Made by a program: the position numbers and the translations under genes
Shown: in pieces, positions 1-64,000 of the stretch
Layout: the number at the start of each line of letters is the position of its first letter
How positions within the stretch are numbered: position 1 is the first letter of the stretch
Origin: Eledone cirrhosa
Taxonomy: Eukaryota
Direction: 5' to 3'
Length of the DNA stretch: 64,000 nt
Assembly: GCA_964016885.1 (NCBI GenBank)
Contig: OZ024741.1
Coordinates: 225,680,001-225,744,000 of the forward strand
The notes under the pieces: model-generated
Seen by the model: only the letters and a program-made list of their open reading frames with translations
What the model was told of the DNA's origin: nothing
Databases searched by the model: none

Positions 1-165
1 CTGTCTTCTAATTGTTCTTTAAGTTTAAGTTTAAGTCTATTGTCCCACCATACCATGAATAGGTTGGCTATGTCACCTGCAATGCTAACACCAATGGCTG
101 CTCCCTCCTCTTGGGCATATGTTTGTCCATTAAATTTGAACATATGTTCCTTAAGGGTTAATTTT
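1..165 (-). mobile_element. Penelope-like RT fragment, same family as 27167-27797, runs off window edge
   Basis: Minus-strand translation KLTLKEHMFKFNGQTYAQEEGAAIGVSIAGDIANLFMVWWDNRLKLKLKEQLED (RT motif Q..G.A.G); near-identical to 27690-27795. Confidence 0.75.
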
Positions 166-224
166 ATATATATATATAAGAAAAAGGATATTTAATTTGT
201 TTTTAATTCAACAAATATATATAT

Positions 225-365
225 TTATAACTGATTCGAAGCATTCTACAGGTTTTCTGGAGTATAATATCAATGATATTAATAAATGGAAACTATATTT
301 ATAAAACCATATTTATTCTATATAAATATGGTTTTATAAATATAGTTTCCATTTATTAATATCAT

Positions 366-370
<5 letters not shown>
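225..370. repeat. Short asymmetric palindrome of the HHR family seen at 60860-61245, truncated before the ribozyme core
   Basis: tatcaatgatattaataaatggaaactatatttataaaaccatattta is inverted at about 322-370 and abuts (TA)n; the left side carries the family tail. Confidence 0.7.
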
Positions 371-414
<44 letters not shown>

Positions 415-554
415 CAAAGATTAATATGGTTCATTGATTACTCAATGAATATAGTTTTACAATAGATTATAAGCACTCTGCAAAGAAGTTTTCTGGAGTT
501 ATTAATATTATTCAGAATATTAATAAATGAAGACATTCACATAATCAAAATATA

Positions 555-619
555 TATTTTATTATATATATTTCGAAGGTACTGTGCTGTTTTTCAGTAC
601 GTCCTCGTCAGATAAAATA
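555..619 (-). ncRNA. Minimal type I hammerhead ribozyme
   Basis: Minus strand: uauuuuau CUGACGA [stem II gtact/agtac] GAAA uauaua UA| auaaaaua; stem I is a perfect 8 bp. Confidence 0.75.
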
Positions 620-889
620 CATGAATTGATATATGACATACCTCAACGTTCTTGATGGTTCATTTCTAGTATTAGCAGTGATTTATTAAAAACAAATTTC
701 AACATTTATATACCACAAATAATAACATGATTAACTTAAATTCAATGAAGAAGAGTATGTGGAGTGAGAAATAGATATAAGGGGGGGGGGGGGGTGAATG
801 TGAGGAAATGCAAGAGGAAAATAAATAAATACATAATATTTAAATGCGTAAATATACTTATTAGGGAAGAAAGGGGGGGATAGAAGAGA

Positions 890-985
890 GAAGAAAGAAA
901 AAGAAAAAGAAGAAAAAGAAAAAGAAAAAGAAAAAGAAAAAGAAAAAGAAAAAGAAAAAGAAAAAGAAAAAGAAAAAGAAAGAAA
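890..985. repeat. (GAAAAA)n microsatellite
   Basis: Direct reading. Confidence 0.95.
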
Positions 986-2391
986 TAACAGCAAAAAATA
1001 AAGAAAGAGAAATAATGTGTGACCGTTGCTTCCAAATATTAAGTCAAATAGAAGCGTCCAATTAAATACCATGAAATGTTTTAATATCTTTTGTATTTGG
1101 TTATGTTTAAGCTATTTATACTAATATATTATATCAAAATTAACAATATAAAAATAATTTCTATAGCAATCAGAATCATAGTTTAATTAACTAATCTTTT
1201 CACTAAATATTTTGTTACAATATTCAAAAAACATTTTTATCTTTAAAGCAAGTTTAAATACCTATTAAATATGTATAAAGATATTTACTAAAACCCATGC
1301 ATATATCACAATCAGTATATATATTTTATAGTATGTTAAGCCATTTGTGAATTAGGGAGCCTCGCTCTTTGTCCGCAAATCCAAGTTCAGTCATACTTTG
1401 GTCCAAGCAGGTTGGTATATAACCCGTAGCTGTATGTATGTATGTATGTATGTATGTATGTATGTATGTATGCATGTATGTGTGTGTGTATGTGTATGTA
1501 TGTGTGTGTGTGAGAGTGTATTTGTGTGTGTGTGTGTGTGTGTGTGTGTATACATGTGTATGAAACAAATTCTAGCAGCTAGGAATATCTTTAACTTTTA
1601 ATAATTTCACTCTCATATCAGCTAATCTGTACGATTCAACTTTTAGAATTCCAGTATCTTAACATAGTTTTATAAAAGATATATTCTTTATTTGTAGATC
1701 TTTATAGCTATTTTTATTTCTATGTATAAATATATTATTCCAATTTATCTCCCCTTAATTCCATTAGCTTGCTACAGATGGTTATTTCCACTAAAATCCG
1801 ATTCAGTTCAGTCTCCAGGCGATTATATGTTATTTTTAGCCTTCTGTATATTCCCAATTAAACACGAATGTATTTTTTTAATATATTTTCAAATATCTCT
1901 TTATATAAGCATAAAATCGGTCGAATGTTTTTTAAGATGTCCCTCATTTATTTATATCCCAGTAAGACAATATTTGATTAATACCTTCACAAAATAATTC
2001 ATAATTTAATTATGACAAGTATCTCCCCTCTTACTTTATTCTACTTATTTTTACTTCTCTTCTCCCTTCCAACATTAATGAACCTTGGAATGGACTTTCG
2101 TCGATTTTGTTTCAGTTATTCGATCAATGGAAGAGGCATTCTAGTGATACGTAAAAATATAATGCAATTGGCAGGGAGATTTAGCCGGACAGTAAGTGGC
2201 AAGGATGGTCCATGAACTACAATGGGCCTCCAAATAATTTCTGTTTACCCAATTTCCCTTACAGGGATTGAGACAGCTCGAAGGTTTGGTAAATGATACT
2301 TGTCAAAGGTGACACGCCCTAGGATAGTACACAGGACCTTATGATTACAGAGCGAACTCCTACCATGCTTATAACTTTCAAAATGCACTAA

Positions 2392-2445
<54 letters not shown>

Positions 2446-2474
2446 ACTCTCTCTTTCTCTCTCTCTCCTTCTCC

Positions 2475-2541
<67 letters not shown>

Positions 2542-2668
2542 TTAGTTAAGCAAAACAAGACCACAAATTTCACAAGGAAGACATTATTAAAAGATTGTCA
2601 ACATATTTAGTTTGATGCAAAGAATGTAGAGAATAATAAAAATAATAATATTAATAATAATAATGCCC

Positions 2669-2788
2669 GTTTACAATTGTTTCGCTACTCCGTATAATAT
2701 TTCTGGATCAGATGACTATGTATCATAATTGATCTGGTTCAGTTGAAAATAATTAACATATTTAAAAAACAGAGTGGCTCATCGGAAC
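2669..2788 (-). ncRNA. Hammerhead ribozyme in Penelope 3' pLTR (U4C core, long stem II insertion)
   Basis: guu CCGAUGA gccacucugu...acggaguagc GAAA caauug UA| aac; stem III is the palindrome caattg. Confidence 0.65.
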
Positions 2789-3155
2789 TCAAAGGAATAT
2801 AAATTAAAATAATGTTACATAATATAATGTTCCATATATTAGTTTTTACTATGGTGCCTTTGTTTCATCAGCTGTCAGCCATAATCAAGCAGTACTCATC
2901 TGTCGAGGCTGCATTGTGTGAGATCTACCTATGGGTAACAAGATGGCTGCCAAAGGGCATATTTACCTTACTAATTAGAGGGTGGTTTCAGGGGAAGTAA
3001 CTTCTCGAGAGATTAGAGATTGTGTGTATTTTATAGTTAAGCGCTAGCATTTAAATTATTTAATTGAGAGACAATGTAGGGGAGGTAACTTATAATTATC
3101 GAGTTGTTCATAGCAATTTAACTTATTAGCTACAATTATTGATGGGGCTACATGA

Positions 3156-5300
3156 CTAAGTTGGGTCAAAAACTCTATTGGCGAAGGAATTAGCCCTTCA
3201 ATGTTGACAGCTAATGGTTACCTCAGTTCTATCGTTAATTGGTAGAGGTCTTGATAGAGTTATGTAATACGCTTTCGTAACACAGAGATCACAAGATTTC
3301 CTTCGTCCATTGAACGGTTGTGCCCTAGCTACGATATCCCATTTTAGTGATTGTTGAACGTTGTTTAATTTAAGGTTTTTAATGAGCCTAGCTAGCGATG
3401 TCGAACATCTGTTGCTAGGATCTCGGAAGGAAAAAGAGTGCGCGTTATAGCGTACCTTAAAAGGGTTAGAGGTAGACCCGATGTAAGAGCTGGTATTCGA
3501 AGCAGTCTCAACTGTGCACCTATAGACTATGTTGGGTGTCAGGCAGTGTCCATTTAATGGGCATGCATTGGGGTAGCGGCAGTTGCAGTTGCTTCTGCGG
3601 TTAGTGAGAGTAGGGTTATTTAACCTAAGCAGTTGGTCCGTGCTAGAAGGATTAGATGGGGGAGGTGTGCTACTAGAGTAATTATTGGTGTAGTGGCGTG
3701 GTGTATTTGATAGGAGTGGTGGTACCGCGGTGTGGGAGTTATAGTGTCTTAGCTTATGATGGTTACTGAACGCGATGTGGCTAACTAGGTTAGGTGTAGT
3801 GGAGAATGAGATTTTAATGTTGTTTTTAGTAAAGAGTTTGTAATATCTATGGTTAGGGGGGAAGTGTTTGGATAGGATAGAGAAGCGATTGGGGATATTA
3901 GTGGCTAGATTAGATGAGAATGGTGGGTTAAGCTAGGTGATATTTCTAGGCCTATTCTTTCTAGGGGTTCTAGTGGAGTTGGTAGGGGCCTTCCTAGGGT
4001 TATTATTACCTGGGGGTTTGTTATTTGTCATCCTATTTCTCATTCCTATTCTAGGGTTGATTCTTAGTTTGCTACTAGGAGTGGGGAGCAGGCCGCTGCC
4101 ACCATTAAAGTTCCCAGTATAGGTGCTGTTACTGCTAAAATTCCGGCGAATCTGGCTATATGCTAAGGTATTACTAGTTCTAGTGTTAATTTTATTATGG
4201 TGAGTTGCTGTGTTATGGCATTTTGGTATGTAATAAATTGATTGTTTATAACCAGATTCAGAGAGAGCCTTATTATAATATTGTGCGTGGTTTATAAATA
4301 TCTCTTCATTTGCTGATAGCATTGAGATCCTATAGGAGATAGATTTGATTACTGCTCTGATGACTGCTGGTGGGTGGTTAGAGTGTGAGCTAATATATGT
4401 GAGTATTTCGCCTGGTTTATGGTAAGGGTTATAAAGGTTATTGTTGAGATCAAGGGTGACGTCTAGGAAGTTTACTACTTTATGGTTCAGCTCGATGGTG
4501 ATAGAGAGACCGTTATTTTTGAAGAATCTATGAAGTTGTTTCTTAAGCAAATCGATTCCCCGATTAGTGCAATTGTGGACTGCAAATAGGGCGTCGTCCC
4601 TGTATATTCCACCTTGCATGGGTTGTATTTCGGCTCTGATGTTACGTAATAGGTAAATCCCAACTAAAGCGGTGACTTGCGCGGAATCGCTTGAGCCCAT
4701 CGTAATGTCAAAGTTATCTGTTCTATCTTTTCTAGACCAGAGTGCTCCGTTGAATTCAATGATAGTCTGCCTAGCCATGAGTATGATGTTAATCTCATTA
4801 TTGGTTATGTCCGAGTTGGTGGTTGCTAGGGCTAGTGCTTTGTTGAGCAGTTCCTGGGTTATTGACGCGTAATAGCTGTCTATATCAAATTGGATGAACC
4901 TCATAGATTACTTGGACCTTAGATCGGAGAACCATCTGATGACTTGGCCGGTGTTGGACCACAACTTGTAGGTGGTATTATCCCGTAGCCCAGGGATTAT
5001 CCTATCAAGGATGTTCTTACTGATGCGGCCCAGGTCAGATGTGGTTGGGCTTATGAGGCTAATGGATGGGTTCTCTATAAAGTTTGGCTTGTGGTCCTTG
5101 AGAGAGAACCTTGGGGTTGTTGGTACATAAGGGTGGGTAAATCTATCCAAATGCAAGTCCTTAACCAAAGCCTGGGCTTTTCGGTTAAGTACGTTTACAG
5201 TTGAGGGTGTAGTTTTTTAATAGTTTTTGTTGAGTTCTTTAAGAAGGAAAGAGTTGTAAATTTCAGGAGTCATGGTGTATAGATTTTTGGTTTTGTCAGA
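3156..5300 (-). pseudogene. Penelope-like RT and GIY-YIG endonuclease frame with in-frame stops
   Basis: One frame throughout: SDKTKNLY, FIQFDIDSYYASI, MGSSDSA, GIYRDD, VNFLDVTLDL, PYHKP, SNHPP, *LNPPFS, CNCRYPNACPLNGHC, IVY..YIGST..FKVRY..H, CDLC. Stops near 5218, 4908, 3933 and 3198; no frameshift seen. Confidence 0.9.
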
Positions 5301-5628
5301 CGCGAAACAATTGTAAACGGGCATTATTATTATTAATATTATTATTTTTATTATTCTCTACATTCTTTGCATCAAACTAAATATGTTGACAATCTTTTAA
5401 TAATGTCTTCCTTGTGAAATTTGTGGTCTTGTTTTGCTTAACTAATGAATATTTCCAGCTCTGCGCACCTAACCACTGCATGAACCCAGCCACCTAGCTC
5501 CTTTCTACTGCATATTGCACATTGAGCACATGCCTTTACGCTTTGGCTTCTAACTAACTCACCAATCTTTCCTCTCATATCTCCTCTACTATCTCAATCT
5601 CTCTCTTTAAGATTGGTTACTCTTGAAT

Positions 5629-5720
<92 letters not shown>

Positions 5721-5814
5721 AAGTATTTCCGAAGAAAAAGCAAAGAAAAAAGAGTGCGCTATGTATGATACAGAACTAGTTAATTAGTAAGTGAACAACG
5801 CAATATATAACTAC

Positions 5815-5880
5815 TCCATTACCAAAGGTTTCAGGACCCTAGACAATATTAACATACGTCTAGTTCGCTCATCAGATGAA
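5815..5880 (-). ncRNA. Type I hammerhead ribozyme
   Basis: uucau CUGAUGA [stem II ctagac/gtctag] GAAA cc-uuu-gg UA| augga. Confidence 0.7.
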
Positions 5881-5922
5881 ATATATGAAAATATGTTTAT
5901 ATATATATATATATATATATAT

Positions 5923-6042
5923 AGGAAAAGAGTCAGGACCCAGACGGGTGAGCTCCGGCCTTTTCCCCTCTCTAATACCCTAAGTATCGAATACTCTGGT
6001 GCGCTATGGTCCACCTGGTTCCTTACCACACTTCCTTCGTTT
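5923..6042. repeat. Degenerate copy of the HHR family at 9291-9478 and 56277-56470
   Basis: Shares the tail ccctaagtat..atggtccacctggttccttaccaca..tccttcgtt, with a short inverted piece on the left, between (TA)n tracts. Confidence 0.7.
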
Positions 6043-6059
6043 ATATATATATATATATT

Positions 6060-6157
<98 letters not shown>

Positions 6158-6369
6158 CATGTATATATATGTATATATGTATATATATACATGTATATAT
6201 ATGTATATATGTATATATATACATGTATATATATGTATATATATATATACATGTATATATATATATATGTATATGTATGTATATATATATATATGTATAT
6301 ATATATGTATGTATATATGTATATATGAATATATATATATGTATATATATATATGAATATATATATATA

Positions 6370-6590
6370 GTGAAGGCGTGTGGCTGAGTGGTAAGAGAAT
6401 TGGATTCACAATCTTGAGATTGTGAGTTCGATTCCTGGACCGGGCGATGCGTTATGTCCTTGAGCAAGACACTTTATTTCACGTTGCTCCTTCTACCTGG
6501 AGTTGCGACCGATAGATAGTATTAGCAATTGGAAAGACCGACGGAAACATTGTTTCCTCGGTCCGATTTGACGAAAGTCGATCGATCCTT
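6370..6590 (+). mobile_element. tRNA-derived CORE-type SINE
   Basis: A box tggctgagtgg, B box gttcgattcc, CORE-like gtccttgagcaagacactt; related inverted copy at 13135-13340. Confidence 0.75.
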
Positions 6591-6698
6591 TATATATATA
6601 TATGTATATATATATATGTATATATATATATGAATATATATATATATGTATGTATATATATATGTATATATATATGTATATATATATATATATGTATG

Positions 6699-6744
<46 letters not shown>

Positions 6745-6760
6745 CATACATATATATATA

Positions 6761-7373
6761 TGGTGTCAGGTCACCACTTGGTGCTACTGGTAACATGTAT
6801 CCCAGTACAACCTGTCTCATGGTCGGGTCGTTGGCGACTAAACTGGCAACCCCACCAAGGTTTCTTGGTGAGGAGGGTGATTTTGGACATCCTGCAGGAC
6901 TAAAAACAAAACCTGTCAAAGGGCTAAGGAGCTCTTAAGAGTCAATGGCCATCCAAAATCACCGGGAGAGATGACCCCTTAGCCTTTGTCAAGGCAGAAT
7001 TCTAGGAGAAGGAAAACTCTGATATAACACCTGCAACCCTGATGGTATCCAATGATGTTGACTTGTTCTTCTTTTTGGTAAATATCATCTTGGTTAAGAG
7101 AGTGGGACTGGCTTTGTGCAGTGCCTTTGCTCACTATAAAAGCTTCACGGCACAGGCATTGCTTTATATCTGGAGATCTCTCTGCACTTGTCCTCACATG
7201 GTACCATGGGCCCAGCACTATGTGTCAATAATTGTCACAAGTGTAGTGTTTGTACCAGAGTTTTCAAGTCGCTGGCTGGACTAAAAAGTCACACTCGTTC
7301 AGCGCATTGGTAGGAGTTCTCCTACATGGATATAAAGTAGTGGCCGTACTCGAAAACGAGTTGGCAGCCACCA
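6761..7373. mobile_element. Unclassified ~610-bp interspersed repeat, copy 1
   Basis: Near-identical inverted copy at 31269-31878; both are flanked by TA/CATA microsatellites. Confidence 0.85.
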
Positions 7374-7463
7374 TATATATATATATGTATATATATATAT
7401 GTATGTATATATATATGGATGTATATATATATGTATATTTATATATATGTATATATATATGTG

Positions 7464-7498
<35 letters not shown>

Positions 7499-7633
7499 GT
7501 ATATATATATGCATATATATATATGTATATATATGTATATATATATATAAGTATTGAAGTTTCCGTTGAAAACTGATAAGTCATAGGAGTGAAGAGCAAA
7601 ATTTAATGTATAATAAACAATACAATATAATTA

Positions 7634-7701
7634 CCTCATTACCAGAGGTTTCCCGAATATGACGAATACGAAAAACGTCCTCATTCGTTCGTCGGACAAG
7701 G
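7634..7701 (-). ncRNA. Hammerhead-like motif (U4C core), related to 5815-5880
   Basis: ccuugu CCGACGA ... GAAA cc-ucu-gg UA| augagg. Confidence 0.55.
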
Positions 7702-9290
7702 CAATTTAAAAGATAGTAAAATATTTGAAAAGTCTCCTCAAGAAATGCAAGAGTTTAACGGGCAAAACATATATAAGTAAAAGGATTGCAAGAGATATAT
7801 AAAAAAAGAAGGAAATGTAGTTAGAGTATGTGTATATGTATGTATATACACTCACAAATGTACATATGTGTGTATGTACAAACTATGTGTATGGTGAAAA
7901 TGTGTGCGTAAGTACATATATGAGGGCAAGTATATTTGTGTATATGTGACCACAAATACGTATATAATATGAGTTGAAAAAGAAATTGTAAGATAATATA
8001 GTTAACACGCATCCAGATACAGGTATTAAATACACATACGAGTATGAAATCACACGTATAAACACACACACACGCGGCGGTCACTTATATGCGGAAGATA
8101 AAGAGGGAAGGGAGTGTAATGGTAAAAAGAAGTGTCATTCTCGATATATGTATAAAAATGAAACAATATATGAGAATGAAAAAAATTTCTAAATCAAAGA
8201 GAAAGTAATCAATTAACACTAGAGAAAAGAAAACAAACATAGGTACGCACGTACACGCATATATATATATATAAAAAATATTTATACAAACAAATACGTA
8301 CAGACAAAAGCGCATGCATGTATACATACATACACACGAAGCACGTATATATATATATATCGCCACATATATATCTAATCACACGTACGTACGCGACTAT
8401 ATATGTATATACATATATACATACACACCCATACATACATATACATATACACACATATACATACAAATACACATACATTCACCCGCATACACACACACGT
8501 ATAAATAAGTATGTAAAACACATAGATATGAAAACACACATACACACACATATATATAAGTACGCACGCACACATACGGAGGCGTTCGTATACATATACA
8601 GAACATATACACACACACATAGATACATATTATAAACCAGCTGTATGAATAAATGAGTACAAATATAAAATCGGCTGCGAAACAACAGAATATATCTGGA
8701 GTGGAAAACGCAAGTGACATGTGATATCAGGTAGTGAAAGAAAATGGGGAAGTAACTATTTCGTGGTAGTTTCTTTAGTATTTTGCCCCCCCCCCCCCCT
8801 CGTTGACCCGTCACCGTATGATATACGTACTTATACCTCTTAAAAGGGTCCATTCTTACTCCGTCCCACCTAGTTTATTTATTTATTATTTTATTTTTTT
8901 ATTTATTTATTTATTTATTCATTTATTTATTTATTTATTCATTTCTTTAGCCTAGCAATAGCGAGAGACTTAGGTCGTAGAAATTGCTTATTTTTTTCTC
9001 TACATTTATTCGCTTTTTATCACTCTCAGTATTTTTTTTATATATATTTACCCTTTATTGTTCTACTTACCGTTTCGACTTCCTTCCCCTCCCCCTCCCT
9101 AGTATCTTCTTTGACCTCACGCCCAGCTGTAGCCGGCACTACCAACGCATGAATGCGTCTACCCCACCCCCTCCCCTTCTTCTCCTACTGGCAGGTTTAG
9201 CTACCCCTTCCCCCACTAATTTGCCATCACAGAATTACTACTAACTTGTGACCAATCCTTGTGACAATCACATTGACCATATATGGAATT

Positions 9291-9384
9291 ACCCCTCGAG
9301 AAGCTCGGCTATTTAAATACCAGGATACATTTTCATTTAGTCCATAATTAGCCGTCTAAACGGCTTGAGCTCAGCCGTCGGGGT
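9291..9384 (+). ncRNA. Hammerhead ribozyme with U3-A8 and U4C core; G12 mutated in this copy
   Basis: acccc UCGAGAA ..cggcua...uagccg.. (U)AAA cggcu-ugagcuc-agccg UC| ggggu; the copy at 56418-56470 has intact GAAA. Confidence 0.6.
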
Positions 9385-9475
9385 CTTACTGGTTCCTATT
9401 ACCCACTCTACTACCCTAAGTATTGAGTACTTTGGTGCGTTATGGTCCACCTGGTTCCTTACCACATTTCCTTCG

Positions 9476-9575
<100 letters not shown>

Positions 9576-9596
9576 GTATATATATATGTATATATG

Positions 9597-9644
<48 letters not shown>

Positions 9645-9659
9645 CACATGTCTATACAT

Positions 9660-11058
<1,399 letters not shown>

Positions 11059-11060
11059 TT

Positions 11061-11115
<55 letters not shown>

Positions 11116-11216
11116 GTAAATCAAAATGGATGCTGTAAAAAACCATGATAACATACACCACCAGGTCCATTAGAGATCCTTTGCGGTATTAATTTTGGTT
11201 CTTTGCATTCTGAATT

Positions 11217-11291
<75 letters not shown>

Positions 11292-11436
11292 CACACACAC
11301 AAAAACAAACACTCTCTCTTTCTCTCTGCCTCTGTCTCCCCCTCTTTGTATATGTGTGCATGTGTATGTTTAAGGAAATAACTGAAATTTGGTGTTAATA
11401 GATAGAAACGTGACAAAAACTAACTGAGCCACTTAC

Positions 11437-11532
11437 CACATTGACTTGAGCAGTTGCATAAATCAACAGAACTGTTGTGATAATGGTGAACAAACGGAGG
11501 GTGGAGGACTTGCGGATATCAAACGTTGTACA
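11437..11532 (-). CDS. Adenylate cyclase exon (M2 transmembrane): CTTFDIRKSSTLRLFTIITTVLLIYATAQVNV
   Basis: Acceptor tatttcag, donor gtaagt, 96 nt phase 0-0, hydrophobic helix continuing the preceding exons. Confidence 0.88.
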
Positions 11533-11934
11533 CTGAAATAACAACAACAACAATAATGATAATAATAAGAGAGTAACAACAACCCTAAGAATAACAATAG
11601 GAACAATAAAATCTGTCGTAATGGTATTAATGATGGTCACAACACACATCAACATAACATCACCTAGAAGATGAGACAGTGAAGGTTTAAGAAATGTTGA
11701 TAAAAGGTTGAAGAACATTTCTATTCGAAATATATTAACCAATATGACTAAAAATTGGATTAAGAAAATAAACTAAGGCACAGCCGTGTTTTCATTACAA
11801 CTCACACACACAAATACACTCAAGTGCGCACAGACACATATATACAGAGAATGACACACACATCGTTATTATATTGAGTACACAAAACCAGATGGTGTAG
11901 GAAAGAACAAAAGAGAGACACAAAATAACAACAA

Positions 11935-12170
11935 AAGTAATTATTGAGGAGGTCACAGAATGTGTGACGAAAGAACTTTAATGACAATCAACAACTAAAC
12001 ACCCATCCGATTCTTAAGCTAACCGACTGGCAAATTATAATAGTAAATTGAAGTGAAAACCAACAAGTCTGTGTGTTTTTATTGGCAGCATGAGACTCCC
12101 AAAGTATAATAATATGTTTCAACACACGTTTTCAGATAAAAACATCTTGCGCTCCAAATACAAAAACGAA
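11935..12170 (+). repeat. Degenerate copy of the HHR family at 23795-24285
   Basis: ggtcacagaatgtgtgacgaaagaacttt...ctcccaaagtataa plus shared tail; another copy at about 52535-52800. Confidence 0.7.
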
Positions 12171-13134
12171 GTGTGTGTGTATATATATATATATGTGTAT
12201 GTATGCATGCGTGCCTTTGTATAATATGTATGTGTATAATCTACTTTATTTCTTAACCCGAGGAAGTTAACTCTTTCTATGAACGTGAATAAGATAACAT
12301 TCTATTTTTATAAGAAATAATTTAGTTTTCCAGAATTTTCGTTTCTTTACAGCCTTAATAACTTGTATGCCTGCGCATGCGTCAAAGCGTACATATATGT
12401 TTAGGTAGGTGCATATATGTGTGTGGGAGGTATGTCAGACTATCTATGCGGATGAATGTGTTCAATCCAATAAATGAATTTCCCAAAATATACGCCAAGA
12501 TCCATCGATTCCTGAAATCAGATTTCTAAGATATTATTAAATTTCCTTTGATATGGATTGAGGAAAATATATTCCTTTTTCTGATTATTTTTGGTTTCTT
12601 TATAACATAAAATATGGTCAATTCTTATTTCAATATAATGTGCTTAATCTGTGGATAATCACATGCTCATACTTAAATAGTGGAGTTTGTGAGTTCCGAT
12701 AAGTTCCTAGGTTGTGGCGAGTAGAGGAATCTGGCGTTTTAGGAATGACTGCGAAAAAATACGTTTTCTTTTCTCTCTCAGACAAATAGTCACTCCCATT
12801 ATATCTATTCAAATACAACAACTTCAGAATATAACTTTTGACGATGTAGACCACTACTAGTTTCCTTGTGTCGGATTTAAAATGTATTTAAATATATTCC
12901 GGTAGGTTTTGAGAACAAACAAAACTGGAATAAAGCTTGCCCTGAACTACAAACTAATGTCTTTGCTTAAAATAAAAAATTAATTATAAAAAAAGGAGAA
13001 ATGTGAGGATCCCAAACGCAGAAAATAATTGCAATAACAGTCGATCCCTATAGTTAATAGCTGAGAAAATCGGGTTAATTAACCATAGATGCCGAAAAAT
13101 GTCAGTTGGGGCATTTTCTCAGTTATTATCTATC

Positions 13135-13340
13135 GACAGTCGATCGACTTTCGGGGTATCGGACCGAGGAAACAATGTTTCCATTTGTCTTTCTAATACT
13201 ATCAATCGGTCGCAACTCCAGGAAGAAGGAACAACGTGAAATAAAGTGCCTTGTCCAAGGACACAGCGTATCACCCAATCCAGAAATCTAACTCACAACC
13301 TCACAATTGCGAATCCAATTCTCTAACCACTCAGCCATAC
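13135..13340 (-). mobile_element. tRNA-derived CORE-type SINE
   Basis: Reverse complement resembles 6370-6590 (gtccttggacaaggcactttatttcacgttg). Confidence 0.7.
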
Positions 13341-14683
13341 AACTTCACTTTATTATCTATATTGATCAATATTAAAGTTATTTTATGCGTTTCAGATTCT
13401 TGTATTTCCAGCTTTTCAAAGTTCAAACTCTCAGTAATTAGATGATTAATAAGGTTTAAATAAAAGTAATACGAATGTTTTGTGTTGAATTTTTCTCGGC
13501 ATCTGGTAAATAATTCTTGTTCCGTGAAGAATATGAGAGATAAATCACTTCCCAAATAAGAGGCCAATCTATCAATCTGTCATTAATAGCATTCCTTGGT
13601 AGTTTAGGCAACGAAGGCGGTTGATAAATAAAGTGTTATACGTAGAAACACTAAACAACGTTTATATTTGAACTCACGATGTGCGTGTCGATAGATCAAT
13701 GTGCGAGTGATTTAGTTAGTTACGAAATTCATTATCTCGTGTTTCGATGTATTTCAAAGCTTATTTTTTGGTGAGGTGTTCTAAGATTTGACACATTCTA
13801 AGTCAAGTACCGAGCCAGCGAATTGGCAGATTCGTTAGAACGTCTGAAAGAATGGTTGCTGTATTCGCTCCAGCTATTCACACTCTGAGTTCAACAACGT
13901 TGCCTCTTATCTTTTGAGGTCGATAAAAGAGTGCTATTCCAGTACTGGGATTGATTCTACTATTTCTCTCCCCATTCACTCTCTCACTCTCTGGAGGAAA
14001 TGGACTGTGTTCAGACCTGGGGAGAGGATGGGCTCTGCTAGGTTTAAGATGCGATGTATATCATGTTATAGTTTAATGATATACATATACAAGTTAAGTT
14101 GTATGATGATTGAGTCAAATCAGTTCCGTCTCAAGTGTTCTAGTACCAGAGGAGAATTTGATCGCGCCGTTGCTGATTTGATGATTAGGTCAATCTACTT
14201 TACACATTTTCCATCCGGCACTAACGAAGATGCCGCTATTCGAAGTAAAAGCACCGTCTAATATTGTATAAACGACGCCTCGTAGCTAATTTCCAATCTT
14301 GATTCAATCAAACATACTGTACCGTTGTCGTCATATTGCGCTCGGGAAAGTGATGAATATCACGTAATCTCATACCCTGTGCTTAAACTGAAAACTTCCT
14401 TCGGTTTGTTTTGAATTCTGAGAAACGATGTATCAAGTTTATGTGAATACTGGTTCCTTTTGATTTACCATACTTTTTAGGTGAGAGGAAATAGGATATT
14501 TATAAAGCCAATATATAATTTATGTATCACTTTTATATATTCGACCTCACGTTTGAAGATCTTTTAATTGAAACAAATCAATAAACGCTCAACGTTTTAA
14601 ATATTTTGACATTTAGATAGAGATATTGCTAAAATACTCGAAACTGAAATCTGCAGTGAATATTTCAAATGAATCAATGTTAC

Positions 14684-14768
14684 CTTTAATTTAACGCTGA
14701 GAATCAGAATTAAGATAATAGCAATCCAGGAGAAGGCAGCTAGAAACAACAGTAACAGCAGAAACGTC
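14684..14768 (-). CDS. Adenylate cyclase exon: (R)TFLLLLLFLAAFSWIAIILILILSVKLK
   Basis: Acceptor ttttctttgcag, donor gtaac, 85 nt phase 2-0, transmembrane helix; absent from the ORF track. Confidence 0.88.
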
Positions 14769-15152
14769 CTGCAAAGAAAAATAAGAACAATATTTGATAT
14801 TGATAACCTTGCTTTCTAATTCAGGCACAAGGCCAAAAATTTTATGAAGAGGGGAAATACGATTATATAGGCCCCAGTATTTTACTAGTATTGTATTTTA
14901 TCAACCGCAAAAGGATGAAGGGCAAAATTGACTTCGGCGAGATTTGAACTCAGAATGTAGAAAAATAGTCATTACGATTTAGAAAAACAACATCAGTAAG
15001 GCTTGTGTGTTAAACGTTAGAAACGTTTATCATATTTTTATTGTCTTACAAATTAAAATTACAGAATATATAGGAAATATACATTTTTCAATGTAATTAT
15101 TTCAACATGGAGTATGTATGTATATATTTAAACTGATGTAGCGTCTACTTAC

Positions 15153-15250
15153 CTTGGTAAAACAATGACTTGTAGTCCAGCTGTACAGACAAGCATCACC
15201 AAAGAACATATCATACTGCTATTGAATGCAATGTCATCTACTCCTTGATA
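15153..15250 (-). CDS. Adenylate cyclase exon: YQGVDDIAFNSSMICSLVMLVCTAGLQVIVLP(R)
   Basis: Acceptor tctttccctgatag, donor gtaagta, 98 nt phase 0-2; first helix of M2. Confidence 0.9.
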
Positions 15251-16024
15251 CTATCAGGGAAAGAAAGAGAACTGTAATATTATAGTTGCAACAAAAAAAC
15301 CAAAACGAAAACAAAACAAAAAACAAACAGCAGCAACAATCACTACAACATTAATAATGGTTTCTTATACAGGCACAAGGCCAATCATTTTTGGGGAGGG
15401 GAAAGTCGATTAAATCGACCCCAGTGCGTGACTGGTACTTTATTTTATCGACCCCGTAAGGATGAAAGGCAAAGCTAACCTCGGCGGGATTTGAACTCAG
15501 ATCATAAAGGGCCGTAACTCTATGTTGTAAATCGTAAATGCAATTATCCCAGCACGTTATTAGTGCTTTATTTTATCGGCCCCGTCAGGATGAAAGGCAG
15601 AGTTAATCTGGGTGGGAGTTGATCTTGCCTTTCATTCTTACTGCCAACATAATAATAATTTTTTACTTTTGGCACAAGGCCAGCAATTATCCCATTATTC
15701 CAGTGTATTACTGGTGCTTTATTTTATCGACCCTCTAAGGATGAAAGCAAAGTTAACGTCGGCGGGATTTGAACTCAGACCATAAAGGGCCAACATAATA
15801 ACAATGATTTCTCTATTGGTTGCAAGGACCCAAACGTTTGGCACTTTACAAAAGTAAAATACGGAACGAAACAACAAACCAGAAATCGTAAACGGTTTAG
15901 ATAGTTTAAAATGATGGTAACACATTGGTTGTGTTGCATGATAGTTTTGAGACGAAGTAAGTTTAATCCATACACTTTCGTAGCGGAGATATATCGATAA
16001 GCTATTTGAGATTTCATATGTTAC

Positions 16025-16172
16025 CTTTTTCTCCTTGGCTGACATTTTGAACCTAAGTGTGGAGAAATGCACATGGTTTGCTGTCTCTTGTTCAATACTT
16101 CTTGCAGTTATAGCTTGTGCCAGGTATTTGTTGACTCGGTCAAGTGGTTCCGGCGGTGGCACAGTTGATAAG
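16025..16172 (-). CDS. Adenylate cyclase exon (C1b): LSTVPPPEPLDRVNKYLAQAITARSIEQETANHVHFSTLRFKMSAKEKK
   Basis: Acceptor catttcag, donor gtaac, 148 nt phase 2-0; VN.YL..AI.ARS and TL.F....EK motifs typical of adenylate cyclase C1b. Confidence 0.92.
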
Positions 16173-17639
16173 CTGAAATGACATAAGTAAATAGGACCAG
16201 ATATATCGATTAGTGTAGCCATGCATATACATGTATATATAGTCGGATTATATATATGTATGTATAAAAAACAAAACAATAACAAAGGACACTTCTATAT
16301 GACACTATGACATAATAATTGTTTCTACTTTTGACACAAGGCCAGCAATTATCCCAGTGCATTACTGGTACTGTATTTTATCGACCCCGCAAAGATGAAA
16401 GGCAAAGTTAACGTCGATGGGATTTGAACTCAGACCGTAAAAGAGAGTAACTCTATGATACAAAGCATGGCTTCCGACCCTCTATCTATACTGTCAATAT
16501 ACCGCCTTATTATTAATGTTTTCATAATTATAATGGCTTCTGCTTTAGGCACAAGACCAAAAATATTTGGGGAGGGGAATGTCGAATAAATCGATTCCAG
16601 TGTGTTACTGGTACATTATTTCATCGAGCATGTTAGGATGAAATGCAAAGATAACGTCAGTAGGATATGAACACTGAGAACGTAAAGGGACGTAACTATG
16701 CCACGAAACATGGTCTCCGACGCTCTACCGATACTGCTAATCCACCGATAAACTTTTCCCCCAAAAGATTGAATACCTATAGCTGGAATATATTTGATCT
16801 AGGTTTGCCCGCATAGAAGATACCTTGGGATAAACAACAGAAGCAACAGCATCTTATTATATCTTACTATTCCTTTCGTTCTTTGGGGAAACAAATTCGG
16901 GTATGGATTCAAAAAAATATATAAAAACTATAGCCATCACTCGCAATCAAGTATGACATGATAGTATGTACCATGCTTTCACCAAGGGATTTAGATGCCC
17001 ATGTTGCTGTGAGCAGACACAGACACCCTCTTGACACTAACTCCTTTGATTCAGAAGAACATCAAGAATGTGGCAGCTGGAAGGTGAAAGAGATGCACCA
17101 GCACTGGGTTGGAACTATTTTAGTCGGCCCCAAAAGGATGAAAAGTAAAGTGAAACTCGGTGGGATTTGAACTTAGAACGCAGAGACATAGAAATATCAA
17201 ACGCTTTAAAGACATTGCCGAATCTACCAACTTATAGAAGTATATAGTGGGTTAGTTATTTTGTAGCAAATAATACACACATATACATAGTAAGGGAGAA
17301 AAAGAGATATAGCGAGACTGATCAGAGTATGTAATGTTATACATACATAAATAGATAGCTCTTCTCATAATATATACGAGTGTATATATATTCAGAAACG
17401 CACACATATACATATAAACACACACACACATGTATGTATATATATACATATATATATATACATACATATATATATATTGTATATTATATATATACATATA
17501 TATATATTCTTATCTCACTTCTCTCTCCCTCTCTCTACCTATCTCTCTATATATATACGCACACACACACGCACACACACACACATATATATATATATGG
17601 GAGTGGGTAAGACACACACACTCACACATATTCCCTGAT

Positions 17640-18100
17640 CAGTAATAGCTTGAAGCACAGCTGGGATTTCAATGTTTCGAAAAGCTTTCTCAGTTACTGA
17701 AGACTACACACAATGCTTGTCTATATTCGTCACATGTCTGAATAGCGCGGATCATAATTTGTAAAATGTCGGTTTTTGAAAGCCCGCATTTGATTCCTGC
17801 TTGTTCCTTCGGTTTATTGAAGTCTAAGGCAGCATTGATGCGATTTGTAATCACTTTGGGAAATAGCTTGTATAAATAAGATAGCCAGAGGTCTAATGGA
17901 CGTAAAAGTCGCCTTGTATAAAAGTATAATGGCATTGTTTCGGCTGTTGGAAATATCATTTGATTTCATGCATATTGTGAAGAAATATGCTATCACCTAC
18001 AAACTGTTTCACCTCCTTCTTTCCGGTACCCGATCAGCACTTCCCCTTCACCTGGCGCTTTTCAGATTTTTATATATTTTACTGACATCATAAGTAAAAT
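17640..18100 (-). mobile_element. Decayed RTE-clade LINE RT fragment
   Basis: RPL..LSYLYKLFPKVITNRINAALDFNKPKEQAG...IQTCDEYRQALCVVFSN*EKAF. Confidence 0.7.
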
Positions 18101-18641
18101 GACACTATGCTTGAAGTAGAGTGTTTGACTAATGTATCATAATAGTAATAAGGTATGGTGCGGAAAGGGTTGACTAGAAACAAGGAACATAACTTAGAAC
18201 AAGACAAAACAGTATGATTAGATGGATGTTAGGAATCCCCCCCCCCCCCCCCCAAAAAAAAACAACAAAAAAACAGAGAAATTTATTAAGTGACAGGAGA
18301 CTAAACGAATGTGCAAATATCATAAACAAAAATGGAGTTAGGTCGGACATGAGGTGTTAAGAAATGACAACAAATTGACAAGACGTGCACAGAATGGAGA
18401 CGGACTAAAACAGGTTCACCTAACTGAACAAAACGGAGGAGATGTAGAGAAGAGATGAGATGAAATCGATAAAATATATCTATAGGATAATGGGCAAGAC
18501 ATGGATGAGAACGGCACAATGTAGAAACAACTGCCCATGACTTTGTGAGGTCTTCAGAAAGCCGTCAGTAGACAATGGCTGCGAATTGTGATAAAGACTG
18601 CATACACATACACACGCATATATATATATATATATATATAG

Positions 18642-18675
<34 letters not shown>

Positions 18676-18676
18676 C

Positions 18677-18755
<79 letters not shown>

Positions 18756-18778
18756 GTATTTATATATATATATATATG

Positions 18779-18830
<52 letters not shown>

Positions 18831-18836
18831 TATATG

Positions 18837-18913
<77 letters not shown>

Positions 18914-18919
<6 letters not shown>

Positions 18920-19378
18920 GTAATCTGGGTTTTTCGAATATTAATAATTGTTTCTACTTTAGGCACAAGGCCAGCAATCACTCAGTGCATTACTGGTAAT
19001 TTATTTTATCGACCCCGTAAGGATGAAAGGTAAAGTCAACCTCGGCGGGATTTGAACTCAGATCGTAAAGGGACGTAACTATGCTGGAAAGCATGGCGTC
19101 CGACCCTCTACCGATACTGCCAATCCACCGCCTTATTTCGAATATCAATAATAACATTCGATTCGTTTGCAATTATGCAAACAAGCCTCAAATTTATAGC
19201 CATGTCAGTAGAATGAACACTTCATTCTTGCTCTTGTGGGGTCGATAAAATAAAGTACCAGTAATGTACTGGGTAATTGCTAGCCTTGTGCCAAACGTAG
19301 AAACAATTATTAATATTCGAAAAACCCAGATTACATTTATTGTATTCAGCCATGTAAAGCGAAATTTTCCTTTTTATA
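18914..19378. mobile_element. Head-to-head inverted composite of a SINE and a tail element between (TA)n tracts
   Basis: 18914-19016 is inverted at about 19238-19340; full SINE on minus at about 18945-19133. Confidence 0.75.
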
Positions 19379-19387
19379 TATATATTC

Positions 19388-20302
19388 GAATTGGAGCTCT
19401 GAAATAGCAATATATATATGGATGTATATATAATGTATTTTACAATACACTGTATGCTTAATTAAAAGCATTTTGAAGACCGTATGCTATTGTTTTAGAG
19501 TAGTGACAAATTTACTTACTTTAATTTCAGCAAACAGGGGAGATAAGCCGACAAGACCTTGTTTCGCATTTATTGATGCTTATCAAGGCTAACTACTCCC
19601 TCCTGTCTGCCGAGATTACTGATGTTATATTCTTACAGAATTTTAGTAAATAATCAGGAACTGATTATACAGAGCGATTGTTGGTCAGGCAGAAATTAAA
19701 AATTAGAATTGGAGCTCTGAAATAGCAATATATATATGAATGTATATATAATGTATTTTGCAATACACTTTATGCTTAATTAAAAGCATTTTGAAGACCG
19801 TATGCTATTGTTAGCCTTGATAAGCATCAATAAATGCGAAACAAGGTCTTGTCGGCTTATCTCCCCTGTTTGCTGAGATTAAAGTAAGTGAATTTGTCAC
19901 TACTCTAAAACAATAGCATACGGTCTTCAAAATGCTTTTAATTAAGCATAAAGTGTATTGCAAAATACATTATATATACATTCATATATATATTGCTATT
20001 TCAGAGCTCCAATTCTAATTTTTAATTTCTGCCTGACCAACAATCGCTCTGTATAATCAGTTCCTGATTATTTACTAGAATTGTATAAGAATATAACATC
20101 AGTGATCTCGGCAGACAGGGGGGAGTAGTTAGCCTTGATAAGCATCAATAAATGCGAAACAAGGTCTTGTCGGCTTATCTCCCCTGTTTGCTGAGATTAA
20201 AGTAAGTGAATTTGTCACTACTCTAAAACAATAGCATACGGTCTTCAAAATGCTTTTAATTTAGCATAAAATGTATTGCAAAATACATTATATATACATC
20301 CA
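19388..20302. mobile_element. Retrozyme-like 318-nt HHR-bearing monomer in tandem and inverted array
   Basis: gaattggagctc at 19388 and 19706; HHR cores at 19817 and 20135 (period 318); strand switch near 19812; (TA)n at both ends. Confidence 0.85.
19813..19857 (+). ncRNA. Type I hammerhead, U3-A8 core (also 20131-20175 plus and 19546-19590 minus)
   Basis: agcc UUGAUAA gcau-caauaa-augc GAAA caa-gguc-uug UC| ggcu; all three stems pair. Confidence 0.85.
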
Positions 20303-20313
20303 TATATATATAT

Positions 20314-20430
<117 letters not shown>

Positions 20431-20468
20431 TACACACATATAAATACATATATGTACATATATATATA

Positions 20469-20536
<68 letters not shown>

Positions 20537-21049
20537 TATGTATGAGAAATGAAATTTCGTTTCATTTTTTCCGTTTATATATACATATATATATACATAT
20601 ATATATGTATATATATATATGTATATATATGTACATATATATCTCTCTCTCTATATATATATATCTATATATATATGTATATATATATATGTATATATAT
20701 GTATATATATATATATATGTATATATATGTATATATATATATGTATATATATGTATATATATACACATATATATACATATATATGTATATATATATATAT
20801 ATACATATATATACATATATATACTGTATATATATGTGTGTGTGTGTGTATCCCAGGTTCAATCGGGGGTAACCACAGTAAGTATGGTACTCAATACACA
20901 GTAGAGTGTATAATGTTTGATATAGAAATGGCCTCTACCTCTACAGGAATAGAACTGTTTAATTCGAAGGAAATCATCAGGAAATCAACCTGGCTTTCCT
21001 GATGATTTCCTTCCAATGCAACAGTTCTAGTCCTGTAGAAGCCATTTCT

Positions 21050-21305
21050 ATATTAAAAGTGACACAGAGGATACTGAGGTTAGCTGGACATGCTCACCGA
21101 CATCCAGAGTTGACATTGCACTCAGTGCTCCTGTGGGAGCCCCTACATGGAAACACTGGAAGAGAAAGACCAATGTTAACGTATGTTGATGCCCTAAGGA
21201 CAGACACTGGTCTGTTGGAGACGCAGGACATGGCAGCGATAATGAGGGACAGACCGCTGGAGATGAACTTATCCATGGATCTCGGGAATTTTACCCGCCC
21301 TAGAG
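21050..21305 (+). mobile_element. RTE/RTE-X-like LINE 3' fragment
   Basis: LRLAGHAHRHPE..VLLWEPLHG..GRERPMLTYVDALRTDTG..MRDR. Confidence 0.7.
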
Positions 21306-22147
21306 ATATATATATATAAATGCTTACACATCCATCTATATCTACAACAAAAGGTTCCTGCATATGGTCACATATCTCGCTAGAAAGAGCAGATGATGAT
21401 GATAATTCTGACGATCACAATAGTTATTATAATCAGGAAAGCCATTGTCATTACCGGTATTGACTCAATGAACAGTAACATTTTATATTGTGAAGTGATC
21501 CATTAAATATTTAAGTAATATCTTTCCATCAATTTCCGTCTTAGTTGACAACAGAAATATTACTTTCGCCAATTTGTTACCATTTCCGCTACCCACGTCA
21601 CTTATGACTATTGATAAGTCTATAATCTGTATTAAAATAACCGTTGGGAAACCAATGGTAATCTTAATGCTTATTTCTATATTTGACAGACAAACTTGCC
21701 GCAGCCTGTATATGAGTGCATTGGAGAGAAATAGTACTTTGAATCAATTTTAATCGCTGTAGCATATCTAGCTTTGATTTTTAATTTTTAATTTACTGGT
21801 TGTATATACAGATGATTCAATTACTGATTTTTGTTTTCATTGAGCCATTAAGTACAACAGTGATTGGATTAAATATAGTAATTACCAACGGGAATATGGA
21901 ATATTTAGTTGCTTTTAATATAACAGTTACTATCTCATTTTAATGCTTGGTTGAGTGATTCCGAACAGTCCCGATTTAATAGAGGACATAGGGCAAGGAA
22001 AGAGCTGATCCAGGCGTCATTTAAATAACTTTCTAACTGTGTCCGCCGGATCCTTATTTTAAGATTGAGGCTGATCGTTTTTCGGCTTCATGAGAGTTTG
22101 TTATGAGAGATTTAGTTATTTATATCTCTGAGATGGTCGAGAAACTC

Positions 22148-22235
22148 TATAGAAGACGGGTCAAGTTAGTACCATTATAGAAGACAGGTCAAGTTAGTAC
22201 CATTATAGAAGACAGGTCAAGTTAGTACCATTAGA
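22148..22235. repeat. 28-bp tandem repeat, 3 copies
   Basis: tagaagacaggtcaagttagtaccatta repeated. Confidence 0.9.
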
Positions 22236-22770
22236 CTTCATGCAGTGAAGTCGGTTTCATTAAGTATAGACATGTAGTGTATTTTTCACTTTATAAGTTA
22301 CAATCGTCTTTGGTTAAATCATTTTAAAATGAATGGAATTAACGACTGTCATGTTTGACGTTGTGTGCTCCATATTAACGGGTCAGTAGTTAAGCAGTCT
22401 ATGGACACGTCTACCTTAACGAAATTCTGAGGCAGATTCAGTGTGACATAAGGCTGGCTTTTCAAATTTCTTACACTTACACAGTCCATCTCACGGACTT
22501 CGAAACATATTGCATCTACTTAAATTCACTCAGAAAGCATGCCACCGAGTAGGATCGAACCGGAGATCTAACGAGTGTGAAGTGAACTCCTTAAATATTT
22601 AATCATACTGCACCCACCATATTTAAAATAGTGTCATAATGTGTCACACAATATCTACAAATGTTTTAGAACAACGACGGAATTTATTTCAATGTAGTTT
22701 CCCCTGAGATTAACCACATCGTCTAAGGTAAGAAAGACGAACACAGTAAATGGGAACAAATAATACTTAC

Positions 22771-22811
22771 CGTCCTTGAAACGGCTTCCTAATGTCTGAT
22801 ACTAGTTTACT
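22771..22811 (-). CDS. Adenylate cyclase 41-nt microexon: SKLVSDIRKPFQG(R)
   Basis: Acceptor tattttcag, donor gtaagta; phase 0-2 joins the phase-0 end of exon 47409 to the phase-2 start of exon 16172. Confidence 0.82.
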
Positions 22812-22840
22812 CTGAAAATAGAGATAAACACATATGTATA

Positions 22841-22870
<30 letters not shown>

Positions 22871-22872
<2 letters not shown>

Positions 22873-23312
22873 CGATATTAAATAGATGGAAACTATATTT
22901 ATAAAACCATATTTATTTCATTATATATATTTCAGGGATATCATATTAAAAATATGGTATGCCTTCATCAGACAAAATACAATATAAACAGTCTTATAAA
23001 TAGATAGATTTGACATACCTTACAACTTCAACTTCCATTAAAAAAGTTGATTTTTTGAATCGAAGTTGAAGTTGTAAGGTATGTCAAATCTATCTATTTA
23101 TAAGACTCTTTATATTGTATTTTGTCTGATGAAGGCATACCATATTTTTAATATGATATCCCTGAAATATATATAATGAAATAAATATGGTTTTATAAAT
23201 ATAGTTTCCATCTATTTAATATCGTAAATATACTCCAAATACTTGTTGAGTGCTTTTATATCAGTTATAAATATTTACTCGTTGTAACCCAACAATTTAA
23301 ATAAAACTTTGC
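22871..23312. mobile_element. Asymmetric HHR palindrome (arms about 22871-23035 and 23062-23226, tail to 23312)
   Basis: Near-perfect inverted arms between (TA)n tracts; HHR 23118-23183 plus: uauuuugu CUGAUGA ... GAAA uauaua UA| augaaaua. Confidence 0.85.
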
Positions 23313-23350
<38 letters not shown>

Positions 23351-23559
23351 ATAAACTTATATTATGTACTTATATATATGTATGATTAAATATATATATA
23401 TGCAGAGGTTATATTTAATTTGTTGGGATTCAACAAGCTTAACATTTTTTATAACTGATATAAAGCACTCAACAAGTTAGTGGAGTATCCAGCAAATTTC
23501 AACGGTTGAGGCTGTCTTTTTTTCCGGGTATAGCAATATTTATTTATAAAACAAATCTG

Positions 23560-23625
23560 TATTTTATCTGATGAAAGCGCACCATAATTTACCTTGGTCG
23601 CCCTTGAAATATATATAATAAAATA
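23560..23625 (+). ncRNA. Minimal type I hammerhead ribozyme
   Basis: uauuuuau CUGAUGA aagcgcacc...ggucgcccuu GAAA uauaua UA| auaaaaua; inverted family tail at 23400-23490. Confidence 0.75.
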
Positions 23626-23667
23626 AATATGGTTTTATAAATATAGTTTCCATTTATTAATATATTT

Positions 23668-23727
<60 letters not shown>

Positions 23728-23735
23728 GAAACGAA

Positions 23736-23794
<59 letters not shown>

Positions 23795-23799
<5 letters not shown>

Positions 23800-24285
23800 T
23801 TCGTTTCTGAATTTGTTTAGCAAGATTCTTTATCTGAAAACGTGTGTTGAAACCGATATCGTTATACTTTGGGAGGGTCATGTTGCCAATAAGAAACACA
23901 CACACCAGTTGCTTTCACTTCAATTTATTATAAATTTCCGGTTGGTTGGTTGGTTCCACCAGCGGATGGTGTTCATATGTTGTCAAAGTTCTTTCGTCAC
24001 ACATTCTGTGACCTCATCAGTGACTGGGGATTCTTTTCTTTGTTTTGTGCCTCTCGTTCACAAAAACAAGATGGCGTAGGACAGAACAAAGAAGAGTCAC
24101 AAAACAAAGAAAATAATCCCCAGTCACTGATGTGGTCACAGAATGTGTGACGAAAGAACTTTGACAATATATGAACAACCATCCGGTTCTGGAACCAACT
24201 GGAAATTTATAATAAATTGAAGTGAATTGCAACTCGTGCGTGTGTTTCTTATTGGGAACATGACCCTCCCAAATTATAACAATAT
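23795..24285. mobile_element. Asymmetric HHR palindrome, gtcacagaatgtgtgac family
   Basis: Arms about 23855-24050 and 24090-24285; HHR 23982-24024 minus: guca CUGAUGA g-gucac-agaaugu-gugac GAAA gaac UU| ugac; right copy has CUGAUGU. Confidence 0.85.
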
Positions 24286-24321
24286 ATATATGTACCGATT
24301 GTGTTGTTATTTCTGTTTACC

Positions 24322-25228
<907 letters not shown>

Positions 25229-25526
25229 CGATAAAATATGTTTCAATTTACAGGGAAATTAGTATTTTCTGGCAGTTTACATGCCTACATATTGGATATG
25301 TGTTAATATTTATACACGTTGGTGCAGTCTTGGTTAAACACTCTGTATTTATACATATATAACTCTTTCACACACTTCGGCTTGTATTGCTCATCTCAAT
25401 ATATATCTTAATTAATTACCAACACGAACGCAGATTATATGGAAATATAATACGTTCATTTCTGAATAATATTAAGATCGAATAGACAGACAGCACACAT
25501 AGACAGACAACACACACACACAGACA

Positions 25527-25613
<87 letters not shown>

Positions 25614-25631
25614 CTATATATATATATATAT

Positions 25632-26056
25632 AATGTAGGAGGTGAGTTTTATTGTAGTACAATAAAGCAATGCAGATATCGGATAAGAAGCACTCTACAG
25701 TTTGTGGGACTGGAGTATGCATAATATAAGATCAAAAGATGGTTAAAGGAGTTCCATATATTTTATTATGCGCATTTCAAAAACAAACATCATCATGCAA
25801 TAATATTTGTGTTTTCATCAGATAAAACAGGAGAACATGATATGAAGGCTAAAAAACACTTGTGGATAGTGCAGTTTTAAATCAACATATGTTGATTTAA
25901 AACTGCACTATCCACAAGTGTTTTTAGCCTTCATATCATGTTCTCCTGTTTTATCTGATGAAAACACAAATATTATTGCATGATGATGTTTGTTTTTGAA
26001 ATGCGCATAATAAAATATATGGAACTCCTTTAACCATCTTTTGATCTTATATTATA
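25632..26056. mobile_element. Zero-loop HHR palindrome (centre 25888/25889) with left tail 25632-25720
   Basis: Arms about 168 bp with one indel; HHR 25948-26016 plus: guuuuau CUGAUGA ... GAAA ugcgca UA| auaaaau. Confidence 0.9.
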
Positions 26057-26477
26057 TATATATATATATATATATTATATTATATTATTCAATTAAATGT
26101 ATATAGTCCGAAAGTTGAATGTTGTATGACATATATTATTGCATATCTAGCGATATAGGAAATAGTTGCAACAAACAATGTAAAATAACAAGGATCATTT
26201 GTTGTTGTGAGCTGATAAAACTTTGTGTGTAAGTACTACTGTAATTCAAAATTATAATCAGAACACCAAGAAATATATGTTCAGTAAATAGATAATTATG
26301 AATGTAAGTATACAAATATACAACAGTGTTAATGGGGTCGTGCACACTTTATATGTAGTTTTATATGGAATTCACCAATGGGGAATCTAAACGGTTCACT
26401 AAGACAGAGTAAACACAACCACACACACACGCACACACACACACACACACACGCACACCCGCACACACACATGTATA

Positions 26478-27165
26478 TAATTACAATTTAGCTTCAGGTA
26501 TAGTTGTATACAGATATGTATTGCAATTTCGTATTTCAGAAGAAATACGACATGTTTATAATAAACATTTAGAGAGCTGTATCTGTGCCAAAGCACCAGC
26601 AACTAACGCCGTCTGGCAGTGTCTAGCAGAAGCAAGGGGACAATCGTGGATGCGCATTTCGAACTGATGGACAAATGCGCATTCACGATTGACCACCTAG
26701 TTTCTGCTGGATACCACCAGACGACGCTAGTCGCTGGCGTCTTGGCACAGATACAGCTCTCTAAATGTTTATTATAAACATGTATTTCTTCTGAAATACG
26801 AAATTGCAATACATATCTGTATACAACTATGCCTGAAGCTAAATTGTAATTCTATTCTATTATAAGTTGAGCCAACTTATCCAGCTTCATATGCAAATGA
26901 GATTAATCACCTCATTTACACTGATAAGAAAGCCATATATTCTGGACTGTTTTCAAAGTCCAGCAGTTGCAAGAGTGGGAGGGATCGTGCTGATGATAAA
27001 CAGTTCAGTTCAAAATGCGCATCTACGATTGTCCCGCTTACTTCTGATGGACACCGCCAGACAGCGTTAGTCGCTGGTGTTTTGGAATAGCTACAGCTCT
27101 CTAAATGTTTATTATAAACATCTGAAATACGAAATTCCAATACATCTATATGTATATTATCTGAT
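26478..27165. mobile_element. HHR family with inverted pair (about 26478-26660 and 26673-26851) and a third plus-strand copy
   Basis: HHR 26984-27029 plus: aucgug CUGAUGA ... (A)AAA ugcgca UC| uacgau; left arm keeps GAAA ugcgca UC cacgau. Confidence 0.75.
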
Positions 27166-27166
27166 A

Positions 27167-27797
27167 TTATTCCTTTATTGTAACCCATTTGGTTCTGGCT
27201 CCTCTATATACTCTGATTTTATCTCTCTGATTGTAACCAGAGAACTGCATACGGTGGATGAAGTGTTGTATGTGTCTCTCTAGTTCTTTGGGGTTGCACA
27301 TGCGGGACACGTTTCTCATCACCCGTACCAAATCCGCAATCAGTATGTTGATTTTGGTGTGGTCCGAAACAGCTGAGTTTCGGTGGATCAGATATTTGGA
27401 AGTCATGGGTTTGGCATAATGGGAATGGAGGATCAGTTTTTTGTTATTGATAGTATCTAACCAGAGCTCTGTGTCTAGTACAGGTAATCGATGGTTGGGG
27501 TGTTTGCTTGGGTAGTCTATAGTAACTCTAATACTCTGGTGGACGGAGTTAGCTATTTGCTGGATGCTTTCCGCGGTGTTTTTCTCTAATTCCTGACTGT
27601 TCTCTAGTGTGGGTGTTTTTACTACGATGTTTATATCATCAACGTAGCGGGAGTACATTATCAGGGTTAAGAGGTTGTTGTCTTCTAATTGTTCTTTAAG
27701 TTTAAGTTTAAGTCTATTAAGTTTAAGTCTATTAAGTCTATTAAGTTTAAGTCCCACCATACCATGAATAGGTTAGCTATGTCACTTCCAATGCTTA
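27167..27797 (-). mobile_element. Penelope-like RT fragment of a second clade
   Basis: YSRYVDDINIV..DYPSKHPNHRLPVLDTELW..HYAKPMTS..SA..K..IL..RVMRNVS..MQFSGY. Confidence 0.8.
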
Positions 27798-28639
27798 ATT
27801 AAACTGTGTTGTTAATAGATAAATATAAGGTTGTACTTTTACCCTCCCATTTCCAATTCACCGAACGTTATCATGACTGTATGTGTGTGTTTGTGTAAAT
27901 ATATATGTGTGAATGTGTGTTTATGTGAAAGTATGTATGTGTTTGTGTGAAAGTATGTGTATTTGTGTGAATGGGACGTCACAGTTAGTGACTCTTTTGC
28001 TACCGTGTTCTTTTAACTAACTACATTATCATAATAGTTTACAACTTTGCCTATTAATCCGTATGGTGGGCAAATGGGGTCCCACGTGCTGGCCTCCCCA
28101 CAGCCCCGGCGGACAGGACGGAGAAGGCGTTTCCCCGGAGGATGGTAAGGGAGATGCGCTGGAAGAACCATTTTCCATTTCCTTTGTATATATTATATAT
28201 GGTTGTGTTTTCGTTCTGTAAGCATTATATTACATTTTTATACAAATGAGTTTTTAAAAAAAAAGAGTTAAACTGTGTTGTTAATAGATAAATAAAACGT
28301 TATACTTGTTTTACCCTCCCGTTTCCAATTCACCGAACGCTATCATGACTGTATGACTGTAAATGTATGTGTGAATGTGTGTTTGTGTGAAAGTATCTGT
28401 ATTTATCTGAATGTATGTCCGTGAGGGTGTATTTTTATAAGTTTGTGTTTGCGCGATTATAGTTATATACTCATACATATAGATGTATGTATGTGCACAA
28501 TCATACGTGTCAGCGTGTAGAAAGTCATAATCACTCTATTTCTCTCATCACAGACTCTCTCTTTCTATATATATGGTAGTTGAAGTGGTGGTGGTCGCGA
28601 CGATATACCGGAAGTGTAGAAATTTGTAAATTTGAAAAG

Positions 28640-28828
28640 AAGTCAATAATTGATTATGAATAATTTTGAACCTCCAAATTTGTGGAAGAGACACAGAGTC
28701 GTTCTCAGAATCCGCGCCGGGAGGGCAAATAAGGAAATTTCAGATTTTCTCAGCGTCAGCAGGAGAATTGTGGAAAGGGTCAGAAAGGAATTGGAAGATT
28801 CAGGATTCGACTACGAAGCAACATCCTG
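28640..28828 (+). mobile_element. Tc1/mariner-type transposase N-terminal HTH remnant
   Basis: [40 protein letters not shown]. Confidence 0.55.
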
Positions 28829-28840
28829 TATGTATGTATG

Positions 28841-28916
<76 letters not shown>

Positions 28917-29114
28917 CTCTAGTATTGAGTAGAGTTTTAATATTCATTCCTATTAAGGCTAAACAGTGAGTGTTGCTACTCTGCAGTTTCCACTGTTTAT
29001 CACGGTGATCCCTTGATATACAGGTCAAACTTCAGACTAACAAGACTCACCTTTTAGCCTTAATATAAATGAAGACACACACACACACACACACAGAAAC
29101 ACACAAGCACACAT

Positions 29115-29179
<65 letters not shown>

Positions 29180-29634
29180 CACACACATTGCCTGTACATT
29201 GTGTTCAGTTTTATTTCTAGTATGTTTATCTGTCGAGAGATCGAAGCCAAATTGTCTACATGCTAAGATTAAATGTTCCCATACTTGAGAGAACAAGTTC
29301 GATTATTACAATTTCTAAAGAAGTATTTCAATGTTCAGAGACAATTCCATGCAAACGGTGTATTGCTGACAGCTTCTGTTAATTGCGTTGATACGACGCT
29401 ATGATACAACATTATCAATAACAATTGTAGTAAAAACCTGGCAAGTAGGTAGGGCGCATGCGTTCTTATGTATATATGTATGTATATGTATGTAGGGAGA
29501 TGATGCGTATGTATGTGTGTAAGTAATTAGATGATATGTATGTATGTGTGCATGTATGCATGCATGAAATTTTATATGTATGCATATATGCATGTATGTA
29601 TGTGTATGCATGTGTATGTATGCATGTATGTATG

Positions 29635-29785
<151 letters not shown>

Positions 29786-30280
29786 GATTGTGCGTATACA
29801 CATATGTATGTGATTAAATGTATGAACATATGCATGTACGTATACACATGTATTCACAAATACACATACGTATGAACGTATGCCCTTGTATACACGTATG
29901 TATGTATGCATGTACGTATACACATGTATTCACAAATACACATACGTATGAACGTATGCCCTTGTATACACGTATGTATGTATGCATGTATGTATGTATT
30001 TGTATGAAGAGAGAAACTAATGTGAAAATTACCATTTACAGTGGAACCTATTTGTAAAGGAATGAATTTAATTACTTAAAGATTTAAAGTTTAGATTTCT
30101 TCACAGCTTCAGGCCATCTTAATCTTATGACTGATTTGTCTTTGTAATGCTGCTTTCTTTAGTTATACACCATCACATACACAGATCGAGAGAGAGAGAA
30201 ACTCTCACACATACACAGGTACACGCACCTGTGGAATATACTATACTATAATACACATACATACAAACATATATACATAC

Positions 30281-30350
<70 letters not shown>

Positions 30351-30417
30351 TTATTTATATATATATTATTTATATATATATTATTTATATATATATTTAT
30401 ATATATATTTATATATA

Positions 30418-30488
<71 letters not shown>

Positions 30489-30495
30489 TTATATA

Positions 30496-30547
<52 letters not shown>

Positions 30548-30578
30548 GCACACATATATATATAGGTTAAATAGTTTG

Positions 30579-30628
30579 TCTTGTTACTCTGGTGTTTCGC
30601 CTGCTTCTCACAGGGTCATCAGTCAAGA
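30579..30628 (-). ncRNA. Minimal hammerhead ribozyme between TA tracts
   Basis: ucuuga CUGAUGA c-ccug-ugagaag-cagg-c GAAA c-accaga-g UA| acaaga. Confidence 0.65.
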
Positions 30629-30671
30629 ACATACGGAGATATATGTATATATTTGTATATATATATATATA

Positions 30672-31268
<597 letters not shown>

Positions 31269-31269
<1 letters not shown>

Positions 31270-31878
31270 GGTGGCTGCCAACTCGTTTTCGAGTACGGCC
31301 ACTACTTTATATCCATGTAGGAGAACCCCTACCGATGCGCTGAACGAGTGTGACTTTTTAGTCCAGCCAGCGACTTGAAAACTCTGGTACAAACACTACA
31401 CTTGTGACAATTATTGACACATAGTGCTGGGCCCATGGTACCATGTGATGACAAGTGCAGAGAGATCTCCAGATATAAAGCAATGCCTGTGCCGTGAAGC
31501 TTTTATAGTGACCAAAGGCACTGCACAAAGCCAGTCCCACTCTCTTAACCAAGATGATATTTACCAAAAAGAAGAATAAGTCAACATCATTGGAAACCAT
31601 CAGGGTTGCAGGTGTTATATCAGAGTTTTCCTTCTCCTAGAATTCTGCCTTGACAAAGGCTAAGGGGTCATCTCTCCTGGTGATTTTGGATGGCCATTGA
31701 CTCTTAAGAGCTCCTTTGCCCTTTGACAAGTTTTGTTTTTAGTCCTGCAGGATGTCCAAAGTCACCCTCCTCACCAAGAAACCTTGGTGGGGTTGCCAGT
31801 TTAGTCGCCAACGACCCGACCATGAGACAGGTTGTACTGGGATACATGTTACCAGTAGCACCAACTGGTGACCTGACA
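31269..31878. mobile_element. Unclassified ~610-bp interspersed repeat, copy 2 (inverted relative to 6761-7373)
   Basis: Near-identical along its whole length; matching pseudo-ORFs in the ORF track. Confidence 0.85.
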
Positions 31879-31980
31879 TACATACATACATACATACATA
31901 CATACATACATACATACATACATACATACATACATACATACATACATACACATATATATTCATGTGAGAATGTAGACGCG

Positions 31981-32042
<62 letters not shown>

Positions 32043-32550
32043 AAGGCGATTATTCTGACAGAACGTTTTGCAGTGTTTCTTCTAGTCTTCTAATCCGAGA
32101 GAGGTCAACCTTCTGGGTCGATAAAATAAAATACGAAGTTAGAGTGTTAGATTTCCAGATTTCTAAGATGGTCGAATACCTGCAACAACGTTGATATCAT
32201 GCTATATCATCCATTCCATTTCATTTACATAACATATTCCTTATAATCTACTCGGAATTGAATTGGGAAAATAATTGAAATGGAATACACACGCACACTT
32301 ATTCACAAATCTATCTTTCTAGCTATATATGTATATAGATATGTACACACACACGCACATATATATTTACATTATATATATATGTATATAAACATATATA
32401 TACAAATATATATACATATATATATATATACAAATATTACAAATATATATACAAATATATATATACATATACATACAAATATATATATATATACACATAT
32501 ATATATATACACACATATATATATATATATATATACACACACGCACACAC

Positions 32551-32581
<31 letters not shown>

Positions 32582-33499
32582 GTTAGATAGATAGAGATTT
32601 AAGTAATAGCTGCATTTAGATTAGATTTCCCAAAATATGATATTAAAAAAATATATATTTACCACGACTACACAGGTTTAGGCTTGAACCAACGAGAAAA
32701 CCTTTATAAAATATGCATGATAAGACTACAAAACTGCCAGTAAAAATAATAAAAAGCTAGTAAAACAAACACGAACAAAAACAATTATTATCTTCCTTGA
32801 TAGAAGTCATGAAATACGGAAGAGGTCCCAAAATGCCAAATAGTTTTCAAGAAAAGTGAAGAACAAAAGCGGAATCTGTATAAGCTAAAGATAGGGTCTC
32901 AGATTGCCATGATACAGTGATGGCAAAAAATAATTGACTACAAAGCGAATGTACGAAAAAAGATGAGTAAATAGGAAATAGACAAAAAAAAAAAAAAATC
33001 ATAACACTCACTAAAAAGCGTAGTAATCGAAACTTCACCACCAGAAAAAATATAAAAAAAAAACATCCACTAATGAAGCAGAATATATCAAGTAACTGTA
33101 GAATATATGGAGATAGGAAAGAACCAATTAACCACATTGTCTGATTGTCTGATTGTCTTAGAAAGGCAAGTATACACCTACAGTTTTGGTATAGATAGAA
33201 TACAGTTTAGTCAGAAGTGATGTCAGCCTTATGAAGGATCAACAGTAAAGATGCGCTTCATGCATTCACCAGAAAAGGCTCCCCTCAGAGAATAAGGAAT
33301 CACTGGTGATGGTGGTTTCTGACAGGAACCACTGGAAGTACTTGGGGCCTGTGCCTCCACGACCCTCACAGGAATACGTGGGCAAAGAAGAAGAAATAAC
33401 TTGAAACAGAGATGACATTAATGTGGACACCATGAACAAAAACAATCCCTATAATTAGAGGTGATATAGAAATGATAAGTAATATTATGACAATCATTG

Positions 33500-33815
33500 T
33501 ACATAATCGACAGGATTTATAATTATGCGTAACATACAGAAAATAGTACTGTTAAGCACTGCGCATATGTTCCGCAGAGTACCTTCAGCACAACAGAAAC
33601 ACCAACGCTGCACACAGAGCTGCTCCCAGTAATGATATGAAAACACGCAATAAAAATAAGACTGTTGAATAATGATAATAATAACAATAATATTAATGAT
33701 AAAAGTATTAATAATAACACCAATAACGAAGAAGAAGAAGAAGAAGAAGAAGAAGAAGAAGAAGAAGAAGAAGAAGAAGAAGAAGAAGAAGAAGAAGAAG
33801 AAGAAGAAGAAGAAA
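33500..33815 (+). mobile_element. R4/Dong-like 3' remnant with (TAA)-rich tail followed by (GAA)n
   Basis: MRNIQKIVLLSTAHMFRRV resembles the C-terminal Q.K.VLLGTA.ILRRV motif of RLE-type elements. Confidence 0.5.
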
Positions 33816-34879
33816 CTCGGATACAGATACTGGTACAAGTAGCTCTACTTGGACCTCCCATGAAAATATAATTTAAGTGTATTATAGAGAAGAAACACTG
33901 ATTTTCTACTATAAAATATTGCCAGTTATATAACTATCGAAAAGTAGAAGCTTAACAAACAGTAGATTCTAAATGTTACACCCCCTAAAGGGAAAAAAAT
34001 GTAGCCAGTGAAAATCAATACATTCTAGATACATTCTAGATAAGCAAAATAACCAGCAAAACTCATCGCAAGAGCGATAATAAATACTGTTTCATACAAA
34101 AATATGAAGACATTTTTACACCATTAGCAATCGAATAATCTTTCCAGATACATAAAGCAACCACCCGGTCGATAAGTATTCTGGCTTACAGAAATGAAGA
34201 AATGTAAAAGAAGTATTCCCTTCCTAAAATAAATGTTTTCAAAAATGTTTATTTAAATGGTTACAGCCTTAAATTAATTCTTTAAATATCTGACGCAAAG
34301 ATTAACAAAAAACAAAACAAAACACACTACAATTCAAACTACTACTATAGTCTTACTCATAGTCTTACTACTATACTACTGTAGTCTTACTCATGAAAAT
34401 ATAAAGAATAGGCATGAATTATTTTTATTATCGAAAGTTTATATGCAGCACAGTCTAAATAGAATAGTTGACAAAGAGAATCCCACTTCTGGAAGCAAGT
34501 ACAGGAAATTAAGTATAACAGGATAAACATGGACACAAAGACGATAGTTATGAAGGGTCTCAACACAATCCTTTTTTTCTAATACAAAAGAATAACCATC
34601 TATAGGCATTGGAGAACTCCAACCCGAAACGTTGATCGCGAATGTTTGCGAATACTTAAGGAGATATAACTTTAAAAAATTCAACCCTAAGATGCAGAAC
34701 TACTTCCAATAACAAACACTCTAAAGCACGGTAAGTAAATATACTAATAACATAAAAACATCTATAAAAGCAAAGAAGCATATCAGAGAAGGTATATCTA
34801 TATATGTAGTACAAACAAAACTACACACGCACACGCGCACACACACACGCACACTCACACTCACACACACATATGTATG

Positions 34880-37800
34880 TATGTTTTTCTGGTTTTATAA
34901 TTTCACAAAGACACATAGACATTTAGGAATTTACACAACATCAACTAGGTAGATATGTCTGCATGTCTGCAGGCATGTGTAAATATGGATGTTATTGTAT
35001 GTGTGGATGTGGATGTTTTGAGTTGTATGTGTGCATGTGTATATGCTTTGCATCTGTACATGTGTACATGCAGTTATTAGATGCAAAATTTCTGGAATGT
35101 TTTACATATTTTTACTGTCCCATTAATGGATTGTACTTGGAATTTCCTAACTAGTTGTGTCCTTTCTGTTCCTGTGAAGCCTAGCTTCTCAAGATTTGTA
35201 TTGTGGCAGTTACTAACATATCCCAGTGCCCCAATAATCACAGGCATAAATCTTAAGGTGTAATAAGGGTGGAGTATCTGCAGATTTCTCATCAGTTCTG
35301 CATAAATATTCTCCTTTTCGCAAATCTTTGATATTATATTGGCATCTGCTGGGCAGCTAATTTCCACTACTGTGCATGCTTTCTTCTCCGTGTCCCATAT
35401 CATAATATCTGGTCTGTTATGCCTGCATTTTATTGGGCTTTTTACTGGAACATTCCACCAGTACTCTTTCATATTATGTACATGGATGTCTTCCACATTG
35501 CTGTAGCTTTTAATGTGTTTATTATCGGGGCTATCTTTTTTACGAATTGCATTGTACAGTGTTTTGGCCACTACATCATGTCCCATAGGTAGATAGTTCT
35601 GCGATGACATATTTGGACAGCTGCTGATGACATGGGTGATACCATCGATGTTAGTTCTGCAGAGTCTGCACTTGTTATCACATCTAGGTGTTTTGCCTGC
35701 ATCCCTATCTCTTTTGTGAATCAGGTATTTCGTGTTAATCTCCTGTTCTTGGATTGCAAAAGCGTATCCTTCAACGTGGGAGCCAATATAGCGGTTGTTG
35801 ATCCAAGATAGACTACTTTCCTTATCTATATTACTCTCACTCTGGAGCTTCCTGGCAACATAACCATGCATGATTTTTTGCTGATAAGCATGCAGATTTT
35901 CATCCATGGATTCACTGCGATACTGCTGAGCAACATCCCTGGGTGTGAGTTTTTGATTATCACACAGGGAATATCTCTCGAGGAGTTCCTTCCCAACTCT
36001 CATGATCTTATCTGTTTCATGCAGATAGACTTGCTCGAGAGACGGGCTCCTACGCTTCGAGCTCGTAGATGCTGTTGGAGTGATATGATGCGACATTCAA
36101 ATGCTGTCTGGACTGATGTTAGGCCTCTACCTCCCTGCTTACGTTTCAAGTAAAGACGGTCTATGTCAGTGTTGATGTGGAAGTTTCCGGTGTTGTTTAG
36201 TATTTTTCGAGTTCCAACATCAACTGCTCGGATTTCGTCTATCGTCCAAACGGGTATTCCAAACGTTGGTGTTAGGACAGGCACAGCAAACACATTGTGA
36301 GCCAGTGTTTTGTTTTGCACAGAGAGTTCCGATGACCAAATCTTTCTTGATCGGGTGTAGTATTCCCTGGTTACGCATTCTTTATTACAGATACCATTAT
36401 TGGATATGATCTCATCTATCCCCAGGTATCCGTAGCAGTCCTCATCAGATATCGGTGAAACAGTTAGGCCATTGATGACAATGTTGCTAGATTGGGTTGT
36501 TGTTTTTCCCCGCTTTACAGTCATATGAACATTTATCTTGGCCAAACTCCATTCCTATATCCTTCGAGAACGTTGTAACCAGGTCAAGATTTTTCTTCAT
36601 CCCATCCATGTTCTTGGCATAGAGTTTCAGATCGTCCACAAAGAAATTATGGGTTAGGTTCGTATTTCTGTCCTCATGTGAGCCAATGATGCATCCCTCA
36701 CATTTCTTGAGCAGAAAGGACAAGGGGTTTAATGACAAGATGAATAATATCACAGAGAGACTGTGCCCCTGAAATATACCCCTGCAATATTTTATTTTAT
36801 CAGAGTCCTCCCTCTCTGTCCTCCCTACTATCTTAGGATAGTAGCCCAAGAAGAAGACAGCCTCTCTATGGCTCTGACAATAATGACAGAATCGAAAGCT
36901 TTCCTGTAGTACAGCCAGACTGTAGTCATATTCCTCCTAAGTTGTCGCACCTCCGACATCGCAGTTTTGTTGATTAGGAGTTGTTCAGCACATCCCCAAA
37001 CCCTTTTCTTTCCAGCTGCTTGTTCATCTGTGATGATGTTATTATTTTCACAGTGATCTTGGAGGAATAGGTTCAGGCAGGCTGTATACATCTTATACAT
37101 CAGGTTCTGGCATGCAATGGGTCGGTACTTTTTTGCCAAGTGGGTGTCTTTGATCTTGGGGACCAGTAACGTTTGTGCTAATATCAACCATTCTGGTATA
37201 AGTGTATCTCCCTTAAGAACTTGTTGGTAGGGGTCAGTAAGATACCTCCGATAGAATATCAGATTTTTGTACCAGTAGCCGACAATCATGTCTCTTCCTG
37301 GTGTTTTCTTATCTTGGAGATTTCCTATCACAGTCTCAAGAGTACCCTCACTTATTTCGTATGTTTTTGTTGTAGTGTAGGAGCAATAGTTCTTTCGGAT
37401 TTCTCTTAGCCACACTGCATCTCGGTTGAAATTCTTCTTTTCACCCCATATTTTTCTCCAAAAGTAATCTATGTCTTTCTGGGATGGGGCCTCTCTATAG
37501 ACTGATGTTTGGTTTCGTCTGAATCTTTTATTAAGAACTTTTCTCTCATCTACCTTCTTCAGGTATCGGCGTTTTTCGCTAACAACTCTCAATTCTTGTT
37601 TGAGGGTGATGAGCTTATATTTGAGAGTTCTGGTTCTACTGTTACCAAACATCGTCTCTATTTTATTTTTCATTCTTTGTTGATGAGGAGTGAGGTTTTT
37701 TTGTGTTTGTTTGCATGTAAGGAGCATCGTCACATATCCTATGTTTTTTCGTAAGTCATCAATCTTTTTTTCTATTTTAGTTATATATGATGGTAATTAT

Positions 37801-37982
37801 GGTGGTGTTCTGTTCTTGTTAATATCTCTGCTATCACCAAGATAATGCTTCACTGTCGTTGTTAAGGCATATAAACAGGCGTTGATTTGCCAAAATGTTG
37901 GGGTTTTTATCCGTCGTAAATATTCATCCCCTATTTCGTCAAAAACACGTAATATTTCATTATTTGGTTTTTTATTAAACAC
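34880..37982 (-). mobile_element. R4/Dong-clade non-LTR retrotransposon (RT, CCHC finger, restriction-like endonuclease), frameshifted and 5'-truncated
   Basis: YRPIACQNLMYK, GCAEQLLI, YRKAFDSV, GIFQGHSLS..LNPLS, FVDDLKLYA, DIGMEFGQDKC, RLYLKRKQGGRGL, CRLC..H..C, NRPD..VVEISCP spread over ORFs 35077-37733. Confidence 0.92.
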
Positions 37983-38002
37983 TGTATGTATGTATGTATG
38001 TA

Positions 38003-38350
38003 TGTTCTTCTGGTTTTATAATTTTAAAAAGTTTTACCAATAGAGAGAGAGTCGGTTTCTAACATAGATCAAGACTCTCTCATTGGAATTTACACAACAT
38101 CAACTATGTAGATATGTATGTATGCATGTGTAGATATGGATGTTATTGTATGTATGTTTTGAGCTGTATGTGTGCATGTGTATATGCTTTGCATCTGTAC
38201 ATGTCTATATGCAGTTATTAGATGCAAAATGTTTGGAATGTTTTACATATTTTTACTGTTCCATTAATGGATTGTACTTGTAGTTTCCTAACTAGTTGTG
38301 TTCTTTCTGTTCCTGTGAAGCCTAGCTTCTCAAGATTTGTATTGAGGCAG
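38003..38350 (-). mobile_element. Second, 3'-end-only copy of the same R4-like element
   Basis: [37 protein letters not shown] plus 3' UTR matching 34880-35205. Confidence 0.9.
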
Positions 38351-38363
38351 TATGTACGTATGT

Positions 38364-38496
<133 letters not shown>

Positions 38497-38513
38497 AATA
38501 TATATATAAATAT

Positions 38514-38546
<33 letters not shown>

Positions 38547-38549
38547 AAT

Positions 38550-38582
<33 letters not shown>

Positions 38583-38585
38583 AAT

Positions 38586-38618
<33 letters not shown>

Positions 38619-38643
38619 AATATATATATATATAACTATATAT

Positions 38644-39037
<394 letters not shown>

Positions 39038-39299
39038 TCATTATAAGAACAGATTAAAGTATAAGCAAAAAATCGCTGCTTTCACCATTAGCGGGATCTT
39101 CTGAAACTGTTATTATTATTGTTCTTTGAGTCTCAGTCATTGATGTTAGTTAACTGGAAAATTTGTTGAAATGAATATCAAGCCACTACCTGCAGTTATA
39201 TTATTATTATTATTATTATAAACGTTATATATATATATATATATATACTATCTGGCCCAACAATATATCAGTGCATCCCCCCAACCTATAATTTACAAA

Positions 39300-40670
39300 A
39301 TAGTTCATAATCCAAACGAATTATTTGAACCACTGAATTTAACTGCAGAGATACGCATAGAAATTAACGATATGGAAGATAATATTCTTGTAGCTGTTAA
39401 TGACCTTGATTCACAGCGCCAGGACCAGATGATCTCCCAGCCATACTCTTAAAAAGGTGTAAATGCTATTCCAAAAGTCAATAGAAACCGGCATATTCCC
39501 AAAACTACTGAAAGAAACAGCAGTTATACCTATACACAAAAAATGAGACAGGGCTGAAGCTAAAAATTGCAGACATGTTTCTCTCACACCTGAATCGTTT
39601 AAAATTGTAGAGCGTATTGTCCGATTAAGAGTAATTAACTAACTTGAGGAAAACAACCAGTTAGATGATACATAACATGGTTTTCGGACTGTTAGAAGTT
39701 GCCTGAGACAATTAGTACAGAACCGTAACAGTATCCTAAATAAGCTATTGAGAGGAATGGACGCTGAATGTATATACTCTGATTTTGCTGAAGCATTTGA
39801 CAAAATTACTCGAAAATGGCTCTTTGTCTTCCTACAAGGAAAGAAACAATCTGTAGCTGCAAACGGCTTTCTCACTGCCAAGTCACCTGTAAGAAGTGGT
39901 ATACCTTAGGGAACGGGTCTAAAACCGTTTTCATTTATCATCATACTATCAGTTATAAGCTCACAGGTGCACTCGACCAACCTAATAGGTTATGCCGATG
40001 GCACAAACATATCGATGAATATCCTAACTTCAGAAGATGGTGCCACACTTCAAAATAAGCTAAACCTCCTTTATCGGAGGCCAGATGAAAATATTGCATT
40101 AAAACTTCAGGTTATTTATTACGGAGGATATATACACAATACATATTATTCAACCCAGATACCATAACGATACAGAGCGTTAATGGCGTACGGGATTAGA
40201 AATAATCATTTCAAATGAGGCATCTGTTAACAGACAAATCACCAAACCGACATTTAAATACAGACAGCTCATAAAATCGATCTATCGAAGCTTTGTAACA
40301 AGAAAACCAATAATTATGCTTAGACTATGGAAAAACCTTAATTTTGAGCAGATTAGACTACTTCTCTCAATGTTGGTCTCCAAACACACAGGGTCACACA
40401 AGAAATTGAGGGGTTGCATAGAACGTTCACTAGTAAAGTAACCTGGGTCAAATGCCTTAATCACTGGCAACGTCTGAACACTCTCTGTCTCAACTCTCGT
40501 GAACGACGAAAAGAGATATATATTGTTTTATATGTATATAAGGTCTTAGCGGGTCATGTTCCAGATTTTGGCATTAAAGATAATTTTAATGCACGAACTG
40601 ATAGGTATTGCCAGCTACCAAATCTTCGTGATCGCGAACAGAGGCACTCAATTTTCCAGTTTGATATTTA
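39300..40670 (+). mobile_element. Decayed CR1-group LINE RT
   Basis: APGPDD, IETGIFP..KETAVIPIHKK, HGFRTVRSCL, IYSDFAEAFDK, YADG remnants with many disablements. Confidence 0.75.
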
Positions 40671-40689
40671 GGGGCCTTATCAGCGCGGA

Positions 40690-41027
40690 GGATTGTGTTT
40701 AGATGGAGAAGAGCTGTTTACGTAAATATTAGTCTGAGAGTAAGGAGCAAATGCTTAAGGCTGTATTGAAGAAGAAGATAATAGACTGGAGGATGTCCAA
40801 GAAACAAGTAACAATAATGAGGAAGAATAACCTGAATGAAAAATCCCTTCATAGCTTCTTGAAGAAAACAGAATTCAGAGATCCGCAGACATACGACTGG
40901 TTAAAGAAAGGGGAATGCTACAAGCTGCATAGAAGCCGCCTCTTAGAACGATTTGGATAAAATATCATATTGAGAAGGAGGACGCTAGCCCGCTCGTAGG
41001 ATCTGTGGAGTGAGAGAAAGAGAGAGC

Positions 41028-41112
<85 letters not shown>

Positions 41113-41732
41113 TGTAGCTCCCAACGTATCCAAGTATAAATACCTAGCCTAGGCTCATTTTAAAGGATGGGGGCATGATATCATAGGAAAAGTGAACCAC
41201 TGGCATTTATGCAAACTGTTTAATTTACCTTACTCTGAGAAGTTGTATGAGCTTAGGCCAGTGTCTTTGAAGGAAAACGATCGGGTGAAGGTGTTATGGG
41301 ATTTCAGGTTACAAACAGATACAGAATTATAAAATAATCGTTTTGACTTGGTGGCTTTTGACGAGGAAAAAGGTTTTGCTTGATTATAGATATAGCTTGC
41401 CCTTTGACATAAGAGTTGCAAAAAAGGAGAAGGAGAAAATTAACCGACACCAGGGTCTAAAGTGGGAAGTGAAAAGGATGTGGGACTCTCATGAGATCAA
41501 GGACGACCCCATCGTCATAGGAGCACAAGGTACTGTCTCGAAGAGTTTCCAAGGCTGGCTATAAAACATTAGCCCAGTCCTAGTTTTGGAAAACTTCAAA
41601 TGCATGCCTAATAGGAACAGCAGGGACCCTCAGATACGTCCTAAACATCAGGTAGCGGTATGATGTTCATATGGGAAAATTTCCGGTTAAATAACACCAA
41701 TGACTGAGATATCAAATTCATGATAATAATAA
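40690..41732 (+). mobile_element. Decayed R4/Dong-like RLE 3' fragment with (TAA)n tail, interrupted by (GA)n
   Basis: HDIIGK..HWHLC..VKVLWDFRLQTD..PFDIRVAKKEKEKINRHQGLKWEVKRMW..PIVIGAQGTV; ends tgataataataa. Confidence 0.75.
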
Positions 41733-41991
41733 GGAGCAGGTGACACATTAATATAACCGGATTATGCTTATTCACAGGTGACACAAGTTACTGATATTGT
41801 TGCCAGCATTTCCGGTTCTTTAACCGTCGTCAGAGACGCTTATTTCTTTGGTTGTTCAGATGAAAGAAACTGAAGGCTTATAGTTTTAATGCTTATAAAC
41901 AACAACTGATGAAGTTTAGTTTCATAGAGAGCAAACGCTCGCTGACTTGAATTAATAAACTGATAAACAGAAGTATTGCTCTAGTATAGTG

Positions 41992-42046
<55 letters not shown>

Positions 42047-42054
<8 letters not shown>

Positions 42055-42490
42055 TAAGAGGAATTCCAACTTTGTCTGATTTACTCGTTTTATTTACAAT
42101 CCTTTAAAATATATATAATGGTATTATAATGAAATAGTATGATAGAATAATAAATTCTAAGTGTTAATTGAACAAGTACTTTCATGCTTTCGCAATCTTC
42201 AGGTTCATGATATGTGGTGACAGTCGAGTTTGCAATTTTCAACTGCCACAGTTGAAAATTGCAAACTCGACTGTCACCACATATCATGAACCTGAAGATT
42301 GCGAAAGCATGAAAGTACTTGTTCAATTAACACTTAGAATTTATTATTCTATCATACTATTTCATTATAATACCATTATATATATTTTAAAGGATTGTAA
42401 ATAAAACGAGTAAATCAGACAAAGTTGGAATTCCTCTTATTAATATAATCTTCTATACACAATCATACACACCCGTGTATATTTACCTAT
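42047..42490. mobile_element. Perfect HHR palindrome, 195-bp arms, 3-nt loop at 42246-42248, short right tail
   Basis: 42051-42245 is the reverse complement of 42249-42443; HHR 42287-42325 plus: ugaac CUGAAGA u-ugc-gaaa-gca-u GAAA guac UU| guuca. Confidence 0.92.
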
Positions 42491-42520
42491 CTATATCTAT
42501 ATATATATATATATACATTA

Positions 42521-43235
42521 TGAATTGGTCTGTCCCAGTCATTCATTGAGCAACATCGGTGAAGTTGGCACCCTTAACTCACAGTTGGGTGCGGATGCAT
42601 TCATGTATATATGTGTGTGTCCGCATGTATCTGTGTGTTTCTAAATATATTAATAACTCCCTCTGGTCGAGCAATCTTTGAAGTGTGGGGACAACTGGAA
42701 AGCTTCCATTACTCATACTTCTCGCCTTCTTCACTACCTCTTCTACGGCCTCGATATGAATACCCCCTCCGCCTCCGTGGTATTTTCTTCGTGGTTATAA
42801 GAGGCTTAGCTCTGTTTCTCGACCGTTATATCGCGTGACTATCTCCCCCTCCGCCTTTTGGGATTCTTTCTCACGTCGTGTAGACGCGTTCTTGAGACTA
42901 GTAAAATGAGGTATCCTCTTGATAAGTTGGCAGACCTCGCAAGGACTCTATATCTTTGATATATTGTTTTTGTTTATGCCACGAAACTACGTAGTCGAGG
43001 AATTTAGGAGCAGTTTAGGTATGATACATTTTATTACTAATTATATCTAAATGTTTCTTCTCTCTTCATAATGTATTTTTAACTCTGATACTGGTTCAGT
43101 CTGGTTCAAACTGAATTGGTCTGTCCCAGTCATTCATTGAGCAACATCGGTGAAGTTGGCACCCTTAACTCACAGTTGGGTGCGGATGCATTCATGTATA
43201 TATGTGTGTGTCCGCATGTATCTGTGTGTTTCTAA

Positions 43236-43243
<8 letters not shown>
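42521..43243 (+). mobile_element. 591-nt HHR-bearing monomer with ~130-nt terminal direct repeat
   Basis: 42521-42652 repeats at 43112-43243; HHR 42914-43001: uccuc UUGAUAA gu-uggca...ugcca-c GAAA cuacguag UC| gagga. Confidence 0.85.
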
Positions 43244-43293
<50 letters not shown>

Positions 43294-43574
43294 GCACAGA
43301 CAATCACACATATATATATATATATTCATAATATTTATACATTTATTCATATATAAATTTATATATATATAAGTATAGCTATCTGCCTATCTATCTATCT
43401 CTGTATATATGTAATTATATATATCAAGAGTAAAAAAGATCTGTATTGTAAGAAAAATATATGATATTAATTTGAATGAGAAGAGCATCGAAAATAGTCT
43501 GAAAAGTAGTCGAAAAATATTTTTAGAAACTGAATAAGTACTATGTCCTAAGATAAAAAAAAACGTGAACTCGT

Positions 43575-43876
43575 TTTATGAAAGGTGGGTGAAAGTGGCG
43601 AGAATGGCCCGAGTGAATGGGCCTTCTCTCTATATCAGCCTGTAGGTTGAGGAAAAGGAGGAGGAGAGGAAAGGAGTACAAGCTCTTCGTACTCCTGGAG
43701 ATGAGGGTTGCACATTTTTTTTCGGGGGTATGTGTTACCCATATAAACTGTCTCCCTCTATTGGGGAAAATCGACTAACTTTTAAATTCCATCTGTGATA
43801 ACATTTTACACGTTTTTATTGTATGTAAACTTCCCCCTTTGTATTTGTCCCCTTCTTTTGTGCCCTAATAAAGAAA
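43575..43876 (+). mobile_element. Tx1/L1-type LINE 3' end between 183-bp direct repeats
   Basis: ERWVKVARMARVNGPSLYISL* and aataaagaa end match 50200-50580; 43392-43574 repeats at 43879-44061. Confidence 0.85.
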
Positions 43877-45489
43877 TATATCTATCTCTGTATATATGTA
43901 ATTATATATATCAAGAGTAAAAAAGATCTGTATTGTAAGAAAAATATATGATATTAATTTGAATGAGAAGAGCATCGAAAATAGTCTGAAAAGTAGTCGA
44001 AAAATATTTTTAGAAACTGAATAAGTACTATGTCCTAAGATAAAAAAAAACGTGAACTCGTGTTTAAAATAATACAACCGGGAAGAGAGAAAAACAATAA
44101 AATAAATGTAAAAAATGCAATGCAACAAATTCTTTAAAGTTCAAGCGATGAAATGGATCTAACAAGTGTAAATCAAATATTCTCTGAAACAACTATCAAA
44201 ATATGAAAAAAAAGTTAGAAAATAACGATAGATACAAAGTTTGAATAAGAAAATGAATAGTGAGTCACTGTGGAACATGAACATACCGAAAGAGATTATC
44301 TAAAATAGAAAGGATTTATCAATATTAACAGAAATGGAAGTTCAGTAAAAAGAAAAAAAAAGAAAAAATGAAATTAAAAATAATATAGAAGAAATTTGAA
44401 ATAAGATGAAATACGGGATTGAGGTAACATCTAATGCAACCAATTCTCCCAAATTCCCAAGGGGTTTTCCGGATTTAAAAAATGACAAACTAATTATGCA
44501 AAATAAAAGGTTTAGTTAGAATACGAAGTTATTTTAAATAGAATTAAATCAGAAATATATGTTATATATAAATATATATCTTTAGAAATTGATATCTATC
44601 TTTACAAAAGATAGTATTTACAAATTATAGACTGAAATATAGAAGAAATAAAACTAATTCAACAAAGAAAACTCAATATATACTAATCTAAGACATAAAA
44701 CAAATGGATACGAAAAACAGCTGAAGATATTAAAACACGGATACATCACTGACAGGAAATGACAACTGACGATCCTTAGGGATCGATAAAGTCTAAAACT
44801 GTTCTACTTAGCCAAAACACTCGACATAATTGAAATATATATAAACGACATCAATGAGTATCCGACGTTCTAAAGGTTCTGCCAATTCGGCGCCGAAATA
44901 AAATATATAACGACAAAAAGAAGAGCATCACAGCAACTACTACTGAAATGTGAGAGAGGTGCCATGCAATTACAGACATAATATACATTTTAACAATATA
45001 TAAAATCCTATATGTTGGGAAAGTTATGTTATATCCACTAAAAAATCAGTTACGACCAGCAGCAAAAATGTAACAAATTTCAATCGATAAAACAAAATAT
45101 CTCATACAGGGAACCATTTGCATATATGGGGCCCAGTAATATCCGAAACAGAGTACATGTACAGATACAGCCAGGCACCTGGGTGTCTTCACAGTCCAAT
45201 TATCAATATTATATCATTATATAATCTTACAAAAAAAAATAATACAACACAATCCTAAGAGACAGATGGCGCCTCTAAGTTATAAACTTCAGCGATTTGC
45301 TTTTTAACACGCGCAGGTTTGTCAGCAATTTAGTCTTAAATCAGTAGTGTACCTCTTACTAGCGAATATCGCATCACTACTTTGGAAAATATGATCAAAT
45401 CTACAGTTCGCTGATGCGTGCTCAGAAAACCTAAACTTATCGGAGGCTGCTCCCCTTCTCGGCAAAATGATTAAAAGTTTTATTAATTA

Positions 45490-46509
45490 TTAGCAGTAAA
45501 GCCCGGCGTTGCTCGGGGTCGCTCAGTAGCTGTGTTAAAGTTACAATGTTAAGTTTCTTTTTTGGCTTAAAAACTGTAGTGTCTACTGTACAGACTTGCA
45601 TGTGGTGTTTTTGATTAATATTCCCTCAACCAACAATATGCCTTATGAAGTTAAGAAAACATAACGATAACCCGAATGTTATAACAAAAGAGGATGCTGG
45701 GGATAAAAACTGCACTGGTTATTTATTAACAAAGATCGAAAATGTAAACACTGCAACGCAGAGAAAACATTAGCGTAACCAAATTATCAGTTATGTCTGT
45801 CTGCACGCCTATATCACCTCTCTGCACGACTGTCTGTCTGCACGCCTATATCACCTCTCTGCACGACTGTCTGTCTGCACGCCTATATCACCTCTCTGCA
45901 CGACTGTCTGTCTGCACGCCTATATCACCTCTCTGCACGACTGTCTGTCTGCACGCCTATATCACCTCTCTGCACGACTGTCTGTCTGCACGCGTATATC
46001 ACCTCTCTGCACGACTGTCTGTCTGCACGACTGTCTGTCTGCACGCCTAACGACGAAATATTTGCTTGTTTTACGTAGTCTTTAAATAGACTTGTTTTCA
46101 AGTAAAAATATTGTTTTAAAATGCTTTTAAATGGAAATGAAGCAAAACGGAAGCTTAGTGTTCGAACTGATGAATTTTGCAGGTCAATATTTTGCTGGCT
46201 CGACAACTGTTCGTGTATTGTGTTAATGTCATTTTAAACGCTGAGAAAGCCAGCGTAATTTTTTACGTAAGACGCTCAATGTAAACAGAACAAAGGGAAA
46301 TAACTGATAACTTACGCTCAAAAATCGATACATTAGATTCGATTTCGTCACATAGGGTGGGTCAATTTGAAATATTTTTTTCCGATGTCTTCGCTAGGGC
46401 TCAATGTACAAGTATAGCAATTTCGGTGCAATTCCGTGAGAGATTCTAAGAGGAGATGTGTGCCAAAAATCGATAGACAGACAGACAACCACAGTTTTAT
46501 ATATATAGA
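45490..46509 (-). mobile_element. Non-autonomous Helitron-like element
   Basis: Minus strand begins A|TCtatatatataaaactgtggttgtctgtctgtc and ends with GC-rich hairpin cccgagc-aac-gccggg then CTAA|T; inserted between A and T with no TSD. Confidence 0.75.
45793..46048. repeat. 37-bp minisatellite, about 6.5 copies, inside the Helitron-like element
   Basis: tgtctgtctgcacgcctatatcacctctctgcacgac in tandem. Confidence 0.95.
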
Positions 46510-47408
46510 TTGAGCTGATGTGGTATTTTTGTTGGGCTTTTTGTAACAGATTGTTGATTCCCATTCGTAAATATGCTAATAATAAATTAACTAATTCTAT
46601 GAACCCTGGCCTCGTGATGGAGTCGTGGTAGCACTAATACAAAAAGCATATATTCACAAAAAAATCTTGAAAAATCATATCCTATATTAGCATTTCTTAG
46701 TTCACAGAATCATCTATATTAATACTATAAACTTAAAATATTATCACAATAAATTACATATAATTAATTATTTCATATATATCAAACATCTAAATTTGTA
46801 CACAATTTTGCAAACTAGGGGGATTTATTATTTTAAAAACAAGCAAATCTGGACATTTCTTTCGCCACTGAAAGAAAAATCTCAGCATATCTCCATTTCT
46901 CTTTGGTGTCTCTGGTAATATTATATAGGAGGCAGATTCGATAAAAAATTTCTCCAAGTGGACTTTGAGACAAACATTTGACAAATGGAGGCATTTTCAG
47001 AAGTTTCCGTCTGGTTGCATCTTCATGTCTGTCATTTAAAAAATATTTATCAGATCGTTCTTTTATAAATGCACGCGGATACATTTATTTGGAGTACATC
47101 TACAGAAACGTTTAAAAGATTTTTTTTTGTATTTTACTAATATCATAAAATACACTAATATAACCTAGTATCATATTATACAATATTATACGTTAATATC
47201 ATATTAGTCAATAATGGTACATCATATCATCATTTGATGTTGATATCGCCATCTAATAACATTTAATGGTTAATCGAGATTTACATCACTCTCTCAAAAA
47301 AAAAAAAAAAGACAGAGGAATTCAAGAGAACCTTTTGTTTGTTATTGTTTTTGTTGATTTTTCGATATTATAATTCTTTCGTTGATAGAAATGTAGAGAG
47401 ATACTTAC

Positions 47409-47582
47409 GAGTTTTGATGTAGACTTTTCATCTACAGGCGACAGGAGAACATTGGAGAATGGTATTTCAGCGTTGAATTTTACTGATTGCATCAGGCGCA
47501 TCACACAGTTGGATACATTTCGGAAGGACAGCTTTTTGGGCCGTAGTCCGCCGAAACCTCTCTCGAAAAGGGTACTGGGCTG
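47409..47582 (-). CDS. Adenylate cyclase exon (C1b): QPSTLFERGFGGLRPKKLSFRNVSNCVMRLMQSVKFNAEIPFSNVLLSPVDEKSTSKL
   Basis: Polypyrimidine tract and CAGCAG acceptor, donor gtaagta, 174 nt phase 0-0; KLSF.NVSN..K...PFSN recalls invertebrate Ac78C/ADCY8-like cyclases (from memory). Confidence 0.88.
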
Positions 47583-47714
47583 CTGTAGACAAAAACAAAA
47601 AAGAAAAGAAAGAAAAATAACAATCAGAATGATGCACAAAATTATTTTCCACTTTACATGACAAGATATTTGTAAAGATAAAGAAATAGAGATAAATATA
47701 ACTGCAAAAAAATG

Positions 47715-47935
47715 ATTTCTAGTATAGGCACAAGGCCAGTAATTTGAGGGAAGGGCAAAGTCGATTAAATAGACACCAATACGTTACTGGTGCTTTATTT
47801 ATCGACACCGTAAGAATGAAAGGCAAAGTTAACCTCGGCAGGATTTGAACTCAGGCTGTAAAGGATCGTAACTGAAGGCTTATAGTGCTGCAAAGCATGG
47901 TGTCCGACTCTCTGCCGATGCTGCCAATCCACAAC
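47715..47935 (-). mobile_element. tRNA-derived SINE, same family as the 14815-17230 cluster (also about 48060-48630, 52900-53110 minus; 13810-13970, 57430-57600, 58780-58880 plus)
   Basis: Shared A box, B box and central domain. Confidence 0.8.
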
Positions 47936-48639
47936 CCTTATATAATTGCAAAAAATAAAACAACTGAAACATCTTTTACTTTTCATTGCCATGTTGGAGC
48001 AATGAACAGCAAAGTTGATCCCTGTAGTATATGCAACCCATAACATATAGCTTGATAGAAACATGATTTCAAACATAGCCACAGGCCACAAATGTTTGTG
48101 GGGGAGGGGTAAAATCGATTAAATTGGTCCAAATATTTGACTGTTATTTATTTTATCGTCGTTGAAATTTAACATCAAGTACAGTCGCTCCAGGTGGGAT
48201 TTTAATTCTGCGTTTAAATCCCACTGATGTAATCTTTGCATTTCATCATCCCAGGCAAATACCTAAATACATTACCAGATGAGTAACAAGGTCAATTTGG
48301 TTGACTTTCTCCTCCCAGCAAATTGGTAGCCTCTTTTCGTAATTGGAACCTGTTGTTAGGGCAATGCTTTACTCTATTTACTCTGGCGCTTTATGATCTG
48401 TGTTCAAATACTACTGAGATTAACTTTGCCCCTCATCCTTCCGGGGTCGATGAAATAAAATACTGTACTATGATCTGTTCCCCCTTTACACATAATTAAC
48501 TAGTGCTCCATTTTTTCCATCCACGAAAAGATGAAAGTACAAGTTGTCCTTGGTAGTATTTGAACCCAGAGAGTCGGAATAAATAACGCAAAACATTTAA
48601 TCTGACGCTCTAACCTCTTTGGCAACTCGATGCCGATAT

Positions 48640-49097
48640 TAACTGATGTAGTTATTAAAGCCGCCTTAAATCCAGGAAAAGTTTGCTTAAGAGCGTCACA
48701 ACCCTTGAACATCAAGCATAAATAGTGAAAGAGTCACTCGCTGGGAAGAAAAACTTAACAACCCCCATCTGTAACAACAATGGAACTAAAGGAGTGCGAG
48801 GCATTAGCCCCGGAGTAGATACAAATTATGCAGTGTGGCTATAATCTGGTGTTGGTCGTGCAAAAGCCAATCTGGGAAAATAGGGATATTTAAACGATGA
48901 GGACGTTGTGTGTGACTGCAGCATCGAATCACAGACTATGCAGCACCCCCTGATATGCCCCCTGCTGGAACACCCCTACACAGCATTGGACTTGGCAGAG
49001 TCTAATGAGAGGACAGCAATGTGTTCAGCTGTGGCGAAACCACATCTAGCCAAGCTTTGTAACTGGCTCTCTTATGGACACGATAAGAAGAAGAAAT
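48640..49097 (+). mobile_element. LINE 3' remnant (possibly Ingi/Vingi-like) with (AAG)n tail
   Basis: GVGRAKANLGK*GYL..VCDCSIESQTMQHPLICP zinc-knuckle-like C-terminus; ends gataagaagaagaa. Confidence 0.55.
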
Positions 49098-49695
49098 TAT
49101 TTAATGTGTATATATTAATGGCTTATAGTTATTTATTATATTTTGTATAGAAATTCAGCTATATTAGTCTTTTAAATTTGCATAACAGTCCATAAACTGA
49201 TAAATAACTTCAAACTAACAATTTTTGCGTAGACAGCAGATAAGTATTCTTTCTTTGATGAAAGTCGAGAAAGAATAGAAGCTTATTTTTCTGCCAATTT
49301 TTTACACGTGCTGTAAAATCCCATTTCGTTTTGCTTTGGTAAGTGAGGTTAAAATTACATGTCTATTTAGAAAAAATTGAGTTGTCGTACTTTTCAGTCA
49401 GCATATATAAATGTTTGTGAATAGACGAGTAACTTCGTGTGTATGGATGTATATGTGCTAATAGTTTTATATAAAATGCGAATGTGTACATATATACAAT
49501 TTTGTCTGCAGAAATTAAGAGATTAAATGTTGTAGTTGAAGTTAAATTTAATAATAAGATTAAAAAAAACTGTCTTCTATTTAATTTATGTATTCAGACG
49601 GAAGAGAATACATTTTCAGTAAAATTACTCTTCTTCAATGAAAAGACATTGAACAATCGATAATAAATGAACTATATCTATCTATCTATCTATCT

Positions 49696-50580
49696 TGGTA
49701 GCTGTTTGGTAGTCTGTTTGGTAGGACTTTCCGCCAGGGACCTATGGACAACTTCCAGAGGTCCCTGGCCTGGCAGTGCTACCGAGGAGCTCTACCAGTT
49801 CGTGACAAGATCTACAGGCACGGACGCCTCGGCAAGGATCCTTCCAAGAGGACGTGTCCAATATGCGCGCAGGACATTGAAACCATCCTGCAGGCAATTG
49901 TACACTGCCCGGGCGTAACCGACCTGTGGAACTGCGCGGAACAACTGCTGTCGTGTATGGGACAAATCCAGTTGACTGACGAGACTATAGTAAGGATCAA
50001 ACAACCAACTTCTTTCAATAACGAAAGAGAGGCGGTTTTTCTCTGTATAGTGGCTATGGTAAAAGAGGTTATATGGTGGACGAGATTGAGAGGACTGAGG
50101 ACAGATGCCTTTCTCTCCGGACATCAACTCATTCCCTTCTTTAGATACTACTTTAGAAGGAGAATCAGAGTGGAGAGAGAGGCACTGCACCCCAGTAAAT
50201 TTACTGAAAGGTGGGTGAATGTGGCAAAAATGGCCCGAGTGATTGGGCCTTCTCTGTATATAAACCTGTAAGTTGAAGAAGAGAGTAAAAGGAAGAAAGG
50301 AGCACTTGCACAACACGCTCTATCGACGGGGTATTAAACAACCCATTTTTGGCGCCTCCCCTCTATTGGGGATTTCGATTGTTATAATTGTTTGTTTCAT
50401 ATTATGTAAAATCCCACCGAGGTTAACTTTGCCTTTCATCCTTACGGGGTCGATAAAATAAAGTACCAGTAATGCAATGGGTAATTGCTGGCCTTGTGCC
50501 AATAGTAGAAACAATTATGTAAAATCCCCATGTCTTTGTTTTGTCCCCTTTTCTCGTGCGCCCTTGTGGCTAATAAAGAA
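49696..50580 (+). mobile_element. Tx1/L1-type LINE 3' fragment within (TATC)n, with nested SINE piece 50416-50513
   Basis: ORF 49744-50271 with zf-RVT-like AWQCYRGALPV..CPICAQDIETILQAIVHCP; (TATC)n on both flanks. Confidence 0.85.
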
Positions 50581-50882
50581 ATCTATCTATCTATCTATCT
50601 AGCTATTTATATGTAATTGCGCTAGCTATGTGTATATGTGTTGTGTATTGTATGTATTGATATTGAACACATATTTATATGTGAAAGTGGTTTTAAACAA
50701 TTGTGTACGTACGTACGTACGTATGTATGTATGTATGGATGGATGGATAGATGGATGTATGCATGTAGGTATGTATATATATATATATATACACATACCT
50801 AGATGCATACATCCACCCATTCATCCTTGGCAGGATTAACTTTACTAGAAATAATTATGATTAATATTCGAAAAGCTCAGAT

Positions 50883-50936
<54 letters not shown>

Positions 50937-51009
50937 GAAAGTCCCCCAAAATGTATAGAATCTTTGATTATTTGGCTGTTGAAGTGTGTATACATTTTTT
51001 CGGACAACC

Positions 51010-51047
<38 letters not shown>

Positions 51048-52187
51048 TAAAACTATGTATGCGTAGAATGTGTATTTAGGTACCTGTAGGCATTTCATGT
51101 CTCCCTATATCAATTATAAGAAACTGAAGAGTTGTCATATTTTTGTGCGGTATGCATTATTGGAATGAGGAATAAAACTGTTTTGGAAATTCACCAACAA
51201 CAACAACAACATTAACATCAACATTTGCAATGATAATAAGACAACGAACACTGACAATAATAGCCCTCACAACACAACAGCAATCGTTATAGAATCAATA
51301 TCATTTTCCATTAACAACCACAACGACAACAGCAGAAACATCAAAATAATATTAACTGCATTAACTACAATAAGAACTTCTACAATAGCATACAATTAGC
51401 TACAAATACAAGGAAAAAATAAAACAACATCTAAACATACACAGAAAGATTGTTGCTATAGTAACGATTATTTCCAACACTCCAGCAACAATTTCGGCTT
51501 TAGATTAAAATGGTAAGTAAATATACCCCACAGACACACAAAAGCCAAGTATTATTGTTATATGTTACCCTACAGATTCACACAGAAGCTAGTGAGGATT
51601 AATGTTGACCCATTGGATATACAACCTATATATATAATCCCCAAAGCTACATACCAGCTAACAAGTGTTATTACAAGTTAACTTGTGGACGCAGCATAGC
51701 CGAGTGGTTAAGAAGTTCACTTCACAATCACTTATTCACCAGTTCGAGCACACTGCCTGTCATCTTTGGTTAGTGTCATTTACTAGAGACTTGGGCCACC
51801 CCTTGCATCACACATGAAATTTGGTAGCGGGAAACTGGTAGATGGAAGCTCGTCAGATATATCTTTTCCAGCGGCCTTGCTACATTTGAGCTCTTTAACT
51901 GCTCTCTCAGCCTCTGAGAAATTAGTCACCGCTCCTAGATACACTTCGTTTTAGCAAGGATTTTCTATTTTAAAGACCATTTTCCAGTACATAGACATCT
52001 TTAATTCAATGGGTCAGCTTTGTCACACTAAATATCTCTGAGAATTAAGTGAATGGTACACGTGTCTGTGGAATACTCAGACAGTTAGATGTTAATTTCA
52101 TGAGCAGGCAGTTCCGCTGATTGAAAAACCGGAAGACTCGTCGTCGAAACCAACGCAACTCCATTCCACATATTAACTAATATTATC

Positions 52188-52410
52188 TTGGCAGTATCGG
52201 TAGAGGGTCAGACACCATGCTTTGCAGCATAAAGTTACGGCCCTTTATGATCTAAGTTCAAATCCCGCTGAGGTTAACTTTGCTTTTCATCCTTACGGGG
52301 TCGATAAAATAAAGTACCAGTCACGCACTGATGTCGATTTAATTGACTTTCATCCCCTCCTCCCCCCAAAAGAAATTGCTGGCCTTGTGCCTATACAAAA
52401 AACCATTATC
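52188..52410 (+). mobile_element. Near full-length tRNA-derived SINE
   Basis: A box tggcagtatcgg, B box gttcaaatcc, central gcttttcatccttacggggtcgataaaataaagtaccag, tail ggccttgtgcc. Confidence 0.85.
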
Positions 52411-54259
52411 TTATCCCAAGAAGTGAATTGTCGTAAGAATTATAACGGCGCATAGGAAGTCTTGTACAATTCATTCCTGCTCTTTTCAAATCCTGCCAGT
52501 GCCATATTTACGATTTTAGCAAATATATGGTTAAATATTGTTATACTTTGGGATGGTCATACTGCCAATAAAAATACAAGCATGAGCTGCTGTTTCACTT
52601 CAGTTTTATGATTAGGTAACTAATAACCGGATGGTAGGTTAATTGTCATACTTAAACGTCAATGCTCTTTCGTCACACATTCTGTGACATTCACAATGAT
52701 TCTTCTTGAACATCTATGTCTCCTCATTGCTTTGAGTTTGCAATATGTACTGCTACTTCTCTTTTTGTCAGATTCTGTGACGAAAGAGCTTTGACAATCA
52801 AACATGATCATTAAATATTATTAGTTAACATATTATGGTTATTAAACATGATTATTAAATTAATAAACTAAGCGAGGATTGGATTAGTTTCCTAACTAAT
52901 AATGGTTTCTGAGTTAGACACAAGGCCAGCAATTCGGAGAGAGGGAAATCGATTAAATCGATCTCAGTGCATTACTGGTACTTTATTTTATCGACCACGT
53001 AGGGATGAAAGGCAAAGCTAACGTCAGCGGGATTTGAGTGTAAAGAGCCGTAACTCTATACCACAAATATATTGTCCACCGCTCTACCGACACTGCTAAT
53101 CCACTACCATAGTTACATAACTAAACTCAAATGAAACACAACTTATCTTATACAGTATGATAATGATTATGCAGTATGATTAACTATTTGGGACAATTAT
53201 ATTTGTTGATCATATTTCTTTCTGGCAGAGTGTACCTAAACTGCAATTTACCTTCTGACGGCAGATTGTGATTGGAGGGAGATGAGACTACTATTTATAT
53301 AAGCTTGTGTAACAGATTAGAAGCTTCCTTGTTGGCTGATAGACATGCTGCTGTTTAATCAATGGTCAGATCCTTTCTAGCAGACTTATAATGAAATATA
53401 TTTAAGCTGTGACCATCCCTACACGCCTATAGTCAAAGCTACATTATTTAATGTCAAACCTGTCAACTCTCCCCGCCCGAGGGGGAGATCTTTCACCCAC
53501 CTTAAAGTGGGTGGGAGATGTCTTCTCTTGTGAAAATGGGTATAGCTTTTATTATGTAAAATCTCCCCACTTTGCCTCATTTCTCCCCGTTTTTGAGCAC
53601 TTTTAGAGGTTTGGGGTTTTAGAGGTTAGTAGATAATAGAACGCCAGTTGGGAGATTTGGTTGCTATTTCTATCAGGTATAGGCTCACGTTTCAGCCACT
53701 GTTGCTGCTGTTGTTGATTTTGATGCTGCTGTAATTGTTTAATCACAAGTAGAGCAGATTTATAATCGAAGATGTTCTAACATTAAGCAATCTGTTTTTA
53801 TTTATTTTCAGAATATTATGAAATATGTTTTTTATATCATAAAAGCTTGTAAGGTCTAATTTGATGAAGATTACGTTGCTATTTCTAACTAATGTATATA
53901 CTATGCATGAACTCAATTGTCTACTCATAACCAATGAAGTAATAAATAAATGGCTGACCGAAAGATTTTCATCTGAATGTTGGCTAGACATTATAATATT
54001 GCTGAAGATCATTGAAATAACTAATTATTTAATTAAAGTATAATAGAGAGGTTTCTGCTACTAAATGGCAAATCAGACTTCTGGAGAACTGATGGCATTG
54101 ATTAAGTTAATGAGTTTTATTTAATCAATTAATCTACACAATTGTAATTGGCTAATTACAGTTCTAAAAATTAAATCGAATAAAATTGTGTTAGTCTTTA
54201 AAATTTCATAATATTCGAATTAGAATTAAGAAAACAATTGGTCTGTGAACTGGAGTTTA

Positions 54260-55560
54260 TTTAATACAGGTAAGTCTGCAAACTCCAGCCGACTGATTTT
54301 ACACCTGCCTTTCGTGATACCACTTCCAACCCGGCTGCGCAAGTCAATCATGTCCAGGAAAATAAGGAACCATAGAGGTGACAGTACGCACCGATTTGTT
54401 TCGATTTAGTACCATTTATTTGAACACATATACTCTGCACTGTCCATTGGATAGTTTGGATCGAAAATCTTCCCACATCTCATAGACTTTACCGGGGAGA
54501 ACAAGGAGATCCCTCTGAAATTGGAAAATCTCTCTTGTCTCCCATTTTGAAAATTGGGATTATCACTCCCGATTTCCATTGCTTAGGTGCATTTCCAGAG
54601 ATCCAGACCACCCGGCACGCATGAGTCAGCCAGAAAATACCTTCTCTATTTAAGGCTTTTAACATCTCGTGCTGGATTTCATCTTTCCCAGCGGGCTTGC
54701 CACATTTGAGCTCTTTAACTGCTCTTGTGACCTAAGCCTCTGACAGATTAGTCACCGCTCCTAAATACCCCTAGTTCTAGCAAGGACTCTCTATTATGAA
54801 GACCTTCTTCCAGTACAGCGACATCTAGAAATATACATGTTTTAAGGGGAATCACGTATAGAGATTAATAATTGATTTTGTTATTGTCTGTCATCTCTTC
54901 GATTCTGTGCTGGATGTTCCTGTTAAGAGAGGGGCTGCGCTGTCAACTAAGAACCATCTAGTTATCTGCAACTTGAGATTACCTAAAACCAAAGAAGCCC
55001 ACAAAACCGGTAAGTCCTAGTTGACCTACAGAATAAAGTGGGAAACATTGGTGGATAAGGCAGTCAGGACCTGGTACACAGATACTATTGCATCCAAATT
55101 CAAAGACCTCCCTGAGCAAACTGAGAACGTTGAGAGGGAGTGGAGATTATTCAGCTCTGCAGTTTCTACTTCATTTGTTAAATGCCTCGGGCGACAGAGG
55201 TTTGATATAGCACAGGATGGTAAGCGGACCCCTTAGTTCAATCAAGAGGGCGAAGATGCCATCCGAGCAAAGAAAGAGTCCTAAAAAGCTTGGCTTGAAA
55301 ATAAGTTCTCGTTCTTGCATAAGCAGGTACGAAGACACGCAGCAGAGCCAGTAAAGGCATCCAAAGTTAAGACATAAGACGACTTTGTGTTTAAGCTGGA
55401 ATCAGAAAATAAAGTGTTTTGGTAGACCATCCACCGACTTCCTAATACGAAGTCCTTTTCCAAACCAGCCATCCGGAACGTATCGGGGGTTCTTCTTCAG
55501 AGATGTGCACCCTCGCGAGGTGGAGAGAATACTTTATTGATCTCCTAAATCTGATCACAA
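54260..55560. mobile_element. Decayed RTE-clade LINE with internal inversion near 54826
   Basis: Minus 54826-54260: AVKELKCGKPAGKDEIQHEMLKAL..W..GVIIPIFK; plus 54830-55560: LIDFVI..V.VKRGAALST.NHLV..ARWREYFIDLLN. Confidence 0.7.
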
Positions 55561-55567
55561 CAACAAC

Positions 55568-55599
<32 letters not shown>

Positions 55600-55649
55600 A
55601 TGTGTGTAATCATATATATATATATATGATTAAACACACACACACACAC

Positions 55650-55715
<66 letters not shown>

Positions 55716-56191
55716 ACACATACACACACACATATATATATATATAATTATATAAATGTATTATGTGGCTATTTATGAATGTTCAAGTGTGTAGGCCATA
55801 CAGATTATTGTTAAGTAGTTGAAGTTTGTAATATGGACACTGCTTTTCAACGAAAAGTTCATAGACTATGTGGCTTTGTCTTATATTTTCTATATTTATA
55901 GAAAACTGATAATATTGAAAGTCTCCAAGCACTACACTAGATATTGGCAAATTATACTGATTAGAAAAATAAAACATTTAGAGTAATTATGTGAATTCAT
56001 TTTTTATTAAAAGAAACTTTTTCACAGAAAATAAAAAGAGTAATTATGAAAGAAAAATATTTAAGGCTTGTGATTCTGGAGTTTCATCTGTGTGCTTACG
56101 GGATCATCAGATAGTATATAGGAAGAGACAGAGAGAGAAAGAGAGAGAGAGACGGATATATATATATATATAAATATATATATATATAAAT

Positions 56192-56259
<68 letters not shown>

Positions 56260-56276
56260 TTATATATATATATATA

Positions 56277-56588
<312 letters not shown>

Positions 56589-56757
56589 AGAGAGAGAGAG
56601 AGAGATTGAATAATAGATAAATGGATCGATTAGAACATCATACTCCATGTTGGAAATTTGTGGATGTCTTTACCCAATCGGACTCTTCTACGTTTCTCTA
56701 TTGTCCAAAACCAAACAGTGCAACGTATATTTTCTTGTTGCTGTAGTAGTAGTAGTG

Positions 56758-56812
<55 letters not shown>

Positions 56813-58569
56813 GTTTTACTCGATTGAGCAGTACTATGATTAAAGGTGTCATTCCATCTCAAAGCCAGTAAGCTGTATTTTGAGGGACATCCGACTGCTA
56901 TTTCTAGCATAGAGCAACCGATTAATGGATCCCATGTTATGCCTCATTATATTTTAAAATTGCCTGGGAGAGATATGTTCTTCATTTTCCGCTTAAAGGT
57001 TGGATCATGAAAGAAAGGGAAGAAGTGAGAGTTGAATGAGAGAGAGAGAGAGAGAGGGGGGAGTGAAAAAGATTGAGAGAGAGAGGGGAGTAAAAAAGAT
57101 TGAGAGAGAGAGATGGGGAGGGAGAGAGAGTTAGAGCGGAGCGGGTGGAATAAATGAAGGAATAAAGAGCAAATTATCATGGTTGTATTCACAGCAGATT
57201 TCAATATGATATAAACTTTTTTTAAAACCAGCCAACCGATTCAATAGAATGTATTACGCTATCATTACCCTGTGCTTCATTACCAGGGATTATTGAACTT
57301 TCAACATGGTTGTGGCCCTGCTAAGCTGAGACAGAACAGGAAAAATAAATATTCAGAGCTGCTGTTTAATTTCTAGTGGATTATGGAATGCATTGTTCTT
57401 ATATATCCTTATTAATGTTGTCTCAAGGGTGTTGGAGTGGTAAAATGGTTTCAGCGTCGGACAAAATGCTCTGTAGTACGTTGATCTTGCCCTTTACATT
57501 CGAGATTCAAATCTTTCCGAGGTCAAATTTGATTTTCATTCTTTCGGGGTCGTTGGAATAAAGTACTAGTTAAATACATGGGTAGATTTAACCGAATTTT
57601 CCTAAATTTATGAAAGAAATACCCCTACTACTTTTCTAACACTTAATTTTACTTCTATTTGGTGCCCTTTTATTTTGTAGTTTTGGGGTAAAGGAATGGA
57701 TCCTTTAAAAATGACACAAGTTTGTGTTCTATGTTGCGTTTAACAACTTTAGTTTACCATACGTAACAAATTCATTTGAGATTATGTGAAGTTCAAGCTT
57801 CTTTTGGTATAAGAAACATCAGATATTATGTAGCACTGTATTTCAAATAAAGTATTCATTTTTAAACCTGGACTTGCCGCATGAATTGATAACGAGGCTC
57901 AGTCGTAAGCGTTGTTGAAACTGAAAGGTGAATATAAACTATGGAAACATAAATTCAGTAAATGAAACATGACAGAATTATAGATCGATAGAGTATTGCA
58001 CTAGAAATCGTGATGTCAGAGGTTCGTATTTAACTAACAGCAATAAGCAGTGTCCATATCCACGAGACATGACTTTCAATGGGCCAATAATAATTCGAAA
58101 ATGTGTATCATGGAGTAGCTGTAGCTCCGCAATGCAATAAGGAAATGTACTGTATAAGTTAGACAGCAAATTTGCAGAGTCGTTACAGTCTCAGGTGATG
58201 AAGACTTTTTAGCATTCTTTCCAAAGGTTCACTTTGCTTTTCATCCATTCACGGTCGATAAGAAGCTACTAGTCCAGAAGTGGAGTTGATTATTCCTCTA
58301 TATATTTTTCTCACTTCCTCTCTATCAATCTCTTCCCTCTCAATCTGCCCTCCTTTCACCCCCCCCCCTGTCTCTCTAAATCCTTCTTAGGAAGAAATCA
58401 GCTGTTTTCTGACCTGGAGATGGGAAAAGCTCCGTTGTTTGTGATTACGATGCCCCTGCGTCTCATACATGCATACAAGTTTAGTGCTTCAAATAGTTAT
58501 AGTACAGAGTTCAAATACTGCCATGTATTCAAAACATTAAAAGATGAAATGATAAATATAATAACTTAC

Positions 58570-58711
58570 TTTTCTCGGATGCTTTGCTTTAATAAAATAG
58601 GTTTCAATGTTATGATGCCTAAGATATGAGTTTCTCTCCTTTCCGTAGCCGGCTTCTGTTTCATATTCTCCATGTAAGTGGTCGAGTGTCGCCTTCGTTA
58701 TATGAACTCGA
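58570..58711 (-). CDS. Adenylate cyclase exon (end of C1a catalytic domain): [47 protein letters not shown]
   Basis: Acceptor tattttcag, donor gtaagtt, 142 nt phase 2-0; (G)[20 protein letters not shown]....IETY.I is the conserved C1a signature. Confidence 0.96.
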
Positions 58712-59905
58712 CTGAAAATATACATAAAGCATATATAGAAAAACAAATGGGATCAACATTAAGTTTATTATTGTAGGATAGTGGATTGGCAGAATCAGTA
58801 GAGTCAGACACCGTGCTTTGCAGCATAAAGTTATGGCCTTTTATGTTCTGAATTCAAATCCTGCCGAGGTTAGCTAAATCTGCTTTAGAATTACGTTAAG
58901 CTCACACGTGTCTGTTGAATGCTCAGCCACTTACACGTTAATTTCATGATCAAACTGTTCCGTTGTTCAAACAACTGGAACACTCATCGTCGGATACGAA
59001 GGAAGTTCAAAAACACGATAGGAAACAGACCATCCATTTTATTTTCTTCGTTAAATATGTTTTCTTCTCTCAATTAGAATCAAGTTTCATTGTAACTAAT
59101 GTATTACTATCTCTCCCTCTCCCTATATAACACCCACACACCCTTTTTTCTCTCTCTATCTCTATCTTTCTAATAAAATATATTTCTGTCTTATTATTCC
59201 ACGACGGAACTACCTTTATGGTTTCTTATAAGACCTTATCACCATCGTTAGTTAAGACGTATTTCTGTTTTCTAAGAAAGAAATACCTAGATGGCTTCTC
59301 ACAGAACATTAACCCTATCATTAAGCCATTGACAATAGTTTGCTTCTCCTTGACACATATACATACAAGACAATGACCTATATATGCCAGTAGCAAGAGG
59401 AAAGAAAAACGAAAAAAACGAACAGGTCAAACAGCAAATTCATCTTTAATCATCTCTTTCGTGATATTATCAATAGCTCTTGTTTAAAACTGTGTTCTGC
59501 AAATCTACACAATACTGAAAAGATTTCTATAATTTAAATATTTTCTAATAACCTAACCTATTTGCTTTCAACTTGATTGCTATTTGCAACTTCATATACA
59601 ATCAAAGGAAAGATTTGTGTCCATAAAGGCAATCGTTATGTGATGTTATGGAGTAACGCGTGCCTCGAGCCAACAGCTCACATTTATTGGCTAGAATTAT
59701 CTGCCGTCTGTATTTTTTTTTAAAGGAAAAGTATATTAATAGTAGTGTTATCAATTCGAAATATTATTTGGCAATATTAAATTTATTTACAATAGTTTCC
59801 TGAAAAGAAGTAGTGTACAAACGAGGAAAATAGATATTTAACCTAAAAGAGAACATGCACGCACACACAAAACTCACACACACGCAAACACACATACACA
59901 AATAT

Positions 59906-60428
59906 ATGTGGGGGCTTCAAAACGGTTTAAGTTATGATGTTTATTTCCCCCACGTATGCTCCATCAAGGTCAATACACTTCAGCAAGCATTGATACCAGC
60001 CTTTAAGTCCATCAGTGCAAAACTGAGGGCCATGTGATTTAAACCATGTCAAAGCAGCTTCTCTTACATCTTCAACTGGGAATCATATTCAATCTTATCT
60101 CTTCCACTTCTAAAACGACTTATCCATTTGTAGGTTGTGGGTTTCTTTGGGGCATTGTCTCCATAAACTTGATCCAGAGCGTCAACGATTTGGCTGCTCT
60201 TCCACCCTAGCTTCATCGTAAATTTGATGTTTTGATTGAGGCCATCTTGCTCGAGGGGGTGCTGACTTGCGACTGGCGCCGTCGCGTTGCAACCTGCATT
60301 TAAGGGTTCATGTTAAAACATCTCATGACACGCTAATAAGAGAACATAGAGGTTCATAGTGATCAAAATCCCGACGCATGATTTTTAGCAATATACTTTT
60401 TCCACGAACATTTTGAAGCCCACTTGTA
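59906..60428 (-). mobile_element. Internally deleted mariner element
   Basis: TIR-like ggggcttcaaaa / ttttgaagccc with TA flanks; minus-strand NIKFTMKLGWKSSQIVDALDQVYGDNAPKKPTTYKWISRFRSG. Confidence 0.75.
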
Positions 60429-60673
60429 TATTTATGAAATTCACGATATCAAAACTGAAATATTAAGAAATGTTATTTTAACACATGTTTCTAAGCAAAC
60501 CAAAAGGATATAGAAAAATATTTATAAACCTTGCTTAAACGCCATTATTCGTAATGTATATATATATATATATGTGTATACATATTATAAGCCGACCATA
60601 AATTGGAAATTCATAACTATCTATCGAGATAAATCTCACTGTGTACATGCGTGCACGCACACACACGCGCGCG

Positions 60674-60767
<94 letters not shown>

Positions 60768-60768
60768 A

Positions 60769-60810
<42 letters not shown>

Positions 60811-60859
60811 GTGTTTGAGAGTGGTGTAGAAGAGATATTTAATTTGTTGGAAATGCAAC

Positions 60860-61244
60860 AAATATAGATGTTTATAACTGATTCAGAGCACTCGACAAGT
60901 TTCTGGAGTAGGTATTCAATGATATTAAATAAATGGAAACTATATTTATAAAACCATATTTATTCTATTATATATATTTAAAGGGTACCAAAATGTGGGT
61001 ACGCTATCGTCAGATAAAATACAAAATGTTTTATAAATATTTGACATGACCAAGGCTAATATACCTTAACGGTTCAACTTATCCCTGGAATGAATAACTT
61101 GAACCGTTACTGGTCATGTCAAATATTTATAAAACATGTTGTATTTTATCTGACGATAGCGTACCAAAACTTTGGTACCCTTGAAATATATATAATAGAA
61201 TAAATATGGTTTTATAAATATAGTTTCCATTTATTTAATATCAT

Positions 61245-61247
<3 letters not shown>
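60860..61247. mobile_element. Asymmetric HHR palindrome, same family as 22871-23312 and 23560
   Basis: Arms about 60916-61052 and 61111-61246; HHR 61142-61202 plus: uauuuuau CUGACGA ..guaccaaa-ac-uuugguac.. GAAA uauaua UA| auagaaua; left copy has G12 mutated. Confidence 0.85.
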
Positions 61248-61287
<40 letters not shown>

Positions 61288-61292
<5 letters not shown>

Positions 61293-63365
61293 GGAGGTGA
61301 GTTTTATTGTGTAGTACAATAAAGCAATGCAGATATCGGATAAGAGGCAATCTACAGTTTGTAGGACTGGAGTATAAATAATATATAAGAACAAAAGATG
61401 GTTAAAAGAGTTCCATGTATTTTATTATGCGCATTTCAAAAACAAATATCATCATGCAATAATATTTGTGTTTTCATCAGATAAAACAGGAAGACATGAT
61501 ATGAAGGTTAAAAAACACTTGTGGATAGTGCAGTTTTAAATCAACATATGAAAAGTAGTTTTAGATTGATGTGTGATATTGGGAAACAAATATTTATTTT
61601 GAGGGGGGTGGGGTGGAAAGGAGGAAAAAGAGGAGGAGATGAGAGTAAAAAGTGGAGAGGGAGGAGTATAATGAGGAAGGATGAGATAGGAGGAGAGATG
61701 GGTGATAGAGAGAGAGAGATAGCTTTTATAACTGAGAAAGATATATTGTTTTACATAGAGAGGTTGAAAACCGTTGGAAGATAATGTATAAATTAAAAGA
61801 ATTTGAAAATTAACGAAGAGAAAAATAATGTAAAGTTAAGGTTTGTATATTAAGGGGTTTAATAATATGTGCGATGAAAAGAAAATGTTAATATGTATTA
61901 AGAATAATATTTAAGGGTTTAATAACATGTGCGATGAAAAGAAAATGTTAATATGTATTAAGAATAATATTTAAGGGTTTAATAACATGTGCGATGGAAA
62001 AGAAAAAGTTAATATGTATTAAGAATGATATTAAGGGTTTAATAATATGTGCGATGGAAAGAAAATGTTGATATGTATTATTAAAAAGAATAACAGGTAG
62101 TTTAAGTAAGGATATATTGTGAGATGAGCATGAATGAGTTAGATGAAAGGGAGAAAAAAATAATGAATTGAGGATGAATAATCTAACGTCAAAAAAATGT
62201 TTTCTATCTGCTTGCATAAATTCCACAAAACATTCCACAAAGTATACAGCTAATATTCTTTATCAATTTAGAATCTTTTTCTCAAAGGCACATATATATA
62301 TATACACTTCTTTAAAAATATACCCATCTTTCTACCTTATTTCAAAGGTTATTATACATTCTATAATACTTGTTACTCATTCTATATATCGCTCCTATTT
62401 ATCACTTCCCTTTTTTCTCTTTTTCTTTTAATGTCTAAACCCTAATCTGTACCTTTTCTCACTGTTGCCTAACATAGAATCAATTATTACATAATACAAT
62501 ACATTCTTACTCTATATCACCTTGTAAAAATCCTTCGTAAACAAACATTTTTTTGACGTTAGATTATTCATCCTCAATTCATTATTTTTTTCTCCCTTTC
62601 ATCTAACTCATTCATGCTCATCTCACAATATATCCTTACTTAAACTACCTGTTATTCTTTTTAATAATACATATCAATATTTTCTTTCCATCGCACATAT
62701 TATTAAACCCTTAATATCATTCTTAATACATATTAACTTTTTCTTTTCCATCACACATGTTATTAAACCCTTAAATATTATTCTTAATACATATTAACAT
62801 TTTCTTTTCATCGCACATGTTATTAAACCCTTAAATATTATTCTTAATACATATTAACATTTTCTTTTCATCGCACATATGATTAAACCCCTCAATATAC
62901 AAACCTTAACTTTACATTATTTTTCTCTTCGTTAATTTTCAAATTCTTTTAATTTATACATTATCTTCCAACGGTTTTCAACCTCTCTATGTAAAACAAT
63001 ATATCTTTCTCAGTTATAAAAGCTATCTCTCTCTCTCTATCACCCATCTCTCCTCCTATCTCATCCTTCCTCATTATACTCCTCCCTCTCCACTTTTTGC
63101 TCTCATCTCCTCCTCTTTTTCATCCTTTCCACCCCCCCCCCTCAAATAAATATTTTTTTCCCAATATCACACATCAATCTAAAACTACTTTTCATATGTT
63201 GATTTAAAACTGCACTATCCACAAGTGTTTTTTAACCTTCATATCATGTCTTTCTGTTTTATCTGATGAATGCACAAATATTATTGCATGATGATATTTG
63301 TTTTTGAAATGCGCATAATAAAATACATGGAACTCTTTTAACCATCTTTTGTTCTTATATTATAT
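61288..63365. mobile_element. Large non-coding HHR element, ~820-bp inverted arms (61381-62202, 62543-63362), same family as 25632-26056
   Basis: HHR 63256-63324 plus and about 61418-61488 minus; internal 60-bp minisatellite mirrored in both arms; left tail matches 25632-25720. Confidence 0.9.
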
Positions 63366-63819
63366 ATATATATATATATATATATGTATTTATGTATACA
63401 TTTCTTGAAGGCCTCAGCGACCTCATTTTTCGGAGTTCGGTTGTTGGTGGATGTAATGTCGTAGTGCTGCACGTGTTGCTTTGTGATATCTCTTACCATC
63501 GCCTGGATCATAGATATGACTTTGGCCATCCCCCTCCCTGCCACTTAAGAATCGCCTTTATTTCTGTGTGTATATATATAAGGCATATTGTTCCCACGTG
63601 TGTGCGGGTTCAGAGAGGCATATACACACTTGTACGCCTACACACCAACCCGAAATCAGCCTCTGTAATACCTTACACTGGTCAGACACATCACGACTTT
63701 CATATCCCCAACAGTCATACATACATACATACATACATACATACATACATAGATACATACATACATACATACATACATACATACATACATACATACATAC
63801 ATACATACATACATACATA

Positions 63820-64000
63820 CGAGGTGGGTCAGAAAAGTTCCAGGACTGATGTCACAAAAGATTTATTTCAAACTTAAATTTCACACTAAGAGTTTTCTCC
63901 TTCAAAGTAATCCCCCTGGAGTCTAATGCATTTTTCCACCCTTCTCTGCCACACTTGCATGCACTCCTGGAACGATTCTTCCGGGCTCCTCCACAGTTCC
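63820..64000 (-). mobile_element. Mariner element 3' end (transposase C-terminus and TIR), runs off window
   Basis: ELWRSPEESFQECMQVWQRRVEKCIRLQGDYFEGENS*; TA then cgaggtgggtcagaaaagtt terminus. Confidence 0.8.

Follow-up and report, generated by a model that had tools for sequence, protein, structure and literature searches.

The locus raises the question of how a short, ribozyme-bearing repeat that changes strand in its middle came to be inserted, and from which RNA template. In the window (the whole stretch of 64,000 nucleotides that was analysed), the original prediction described a non-coding 318-nt unit running for about 1.3 units on one strand, switching near 19812 at a short gtt overlap and running for about 1.5 units on the other. 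This description was confirmed: the unit (19854-20171) is in tandem in both arms, the arms measure 1.35 (minus strand) and 1.58 (plus strand) units, and the overlap is an exact GTT of 3 nt. The features are as follows, unit positions being numbered from the predicted cut site.

19384-19812, minus strand: left arm, 1.35 units (429 nt), 97.4% identity to the unit
19810-20311, plus strand: right arm, 1.58 units (502 nt), 99.4% identity to the unit
19810-19812, no strand: exact 3-nt GTT overlap joining both 5'-truncated arms, a microhomology-type junction
19854-20171, plus strand: cut-to-cut 318-nt monomer with strong self-pairing (z = -7.1 linear, -7.2 circular)
19384-19409, minus strand: 26-nt tail, unit positions 141-166, at the left end only
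19376-19385, no strand: left remnant of the (AT)n target
20289-20835, no strand: (TA)n target tract on the right
19810-19866, plus strand: type I hammerhead 1 with U3-A8 core, predicted cut after 19853, distal 5' strand of stem I lost at the switch
20118-20190, plus strand: type I hammerhead 2, complete, with near-palindromic stem III, predicted cut after 20171
19531-19603, minus strand: left-arm hammerhead, predicted cut between 19550 and 19549

The left arm begins at unit position 56 and its outer 3' end lies at position 166 (long end); the right arm begins at position 275 and its outer 3' end lies at about position 140 (short end), where it runs into an AT run. Since the right end is ambiguous inside this AT run, 20302 is also acceptable as the end of the right arm. 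The 5' ends of the arms thus meet centrally and the 3' ends face outward into AT runs, the outer ends differing by the 26-nt tail (positions 140 versus 166), a feature absent from the original prediction. No target-site duplication is discernible at the right (TA)n tract. The arms differ from each other at several sites; in each of them, position 129 reads T in the upstream unit and C in the terminal one. The unit has no ORF, and no stop-free frame of at least 150 codons is found over the locus.

The original prediction placed one hammerhead in each unit, with cleavage after 19853 and 20171. The motif belongs to type I and has the core UUGAUAA (U3-A8), and both positions are supported as predicted cut sites. 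Three hammerhead-like motifs matched the Rfam model Hammerhead_HH9 (HH9) below its gathering score (E values 0.0015, 0.037 and 0.037), and no Rfam match reached the gathering score in the whole 64-kb window. The motif is not a chance occurrence, because TTGATAAG-N12-CGAAAC is found 4,692 times in the genome versus 17 times for the reversed control. In an alignment of 14 haplotypes from three related families, hand-picked among the motif matches, 94.8% of 249 cells were paired and 7 of 18 pairs showed a two-sided change, including U3-A8 to C3-G8; as the sequences are related, these changes represent only a few independent events. The putative hammerhead fold is supported by this compensatory pattern. 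The loss of the distal 5' strand of stem I in the first plus-strand ribozyme, caused by the switch, had not been noticed before. Hammerhead-like motifs whose sequence is unrelated to the unit were also encountered (L273:1864 and 2204; L272:627; L050:4566 and 5033; L139:703; L062:3246), some of them in diverging or tandem pairs, and further families are likely.

In the commonest haplotypes stem III forms a palindrome of 10 nt, and the sister family has a different palindrome. For 10 of the 14 haplotypes, the fold predicted for a single ribozyme has the core paired to the 5' half of stem III (probability at least 0.83). For the right arm, the predicted energies, which take no account of tertiary contacts, are -130.6 kcal/mol for a double hammerhead, -122.9 kcal/mol for two single active folds and -137.9 kcal/mol for the blocked fold. 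The blocked helix covaries too, a signal confounded with the stem III palindrome. On folding energies, the monomer ribozyme is predicted to block itself, and a double hammerhead formed in tandem RNA would be more readily activated.

Other permuted multimers were expected in the genome (3.0 Gb), and two-armed insertions are indeed present across the family. At least 164 matches to the unit were obtained from 39 scored of 1,400 candidates, exact long-end junctions number 371 and many subfamilies are present. Insertions of this kind number in the hundreds to thousands in the genome, whose AT-microsatellite density and SINE-like repeats would resemble those of octopus DNA. A search for the parent PLE yielded three related families, plus further variants, all of which consist of non-coding units. 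Within a set of 85 loci, chosen because their arms were long or their ribozyme intact, 60 are two-armed insertions and all 60 diverge. The 3' ends in this set cluster at positions 140 (57 arms), 166 (41) and 171-173 (27), and the 5' ends of 147 arms are scattered over the whole unit. Both ends could be classed in 48 two-armed insertions, namely 44 short+long, 4 long+long and no short+short; a further 12 have one end unclassed. Because the 85-locus set was selected, 60 loci anchored only on the exact long end were added. In this end-anchored set, 59 of 60 arms were mapped and 50 have an inverted partner, whose end is short in 46 cases, long in none and other in 4. The sister family (about 82% identity) gave 12 short+long, 1 long+long and 6 other among 19 pairs, and a further 20 loci counted by eye gave 9 short+long, 1 short+short (L266, an exception to the rule) and 2 other, the complex locus L274 being left out. 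Duplicate loci (L018, L019, L025, L026, L030 and L106), arms below 88% identity (below 91% in the allele test by unit index), AT-run and indel-prone positions and L249, in which no main arm was mapped, were excluded from the counts.

Most 3' flanks of the family are (AT)n. The 122 central junctions comprise 68 with filler or unassignable bases and 54 direct joins, and 21 of the 54 direct joins overlap by at least 3 nt, versus 6.8% at random. Inheritance of whole two-armed units was considered and rejected: 4 identical junction pairs between different loci do occur among the 122 junctions, but they are read as favoured microhomology joins because their unit counts differ. Classical twin priming on one linear RNA was also set aside, the 5' end of one arm not tracking the start site of the other. 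The position of the switch just beside the hammerhead, pointed out in the original prediction, is incidental, given the spread of the 5' ends of the 147 arms over the whole unit. The strand switch is the inverted 5'-truncated copy known from Penelope-like elements (PLEs); it is the norm in this family and not a ribozyme landmark.

A PLE insertion is described as a partial tandem that has an inverted, 5'-truncated copy next to it, lies in a microsatellite target and carries a tail of 30-40 bp, often at one end only; how the inverted copies and one-sided tails form is there called still undefined (Craig et al. 2021, PMC8557442). In vitro, a PLE protein cuts and extends both strands and starts at two internal RNA sites, the spacing of which equals the tail (Frangieh et al. 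2024, PMC11167929). The same signature is found in the retrozyme, namely an inverted 5'-truncated copy at the 5' end (60/60 diverging; a partner in 50/59) and a one-sided tail with 3' ends at 140 versus 166-173 (44/48; 46/50). Mobilisation by PLEs, as originally proposed, is supported by this rule of two-armed ends and by the tail.

We consider it probable, from these insertion features, that the repeat is a non-autonomous PLE-mobilised retrozyme, inserted into (AT)n by an RT/GIY-YIG protein that primes from both target ends. A Penelope-like RT/GIY-YIG protein would cut the (AT)n target, and each target 3' end would prime cDNA at one of two internal RNA sites; both cDNAs would then pass the ribozyme cut site, halt at near-random points and be end-joined into diverging arms. 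The usual template would, with about equal probability either way, be a re-ligated monomer circle. This scheme is based on the fixed 3' ends at about 140 and 166-173 nt past the cut site, on the microhomology or filler at the central join and on the presence of one haplotype throughout the units of both arms.

A young PLE in the same genome (L132) encodes an RT and a GIY-YIG domain with a CxxxxCxxC linker, and would be of Neptune or Nematis type by the definition given in PMC8557442. Its family includes several copies with 96-98% identity to it, and the genome contains its ribozyme 31-mer 6,467 times. It has a U3-A8 hammerhead and (AT)n targets, the last 7 nt of its long end are the same as those of the retrozyme, and 6 of 7 diverging pairs in its family have short+long ends. 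Since no homology could be aligned between the 318-nt unit and the L132 repeat, this element is a candidate partner only; no homology of the unit to a PLE terminal repeat was found among 35 GIY-YIG loci of 10,596 candidates either. The possibility that the retrozyme is itself an autonomous PLE was rejected, the unit having no ORF and no PLE coding sequence being found within 300 nt upstream of 272 arms. In the window, a two-armed remnant of the L132 family (30897-31269), with a U3-A8 hammerhead on each arm, a short end on the left, a long end on the right and AT runs, provides a comparator for the insertion rule. Furthermore, frames at 3201-4907 and 27170-27772, both on the minus strand, resemble fragments of a retroelement RT by eye, possibly of a PLE; the frame at 3936-4907 had no Pfam match.

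The original prediction took the more-than-unit-length arms to imply reverse transcription around a circle. Such arms are not specific, as the insertion of the autonomous PLE L132 also exceeds one unit and the long arms of L111 and L118, whose terminal partial units carry no private variants, fit DNA-level duplication after insertion; arm length alone thus proves no circle. For the same reason, arm-wide private variants, with 74 identical pairs versus about 2 expected, were dropped as proof of a rolling circle; that 9 of 10 such variants are missing from the other arm counts against the proposed scheme. Other observations bear on the template. End-anchored arms pass the first cut site in 43 of 59 cases, the second in 10 and the third in 3, and 5' ends do not stop in excess at the cut site (9 observed versus 8.2 expected). 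In 568 of 604 cases (166 insertions), all units and both arms of an insertion carry the same subfamily allele, a pattern that a monomer bottleneck would explain simply. Stops after whole turns, a possible signature of a circle, number 9 versus 2.0 expected in the end-anchored set and 1 versus 2.8 in the first set, and are given little weight because the test was post hoc and unreplicated. The T/C pattern at position 129 would not be explained by one monomer circle without conversion or parallel mutation. Overall, a circular template appears plausible, the balance being about even.

The same two-ended PLE insertion could instead have copied linear tandem RNA that was transcribed from arrays or multi-unit loci and left uncut, with arm length regenerated by DNA-level duplication, so that no circle would be needed. 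Uncut RNA is indeed the main substrate of an Anolis PLE in vitro (PMC11167929), DNA-level duplication is visible in the long arms, the unit-specific allele at position 129 is common to both arms of the locus, and a large array exists: a satellite of a retrozyme subfamily covers at least 60 kb (C8:32199001-32259000, L112-L117) with at least 189 units and higher-order duplications, a nearest-neighbour divergence of 0.26% and a mean divergence of 4.1%. This array bears a 1-nt insertion in the stem III palindrome, which is found in 5 of 248 dispersed loci; these carry the root haplotype of the array and not its commonest internal variants, although two of them share one or two minor ones. The array was discarded as the master of the dispersed copies, and the evidence favours its putative descent from one dispersed insertion with its stem III variant. 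Alleles common to both arms show no in-register excess (8 in, 9 out, p 0.34, 119 insertions), which lends no support to aged linear templates, and no position-specific alleles by unit index, the sign of a heterogeneous master, were found at 15 polymorphic sites. The ribozyme 30-mer of the window type is balanced between strands (94 and 92), so the assembly contains no large one-strand array bearing exactly this motif, and the ribozyme is maintained by compensatory change. We hold an uncut linear template to be somewhat unlikely.

A cut linear monomer could also have served, if the RT, on reaching the 5' end of one RNA, switched to the 3' end of that molecule or of a second one and so built multimers. 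Two haplotype patches alternate between the units of a five-unit arm (L107:1494-3133), which may reflect either template switching or duplication of a chimeric dimer, and there is a mild excess of stops in a broader interval around the cut site (23 versus 16 expected, P 0.057). However, the 5' ends do not pile up at the cut itself, successive units align across the cut site with no recurrent indels and haplotypes show the uniformity reported above, so that this template is improbable. That the switch is a local inversion, fold-back repair or an assembly artefact of an ordinary tandem repeat is very improbable, since, although the locus lies between long AT runs that are difficult to assemble, its arms differ at several sites and the family data already contradict this, the 122 junctions being nearly all at different positions, always diverging and with fixed asymmetric outer ends.

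The original prediction also held that cleavage would release an exact monomer from this locus. Read-through RNA of both arms is predicted to form a hairpin of about 400 bp (-685 kcal/mol) in which stems I and III of both plus-strand ribozymes have probability 0, and the locus is a doubtful source because this hairpin would block them. Release of an exact monomer would require transcription to start inside the right arm, the first ribozyme of which lacks distal stem I. Judging from these predicted folds, the locus probably represents a product and is less likely to supply monomers.

The identification as a retrozyme made in the original prediction is supported by the 318-nt tandem unit, the type I hammerhead, the multiple copies and the absence of an LTR pair or coding capacity. 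The repeat is multi-copy and mobile, with a two-armed structure instead of LTRs, and by every testable feature of sequence and insertion it would belong to the non-LTR retrozymes. It resembles those described in metazoans (Cervera and de la Pena 2020, PMC7229834; Li, Clavereau and Pollet 2026, 10.64898/2026.07.22.740005) in its tandem non-coding unit of 170-400 nt with low GC, in its single type I hammerhead per unit and self-paired monomer, and in the coexistence of dispersed dimers and a large array with PLEs in the same genome. The main texts of both papers describe direct tandems and make no mention of inverted arms or tails; unlike those retrozymes, the present family, as seen in genomic DNA, mostly consists of two diverging arms with a strict short+long rule, (AT)n and a U3-A8 core.

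The likeness to EN+ PLEs covers the partial tandem, the inverted 5'-truncated copy and the one-sided tail (PMC8557442), as well as two start sites downstream of the hammerhead and AT-microsatellite targets (PMC8557442; PMC11167929). In contrast to EN+ PLEs, there is no ORF here, the whole unit is 318 nt long and the tail measures 26-33 nt; and whereas the same start sites are used on both strands in vitro (PMC11167929), one site per end is seen here. A U3-A8 variant core is reported for the hammerhead of a schistosome PLE (Cercyon element; Cervera and de la Pena 2014, PMC4209133). The hammerhead of the repeat shares with those of PLEs the covariant U3-A8 core, the palindromic helix III and dual motifs 100-700 bp apart on opposite strands, but differs in its long stem I with an internal loop, its 10-nt palindrome and its self-contained non-coding unit (PMC4209133). 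PLEs already provide examples of the strand switch, of the tail and of the U3-A8 core. No report of these features on a retrozyme family, and none of the almost invariable pairing of a short with a long end, was found in the literature covered (main texts, with few subscription papers).

The case for mobilisation of animal retrozymes by PLEs was earlier based on shared ribozymes, co-occurrence and the phylogeny of terminal repeats; the present family contributes the integration signature itself. The short+long rule constrains how PLEs generate inverted copies and one-sided tails, and a 318-nt RNA with mapped start sites offers a small substrate with which circle and linear forms could be compared in an existing in vitro assay. 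A bolder reading, advanced tentatively and rated as less likely than not, is that a dimer of the PLE enzyme would cut both strands of the target and take circular ribozyme RNA as its natural template, starting at the long site on one end and at the short site on the other. The enzyme would roll past the ligated cut, and the circle would survive because the core stays paired with the stem III palindrome as long as tandem RNA has not brought two ribozymes together. If so, the family would be a read-out, thousands of events deep, of the PLE integration cycle, and would also record how retrozyme circles escape self-cutting.

Two other repeats were observed in the window. Directly to the left of the retrozyme lies a separate element (18915-19339) with 107-nt inverted arms (92%) and a SINE-like core that recurs at 17119-17185, and a large inverted pair at 61700-63020 contains 3.9 copies of a 60-nt tandem unit per side.
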